Shown piece after piece: positions 1 through 64,000 of a stretch of 64,000 nt of DNA (positions are counted from its first letter, which is position 1; every line of letters starts with the position of its first letter). This DNA is from Macrostomum lignano (lineage: Eukaryota): NCBI GenBank assembly GCA_002269645.1, contig NIVC01002221.1:62001-126000 (forward strand). The letters run 5' to 3'. The notes under the pieces are model-generated. The model searched no databases, was not told the DNA's origin, and saw nothing but the letters and a program-made list of their open reading frames with translations. Made by a program: the position numbers and the translations under genes.

Positions 1-1453
1 GGAGCGACGTTGAAGCAGCTCCTCCTGCTGCTCCTGTACGAGAAAATCTGACTCGCTTGACGAATTTGACTTGTCAGCCTCAATCTGAAACACGTAGGCG
101 GGGTTTGGACAAGTGTTCGGGCTGGGTTCGGTAGAGCCTGCAGTCAGCCGGTGGTTCGCTGAAGGACTCGAATAGAGGCAGCTTTCAACGCGTTCTCCCT
201 CGGCGCGCATCGCCCGCAACTCCTGGTCCATCAGACTGAACACTGACGACAGCAGCTGCGGATTAGCGTGAAACTGCGGCGCTAGGAGGTTATTGCGCTT
301 CAGGCGCTCCTCCCAGTGCGGCGGCAGGTTGACAAATTGTTCGGCCTCGCGATCGTAGACCAGGCTCAGCAGCTCCCGAGGCTGTCGCGGCGGCGGTGTC
401 GGCGGCGGCGAACCGGCATCGTCTTCATCGTCCGTATTGCCATCACCAGCTCGCTGCTGCAGTGGCGGCTCTGCTGCTTCCGCTGCTGTTGCTTCCGCTG
501 CAGGTACAGTTGCTGAGGCCGGGACCTTATTTCAAAAAGATGCTGTCGTTTTGCTTACACTACGTAACAATTCGCTCTGGCCCTACTTTTGTAATCCATG
601 TAGTTCTGTCATAAAATTCCACAATGTCTACAAGACCAAAACGTCAACTCCCGGAAGTAAAAGAGCCATGACACCCTTACGTAAATGCTTGCGGACTCGT
701 GACATGCTTACGAAAAAAACGAGCACGGAGACCCGTACAGAGCCTACCTACAGACCCCATACCCTACAGAAAGCAAGGGCAAGCCATGAACTCGTGCCTG
801 TTTGCGTTACGCGTGGCATGGACTTGCTCGGGAAATGCGGCGTACGAGCGTAATTAGAGAAACTATCTTCCAACTCCAGCGCATTCCAAGAAGTGTGCAG
901 GACTCAGTCTGTTACAAGAAAACTAGAATAAGTATACTCAATCGCATTTTCAGAATGATGTAAGATTTCTTCTCACCTGTTCTGCTGGTGAGACTGGTAA
1001 CGGCTCTTCACTAATTGATTCAGTCGCCATTGCAGCTCGTTCCTCCTCTCCAGGTTCTTCTTCAATGACTGACATGGTGATCAAAGGAGCTGCTTCTGCT
1101 GCTGTTGCTTCTGCTCCTGTTGCTGCCGTTGCAGGTATAGTTGCTGTCGAAGATGATATCGACTGATCAGTGTTGCTACCCGCTGGTTGGGCCTCGAAGT
1201 ACTGCCGCCAATTCTCGGGTATCCCGTCAAAGCCTTGACTACCCGCATTGAAAGTGATGTGCATCACCCGCTTCACGTTCTGCGGCGTTGAAATTCGACG
1301 ACCACCTTTGCTGGAGCCGCTGCTGCCGTCGTCGCCGCCGCCTTCACTGCTACCGTCGCCGCTGCTGCCGCCTTTGCCACCACCGCGATTCCTGCGCTTA
1401 AATAGCGACGCTATGGAGTCTCGGACACTGTCCAGCTTCTTTGTGGAAGACAT
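1..1453 (-). CDS. PAK: p21-activated kinase (group I PAK-like), N-terminal regulatory region; gene continues beyond the left edge
   Basis: Exon 1 is 1453-977 (ATG of MSSTKK; donor CAG|GTGAGA, phase 0). Exon 2 starts at 525 (acceptor ATAAG|GTC, phase 0, in-frame stop just upstream) and is open to base 1; a further in-frame intron near 34-200 is possible. Exon 1 has the CRIB motif ISTPQNVKRVMHITF..GFDGIPENW. Exon 2 has an acidic/PxxP stretch and YD....QF..LP..W...L...N........NPQ, matching the PAK inhibitory switch. The kinase domain is not in the window. Confidence 0.75.
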
Positions 1454-2430
1454 TCTACCACGTCTGAATGCACGGACCCGCCCCGGTGAGCAATGTTGAC
1501 AGTGAATGGGGCTTATGCGGGGCAATCCAGTAATGGTGTGCCGTCAATATGAGAGCTACTAAGGGCCCCAGCTCTGTGCACAAAGCCTACTGCCGGCGAG
1601 TTTTTCATAGGGCAGTTTATAAAAGAAGGGTTGAAAAGCAAAATGTACATCACTTCAATGCGCACTACAGACGCCGAAGAGGGACTGAACTGTACATTGG
1701 CCTGCAACGCTCCTGCGCCTGCGTAGTGAGCGAGATAGAAAATTTCTCAGTCTTTTTATCTCGCTACTTTCCTGCGGCGCTGCGCCTCCCCCCCCCCTGA
1801 CTGACGATATTCACAGCTGTTTTACTGCTTGCCTGGGTGCATTATCCGAGAGTTTACTTCGAACGCTGGAGAAGATTCTAAATTTAGTAACGAAGGTTCA
1901 GTTTAACAGCTTAACATTGCAAGACGAAATGAAGTTCCGCCAATAATCAAGGTAACAAAATCTGTAATGTCGAACAAGCCTAAACTCTGGAATAAGGAAG
2001 AGAAGAGATGATCGAACAGTTCTTTTAGCTGGTTTATAATCTCTGTAGTCGATTAGATTATTAGCATATTTTTGCATCACTCTCCCTACTCAGTATACAT
2101 CTAGCTCGTACTTCAGTATTCTGCGTACACTTATGAGCACACACAATGTGTGTGTGTGTGTGCAGATTCGGCTGGCTTCACAGACAATGAGCGGTCTGAG
2201 CACATTATAATCAACCCCCCCACACTGTTTACAAGTAAGCTACTTCAGCATTTTTGTGTCTGACTAAATTTAGTTGTGCGTTTTCTCTTGTTGTTTTTTT
2301 ACAAACGAATGCGTGACGAGCTTTCATGTACTGTTATGATAGAATTAGAAATGCTTCGATTTGAAAAATTGGATTTTATAGTCGAGTATAAATCTCAGGG
2401 TTTTTTGAGATTTCACATTGCAACGTGCAG

Positions 2431-2706
2431 CAGGGGCGTGGCCACCGGGGGGGGGGAGGACAGGGGAGACATGCCAGTGCTTTGACCTTGTGACGCGGCC
2501 GTTGTGGAAATAAAAAACTTTTCTCCAGGGCGCCAAAATATAGCGCCTTCAGAGCCAAAATGAGTGGCTGCGGCGCCAAAATGATGAGCGCTGACAACAC
2601 CCGATTCTCAAAATAATGGACATGTAGGAATCTAGTCATGTATATGTACATGCCTTATTCTAATTGGCTTTATCCCCCGCCTTAAAATCCATGGCGACGC
2701 CCCCTG
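2431..2706. mobile_element. Putative hAT-like MITE (about 276 bp)
   Basis: Imperfect TIRs CAGGGGCGTGGCCA (2431) and TGGCGACGCCCCCTG (ends 2706); internal GGCGCCAAAAT repeats. The 8-bp flanks match only partly (ACGTGCAG / ACGTTATT). Confidence 0.45.
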
Positions 2707-2856
2707 ACGTTATTTCTGATCGCACCTGTCTGCCCAGAAACAATTGACTTCATGTAAAGATCAATAAGCACATTTAAATGTAATTAGTTAATAGCCGAAC
2801 TACATTAGAAACTCGATCTCTTTCCGAGATCCTCAAACTGACTCTGCTGAAAAGTT

Positions 2857-2862
2857 TTTATT
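2857..2862 (-). terminator. Candidate polyadenylation signal AATAAA of the secreted peptide gene
   Basis: TTTATT on the plus strand about 40 nt downstream of the stop at 2903. Confidence 0.5.
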
Positions 2863-2902
2863 ATTATTTTTTCGACGTAAGCGCGTACAATGGATTGCCG
2901 GC

Positions 2903-3205
2903 TCAGATCTTGATGCAGCTGATCAGCTTGATAGCGTTGCCGCCGCAGTTGGTGGCAAAGCAGTTGGCCATGCGAACTGGGTCGAAGCCGTTGGACAGCG
3001 CACAGCCGTATATGCTGTTGATGATGCAGCTGAGCGAGCTGATGCCGGCCTGACGGACGCACTCCATGTCGACGCTGATGAAGGGCATGACCTCTTGGAT
3101 GAGATCGTTGATGACTTCGTCCTGCTGTTGGACAGTGTAGGCGGCTGATGCGGCCGACGCCATGGCTAGGACAGCCAGCAGGTAGCTCAGAAGCTTCGTG
3201 TACAT
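2903..3205 (-). CDS. Small secreted cysteine-rich protein (100 aa, signal peptide, 6 Cys), family unrecognised
   Basis: Intronless ATG-to-stop ORF with GC-rich codon usage like the other exons. Hydrophobic signal peptide (LLSYLLAVLAMASAASA), acidic spacer, Cys spacing C-x10-C-x7-C-x13-C-x4-C-x9-C, and a downstream AATAAA. Confidence 0.85.
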   Translation of the reverse strand: MYTKLLSYLLAVLAMASAASAAYTVQQQDEVINDLIQEVMPFISVDMECVRQAGISSLSCIINSIYGCALSNGFDPVRMANCFATNCGGNAIKLISCIKI

Positions 3206-5001
3206 TCTTGATTTTGCAAATATATATCGGTGCGGAAGTTGCAGAACTGTGGAATTCTGTTTTCGGAACTTACATGTATCGGCCCGTATTGGATTTTATA
3301 TGTAGAGTGGCAGAGGAGAATGGCGCCATGGAGCTGCAGCTGACGAAATTCTCGGCTCCCATGGAAATTTAGCATACACAATTAACTGGACAGAAAGCAA
3401 TTATTGCCTCATTTTGTGCTGTTGCTAAAGGGCAAACTGCATGTTTCTTAATTGTCCATTGTGACTTAATGTATAGATCTTGGGTGGCAGCAGAATACTA
3501 AACAGTAAAAAACTTGGGCTCTGGTCCGCGATGAGAACTTAACACACGTTGCAGGAAAAAATAGCTGGCTGGTCGAGTGATTTCAAAGCAGATTTCGCGG
3601 CAGTGTAAAAGAGATAACCTCAAACTCAAATGAGTCCGCTTCCCACGATCACATCTGGTTAATTGTTGCCGGGTGTAATTGGAATTGCGTGCCGTTTCGC
3701 TTGACTTAACGAAGTAGAATTACCCATCGGGAAATGCTATGCGTCTTTATTAAACTGGCTACAATAACAGAGATCCATGAATAAATGAAATGTGAAAGAT
3801 TGCATGTACATAAATTTAGTGAAAAGTTGTACATATCAATTAAGAAGAGTTTGCATATGCAGATTTATGTTGTAGTCATATAGGCATATAACATTGATTT
3901 ATATTGAGTGCAAGGTAAGCTGCGCGCAAATTCCATACAGTAAAATACCAGAGAGAAGTATTTGAATTACCATGTATGAACATGCTACAGAATTTCCAAA
4001 TCAACCGGCTTATATATATAAATACAGGCTCGCTCAAGGATAAAGTGTTATGCGATATACATGTACATTAGGGATCCGGTCCGAGACTTGTACGTACTGC
4101 AGTACATAAATCTATTTACAAGTACTCTCGTACATGTTACATATTCTGAACTTGCACACGCATGAATTATACCGGTATATAAGCTGTTGAAAATTAGTTG
4201 AATTCAGAATGGCAAATTTGCCTAAAGTGAGCTGGGGGACCTATATCGCTCGTCTTTTTTCATTTCATAATTAAGTTTTGTGAAATTTAGGTCTTATCGG
4301 CACCTTTTAATCTTCAAACGCAAAATAATTAGTAAACTGCAGTTCCTTTTTAAAGTATCGTCCGACAAGTTGATATTTGTCAGGGCCATTGTTATATGGA
4401 TATTGTAACGTATTGAACTGCATATTCATCATAAAATATTACTAATATATTAAATTTTAGTAAAAATTAGAGACTAAAAAGTTTTTTATTTTGGTTAATG
4501 TGCTTACAGCCACAAAAATGCCTTCTTTGATTTAACTATTAATTATTTTTCTGAGAATTATTAGGCACAAGTTTAACATGATTAAAACGAGCATGGTTTA
4601 TACTGCCCGATCATCACCAAGTGATATTATTTGATTGATAAGCCTACCCACCCTGCTCTACAACTAGCTAAGACTTTTTGAATTTGCATAATTTCAGTAT
4701 AAAAATTGAGTTGAGAAGAAAAAATACTAAAGCTTGTCCGAGTTGTTTTTTCTCAAGTATATTTTCTGTGAAAGAGTAAAACATTTACTTTTGATACTTT
4801 GTCTCGTCTGTCGTCTGTTAGTTTGGGTTCGGGCCTAGGCCTATGATTTTGTAAATATATTGTATAGGCTATTGCAAAATTTGACTATTCTAATATTGCT
4901 ACAGTAAAAAGACGGTGCCCTTAACAAATCAGTAGATGAAACCAGTAAAAAATAGTCTGTTGTTGGTTTTTTGAGTTTAATTATTTTATTCTCAAAGTAA
5001 A

Positions 5002-28896
<23,895 letters not shown>

Positions 28897-29547
28897 GCTA
28901 CCATGTAATTACCGAGTTGACTTTTTTACAGAAAGAAGCGTTTTAGACTGGCTAATCAGTAGTATTGTACGCGCATGCTCAGCTGTCTTTTATTTATTAA
29001 AATTCTGAATGCAATTTTTTGAACAAAACTTTGCATGCATATAGTATTGTGTTATAATCAGGCAATTTCTATACACCTGATGTTTGCTTGGCTTTTTATT
29101 ATGGCTAAATTGCTTCTATTTATGAGTTTTTCAGTCGCTTCCCGCGAACAGCACTGGCTATTGAACATTATGAGCTTAGCTTTTTTAATGCAACTTGTCG
29201 CAATCCTGCTATAGAATGGGGTACTACTTTTTCAAGTAGTAGTATATATCGATGCATGCTAGTATTCTATCTGGCTACTTTGCTGTTATTTTCGATCAAA
29301 TTTGCTTAACTGTCTATTGCTTGTTTTGCTTTGTTATATCACTATATTATCCATTCAAATTTTGCACCTGTGCGTACTGTACTACTGTACGTCTTTCAGC
29401 CTATCCGTTGTGTACCTGCCTGTCTGCATTGCATGGCCGCTGTTTGTTCGCACATTTTGCTGCAGTCTCTTTAACAGTGCGTATTGGCGTCTGTCTTCTT
29501 TCAGCCTAAAGGTGTGAAAATGTTCCTGATAAGCAGCCAACTTAAAC

Positions 29548-30575
29548 ATGCCCACTCCAATGTACACCCACCCACTCCAATGTACACCCACCCACTCCAA
29601 TGTACACCCGCCCACTCCAATGTACACCCGCCCACTCCAATGTACACCCACCCACTCCAATGTACACCCACCCACTCCAATGAACACCCGCCCACTCCAA
29701 TGTACACCCACCCACTCCAATGTACACCCACCCACTCCAATGTACACCCGCCCACTCCAATGTACACCCGCCCACTCCAATGTACACCCACCCACTCCAA
29801 TGTACACCCACCCACTCCAATGTACACCCACCCACTCCAATGTACACCCACCCACTCCAATGTACACCCGCCCACTCCAATGTACACCCACCCACTCCAA
29901 TGTACACCCGCCCACTCCAATGTACACCCACCCACTCCAATGTACACCCGCCCACTCCAATGTACACCCGCCCACTCCAATGTACACCCGCCCACTCCAA
30001 TGTACACCCGCCCACTCCAATGTACACCCACCCACTCCAATGTACACCCGCCCACTCCAATGTACACCCGCCCACTCCAATGTACACCCACCCACTCCAA
30101 TGTATACCCACCCACTCCAATGTACACCCGCCCACTCCAATGTACACCCACCCACTCCAATGTACACCCACCCACTCCAATGTACACCCACCCACTCCAA
30201 TGTACACCCACCCACTCCAATGTACACCCGCCCACTCCAATGTACACCCACCCACTCCAATGTACACCCGCCCACTCCAATGTACACCCGCCCACTCCAA
30301 TGTACACCCGCCCACTCCAATGTACACCCGCCCACTCCAATGTACACCCACCCACTCCAATGTACACCCGCCCACTCCAATGTACACCCGCCCACTCCAA
30401 TGTACACCCACCCACTCCAATGTACACCCACCCACTCCAATGTACACCCGCCCACTCCAATGTACACCCACCCACTCCAATGTACACCCACCCACTCCAA
30501 TGTACACCCACCCACTCCAATGCACACCCACCCACTCCAATGTACACCCACCCCTACTCATCCACTACAATGTAC
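29548..30575. repeat. 20-bp minisatellite downstream of DIP2
   Basis: Unit CCCACTCCAATGTACACCC(A/G). Confidence 0.97.
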
Positions 30576-31349
30576 AGCCGCCCCCACCCATACATTGACC
30601 CATTCCGATTCCAGTTTAGGTAATAAATTTTAGTCGTTTATTATCTACTAACAGGAGTAGTGTGGTTGGAAAATCAGTAGTATTTCGCGCAGAATGTTAA
30701 TTAAATTTCCTTGCAGCTCGACAAGATTGGTTGCTTTTTTATCAGCCCGGTAGGAAAATTTTTGTATGAAATTTTTATTACTTAGTGAGAATAGTATATG
30801 GCTTCTGGCTATTCTTTTAAAATATAATTGTCACCCCTATCAGACGTGCATGTACATGTGCTTGAAGCTTTCGCTAATTATTTCTGTTACTGTTGTATAT
30901 CATACCTATCGGCTGCTTATAATCCATGTTAAGCATTGTTTTTTACCTCTCCTAAACAATAATAACAAATTTTATTATTACTAATAATGTGCTGCAAATA
31001 TTTGTATAAAGTCACTCAATACAATTATTTACCATATGATCTGTGTACTTTTATTATGCACTGATATGTGACTTAACAGTTTTTTGTGTTTTCAAGAATA
31101 CATTATTATTATAGCTGTACTTTATATTATACAATATAATTGTGCAGCCTCATAAATCAGTAAATCCTGGTTGAGTTAAATGAAATGTACTTTCTTATTC
31201 AAATATACTGAATCACCTGTGAGCCATTTTGCAGTACCGGCTTTTTTGTACTAACTATATTAACAATTAATGTGCTTTTGAGCGTTTCCAATTAGTTTAA
31301 CCATTTCATAGTGCCACCTGTTCAATGTGCTTAAAAGACTTAGGATGAA

Positions 31350-32008
31350 AGATTGGGATTGTGAAGCTGGAGGGTTGTGAAGATTGGGATTGTGAAGCTG
31401 GGGTGTTGTGAAGATTGGGGATTGTGAAGATTAGGGATCGTGAAGTTTGGAGATTGTAAAGATTGGGGATTGTGAAGCTTGGGGATTGTGAAGATTGGGA
31501 TTGTGAAGCTGGAGGGTTGTGAAGATTGGGATTGTGAAGCTGGAGGGTTGTGAAGATTGGGATTGTGAAGCTGGGGTGTTGTGAAGATTAAGGATTGTGA
31601 AGATTAGGGATCGTGAAGTTTGGAGATTGTAAAGATTGGGGATTGTGAAGCTTGGGGATTGTGAAGATTGGGATTGTGAAGCTGGGGGTTGTGAAGATTG
31701 GGATTTTGAAGCTGGGGGTTGTGAAGATTGGGATTGTGAAGCTGGTGGTTGTGAAGATTGGGATTGTGAAGCTGGGGTGTTGTGAAGATTTGGGATTGTG
31801 AAGATTAGGGATCTGAAGTTTGGAGATTGTAAAGATTAGGGATTGTGAATGTTGGGGATTGTGAGGATTAGGGATTGTAAAGATTGGGGGTTGTGAAGAT
31901 TGGAGATTGTGAAGCTTGGGGATTGTGAAGATTAAGGATGTGAAAATTGGGGACTGTGAAGAATGGGGACTGTGAAGCCTGGGATTGTGAAGATTGGGGA
32001 TTGCGAAG
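31350..32008. repeat. 15-16-bp degenerate minisatellite
   Basis: Alternating TTGTGAAGATTGGGA / TTGTGAAGCTGGGG units. Confidence 0.93.
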
Positions 32009-32451
32009 CTCGAATAGTCGAAGAACCCACTGTGGAAATGCTACCGTTGAACCATCGCTGTCTGTGGCATTTATGATCGAAGCTAGAAAATCGGGCAACA
32101 CATTTACATCTCGGTCAAAGCCAGGCAAATGTTGCTGAATAAGTTAAATGCTAAAATGTTAGGAACAATTTCTGCATGGCTGTTAAACCGTGAACATCCT
32201 GGTGACATTTAGCTGACTCCTGGCGCCTGCACGGCAACCCCATTTGTCAAGTTATAGAATTTCGAACTTCACTTTAGCTATGAAATGCGTCGCGCTCAGC
32301 ATTGCATTGTAACAAAACTGTTGGCCTGTGCAGGTATACGCATTCACACTCGTGCCTTTCCTACCTTCATTGCGCAAAACTTTGTGCGGCTTGAGAAAGC
32401 GCTGGCGTTGTTAGATTGACTGACACAGGGCGCTTATCTAGCGGCCTCGCA

Positions 32452-33255
32452 TCTGACACCCAACAGGACGTCTCTGACACCCAATGTGATGTCTCTGACA
32501 CCCAACAGGACGTCTCTGACACCCAATGTGATGTCTCTGACACCCAACAGGACGTCTCTGACACCCAATGTGATGTCTCTGACACCCAACAGGACGTCTC
32601 TGACACCCAACAGGACGTCTCTGACACCCAATATGACGTCTCTGACACCCAATATGACGTCTCTGACACCCAATATGACGTCTCTGACACCCAATATGAC
32701 GTCTCTGACACCCAATATGACGTCTCTGACACCCAATATGACGTTCTGACACCCAATATGACGTCTCTGACACCCAATGTGATGTCTCTGACACCCAATA
32801 TGACGTCTCTGACACCCAATATGACGTCTCTGACACCCAATGTGATGTCTCTGACACCCAACAGGACGTCTCTGACACCCAATGTGATGTCTCTGACACC
32901 CAATATGATGTCTCTGACACCCAATATGACGTCTCTGACACCCAACAGGACGTCTCTGACACCCAATATGATGTCTCTGACACCCAATATGACGTCTCTG
33001 ACACCCAACAGGACGTCTCTGACACCCAATGTGACGTCTCTGACACCCAATGTGATGTCTCTGACACCCAATATGACGTCTCTAACACCCAATATGACGT
33101 CTCTAACACCCAATATGACGTCTCTAACACCCAATATGACATCTCTAACACCCAATATGACGTCTCTGACGCCCAATATGACGTCTCTGACACCCAATGT
33201 GATGTCTCTGACACCCAATGTGATGTCTCTGACACCCAACATGGCGCCTCTGACA
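32452..33255. repeat. 21-bp minisatellite
   Basis: Unit GTCTCTGACACCCAA(TATGAC/TGTGAT/CAGGAC). Confidence 0.96.
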
Positions 33256-35049
33256 CTCAAATGGCGTCTCTGTAACATTTACAACCACCTGTAGCATTTG
33301 CTACCAATAGGCAGCTGTGCACCCCATGAGTATCCTTGTCCACCGCCCTATATGACCCCATGCTATAGCTCCAATTGGTGTACTGCTCTTGTACATTTGC
33401 TCGCATCTGGAATCGAGACGGCTTACGAAACTTACCCTTTGTCAAGTTCTAACTCTCTGTAGCTTCTCTCCCCGTTGGACCTTCTACGCAGAATAAACAG
33501 CCCCCCCCCCTGGAAATTGAAGGCCATGCACGCGCTCTTCGTGGCCTTTTTCAGTGGTACCCCCTACCGTTGGCGCTTCCAAACAAATGTCAAAGCCCGC
33601 CTCTGTATCCATGTGGAACTTGGGGGTCGTTCTTTGCCGGTGGAAATGTCAAGGGGGCCCCGACTAGAGATCGAAGTTGGTCCAACCTCTTGTAGCTTGT
33701 AATCCGACTGTAAGCACGGGCTAGGGGGAATGGATCTATTCCTCTGCGGCCACCACCCCACCCACTCTCAAGCATGCGGCGTCAGTTGCTGCTGGGAAGC
33801 TTCATCTCTCTTGCATGCATTTGGCATTTGGCTGGCTGCATGGATCAACAGGCCTTTCCACCCCACCCCGACAGATCCCCGGGCCTCTCTAGTGGCAGCC
33901 ATTTCGCAAAGTTGACCTGACATTTCGCCCAGTGCGGTCTGCGCGGCGAGCCGCTGAAGTTCGGTTGGTTTATGGTAGATCAGCAGCTTCCAAGTCTGCA
34001 TATCGAGTGCAGCTCTTCCTTGTTGAAAACCCTGAACAGGTTTTGAGTTAGCAGAGTGTACATGCCTAACGATTAGAAAGTCAGGGCCGCTGTACACCCT
34101 GAGTGAGCTCAGGAGTCCGCGGAATGGGCAGAATTGCCGTTGCGGGACCATGTCCTGGAATTTTTACTTTCATATAGACCGCATGAAGTTGCCACTCCTG
34201 ACTTCAGTTCCTGGATCTCCCTGGTCAGTCAGTCGGACGATATGACGCACGCAGCTGCTGGGAAGTTAAGAATGCCAAGTGGGACAGGAGTTTTATGAAG
34301 ACATTTTCTTTTCTAAGAGAGCTAGAAAAAGGTAAAATTGCGCAAAAAGAGAAAACCAAATCGTCTTGTCTTGACTTGGGGCTCGCTGTTGTTTTCACTT
34401 ACTTCAAGGGGCCAATGGGTACATTTGTTGCTGCGCAAATTTCTTCTTCTGCAAAAGGCACGTCGATTGCTTATTCTGCAAAGGAAAATTTCTCATGCTC
34501 AGATTGAGTTTGATCGATTTTTTATTCGATTCCAAGGTGATTCTCAGACCAGAAATCAATGTCAATGGTAGATTCGGCAGTGCTTCAAGACCCATTATCC
34601 AATTTTTGTTCAACAAAAATAATATAAAAATTTACTGAACTTGCAGAAGTTTCCAGAGCGAGAAGCATTTGCCCAACACAGCTGGCATACCTACAGAATG
34701 TCGGAACATTTCGGAAATGTCACCACCGCCCCCAGATCCTCCCTGGATCCCGCTGTGGCCCTCTATCAGCAAATCGATGCAATATTTGCCGCAGCAGTCC
34801 AAGTGTTTCTGCAGCCCCTTCATTCCTCCCCTCTCCTTTCTCCCCTTCTCTCACCTCTCTCTTGAAATCCCTGTTTTGAAAACTTGGCCACCGACCTCAG
34901 TTGGGGAAATTCAATTGGCCTTGGCCTTTACCGCCGCGGGCCTCGGTGTCTATCGCACTGATCGATAAACTTTCACAGCCCCCATCAACAGCCCCGCCTC
35001 CTCCCCGCGCCCCACGGAACCGTCAATAAAAGCGAGCGGCGTCGGGCGC

Positions 35050-35201
35050 GCCCAAGGATCTCTTCGCCTGCCAGAGACGGCGCGTGCGGACCCGGAACTG
35101 CTTCGCTCCTTCTACACACTTTTAATAGGACTTGCCACTTTTTCTTTCACTAGACTGAGATTTCAATTTCATTTGCTTTTGTTTTAATTCGTCACTATAA
35201 G
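35050..35201 (+). other. Probable non-coding first exon of the myosin heavy chain gene (5' boundary approximate)
   Basis: Strong donor AAG|GTAAGC at 35201/35202 pairs with acceptor CCAG|AC-ATG at 35669/35670. A GC-rich promoter-like tract lies at 34980-35100. Confidence 0.55.
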
Positions 35202-35294
35202 GTAAGCCGGCTTAGAACTCTTGAAATGTTTCTTATCATTACAATGTCCAGGTGCAGGCATTAGTGCCCGTGTGCAGGTGTAAGATTTTACCTG

Positions 35295-35582
35295 CACACA
35301 ATGTCCCAGGTGCAGGTGTTATCCCAATGTCCCAGTTGCAGGTGTTATCCCAATGTCCCAGGTGCAGGTGTTATCCCAATGTCCCAGGTGCAGGTGTTAT
35401 CCCAATGTCCCAGGTGCAGGTGTTATCCCAATGTCCCAGGTGCAGGTGTTATCCCAATGTCCCAGTTGCAGGTGTTATCCCAATGTCCCAGGTGCAGGTG
35501 TTATCCAATGTCCCAGTTGCAGGTGTTATCCAATGTCCCAGGTGCAGGTGTTATCCAATGTCCCAGGTGCAGGTGTTATCGA
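35295..35582. repeat. 26-bp minisatellite in the myosin 5' UTR intron
   Basis: Unit AATGTCCCAGGTGCAGGTGTTATCCC. Confidence 0.94.
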
Positions 35583-35671
35583 CAATTTCAGTTGTATACG
35601 TATCTCGTGAAATCTTATCATTGGCATCTTCAACAGCAGCTCACACCTGTCCCGCAATCCCCAATCCAGAC

Positions 35672-38600
35672 ATGTCCGGACTAGACCCTAAGGATCCGGA
35701 CTTCAAGTACCTCGGCGTGGACCGGAAGGCCCTGCTGAAGGAGATCGGCAATGCCACCTTCGACTCCAAGAAGGTCTGCTGGTGCCCGGACGAGAAGGAG
35801 GGCTACGTAAAGGCGGACGTGATCTCCAGGGAGGGCGGAAAAGTCACCGTCAAGACCGAGAAGGGCGAGGCAAGCTTAACGGATATTCTTTCCTGGTGAT
35901 CATTAAATTTATAACTAAAGGTAGTTTGCTTAACCTTTGAAGCGTCACCAAATTCTAGGAGAAGACCCTGAAGGAGGACGACATCCAGCAGATGAACCCG
36001 CCCAAGTTCGAGCTCTTCGAGGACATGGCCAACTTGACCTTCCTGAACGACGCTTCGGTGCTGCACAACCTTCGGCAGCGCTACTACAAACTGCTCATCT
36101 ACGTGGGTTCACTAAATTTAAATTTAAAATCGAAAGCAAAATGTCAAGAAAAAAGTCAAGAAAAGAGCAGTTTTACATGTACAAAAAAGACAAAATACAA
36201 AATTTCAATAAGACTAATAAGTGAATCCACAAAGATGCTTCAGTCTCCAGTTGACTCGCTTCGACTCAACTTTGATTGCAGACCTACTCGGGCCTGTTCT
36301 GCGTAGTGGTGAACCCCTACAAGCGCCTGCCGATCTACACCAACAGCGTGGTGATGAAGTACAAGGGCAAGCGGAAGACCGAGATGCCGCCGCACGCCTT
36401 CGCCATCTCTGACAACGCCTATTCGAACATGTTGCAGGGTGAGATAAAACAAAATTTCCGGCTTTTACTATTTAACGAATCATTGCGGGGTTTGAATTTT
36501 AACAAAAAATATCTCTTATTCCAGAGCGCGAGAACCAGTCTGTGCTGATCACGTAAGAATTTTTTGTTTTAATTTAACTTGGACCTAATACGACAAATCT
36601 TTTTAATTTTATATTTAACAGAAATTTCAATACGTTTTTATTTGGTTTTCCGCTTGAAACTCGATAGCTATCAGATTTAATAATTAGCTTTGCTTTCGCC
36701 AAACAATGCTTATATTTACCGTGTATACCATGAGAAGTAGTTCATTGCTACTGCAAAATTAGTAGTGCTTATTAATTGCTGTTCAGCATGGCGCATTTGT
36801 GGCCTCCTTGTTAGACAAGAGAACACATTATTTTGTGCCATCTATTTGTGACGCCAAAAAACCGCACACACTAAACCAGTGGCGAGAGCGGTGCCGGTAA
36901 AACCGAGAACACCAAGAAGGTCATCTCGTACTTTGCCCAACTGACGGCTCTCACTCAGTCCAAGGAAGCCGCTGAGAAGGACGCTGACAAGAAGGTTTGA
37001 AGCAAAAACTGAGAAGACGAAAATTGGTCCTTGCCCATCGCGTTTCGAGAACCCTGATTTCCATCCCTTGTTTTCAATCTATTTGAATTGTATTGTCAAA
37101 CCAGCGCATGCTAGGAACATTTACCATATACACTATGAAAGCTAGAGGGAGAGAGGGCACTAGAGATGGTAAGGGGACAGAGATAATGATATTTGACCGG
37201 CAATGTACACTTGGGAGGGTAGGTGATAGAGAGAACGATCTTTGATCGGCAATGTACACTTGGGAGGGTAGGGGATAGAGAGAACGATCTTTGATCGGCA
37301 ATGTACACTTGGGAGGGTAGGGGATAGAGAGAACGATCTTTGACCGGCAATGTACACTTGGGAGGGTAGGGGATAGAGAGAACGATCTTTGATCGGCAAT
37401 GTACACTTGGGAGGGTAGGGGATAGAGAGAACGATCTTTGACCGGCAATGTACACTTGGGAGTGTAGGAGATAGAGAGAACGATCTTTGACCGGCAATGT
37501 ACACTTGGGAGGGTAGGGGATAGAGAGAACGATCTTTGATCGGCAATGTACACTTGGGAGGGTAGGGGATAGAGAGAACGATCTTTGACCGGCAATGTAC
37601 ACTTGGGAGGGTAGGGGATAGAGAGAACGATCTTTGACCGGCAATGTACACTTGGGAGGGTAGGGGATAGAGAGAACTATCTTTGATCGGCAATGTACAC
37701 TTGGGAGGGCAGAGAGAATAGATATTTAATTGAAGCTTGGGCCAACTATAGTAGAGAGCCAGATAGCTAGTGGCTATCTGAAAGGAAAAAATAAAGTAAT
37801 TACATGTAGCTCGATGCTCATAGTACGAGAATTTTCGGACCATGAGACGTATTAGACCTATTTAGCACCTTTCTAAATAAGTAAATAATATTGATTGAGT
37901 AAGCAGCAGCCTTAATCATACCAAACCCTGGTTTTATCTTTATCCTTGACTATTCTGAAGCTACGTGTATTTTTTCTAAACCCTTAAATCAAACCTTGAC
38001 TATACTCGTATGTACGAGCGTAACTGGTGCTGCAGGGATGTGTTTTAACTTGTCTCATACTGATTTGTGCAACATTCCTAAAATCAGAGACCTTTCGGAA
38101 CTTTTCATGACGAAATTTCGAAATGAAAATCTGACCTTTTTACTAAAGTTTTTTTTACCCGATATTTAAACCAAATTATCTGCATGCCAAATTTAACACA
38201 GTTTGATGATTAATTGACCAACCATGAGTCAGGTTTTGCATAGCTCTACCATCCTCTTCCGACGAATCTGCAGGGCAGCCTAGAGGAGCAGATTGTACAG
38301 GCCAATCCGGTGCTGGAGGCCTACGGCAATGCCAAGACGGTCAGGAACAACAACTCGTCCCGTTTCGTAAGTTGAGTTGACAACTGTTAGTCAGTTGGTT
38401 GGCTTTGCGAACTTAACTCAAGCTAATGTCCGCCATCTCTGCAGGGAAAATTTATTCGAATCCACTTCGGCCCAACCGGCAAGATCGCTGGTGCCGACAT
38501 CGAATTCTGTGAGTAGCTATAAATCATAAATCAATCAGAAATCATAAATACCACAGCGTTTCTCATATTTTTTCCCAACGGGCCAATCTCGCCATGCAGA

Positions 38601-41600
38601 CCTGCTGGAGAAGTCGCGCGTCACCTCGCAGATGTCCGGCGAGCGCAACTACCACATCTTCTACCAGCTGCTGTCCGACTACGCCAAGCAGTGGCACGAC
38701 AAGCTGCTGGTCACTTCCGACCCGGCTCTGTACTCCTTCATCAACCAGGGCGAGCTGTCCATCGACGGAGTCGATGACGCCGAGGAGATGAAGCTCACTG
38801 ACGAGGCCATCAACATCCTGGGCTTCTCGAACGACGAGAAGAACGGCATGTTCAAGGCCACCTGCGCCGTCATGAACATGGGCGAGATGAAATTCAAGCA
38901 GAGACCGCGCGAGGAGCAGGCCGAATCCGACGGCACCGCCGAGGCTGAGAAGGTGGCCTTCCTGCTGGGCGTGAACGCCAAGGACTTGCTGCAGGCGATC
39001 CTCAAGCCCAAGGTGAAGGTCGGCAACGACTACGTGACCAAGGGCCAGAGCCTGGAGCAGGTGACGTTCTCCGTGAATGCCTTGGCCAAGTCGTTGTACA
39101 GCCGCATGTTCGCCTGGCTGGTCAACCGCGTCAACCAGACCCTGGACACCAAGGCCAAGCGTCAGTACTTCATCGGTGTGCTGGACATTGCCGGCTTTGA
39201 GATCTTCGACTTCAACGGCTTCGAGCAGATCTGCATCAACTACACCAACGAGCGGCTGCAGCAGTTCTTCAACCACCACATGTTCGTGCTGGAGCAGGAG
39301 GAGTACAAGAAAGAGGCCATCGACTGGGAATTCATCGACTTCGGCATGGATCTTGCCGCCTGCATCGAGCTGATTGAGAAACCCATGGGCATCCTGTCCA
39401 TCCTTGAGGAAGAGTGCATGTTCCCCAAGGCCTCGGACACCACCTTCAAGAACAAGCTGTACGACAACCACCTTGGCAAGTCGCCGAACTTCGGCAAGCC
39501 GAAGCCGCCGAAGCCTGGAAAGGCCGAGGCGCACTTTGAGCTGCACCACTACGCCGGCACGGTCGGCTACAATATCACCGGCTGGCTGGAGCGCAACAAG
39601 GACCCGCTGAACGAGACTGTCATCGGTGTGCTCAGCGCTAGCAAGGAGCACCTGGTTGCTCTGTTCTTCCCGCCGCCGGATGGTGTGTAAATCTTATATA
39701 CTAAATTTATCTGCTAGAATCCGGTGAACGTGTGGTAGTCAAAATAAATTATCTCGTTTTACTTTCAGAGGGTGCGGAAAAAGCCGGCAAGAAGCGCAAG
39801 GGAGGCGGCATGCAGACCATCTCCGCTACTCACCGCGTAAGTTGTTGTTATTGCCGTGTCTCTTCAACTATTTGAACCATGATTTCTCATTTACGCAGCA
39901 TGTGTAACTCCATGCTTTTCTATTGAAACCGCCCACTTGTAGGAGTCTCTGAACAAGCTGATGAAGAACTTGCACAGCACCTCGCCCAACTTCATTCGTT
40001 GCATCGTGCCGAACGAGTTCAAGCAGACCGGCGTTGTCGACGCTCACCTCGTGCTGCACCAGCTGCACTGCAACGGTGTGCTCGAGGGCATCCGTATCTG
40101 CCGAAAGGGCTTCCCCAACCGCATGATCTACTCCGAGTTCAAGCAGCGGTGAGCAATCGTTAATTACCTATCAATCCCATATGATTACCTATCAATGCTT
40201 TGGTCATTGGAATGAACATCAACTTCCACCCAGATACTCCATCCTGGCCCCCAACGTCATCCCGGAGGGCTTCGTCGATGGCAAGGCCGTCGGTGGCAAG
40301 ATCTTGGAGGCCGTGCAGCTGGACAAGCAGCAGTACCGCCTTGGCAACACCAAGATTTTCTTCAAGGCCGGTGTGCTGGCCGAGCTCGAGGACATCCGCG
40401 ATGAGAAGCTGAGCCGCATCATCGCACTGTTCCAGGCCCAGATCCGCGGCTACGTGATGCGCAAGAAGCACAAGAAGCTGCAGGACCAGCGCACCGCCCT
40501 CAGCATCATCCAGCGCAACGTGCGCAAGCATCTGCAGCTGAAGAACTGGGAGTGGTGGCGCCTGTACCTCAAGGTGAAGCCGATGCTCAACGTTGCCCGC
40601 CAGGAGGAGGAGATGAAGAAGGCCGCCGAGGAGCTTGCCAAGTTCAAGGAGGACTACGAGAAGATGGAGAAGCTGAAGAAAGAGCTCGAGGAGCAGAACG
40701 TGACTCTGCTTCAGCAGAAGAACGACATCTTCCTGCAGCTGCAGGCTGAGCAGGACACCCTGGCCGACGCCGAGGAGAAGATCGAGAATCTCATCAAGCA
40801 GAAGGCCGACTATGAGTCGCAGATCAAGGAGCTAGAAGACCGCCTGCTGGACGAGGAGGACGCCGCCAACGAGCTTGAGGGCGTCAAGAAGAAGATGGAG
40901 GGCGAGACCAACGAGCTAAAGAAGAACATCGAGGACCTGGAGAAGAACCTGCAGAAGGCCGAGCAGGAGAAGCAGAGCAAAGAGAACCAGATCCGCAGCC
41001 TGCAGGATGACATGGCCCGCCAGGACGAGTCCATAGCCAAGCTGCAGAAGGAGAAGAAGGCCCACGAGGAGACCATCAAGCAGACCCAGGAGGCTCTGGC
41101 CGCCGAGGAGGAGAAGGTGAAGAACCTGAACAAGCTGAAGCAGAAGCTGGAGCAGAACCTGGATGAGATGGAGGAGCAGCTGGAGCGGGAGAAGAAGGTC
41201 CGCGCCGACGTTGAGAAGGCGAAGCGCAAGATCGAAGGCGACCTGAAGATGACTCAGGAGACCGTCGAGGACCTGGAGCGGGTGAAGCGCGACATGGAGG
41301 AGCAGATCAAGAGGAAGGACGCCGAGCTGAGCAGCCTGCACAACAAGGTCGAGGATGAGCAGGGCATCATCGCCCAGCTGCAGCGCAAGATCAAGGAGCT
41401 GCAGGCTCGCATCCAGGAGCTGGAGGAGGAGCTGGAGACCGAGCGTCAGGGGCGCTCAAAGGCTGAGAAGCAGCGCCAGCAGGTCGAGGCTGAGCTCGAG
41501 GACGTCGCCGACAAGCTGGAGGAGCAGGGCGGCGCCACTGTCGTTCAGCAGGAGTTGAACAAGAAGCGCGAGGCCGAACTGCTCAAGCTGCGCCGCGAGA

Positions 41601-44600
41601 TGGAGGACAACGTGCTGCAGCACGAGCAGATGGTACAGCAGCTGCGCAAGAAGCAGCAGGATGCCGTCAACGAGCTCTCTGAGCAGGTTGACCAGCTGCA
41701 GAAGACCAAGTCCAAGGTTGAGAAGGAGAAGTCGCAGTTCAAGGCCGAGCTGGAAGATCTGCACTCCCAGCTGGAGCACGTCAGCAAGGCCAAGGCTAAC
41801 GCCGAGAAGAACGCCAAGACCCTGGACGGCCAGTTGAGCGACCTGCAGGCCCGCCTCGACGAGGCCACCCGACAGATCGGCGACCTGCAGTCGCAGAAGA
41901 ACCGCGCCGCGCAGGAGGGCGGCGAACTCGGCCGCAAGCTGGAGGAGGCCGAGGCCCAGCTCGGCCAGCTGAGCAAGGCCAAGCAGCAGCTCACCCAGCA
42001 GCTGGAGGAGGCCAGGCGCAACCTGGAAGACGAGAGCCGGCTGAAGTCCAAGCTGAGCTCGGACGTGCGCAACCTGAACGCCGACCTGGACCAGATCCGG
42101 GAGCAGCTGGAGGAGGAGCAGGAGGCCAAGTCCGACCTGCAGCGTCAGCTGGCCAAGGCCCAGAGCGAGGCTCAGCAGTGGCGCTCCAAGTACGAGAGCG
42201 GCGGCGGCGGCGGCGGCGAGGAGGTCGAGGAGCTGAAACGCCGCCTGCAATCCAAGCTGCTGGAGGCCCAGGTGAGTCCATTAATTAAGCCAATAAGCAA
42301 ATCTTGGTTTCATCATCTCCCAGCCGCACGGCCGGTTTTCTAATCCTCATCTACCCTCGCTCACCTTCGCCAATCCGCAGGACGAGATGGAGAGTGCCAA
42401 GGCCAAGCTGGCGCAGGTGGAGAAGGCCCGCAACCGCCTGCAGGCCGAACTGGAGGACGCCACCGTCGACCTCGAGCGCTCCACCCTGCTGGCCTCTCAG
42501 CTGGAGAAGAAGCAGAAGAACTTCGACAAAACCCTGGCCGAGTGGCAGCAGAAGTACCAGAGCGCCCAGTCCGATCTGGAATCGACGCAGCGGGAATCCC
42601 GCGGCTATTCCGCCGAGATCTTCAAGCTGAAGGCTCAGCTGGAGGAGGCCCGCGACCAGACCGAGGCGGTTAGGCGAGAAAACAAGAGTCTTGCCGATGA
42701 GATCCGCGACCTTACTGAGCAGCTGGGCGAAGGTGGCCGCAACGTGCACGAGGTGGACAAGGCCCGTCGCCGCCTGGAGATGGAGAAGGAAGAGCTGCAG
42801 GCCGCCCTTGAGGAGGCCGAGTCTGCGCTTGAGCAGGTGGGCTTGATTCCAGAGGCATTCTGGCGTTATCTAATTAGAGCCGAGAATAAGAGATTCTACC
42901 TGTGTAATTATGCAGTTATCTATGGCCGAGTTCCACCTGTGTAATTATGCAATTATCTATGGCCGGGTTCCACCTGTGTAATTATGCAGTTATCTATGGC
43001 CGGGTTCCACCTGTGTAATTATGCAGTTATCTATGGCCGAGTTCCACCTGTGTAATCATGCAATTATCTATGGCCGGGTTCCACCTGTGTAATTATGCAG
43101 TTATCTATGGCCGAGTTCCACCTGTGTAATTATGCAATTATCTATGGCAGGGTTCCACCTGTGTAATTATGCAGTTATCTATGGCCGAGTTCCACCTGTG
43201 TAATCATGCAATTATCTATGGCAGGGTTCCACCTGTGTAATTATGCAGTTATCTATGGCCGGATTCCACCTGTGTAATTATGCAGTTATCTATGGCCGAG
43301 TTCCACCTGTGTAATTATGCAGTTATCTATGGCCGAGTTCCACCTGTGTAATTATGCAATTATCTATGGCCGGGTTTCACCTGTGTAAATATGGAATTGT
43401 CTATGGCCGGGTTCCACCTGTGTAATTATGCAGTTATCTATGGCAGGGTTCCACCTGTGTAATTATGCAATTATCTATGGCCGGGTTCCACCTGGAGATT
43501 TTTTGGGAGCAGATTCTCTTCGGAAATTTGGCAGTCTCAATAGAAATATAAAAGCCAAAAATTTGCCCATAACTACTGACAGTAGCCTCGCACTTTTCAC
43601 CAACGAAAATTTCAACATTACACCTCGCCCAGGAGGAGGCCAAGGTAGCCCGCACCCAGCTGGAGCTCGCCCAGGTGCGCCAGGACATCGACCGTCGCAT
43701 CGCTGAGAAAGAGGAAGAGTTCGAGAGCACCAGGAAGAACCACCAGCGCGCCATGGACTCGATGGCCGCCACCGTGGACGCCGAGGCCAAAGGCAAGGCG
43801 GAGGTGCAGCGCCAGAAGAAGAAGCTGGAGCAGGACATCAACGAGCTGGAGGTGGCTCTGGACAGCGCCAACCGGGCCCGCGCCGATGCCGACAAGACCG
43901 TGAAGAAGTACCAGCAGCAGCTGCGCGAGATTCAGGTGAGAGTTGAGACTTTTTTCTTCATTTCTGGCAAGTCTGGCCCCAGATCTGACAAGTCTGGCCC
44001 CAGATCTGACAAGTCTGACCCCAGATCTGACAAGTCTGACCCCAGATCTGACAAGTCTGGCCCCAGATCTGACAAGTCTGGCCCCAGATCTGACAAGTCT
44101 GGCCCCAGATCTGACAGGTCTGACCCCAGATCTGACAAGTCTGACCCCAGATCTGACAAGTCTGACCCCAGATCTGACAAGTCTGACCCCAGATCTGACA
44201 AGTCTGACCCCAGATCTGACAAGTCTGACCCCAGATCTGACAATTCTGACCCCAGATCTGACAAGTCTGACCCCAGATCTGACAAGTCTGACCCCAGATC
44301 TGACAAGTCTGACCCCAGATCTGACAAGTCTGACCCCAGATCTGACAAGTCTGACCCCAGATCTGACAAGTCTGACCCCAGATCTGACAAGTCTGACCCC
44401 AGATCTGACAAGTCTGACCCCAGATCTGACAAGTCTGACCCCAGATCTGACAAGTCTGACCCCAGATCTGACAAGTCTGACCCCAATCTGACTTATTTGA
44501 TTATTTGAATTTATCAGTTTTTCATTTCATGAGCTACTTCACTTACTGCAAGTAGCAATACGCAAATATGCATCAATAGAAATATGCACGCCCCAATCGC

Positions 44601-47293
44601 AGTCGCAAGTGGAAGACGAGCAGCGCCAGCGTGACGAGGCCCGCGAGCAGGCCATGTCGGCTGAGCGCAAGCTCAACATGTTCACCACCGAGCTTGACGA
44701 GCTGCGCACCCAGCTCGAATCCGCCGAACGGGCGCGCAAGGCGGCCGAATCCGAGCGCATGGAGGCCTCCGATCGCATCGGCGAGCTCAGCGCCTCCAAC
44801 GCGTCTCTCAGCGCCACCAAGCGCAAGCTGGAGGCCGACATCAACGCTATGCGCGGCGACCTCGACGAGCAGCACAACGAGGCGCGCAACGCCGAGGAGC
44901 GCGCCAAGAAGGCCGCCATGGACACGCAGCGCCTCGCCGACGAGGTCCGCGTCGAGCAGGAGCACGCGCTGCACGCCGAGAAGGCCCGGCGCCAGATGGA
45001 GAACGCGCTGAAGGAGCTGCAGGCCCGTCTGGACGCGGCCGAGGGCGGCGCTGCCAAGGGCGGCAAGCGCGAGCTGGCCAAGCTGGAGTCGCGGGTGCGC
45101 GACCTCGAGGGCGAGCTGGACGCCGAGCAGCGCCGGCACCAGGAGACGCAGAAGAACGCCAGGAAGTCCGAGCGCCGACTCAAGGAGCTGTCGTTTGCTG
45201 TGAGCAGGGCTGGTCGAGATAAGAATGGGTCATTGGACTTTGAGAGATATGAGGCATTAAACGATGAGGGTCATAAGTCATTGAACACTGAGGGTCATGA
45301 GTCATTGGACACTGAGGGTCATGAGTCATTGGACACTGAGGGTCATGAGTCATTGGACACTGAGAGACATGAGTCATTGGATAATTTGGAGACAGAAGTC
45401 ATTAGACACTGAGGGTCATGAGTCATTGGACACTGAGACATGAGCCATTGGACACTGAGACATGAGTCACTGGACACTGAGACATGAGCCACTGGACACT
45501 GAGACATGAGCCACTGGACACTGAGACATGAGCCACTGGACACTGAGACATGAGCCACTGGACACTGAGACATGAGCCACTGGACACTGAGACATGAGCC
45601 ACTGGACACTGAGACATGAGCCACTGGACACTGAGACATGAGCCACTGGACACTGAGACATGAGCCACTGGACACTGAGACATGAGCCACTGGACACTGA
45701 GACATGAGCCACTGGACACTGAGACATGAGCCACTGGACACTGAGACATGAGCCACTGGACACTGAGACATGAGCCACTGGACACTGAGACATGAGCCAC
45801 TGGACACTGAGACATGAGCCACTGGACACTGAGACATGAGCCACTGGACACTGAGACATGAGCCACTGGACACTGAGACATGAGCCACTGGACACTGAGA
45901 CATGAGTCACTGGACACTGAGACATGAGCCACTGGACACTGAGACATGAGCCACTGGACACTGAGACATGAGCCACTGGACACTGAGACATGAGCCACTG
46001 GACACTGAGACATGAGCCACTGGACACTGAGACATGAGCCACTGGACACTGAGACATGAGCCACTGGACACTGAGACATGAGCCACTGGACACTGAGACA
46101 TGAGCCACTGGACACTGAGACATGAGCCACTGGACACTGAGACATGAGCCACTGGACACTGAGACATGAGCCACTGGACACTGAGACATGAGCCACTGGA
46201 CACTGAGACATGAGCCACTGGACACTGAGACATGAGCCACTGGACACTGAGACATGAGCCACTGGACACTGAGACATGAGCCACTGGACACTGAGACATG
46301 AGCCATTGGACACTGAGACATGAGCCACTGGACACTGAGACATGAGCCACTGGACACTGAGACATGAGTCATTCAGAGACAATCCGCACTGTCAAGTCAC
46401 TACAAAAAATCTTCGCTGCCGTCACTCAACCTGCAGTCGGAGGAGGAGCGCAAGAACCAGGCCAAGCTGCAGGAGCTGGTTGAGAAGCTCCAGTCCAAGG
46501 TCAAGGCCTACAAGCGCCAGGTCGAGGAGGCTGAGGAGATCGCCGCCATCAATCTGGCCAAGTTTCGCAAGGTGCAGCACGACCTGGAGGAGTCCGAGGA
46601 GAGGGCCGAGGTGGCCGAGCAGAGCCTCACCAAGTTCCGCTCCAAGAGCCGCACGAGCGTCAGCGTCACCCGGGGCCCCAGCGCCGCCCCCGCCGGAGGG
46701 GTGAGTCACCGACTGGGCGATGAGTCATGGGGAGTCTGAGGTTGGAGCGATGAGTCATGATGGGGGAATGAGTCATGATGGGGGGAATGAGTGATTATGG
46801 GGAATGAGTCATTATGGGGGAATGAGTCATGATGGGGGAATGAGTCATGATGGGGGAATGAGTCATGATGGGGGAATGAGTCATGATGGGGGAATGAGTC
46901 ATGATGGGGGAATGAGTCATGATGGGGGAATGAGTCATGATGGGGGAATGAGTCATGATGGGGGAATGAGTCATGATGGGGGAATGGGTTATTATGGGGG
47001 AATGAGTCATGATGGGGGAATGAGTCATGATGGGGGAATGAGTCATGATGGGGGAATGAGTCATGATGGGGGAATGGGTTATTATGGGGGAATGAGTCAT
47101 GATGGGGGAATGAGTCATGATGGGGGAATGAGTCATGATGGGGGAATGGGTTATTATGGGGGAATGAGTGATTATGGGGGAATGAGTCATGATGGGGGAA
47201 TCTGACGTAGGAGCGATAAGTAATTTTTGGAATCTAAGATCACTCTCACTTGTGTTTTTTCTTTCTAACTTGCAGTTTTTCGACGACATGTGA
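35672..47293 (+). CDS. Mhc: Muscle myosin II heavy chain, about 1943 aa
   Basis: Exons 35672-35869, 35959-36102, 36282-36438, 36525-36552, 36880-36994, 38274-38366, 38445-38508, 38600-39682, 39769-39836, 39943-40148, 40234-42271, 42381-42836, 43633-43935, 44603-45199, 46437-46700, 47276-47293 (5832 nt, phases consistent). Motifs: P-loop GESGAGKT, switch [16 protein letters not shown], switch [29 protein letters not shown] neck and heptad rod. Confidence 0.97.
37192..37710. repeat. 49-bp minisatellite, myosin intron 5
   Basis: Unit GGCAATGTACACTTGGGAGGGTAGGGGATAGAGAGAACGATCTTTGA(T/C)C. Confidence 0.96.
42894..43495. repeat. 37-bp minisatellite, myosin intron 12
   Basis: Unit CCACCTGTGTAATTATGCA(G/A)TTATCTATGGCCG(A/G)GTT. 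Confidence 0.96.
43968..44490. repeat. 21-bp minisatellite, myosin intron 13
   Basis: Unit CTG(A/G)CCCCAGATCTGACAAGT. Confidence 0.97.
45260..46372. repeat. 22-bp minisatellite, myosin intron 14
   Basis: Unit GACACTGAGACATGAGCCACTG; diverged 24-bp units at the 5' edge (45260-45430). Confidence 0.97.
46750..47200. repeat. 18-bp minisatellite, myosin intron 15
   Basis: Unit ATGAGTCATGATGGGGGA. Confidence 0.96.
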
Positions 47294-47514
47294 GGAGGCC
47301 GTGGACTTTCCCGCTTGGCTCGGGGTTGACACAGCGACCTCGCTCGCCGCTCTGACTCAGACCCTCGCGTTTCGCCTCACCTTTAAACCCTGTAACGTTC
47401 TGTTTTTTTTTTTAAAAAACCTCTTAGACAGTTGCACTGACTCTTAGGCCTCCTCTGTCTACCCCTCTCCGCTCTCTCTCTCCTCCAGTGTGTCGGTCAA
47501 CTAAAATGTAACAA

Positions 47515-47520
47515 AATAAA
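47515..47520 (+). terminator. Candidate polyadenylation signal of myosin heavy chain (second AATAAA at 47624-47629)
   Basis: AATAAA about 220 nt after the stop codon. Confidence 0.55.
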
Positions 47521-48445
47521 TAATTAACACCAGCATAACAACAGGGTTTGGGCGCGCGGTTCTTCTACAAACTCAACTAGCAATTTTGCGGAGAGCAGAG
47601 ACTGGCGTTCGGATGCCAAGCACAATAAAAGTTCATTTCAATTTTGGCACCACTTATCATTTGTTCCACTTTCTTTTGCTAATTTTATTTCTGCTTTTTA
47701 GCAAATCAATTATACAGGGGAGAGAGAGATCTGAGTTAATTCGACCAGTTTGTTATTATTAAACAAATTTTCGTTGCCAAGCAAAACGATGCAGAGTTAG
47801 CTGAATCTCTCTCTCCCCTGGACTCGCCCATCTGGAACGCTCTCTCCCCTCTGCGTGGTCAGAGACTTTGCGGAGAACCCGCAGGTGAACTTTCGCTAGC
47901 AATAAAATCTCAGTTTGTTTAGCAAAATATTGTAGCCCAGTCATAAATTTGGTCAAATGTCACTATTTTAACCCTTCGCTTTGATACCCCACCTCTCTAG
48001 TGAATATTAATTATTACGTACCTAATTAACTCTTTTTCAATTGAATTTTATCGAGTTGTTTTGTTAGCAAAATACAACAGCTGCAGAAAGCGAGCGGTTC
48101 AGCACGGCATACTTTTCTGTTTTGATATTCAATTAAAAAAATAATTCACACTTTATTAATTAGCAATATTCACGCACCGGCCTCGACTATTTAAACAATT
48201 TTTTCTAAGATTTTTTGTCTTTATTATTTTTGCCTTACGTTTTTACGACAGCGGCTTGTTTGCAAGTGCCTCTAAAAGTTAAGCAAAGTGGGTCGGGGTT
48301 AGTTCGCAGCTTATTGTATCAACCAGTTGGAGTCACAGTGAGCGAATGACGTAAATGGAATCAATATTTGCAGGAGGTCGTTTGGCATCACATCGGCTCA
48401 CAGTTAGCGATGACGGCAATTCTGCTGACTACTGAGCTCAAACAC

Positions 48446-49410
48446 GAGTAGATTCGGAGTAGATTCAGAGTAGATTCGGAGTAGATTCGGAGTAGATTCG
48501 GAGTAGATTCGGAGTAGATTCGGAGTAGATTCGGAGTAGATTCGGAGTAGATTCGGAGTAGATTCGGAGTAGATTCGGAGTAGATTCGGAGTAGATTCGG
48601 AGTAGATTCAGAGTAGATTCGGAGTAGATTCAGAGTAGATTCTGAGTAGATTCGGAGTAGATTCGGAGTAGATTCGGAGTAGATTTAGAGTAGATTTCGA
48701 GTAGATTCGGAGTAGATTCAAAGTAGATTCGGAGTAGATTCAGAGTAGATTCGGAGTAGATTCGGAGTAGATTCGGAGTAGATTCGGAGTAGATTCAGAG
48801 TAGATTCGGAGTAGATTCAGAGTAGATTCCGAGTAGATTCGGAGTAGATTCGGAGTAGATTTGGAGTAGATTCGGAGTAGATTCAGAGTAGATTCGGAGT
48901 AGATTCGGAGTAGATTCGGAGTAGATTCAGAGTAGATTCGGAGTAGATTCGGAGTAGATTCGGAGTAGATTCGGAGTAGATTCGGAGTAGATTCGGAGTA
49001 GATTCGGAGTAGATTCGGAGTAGATTCAGAGTAGATTCAGAGTAGTTTTGGAGTAGATTCATAGTAGATTCAGAGTAGATTCGGAGTAGATTCAGAGTAG
49101 ATTCGGAGTAGATTTGGAGTAGATTCAGAGTAGATTTAGAGTAGATTCAGAGTAGATTCATAGCAGATTCATAGCAGATTCGGAGTAGATTCAGAGTAGA
49201 TTCATAGTAGATTCAGAGTAGATTCGGAGTAGATTTATAGTAGACTCCGAGTAGATTCTGAGTAGATTCGGAGTAGATATGATGTAGATTCAGAATAGAT
49301 TAAGGATAGATCTGAGATAGATTAAAGGGTAGATCTGAGATAGATTAAAGGGTAGATTCAGAGTAGATTAAGGGGTGAATTCCAAGTGGATTGTAAGTAG
49401 ATTCAGAGTA
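48446..49410. repeat. 11-bp minisatellite, degenerating at its 3' end
   Basis: Unit AGATTC(G/A)GAGT. Confidence 0.96.
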
Positions 49411-49618
49411 CATTCAGGCATATTCGTCTGCATTTGCAGTAGGCTCATACAGTCGCAGATTTGATTGAATTTTGTTTAAAACTAAACAAGCAGTAAGCAT
49501 TGACACCAATTGATTCCAAAAGCAGATCAACTTTGGCGTATTAATCAGAGGACAAACTCGCATAATCTTTTTAATGTCATCATTTTTTGCAGAATCTGCT
49601 TCCACGGCGGTGCCAAGC

Positions 49619-51145
49619 CACAGAATCGATGCCAGACACTCAGTGAGACACAGAATCGATGCCAGACACTCAGTGAGACACAGAATCGATGCCAGACACT
49701 CAGTGAGACACAGAATCGATGCCAGACACTCAGTGAGACACAGAACCGATGCCAGACACTCAGTGAGACACAGAATCGATGCCAGACACTCAGTGAGACA
49801 CAGACAGATGCCAGACACTCAGTGAGACACAGACAGATGCCAGACACTCAGTGAGACACAGAACCGATGCCAGACACTCAGTGAGACACAGAATCGATGC
49901 CAGACAGACACTCAGTGAGACACAGAATCGATGTCAGACACTCAGTGAGACACAGAACCGATGCCAGACACTCAGTGAGACACAGAACCGATGCCAGACA
50001 CTCAGTAAGACACAGACAGATGCCAGACACTCAGTGAGACACAGAACCGATGCCAGACACTCAGTGAGACACAGAATCGATGCCAGACACTCAGTGAGAC
50101 ACAGTCGGACAGACACTCAGTGAGACACAGTCGGACAGACCGATGCCAGTCACTCAGTGAGACACAGAATCGATGCCAGACACTCAGTGAGACACAGAAT
50201 CGATGCCAGACACTCAGTGAGACACAGAATCGATGCCAGACACTCAGTGAGACACAGAATCGATGCCAGACAGACACTCAGTGAGACACAGAATCGATGT
50301 CAGACACTCAGTGAGACACAGAACCGATGCCAGACACTCAGTGAGACACAGAACCGATGCCAGACACTCAGTAAGACACAGACAGATGCCAGACACTCAG
50401 TGAGACACAGAATCGATGCCAGACACTCAGTGAGACACAGAATCGATGCCAGACACTCAGTGAGACACAGTCGGACAGACACTCAGTGAGACACAGAATC
50501 GATGCCAGACAGACACTCGGACAGACACCAGACAGACAGTGAGACACAGAATCGATGTCAGACACTCAGTGAGACACAGACACTCGGACAGACACTCAGT
50601 GAGACACAGAACCGATGCCAGACACTCAGTGAGACACAGACAGATGCCAGACACTCAGTGAGACACAGAATCGATGCCAGACACTCAGTGAGACACAGAA
50701 TCGATGCCAGACACTCAGTGAGACACAGTCGGACAGACACTCAGTGAGACACAGAATCGATGCCAGACAGACACTCGGACAGACACCAGACAGACAGTGA
50801 GACACAGAATCGATGTCAGACACTCAGTGAGACACAGAATCGATGCCAGACAGTGAGACACAGAATCGATGCCAGACAGACACTCAGTGGGACACAGAAT
50901 CGATGCCAGACAGTGAGACACAGAATCGATGCCAGACAGACACTCAGTGGGACACAGAATCGATGTCAGACACTCAGTGAGACACAATCGATGCCAGACA
51001 GACACTCAGTGGGACACAGAATCGATGTCAGACACTCAGTGGGACACAGAATCGATGTCAGACACTCAGTGAGACACAGAATCGATGCCAGACAGACACT
51101 CAGTGAGACACAGAATCGATGCCAGACAGACACTCAGTGGGACAG
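49619..51145. repeat. 30-bp minisatellite with higher-order blocks
   Basis: Unit CAGAATCGATGCCAGACACTCAGTGAGACA. The marker GTCGGAC at 50104, 50470 and 50728 shows block duplications of 366 and 258 bp. Confidence 0.95.
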
Positions 51146-51877
51146 AATATCAGTTAACCAGACAATGTGACACACCGATCATATTTCAACTGTCATTAGC
51201 TCCGTTATGCTGATGGATTGACATGCACTCAGAACACTTCAATTTTGCTACTTGTATTGAAATATAACGTAAGTATAAATGTATATCACGTTATCTACAT
51301 GTAGTTCAGTACGTAATCATTAAATGCGTGTAGTTTTACATTTTGTTGGTTTATATTAACTAAGCCTAATTAATTTCATATCAAAAAAGCAATAAAGATA
51401 CAAAACAATTTCAAATTTTTACAACCCAAGGCTTGTTGAAATCTTTTTTTTGTAATTTAGATTTTAAAACTTTTGTGCACTGTCTAACCGTCTACTTTGA
51501 TAATAAAATAATGCAAGCATACAGTACGCGTGTTCCATGGTGACTTTGAGTATTGATGTACTTTTATTTGAAGTTTAATAGTACATATAGAGACTGATTC
51601 TGTACAGGTGATATAGCTATTAGTTCACTGATGACATTTAGGTGATTAATAATTTATTATTACTGACTTTTCAATAGGAATAATTAGCAAATATTCAAAT
51701 AAAACCGAGATTAAACTGATTCCTTGCTTTATAACCTGGCAACCTGCATATTGCCAAGCACGATATTGTCATCCAGCTCTGTGTCCGCCTCCCTGACTGC
51801 CAAGCCGGGCGGACCGTCTGCAATAACAACAAAGCGGAGACAGGAAAGATCACTGGGCTGTTGTGCGGTGGGTAGAA

Positions 51878-53310
51878 TGGGTGGATTTGTGTGGGTAGAT
51901 TACGGATTGGGTAGATTTGAGTGGATAGATTGTGGATTGGGTAGATTTGAGTGGATAGATTGTGGATTGGGTAGATTTGAGTGGGTAGACTGTGGATTGG
52001 GTAGATTTGAGTGGGTAGATTGTGGATTGGGTAGATTTGAGTGGGTAGACTGTGGATCGGGTAGATTTGAGTGGGTAGACTGTAGATCGGGTAGATTTGA
52101 GTGGATAGATTGTGGATTAGGTAGATTTGAGTGGGTAGACTGTGGATTGGGTGGATTTGAGTGGGTAGACTGTGGATTGGGTGGATTTGAGTGGGTAGAC
52201 TGTGGATTGGGTGGATTTGAGTGGGTAGACTGTGGATTGGGTGGATTTGAGTGGGTAGACTGTGGATTGGGTGGATTTGAGTGGGTAGACTGTGGATTGG
52301 GTGGATTTGAGTGGATAGATTGTGGATTGAGTAGATTTGAGTGGATAGACTGTGGATTGGGTGGATTTGAGTGGGTAGACTGTGGATTGGGTGGATTTGA
52401 GTGGATAGATTGTGGATTGAGTAGATTTGAGTGGATAGACTGTGGATTGGGTGGATTTGAGTGGGTAGACTGTGGATTGGGTAGATTTGAGTGGGTAGAC
52501 TATGGATTGGGTGGATTTAAGTGGATAGATTGTGGATTGGGTGGATTTAAGTGGATAGATTGTGGATTGGGTGGATTTGAGTGGGTAGACTGTGGATTGG
52601 GTGGATTTGAGTGGGTAGACTGTGGATTGGGTGGATTTGAGTGGATAGATTGTGGATTGGGTAGATTTGAGTGGATAGACTGTGGATTGGGTGGATTTAA
52701 GTGGATAGATTGTGGATTGGGTGGATTTAAGTGGATAGATTGTGGATTGGGTAGATTTGAGTGGATAGATTGTGGATTGAGTAGATTTGAGTGGGTAGAC
52801 TGTGGATTGGGTGGATTTGAGTGGGTAGACTGTGGATTGGGTGGATTTGAGTGGGTAGACTGTGGATTGGGTGGATTTGAGTGGATAGATTGTGGATTGG
52901 GTAGATTTGAGTGGATAGATTGTGGATTGGGTGGATTTGAGTGGGTAGACTGTGGATTGGGTGGATTTGAGTGGATAGATTGTGGATTGGGTAGATTTGA
53001 GTGGATAGATTGTGGATTGGGTGGATTTGAGTGGATAGATTGTGGATTGGGTGGATTTGAGTGGATAGATTGTGGATTGGGTAGATTTGAGTGGATAGAT
53101 TGTGGATTGGGTAGATTTGAGTGGATAGATTGTGGATTGGGTAGATTTGAGTGGATAGATTGTGGATTGGGTGGATTTGAGTGGATAGATTGTGGATTGG
53201 GTAGATTTGAGTGGATAGATTGTGGATTGGGTAGATTTGAGTGGATAGATTGTGGATTGGGTAGATTTGAGTGGATAGATTGTGGATTGGGTAGATTTGA
53301 GTGGATAGAT
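51878..53310. repeat. 30-bp minisatellite
   Basis: Unit TGTGGATTGGGT(A/G)GATTTGAGTGG(A/G)TAGA(T/C). Confidence 0.97.
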
Positions 53311-54011
53311 TAATTTAGTTTAGTTTAGACAGTGGATAAATTTGAGAGGCTAAATAACACTTGAACAGATATTTGAATACATAAAAATGTAACGCAAATA
53401 AAATAACAAAATTCGAAGTCCTCTAATCAGAATTTTGTTCAGAGTTTAAGACGTTTTACAGGATGCAGTTCCTGTACAAGCCGGCTTGACTTTAAACTGC
53501 TGCTACTACTCACAGCCTACGCATGCGAGTAGTATATGCAAATCTACACCAGTTTTAGGTTTAATTTAATACTTCGCATCAATAAAATCTCAATTCGACT
53601 CGCTCGCAAACATATCAGGCAAGTGAAAAAGTACATTTAATAAAAACCAACACTCCAAGGAAAGAATATTTTTAGTCTTGGCGCCACACAAAAAATAAAC
53701 TGATAAACGTCCGTTTCTACTCAATCATGCTAGAAAAAGTAGTATGGCGATGAGAAAAACACCTGTAAATATGGAATGATAAATAGGTCAAATTAATACA
53801 AAAAGGTAAGCGGTTAAACACGAGATTAGGTGAGAAGATCCGGTGTCCCAGAAGCGTTTCAGAAAAAATAGACATTAACAGAGAGGTTCACTAGAAAGTA
53901 CAGAATTTCACTGCATTCTGTGGAGACTCGAGCATTTAGCAGCTGATAAACCTCTACATGTATATAAAAGAAATATGCCACATTAGAACTGCTCTATCTA
54001 CGAATACCTAT

Positions 54012-54800
54012 GTCTAACAGGTGACATTCCCTATCTAACAGGTGAAATTCCCCTGTCTAACAGGTGACACTAATGTCTAACATGTGACATTCCCTGTCAA
54101 ACAGGTGACATTCCCTGTCTAATAGGTGACACCCATGTCTAACATGTGACATTCCCTGTCCAACAGGTGACATTCTCTGTCTAATAGGTGACACCCATGT
54201 CTAACATGTGACATTCCCTGTCCAACAGGTGACATTCCCTGTCTAATAGGTGACATTCCCTGTCCAACAGGTGACATTCCCTGTCCAACAGGTGACATTC
54301 CCTGTCCAACAGGTGACATTCCCTGTCCAACAGGTGACATTCCCTGTCTAATAGGTGACACCAATGTCTAACATGTGACATTCCCTGTCCAACAGGTGAC
54401 ATTCCCTGTCTAATAGGTGACACCCATGTCTAACAGGTGACACCCATGTCTAACAGGTGACATTACATGTCTAACAGGTGACACCCATGTCTAACAGGTG
54501 ACATTAGCTGTCTAATAGGTGACACCAATGTCTAACATGTGACATTCTCTGTCTAACAGGTGACACCAATGTCTAACATGTGACATTCCCTGTCCAACAG
54601 GTGACATTCGATGTCCAACAGGTGACACCAATGCCTGACAGGTGACATTCCCTGTCCAATAGGTGACATTCCCTGTCTAACAGGTGACACCCATGCCTCA
54701 CAGGTGACATTTCCTATCTAACAACAGATGACAACAGGTAATACCATGTCTAACAAATGACACCTTAAAACGTGACATTTCCCTGTCTAGCAGGTGACAC
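54012..54800. repeat. 20-21-bp minisatellite
   Basis: Units GTCTAACAGGTGACATTCCCT / GTCTAACAGGTGACACCCAT. Confidence 0.94.
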
Positions 54801-55312
54801 CGCAGTACATCATTGTGAACTTCAGAAATAAGAGCTACATTAAATCACTTCAACGAGCCCAAACCAATTATTAAAAATGTAAAAAAGTGCAAAAATGCAA
54901 AACTTCCAACACAGCCATACGCGCAATGTACAAAGACATGCACTGTTACTATTATAAAATAATAACAGTACATCAGGTCAATGTAATACATAAAGTGCCA
55001 ATGTTCTACATCTGGTTAGCTATTAAATAATGATAACAATTCAGCTAAACAATTATTGAATGGAAAAATAAATATCAATCGCCCATTAGTAATAGAAAAA
55101 ATTAACAAAATGCAAATTATACATCGCATTATACAGCTACTACTGTTGAAAGTAGAGTAGACAGACTTTAATAAACACTTGCGATCAACTTTCCGATAGG
55201 TTACTTAGTCATGCAAATCCGATAAAATGCGTTTTTATATGAAATATCCGATCCCCCAGCCCTGTGGACTAAACTAAAACAAAAATAATAACGAAACAAA
55301 ATTGGCGCCAAT

Positions 55313-58300
55313 TCAAATGAGGCGCTCCTCAGTGGGCGGCCTGAGCCCTGACAGGGTAGCAGTTTTATTACCGTGATTGGTCTCCTCCTTGGATGGCCGG
55401 TATTGTCCGGTCTCGGAGCGCCGGTTGCGTGCGAGTTTGATCAGCACAACAGCAACTAGAATTGCGGCGGTAGTTCGGTTAAACAAAAAATAATTAGTGG
55501 CTAAATATTTCATATTTATATGTAAAACAACAGCAACTAATTAACCAAATTTATTCTAAACCAAAAAGTAAAAAAGCAATAAGCATGCAATACAAATAAG
55601 CTTAACTGGTGCCTTCTTAACAGGTATCTGTCTCATGTCTAACAGGTATCTGTCTCATGTCTAACAGGTATCTGTCTCATGTCTAACAGATATCTGTCTC
55701 GTGTCTAACAGGTACCGTCTCATGTCTAACAGGTACCGTCTCATGTCTAACAGGTATCTGTCTCATGTCTAACAGGTACCGTCTCATGTCTAACAGGTAC
55801 CGTCTCATGTCTAACAGGTATCTGTCTCATGTCTAACAGGTATCTGTCTCATGTCTAACAGATATCTGTCTCGTGTCTAAAAGGTATCTGTCTCGTGTCT
55901 AAAAGGTATCTGTCTCATGTCTAACAGGTATCTATCTCATGTCTAACAGGTATGTCTCATGTCTAACAGGTATCTGTCTCATGTCTAACAGATACCTGTC
56001 TCATGTCTAACAGGTATCTGTCTCGTGTCTAAAAGGTATCTGTCTCGTGTCTAGCAGGTATCTGTCTCATGTCTAACAGGTATCTATCTCATGTCTAACA
56101 GGTATGTCTCATGTCTAACAGGTATCTGTCTCATGTCTAACAGATACCTGTCTCATGTCTAACAGGTATCTGTCTCGTGTCAAACAGGTATCTGTCTCAT
56201 GTCTAACAGGTATCTGTCTCGTGTCAAACAGGTATCTGTCTTATGTCTAACAGGTATCTGTCTCATGTCTAGCAGTTATGTCTCATGTCTAACAGGTATC
56301 TGTCTCGTGTCTAACAGGTATCTGTCTCGTGTCTAGCAGGTATCTGTCTCATGTCTAACAGGTATCTGTATCATGTCTAACAGGTACCGTCTCATGTCTA
56401 ACAGGTATCTGTCTCATGTCTAACAGGTACCGTCTTAACAATAGACATATCTGCCTCTTCGCGATACCTCTTACTTTCTACTGCTATGAGTAGACACCGG
56501 CAAACATGCTAATAAAAAAGAGAACGGGGAATCACATCTACTAGGCCATAAACCAGCCAGCTACTCACTAATGACAACAACAAGCAGCAGCGCCAGGACG
56601 CTCAGCGCCACCACCACCGGGGTGGAGACGCCGGCCACAGCCGGGGCGCAGGGCACGACGCTGCAGTCGGCGCTGCCGCAGGCGGCACCAGAGAAGCCGG
56701 GCCGGCAGACGCACTCTCGATAGTTCCACAGATCCACGCAGCGGCCGGAGTTTAAACAGGCTGTCAGTGGCTTGAGTTCACACACCGGGTCGCCATGGCA
56801 ACCAATCAGGGGTGGCTGAGGCGCGCTCCCATTGGCTGGCCAATCAACGTAGCGGACGAAGCCGGGCTCTCCGGCTGGCTGCGACCAATCAGAGAGCGGC
56901 AGCAGCCGGCCGTTCAGTCTGACTTCGTCTAGGCAGCCCTTGAATCCGTCGCCAACCGTTGCTATGGCAACGGAATCAAGCGTCAGACTGGCATTTGGCA
57001 AACTCTCCGAGCTTTCCGCCAGCCACAACTTTGAGTCATTGCTCAGGCTGGTCACCTGCAGCTCTAGCGGGTTGTTCGGTTCGGTGGTTACGTTAAATCG
57101 ATAAAATTCTCCGGTTGCTAAGGACGCCACAGTTGTAGCCGTTCGGTTGTCAAGGCTGGCCGTCAGCTGGCCGGTCGGCGTCAGGGCGATGCTCAGCAGG
57201 CGGTCGGCCCGCCTGATGGACAGGAGAGTCGGGGCCCGGCCGCTGCCATCGCTGCTGCTATTTGACGCAGAACTCAACGCCTGTCGAGTGCGCACCAAGC
57301 CGACAATGGCTGTCAGCGGCTCGTCGAGGCTGTCAGAGGGCGACAGGCGCCACGCGGACGACGAAGGCGAGGGCGAGGCTTGGCTGTAGCTGAAAGTGGC
57401 GGCAGCGCGACCTGCGAATGATGGAATTGATAGCGAGAGAGAATAGAGAGAACAGTAAGAGACTAGAGGTGTTTCTATATTTAGCTCAGGGCTAAGACCA
57501 CGCTGTGTATTATGTAACTGACTTCAGAGAAATCTCCACAAACAGCTGCGTACTAACCGCCGCCAACTATGCTTAACTTTTGTAGATGCCAACGGCCTCC
57601 CTCGAGGCTACGATGCAAAAGTTGTATCGTAATAAATAATACCAATTGATTACCCCTGCTCTAATGTGCAGATATGCAACCGACAGCTCAGCCGCAGCTA
57701 TTGCGCGGCGCATCTGAAGGCTGCGTACAATTAGCCCAGCTAATCCTGGCACCCATTTCACAGCTGGGTGAACCGAAGTGTCTTGCTCAAGGACACAAAT
57801 TGTTCCGAGGGTGCCCGAGAATCGAACCCCTGACCTTTCAGTCGTGAGTCCGACGTTCTAAGCAGCAGGCTACAACCCCTATTGTGGCCTTTTGTATCTT
57901 AAGTAAAAACACTTGCAGTAGCAGATAGAATGTATGTTTTCGTTATTTTTTGTTAAGGTATTTTTCCCCTGTATTGCTACTATAAGTAAAGCAGTTAATG
58001 AAGTTTATTATAGGTAATTTCAAACGTTCAATATTCTATTATTTCTACTGTAAGTAAAGTATTACCGAAAATGCGATAATACTGGTCAAATTCGCTAGCA
58101 TTTCTGCTCAACACAGTCTCCAGATGCAAGCTTATCATATTTAATTCAAACAGCGACCACAGGCTCCAGGTACAGGACAGCAGAGCCCTACTAATCAATT
58201 AGTCATGAATAGCCGAGCTTTGAGAGAGGAAATTACTGAGCACTTCCCCATTTCTCCCGTCTTTTGTCTCCCTAACCTATTCTTAGAAACGCTTCTCTTC

Positions 58301-61300
58301 AATCAATCAAAAAGGGGAATTTAATCCCTCCACTTCCTAATCCGTTTCGTTGGGTTGGCAACTCTTCGTGACAGTGTGTGAATAATGAGGTTTCTTAACA
58401 CTTGGGCCTGCACTTTTTAATATCCGTCAACAAACTCCCTGCCACTAATATTTCCCAAGCCTGAACTACTATTAGTAGGGTAAAAGCATATCTACTTAGC
58501 TGTCTGCCCGATTACAGAAGCTTCAAATAATCGCAACAGATTTGATAGGAAAGTTAACCATGAGTGAAAAATTTTTCGAATTATCGTACGAACATATTGT
58601 ACTAGTAACCTAAAGTGCACTTTAGAATCCTACAGACTAGTACATATGCTCTTTAATATCGTCGTAAAGATTAATCAGACAGGTAGCCATGCAGCTCGGA
58701 CACTCTCGCTAGGTTTCCAGTTAGAACCGAAACGACAATAAAGTACAAGCTGCACTTACACTCGAACGTGCGCGGCGTCATATTGACGCAGGCGCTGCCG
58801 TTGGGACACGAGCGCCTGGCGCAGAAGTCGATGGCGCTACAGTTGGCGCCTATCCAGCCGGAGGCGCAGCTGCAGCTATAAAAGTGCGCAAAAAATTCAT
58901 GTTAAAAATCATTTTTAGTTCTAAACCCCCCAAAATCCAAACCCCCCACAAATCCGAAACCCCCAAATCCAAAACCCCCACAAATCCAAACCCCCCACAA
59001 ATCCAAACCCCCAAAATCCGAAACCCCCAAATCCAAAACCCCCACAAATCCAAACCCCCACAAATCCAAACCCCCACAAATCCAAACCCCCACAAATCCA
59101 AAACCCCCACAAATCCAAACCCTCCAAATCCGAACCCCCAAATCCAAAACCCCAAATCCAAAACCCCCACAAATCCAAACCCCCACAAATCCAAACCCCC
59201 AAATCCAAAACCCCAAATCCAAAACCCACACAAATCCAAAACCCCCACAAATCCAAAACCCCCACAAATCCAAAACCCCAAATCCAAAACCCCCACAAAT
59301 CCAAAACCCCTAAAATTCCAAAACCCCAAATCCAAAACCCCTAAAATTCCAAAACCCAAATCCAAAACCCCCACAAATCCGAAACCCCCCAAATCCAAAA
59401 CCCCTAAAATTCCAAAACCCCAAATGCAAAACCCCAACTCCAACTTGGGGTTACAAAGCCCCAACTCTAAACTTTCAACTAATCTGAACACCGACTACTT
59501 TCCAAAACTCCCAGTAGCCGAAGAAGGCAACTCACGTGGAGTTGCTATCCACGCATCTGTCCCGCACCGAGCACACGCTGGAGTTGCAGTCGTCAATGTC
59601 CACGCTGCAGTTGCGGCCCTCCCAGCCCTGGTAGCAGGAGCAGCTGTAGTTGTTCAGCAAGTCCCGGCAGATCCCGTTCACACAGGGCTTCGACGAGCAT
59701 TCGTTGATGTCTTTGTCGCATCGAACGCCTGCAGCATGTTTTGTAGTGACATTGTAACATATGAGTAGTGACGTTCCGGATACAGCTTTGGGAACAGACA
59801 CTCAAGATCCTATATGCTAAAAATTCCAATCTAACAGACACTCAAGATCCCATCTAACAGACACTCAAGATCCCATCTAACAGACACCCAAGATCCCATC
59901 TAAAAGACACTCAAGATCCCATCTAACAGACACTCAAGATCACATCTAACAGACACCCAAGATCACATCTAAAAGACACTCAAGATCCCATCTAACAGAC
60001 ACTCAAGATCCCATCTAACAGACACTCAAGATCCCATCTAACAGACACTCAAGATCCCATCTAACAGACACTCAAGATCACATCTAACAGACACTCAAGA
60101 TCACATCTAACAGACACTCAAGATCCCATCTAACAGACACTCAAGATCCCATCTAACAGACACTCAAGATCACATCTAACAGACACTCAAGATCCCATCT
60201 AACAGACACCCAAGATCCCATCTAACAGACACCCAAGATCCCATCTAACAGACACCCAAGATCCCATCTAACAGACACTCAAGATCCCATCTAACAAACA
60301 CCCAAGATCCCATCTAACAGACACTCAAGATCCCATCTAACAGACACCCAAGATCCCATCTAACAGACACCCAAGACCCAATGGACTACCAGAAGCAGAA
60401 AATACTTGACTGGTTGATTGACGCTTTTTTCCAACACTGCTGTGCAGCAATTTTGAACCGCATGGTTCCTAGTGGCTTAAAAAAGCAGATCAATAGACTC
60501 AAGTGTATTCCAGCATTGCCAGGCTACTCACACGACAGCCGCATACACAATGCTTTCTCAACTGAGCCCACAATGCGTTACTTTGTTTCCCAGGCTTTAA
60601 GCCAAAAGAGTAGGGTAAACGGCCGGAGTAAATATATCACTAACAACGCCTCGTCACCTTGTTAGCGATTGCCCGCGCCGACTAGCGATCTCAAAGCCTC
60701 TACAAAGCAACTCAAAATCACGGCAGCAGACCTTCGTTATTGCACGCGACGCCGCCCTGAAGCACTTGTCAGAAAATGTTTTAGTATGCTAGAAAACTAC
60801 TTGAAACTAACAATTCTACTCGTATTTTATTGACACGCTTTGCTCCGCTTCCAGCTGTTGTTGGAATGAAAGAACTTATACTCGTAGTTAGCTTAAGTTT
60901 TGCTATTTTTTTAACAAGCTGGCCACATGGGCGAGGCTGCGCAAAAAGCTACACGCACTCGTGCCATGGCACAAATAGCATAGCAACAATGCCCCAGCAT
61001 CGTATGAAAGATTCTTTTGATTGCAAGCTGAATAACTTTTAAGATACATTAACTCTTAAGCCTTACTCTTAACTCCTAAGACTCGACTCAAGATCTCACC
61101 TAACAGACAATCAAGATCCCATCTAACAGACTGAATATCCCATCTAACAGACTCAAGATCCCATTTAACAGACTCAAGATCCCATCTAACAGACTCAAGA
61201 TCCCATCTAACAGACTCAAGATCCCACCTAACAGACTCAAGATCCCATCTAACAGACTCAAGATCCCATCTAACAGACTCAAGATCCCATCTAACAGACT

Positions 61301-63858
61301 CAAGATCCCATCTAACAGACTCAAGATCCCATCTAACAGACTCAAGATCCCATTTAACAGACTCAAGATGCCATCTAACAGACACAAGATCCCATCTAAC
61401 AGACACTCAAGATCCCATCTAACGGACTCAAGATCCCATCTAACAGACTCAAGATCCCATCTAACAGACTCAAGATCCCATCTAACAGACTCAAGATCCC
61501 ATCTAACGGACTCAAGATCCCATCTAACAGACTCAAGATCCCATCTAACGGACTCAAGATCCCATCTGACAGACTCAAGATACCATCTAACAGACTCAAG
61601 ATCCCATTTAACAGACTCAAGATCCCATCTAACAGACTCAAGATCCCATTTAACAGACACAAGATCCCATCTAATAGACAATCAAGATCCCATCTAACAG
61701 ACACCCAAGATGCCATCTAACAGACACAAGATGCCATCTAACAGACACTCAAGATCCCATCTAACAGACACAAGATCCCATCTAACAGACACAAGATCCC
61801 ATCTAACAGACACAAGATCCCATCTAACAGACAATCAAGATCCCATCTAACAGACTCAAGATCCCATTAAACAGACTCAAGATCCCATCTAACAGACACA
61901 AGATGCCATCTAACAGACACTCAAGATCCCATCTAACAGACAAGCAAGATCCCATCTAACAGACAATCAAGATCCCATCTAACAGACTGAAGATCCCATC
62001 TAACAGACTCAAGATCTCACCTAACAGACAAGCAAGATCCCATCTAACAGACAATCAAGATCCCATCTAACAGACTGAAGATCCCATCTAACAGACTCAA
62101 GATGCCATCTCCATCAACCGAACTGACCCTCAAACCCGGGCGAGCAGCTGCAGTTGAAGTAAGGCGGCTCAAGGGACACCCCCAGACAGGTGCCGTTGAT
62201 GCACACAGGCAGGCTGGTGATGTTGAGGTCCGGCTGCAGCTGGCTGCAGTAGTTTGACGCGGTGGAACAGTAGGGCGGGATGTAGGGCAGCGGGCAGATG
62301 CACGGCGGCGAGGCCGTGATATTGTTGCAGATGCCGCCGTTTTTGCAGTCGGTCGGGGTGCATGTGGTTGCGCGCCTGACGCGGGAAAGGGCGCCGAGTT
62401 GTTGCGAGTCTGCTGTGGCGCGATTAGGGAGACGACTGTACTGTATTACTGTCTCACAGGAACTTAAGTGCAACTCCCTGGCTTCTGTAATCGCCTTCTA
62501 TTTCCTCTCAAATCTAATCTCTCTCTGTCTAGTCTAATCTCCATCCTCTCAAATCTAATCTCTCTCTGTCTAATCTAATCTCCATCCTCTCAAATCTAAT
62601 CTCTCTCTGTCTAGTCTAATCTCCATCCTCTCAAATCTAATCTCTCTCTGTCTAATCTAATCTCTCCCTGTCTAATCTAATTCCCTTCCATCCTCTCAAA
62701 TCTAATCTCTCCCTGTCTAATCTAATTCCCTTCCATCCTCTCAAATCTAACCTCTCCCTGTCTAATTTAATCTCCATTCTCTCAAATCTAATCTCTCCTT
62801 GTCTAATCTAATTCCCTTCCATCCTCTCAAATCTAACCTCTCCCTGTCTAATCTAATCTCCATTCTCTCAAATCTAATCTCTCCTTGTCTAATCTAATTC
62901 CCTTCCATCCTCTCAAATCTAATCTCTCCCTGTCTAATCTAACCTCCCTTCATCCTCTCAAATCGAATCTCTCCCTGTCAAATCCAATCTCCATTCTCTC
63001 AAATCTAATCTGTCCCTGTCTAATCTAATCTCTTTTCATCTTCTCAAATCTAATCTCACCCTGGCTACTTTTATCTCCCTCAATCCTTTTGATTCGACTG
63101 TCTGTGTCTTATCTAACCCTTATTTTATCGAATATAATCTATCATCTATATAATCTGCTCTCATAGTACTCCTTTTCAAATTCTTCCTTCACTCATTCCC
63201 CTCTGTATTCTCGTCTCACCCTCCGCACAGTCTCCTACGCCTCTGATCTCCCCTCTCATTTATTCTCACATCCGGCGCAGCCGCTGGCCGACCAGTTGTT
63301 GAAGCAGTGCCGGCCTCCGCCCGCCTCGTCCCGGACGCAGCCATCAAAGGCGGACACAGCCAGGAGGTGCGCCGAACCGTCCGCCAAGCCGTCACTGTCA
63401 GCGCCGGGGCTGGTCTCGAACCGGCAAACACCTTCTCCCAGACTAGCATTGACAGCGCGCGACACTTCAACTTTAATGAGAATATTATCACCGCGACCGG
63501 ACACCAAAGTGGACAGCTGAAGGTCGCCCACCGGATTCGAAGCCCTCCCAGCAGTGCGCAGTTCGCAGGCCTGCACCCGGCCGAGCTGGGGCTGGCTGAA
63601 CAGCACCGTGTGACCATCGCCATCCGCAGTAGACACCGGTTGCCAGGCAACAGAAAAGGCCGCCCGGCCAAGAGTTGGAGCTGTTAGGAGAGATAGCCCA
63701 AGTCCTCGATTCCTGCTGCTCTGACAGGCTGTGAATTTGAGACTGGTGTCGTTGTCCATGGCAACCATGATAGCGTCCTTGTCGTGCGGAGCTGCAAAAG
63801 CCGCTGCCGTTGCCGTGGACGCCGTCAGGGCGGTAAAAAATAGCAACCAGACAAGCAT
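55313..63858 (-). CDS. crb: Crumbs-family transmembrane protein (compact, about 722 aa: signal peptide, unknown N-terminal domain, about 6 EGF, 1 laminin G, TM, FERM-binding and ERLI motifs)
   Basis: Exons 63858-63270, 62412-62128, 59728-59536, 58875-58760, 57411-56569, 55455-55313 (2169 nt, GT-AG, phases consistent). Cytoplasmic tail RNRRSETGQYRPSKEE...PPTEERLI*. Calcium-binding EGF DINECSSKPC. Crumbs-like FEC..ATF junction before the LamG core FKGCLDEVRLNG. Confidence 0.9.
55615..56435. repeat. 22-bp minisatellite, crumbs intron 5
   Basis: Unit GTCTAACAGGTATCTGTCTCAT. Confidence 0.96.
57575..57876 (-). mobile_element. tRNA-derived SINE with V/Meta-SINE-like central domain, crumbs intron 4 (3' boundary approximate)
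   Basis: The minus strand reads TAGCCTGCTGCTTAG (A-box-like), GGTTCGATTCTC (B-box, 57817-57828), TGTGTCCTTGAGCAAGACACTT and CACCCAGCTGTGAAATGGGTGCC. Confidence 0.75.
58922..59455. repeat. About 16-18-bp C/A-rich minisatellite, crumbs intron 3
   Basis: Unit approximately CCCCACAAATCCAAAA. Confidence 0.94.
59795..60380. repeat. 23-bp minisatellite, crumbs intron 2
   Basis: Unit AAGATCCCATCTAACAGACAC(T/C)C. Confidence 0.96.
61082..62110. repeat. 21-bp minisatellite, crumbs intron 2
   Basis: Unit AAGATCCCATCTAACAGACTC. Confidence 0.96.
62505..63065. repeat. About 41-46-bp pyrimidine-rich minisatellite, crumbs intron 1
   Basis: Unit approximately CTCTCAAATCTAATCTCTCCCTGTCTAATCTAATCTCCATC. Confidence 0.92.
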
Positions 63859-64000
63859 CGATGCACTTTTACGGTTAGTGTTGCCCGATCGAAAACGCCT
63901 TGCTTGATGAAAATGAAGGGTTTTATATAAGGGAAGGCAGCCTTCGTCTTCAGTAGCGCGCCTGCCCCATCTGGTTGGTCAGGGCTGCAGCGGCGAATAG

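Follow-up and report, generated by a model that had tools for sequence, protein, structure and literature searches.

At the left end of the window, by which we mean the whole stretch of 64,000 nucleotides of Macrostomum lignano DNA that was analysed, the minus strand carries a two-exon gene that extends beyond the window edge. Exon 1 (977..1453) starts with an ATG at 1453-1451, comprises 159 codons and ends in phase 0 at a GT donor (976-975, AG/GTGAGA), and its product equals amino acids 1-159 of P0022, an annotated M. lignano protein. An intron of the GT...AG type (526..976; 451 nt), with canonical donor and acceptor, separates it from exon 2, which follows the acceptor TTTTTGAAATAAG. The splice is in frame, with phase 0 resuming at position 525, and exon 2 then stays open to base 1; the portion inside the window (1..525) encodes amino acids 160-334, and the spliced 334 residues are identical to the first 334 of P0022 (352 aa). 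The initial annotation had identified two peptides on this strand, and both are encoded at the sites assigned to them, ISTPQNVKRVMHITFNAGSQGFDGIPENWRQYF as amino acids 54-86 (1294-1196) and LVYDREAEQFVNLPPHWEERLKRNNLLAPQFHANPQLLSSVFSLM at 363-229. The latter span had been taken for the whole of exon 2 but represents only the core of a domain within it, given that the exon begins at 525 and runs to base 1; it was absent from the list of open reading frames because frames running off the window are not listed.

The region from 10000 to 1 of the window matches exactly, in reverse complement, the contig encoding P0022 (NIVC01002221.1, assembly GCA_002269645.1). Past the window edge the reading frame extends for a further 54 nt, encoding LVTVRAVEMPEDIQITQL, and is then closed by a TAG located 57 nt beyond the edge, giving a protein of 352 aa. 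The 977/525 splice junction proposed earlier is identical to that of the RNA-seq-based model P0022, and the annotated models P0001 and P0023 have the same junction, while the intron is absent from this position in the paralogue P0002. Since the Mlig_3_7 annotation was produced by genome-guided RNA-seq assembly using StringTie and TACO, with gene boundaries drawn from trans-splicing and poly(A) evidence (PMC5730564), both the junction and the 3' end have transcript-based support, in the form of gene models. Downstream, the nearest annotated gene is TIMP/NTR-like, and a small ORF of 118 aa and a DIP2-like gene lie upstream. The opposite strand of the region carries only low-complexity antisense ORFs lacking Pfam matches, and an Rfam scan of bases 1-8000 of the window yielded no match.

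When compared with the Pfam profile of the p21-binding domain (PBD; PF00786, cut-off 21.3 bits), the spliced protein scored 48.6 bits in two partial stretches, as had been predicted, one covering profile positions 1-37 and the other about 16-56. They correspond to two modules that lie about 150 residues apart. Module 1 (aa 53-88; 1190..1297, minus strand) consists of a divergent CRIB (ISTPQNVKRVMHITF), a beta-hairpin and a Trp. It accounts for 37.4 bits over profile positions 1-37 (a match to aa 53-89), it aligns by hhalign with a probability of 97.8% (E 1.3e-12, columns 2-37) with nine PAK-type segments of PBD plus inhibitory switch (IS) drawn from the HMMER search described below, and its matches in the PDB are CRIB peptides of PAK1, PAK4 and PAK6. 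The part following the Trp does not resemble PAK1 (p 0.47) and lacks the IS helices. Read against the CRIB consensus ISxPxxFxHxxHVG, the module has ISTPQNVKRVMHIT, which retains I, S, P and the second His but has V in place of F, R instead of the first His and T instead of G. In PAK1 numbering we take these departures to be Phe81 to Val, His83 to Arg and Gly88 to Thr, and H83 is among the residues that have been mutated in PAK1 to generate GTPase-binding-dead mutants. Binding of a Cdc42/Rac-type GTPase by module 1 is plausible, with its divergent CRIB as a caveat.

Module 2 (aa 209-268; 199..378, minus strand) comprises a hairpin, the motif LPPHW and helices equivalent to Ialpha1-Ialpha3 of PAK1. 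On its own it reached 14.1-15.7 bits (E 0.02-0.06) against the PBD profile, over positions that range from 17-50 to 16-56, and the corresponding module of P0002 scored 24.0 bits (E 4.7e-5), which is above the cut-off. Profile comparison with hhalign gave a probability of 92% (E 6e-7, columns 14-57) against the nine PAK-type PBD+IS segments and one of 84% (E 7e-6) against module 1, the latter across the shared hairpin. When a profile of module 2 was searched against all PDB sequences, 1F3M_A, the autoregulatory fragment of PAK1, came out on top (E 5e-4), aligned over PAK1 84-128 and without gaps; full-length PAK2 chains came next, and the matches are PAKs rather than WASP. The gap-free alignment of exon 2 with PAK1 that had been claimed earlier was thus borne out, and an ungapped alignment with PAK1 87-131 scored +52 with BLOSUM62, about 7 SD above shuffled sequences (-42 +/- 13), none of 20000 shuffles reaching that value. 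The tail following the Trp resembles PAK1 in this module (p 3.5e-4). The CRIB strand residues, I-S and both His, are missing from module 2, and a counterpart of the kinase-inhibitory (Ki) tail (PAK1 137-149) was not detectable by hhalign or by the PDB profile search, where the alignments to PAK1 and PAK2 end at the equivalent of PAK1 128-133. Expressed in terms of the PAK1 anatomy (PMC3490965), module 1 represents the CRIB, the hairpin and the start of Ialpha1, and module 2 the hairpin and Ialpha1-Ialpha3 together with the last part of the dimerisation strand.

When canonical PBDs were aligned by MAFFT to the complete proteins of the family described below, each canonical PBD was divided between the two modules. 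The earlier description of a half-PBD that bears the CRIB and of another PBD piece that lacks it but carries IS-like helices, with the hairpin region partly duplicated, therefore holds. The two PBD-derived pieces have kept complementary parts, IS-like helices occurring exclusively in module 2, and the presence of the hairpin in both reflects a partial internal duplication with a division of labour. The contiguous CRIB-Di-IS-Ki unit that constitutes the autoinhibitory domain of group I PAKs is not found in the window protein. Beyond the PBD, no Pfam domain was detected at E<=10 save for a sub-threshold Calpain_III match, and BORG homology, WH1, WH2 and VCA domains were not found.

The initial annotation interpreted the locus as a PAK-like kinase gene, that is, as the regulatory N-terminus of a kinase resembling group I PAKs, in which the kinase domain would lie to the left of the window and the separation of CRIB and IS would uncouple GTPase binding from release of the kinase. 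The lack of a downstream kinase domain had been named in advance as an observation that would refute this interpretation. The homology of both modules to the PAK PBD/AID and the fact that the window ends inside an ORF are in accord with such a gene. When the left flank was retrieved, however, it was found to carry the TAG on the same contig 57 nt past the edge, and neither the window nor the 10 kb downstream showed any similarity to a kinase, so that the interpretation is refuted by its own criterion; the next annotated gene is the TIMP/NTR-like one. A tblastn search of the 64-kb window, the 10 kb downstream and the allelic and paralogous loci, using the kinase domain of human PAK1 as the query, gave a best E value of 1.7. 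Moreover, the RNA-based models encode proteins of 351-352 aa, and the paralogues P0002 (286 aa) and P0026 (348 aa), as well as P0003 on an mRNA-like contig, all end without a kinase domain. We consider a PAK-like kinase gene extremely improbable, and a kinase exon hidden further downstream was rejected given the TAG, the 10 kb downstream that show no kinase similarity and the RNA-based models. Uncoupling of GTPase binding from kinase activation is inapplicable as it was worded, because the ORF ends at 352 aa and the relatives are kinase-less, which leaves no kinase in cis to be autoinhibited.

Relatives of the window protein were found primarily in M. lignano itself. P0001 (351 aa) is 98% identical and P0002 (286 aa) 38% identical to it, both being named 'CRIB domain-containing protein'; low-complexity words dominated this search, which used all 334 aa, and at least two matches came from the 8000 candidates that were scored. 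The 90% cluster of P0001 also contains P0022 (352 aa). An exhaustive HMMER search with a profile of P0001 and P0002 against 1.84 billion representatives at 50% identity gave 21 matches at E<=1e-3, and only P0001, P0002 and P0003 fell below 1e-20. P0003 (259 aa, E 1.8e-28) derives from the Logan run SRR28338165. The 990-nt contig that encodes it is mRNA-like, with a stop codon and an AATAAA signal in addition to an ORF free of interruptions. When P0003 served as the query, P0026 (348 aa, 48% identical) emerged as the third paralogue in M. lignano. A further model, P0027, is missing exactly module 2. All members of the family, ranging from 259 to 352 aa, exceed the PF00786 gathering score, and the PBD is the sole Pfam domain in each of them. 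The kinase-less plan is common to the three M. lignano paralogue groups and P0003, and the family has so far been found only in Macrostomum and in the one sample, SRR28338165.

The remaining 18 of the 21 matches, which come from other eukaryotes or from metagenomes, are likewise PBD proteins (E 1e-4 to 1e-10), with similarity limited to the PBD pieces. They include a kinase-less protein of Ancoracysta twista with two PBDs (P0008), two PAKs in which two PBDs are combined with a kinase (P0013 and P0016), and proteins carrying 4-7 PBD repeats (P0004, P0005 and P0017). Common descent of the whole architecture with these double- and multi-PBD proteins is not shown by similarities of this extent. 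In the literature, no paper was found that names the gene identifiers of family members, and in the databases the proteins appear only as 'CRIB domain-containing protein' with the second module unannotated; the family had not been characterised before.

The members share an order of elements consisting of an N-terminal helix and basic patch, the CRIB module, a variable linker, a proline-rich PxxPx[RK] motif, module 2, an 'SS' motif, a Ser/acidic run and a final R..S[LF]V. The N-terminal segment (aa 1-21, MSSTKKLDSVRDSIASLFKRR; 1391..1453, minus strand) is 62% identical to that of P0002 and is predicted to form an amphipathic helix followed by the basic patch, the helix being modelled by AF2 at aa 4-20 with low confidence. 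At the other end of the protein a conserved block, 46% identical to P0002, starts within the window at aa 303-334 (YVFQIEADKSNSSSESDF...QRRS; 1..96, minus strand) and continues outside it into the residues preceding the TAG; its Ser/acidic run and R..S[LF]V motif are common to the paralogues. The proline-rich stretch SPPPTPPPRQP (aa 198-208; 379..411, minus strand), defined from the family alignments, conforms to the class II SH3-ligand consensus PxxPx[RK], and this core is retained in all four paralogue types (PTPPPR, PLTPPK, PTPPPR and PTPPSR). It had earlier been likened to an acidic PIX-binding site: the proline-rich core in front of module 2 is real and conserved, but the acidic run DDEDD that precedes it in the window gene is not conserved in the family. 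Nor are the downstream residues of the PAK PIX-binding motif conserved beside it, and the specificity for a particular SH3 domain is not readable from the sequence. The exon split, which had been treated as part of the architecture, is also not conserved, and it is considered incidental because residues 1-232 of P0002, including both modules, are encoded by a single exon.

Sequence conservation is concentrated in the modules. Identity to P0002 amounts to 69% for module 1 and 63% for module 2, as against 13-16% for the linkers, and identity to P0003 is 50% and 47% for the two modules, respectively. The three near-identical M. lignano copies differ at 12 positions, none of which falls inside either module. 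These sequence comparisons show purifying selection on both modules. A decaying remnant of the 5' region of a PAK gene, that is, a pseudogene or non-functional ORF, would be compatible with the long low-complexity linkers and with the abundance of repeats and duplicated blocks in the genome (PMC5730564). This was rejected as very unlikely in view of the intact ORFs in the three near-identical copies and in two more paralogue groups, the contrast between modules (47-69%) and linkers (13-16%), the lack of module substitutions among the recent copies, and the derivation of the gene models from RNA.

The residues that do not vary in module 2, namely F, LP, W and L, bear on what the module may do. 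One explanation is that it provides a second, CRIB-independent contact with a GTPase, its hairpin and first helix lying on the switch regions in the manner of PAK-Cdc42 complexes, so that the protein would either clamp one GTPase bivalently or bridge two of them. The duplicated hairpin, LP..W and first helix do correspond to the post-CRIB segment of the peptides in the PAK-GTPase complexes 1E0A and 2ODB, and tandem full PBDs are present in other eukaryotes. However, module 2 is devoid of precisely those CRIB strand residues that form the intermolecular sheet, and the conserved residues also build the core of the IS, such that their invariance cannot separate the two roles. A second contact of this kind seems to us unlikely.

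A somewhat less likely explanation is that the protein is a stand-alone inhibitor, module 2 docking in trans on the alphaEF/alphaG region of the kinase C-lobe of a flatworm group I PAK, comparable to the experimental inhibitory fragment PAK1 83-149, under the control of module 1 and Cdc42/Rac, or of an SH3 ligand or adaptor. By analogy with PAK1, the family would then represent a free-standing version of the PAK autoinhibitory switch, a diffusible and GTPase-gated regulator that evolved from the kinase's own regulatory region and acts in trans on PAK or on another partner, and we judge this evolutionary proposal to be just as unlikely. The best structure match of module 2 is with the autoregulatory fragment of the autoinhibited PAK1 complex, followed by PAK2, also of group I. 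The position that we take to be L107 of PAK1 is Leu in all paralogues and that presumed to be E116 is Glu or Gln, but the position assigned on the same numbering to D126 is not conserved. Autoinhibition of PAK1 acts in trans, and the kinase is contacted by Ialpha2 and Ialpha3 (PMC3490965). On the other hand, the similarity stops at the equivalent of PAK1 128, and the Ki tail (137-149), which is the occupant of the active site, is not detectable.

Structure prediction for P0001 with AF2, based on an alignment of five family sequences, gave a pLDDT of 42.6 for the whole protein, with most of the chain predicted to be disordered. Secondary structure was assigned in module 1 as strand-strand-helix (E66-68, E73-75 and H79-86) and in module 2 as two strands and three helices (E214-216, E221-223, H227-235, H241-244 and H247-276), a hairpin followed by a helix being common to both. 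Module 2 modelled alone reached a pLDDT of 66, with 71-79 in the core, and the same E-E-H-H-H order, although the input alignment included PAK-type PBDs and was therefore biased towards a PAK-like fold. Foldseek searches with the full-length model (pLDDT 42.6) gave nothing significant, and with the module 2 model the top matches were PAK2 (E 2.9), PAK6 and PAK4 CRIB peptides, at E values of about 3 that are not significant and come from a model with PAKs in its input alignment.

The predicted helices at both ends of the protein, which are conserved, raise the further possibility of a switch in the style of WASP, in which module 2 would fold around a helix of its own chain (aa 4-20 or aa 318-331) and thereby hide the SH3 ligand or the C-terminal motif for as long as no GTPase or kinase opens it. 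PBD/GBD folds bind helices in cis in WASP. The proposal depends on the low-confidence AF2 model, and as module 1 has a hairpin of its own, it is not obvious that a GTPase bound to that module would unfold module 2; among the explanations of module 2 set out here it is the most improbable.

Overall, the evidence favours, with moderate confidence, the interpretation of the locus as a gene for a mostly disordered, kinase-less CRIB protein of 352 aa, a lineage-restricted adaptor resembling Cdc42/Rac effectors whose partly duplicated PBD has divided its functions. On this preferred reading, the protein would serve as an adaptor or effector for Cdc42/Rac-type GTPases rather than as an autoinhibited enzyme, and it is not predicted to encode any catalytic activity. 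Module 1 would bind a GTP-loaded GTPase, and the N-terminal amphipathic/basic helix may help it to do so at the membrane; an SH3-domain partner would be recruited via PxxPx[RK]. Module 2 is probably unfolded when alone and, by analogy, may fold either in trans on the surface of a partner or on a different conserved segment of its own chain. We regard it as a putative fold-upon-binding element because the WASP GBD behaves in that manner, as does the IS domain of PAK, for which the anatomy of the AID has been defined and the isolated IS domain found to be unfolded (PMC3490965).

Some more general points emerge. Finding a PBD of the PAK type where a window ends is no proof of a PAK kinase, and a tempting mis-annotation has been corrected here. 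The locus also reveals a lineage-restricted CRIB family in which the two tasks of the regulatory region of PAK, the binding of a GTPase and an IS-type element that folds upon binding, are divided between separate modules, each independently conserved, and the kinase is absent. Should module 2 prove to bind a PAK or another partner in trans, the family would be the counterpart in nature of the PAK inhibitory fragments that serve as research tools; otherwise, the family would amount to one more small Rho-GTPase adaptor. RNAi is routine in M. lignano. As transgenesis has also been established in this organism (PMC5730564), the family can be tested in a tractable host.

Comparison with known systems places the window protein among several groups, sharing features with each. 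The autoregulatory region of group I PAKs (PAK1 70-149, comprising CRIB, dimerisation segment, IS and Ki; 1F3M chain A) provides counterparts of both modules, its CRIB, hairpin and Trp corresponding to module 1 and PAK1 84-128 to module 2, and group I PAKs likewise carry proline-rich SH3 ligands in flanking disordered regions. They differ in that the window protein has no kinase domain or detectable Ki, that its two halves are about 150 residues apart whereas they overlap in PAK, and that the hairpin has been duplicated and the CRIB core lost from module 2. With WASP and N-WASP it shares a fold of the PBD family, in which the region following the CRIB is an autoinhibitory module of hairpin plus helices that binds a helix, but it lacks WH1, WH2 and VCA, and the PDB matches of module 2 are PAKs.

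In size and organisation the protein resembles the CDC42EP/BORG and CDC42SE/SPEC proteins, the plant RICs and yeast Gic1/2, which are short, largely disordered and non-catalytic, have a CRIB/PBD as the sole recognisable domain and presumably act as Cdc42/Rac adaptors, although it has neither the BORG-homology domain nor any other domain specific to one of these families. To our knowledge, none of the BORG, SPEC, RIC or Gic families has a second, CRIB-less PBD piece bearing IS-like helices. More than one PBD per chain also occurs in the protist and metagenome proteins P0008, P0004, P0005 and P0017. The order of the pieces is the same in the double-PBD PAKs P0013 and P0016, where the first CRIB shows the same NV[KQ]RV[LM]H variant as the flatworm protein and is without IS helices, and the second PBD carries the helices; in these proteins, unlike those of the flatworm, the second PBD retains a full CRIB and is followed by a kinase.

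The assembly contains three near-identical copies of the kinase-less CRIB gene, in keeping with the redundancy for which Mlig_3_7 is known. A second copy of the locus, on contig NIVC01003638.1, shows 98.6% identity to that of the window and carries, upstream of the gene, about 1.6 kb (5936–7562 of the extracted locus L001) with no counterpart in the window, where the corresponding position is at about 3893–3896. The third paralogue of the family is the M. lignano protein P0026, found in UniRef only, as is P0027, an alternative model of this gene which lacks exactly module 2, the CRIB-less PBD piece with inhibitory-switch (IS)-like helices (...SRWSS joined to ELRKMDL...). P0027 could be an isoform skipping this IS-like module or else an annotation artefact. 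For the related protein P0003, encoded on contig L006, an in-frame ATG located 15 nt further upstream (44–58) is probably the true start of the ORF; the resulting N-terminus, MPRDAMKQRW..., would agree with the P0026 start, MPKDIKHRLE.

A small annotated minus-strand gene (2903–3259) of 118 aa, represented by a 100-aa ORF in the ORF list, sits between the CRIB and DIP2-like genes. Its product has a signal-peptide-like N-terminus and several cysteines, and it matches no Pfam family. Further along, 29 different minisatellite arrays are distributed across 8223–63067, inside the span of the DIP2-like gene (plus strand, start near 5002). They have periods of 8–63 bp and up to 120 copies and total 26.9 kb, or 42% of the window, and they account for the extreme skews, both GC and AT, of its composition profile.

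P0019, from a 3.3-Mb bacterial-sized contig (NCBI/ENA), is a repeat protein in which LHWTFNSGSQTFDFLPAGWQ occurs three times. The likeness of this sequence to the hairpin of module 1, HITFNAGSQGFDGIPENW, reaches E 5e-4 and is probably due to chance or to convergent beta-hairpin similarity. P0004, P0005, P0011 and P0017, from JGI/IMG metagenome contigs, together with P0013, P0016 and P0008 (Ancoracysta twista), comprise proteins whose only domains are four to seven full PBDs in tandem, or PAKs with two PBDs. Such multi-PBD architectures appear to have been little described so far and, in the two-PBD PAKs, the IS helices are present on the second PBD only.
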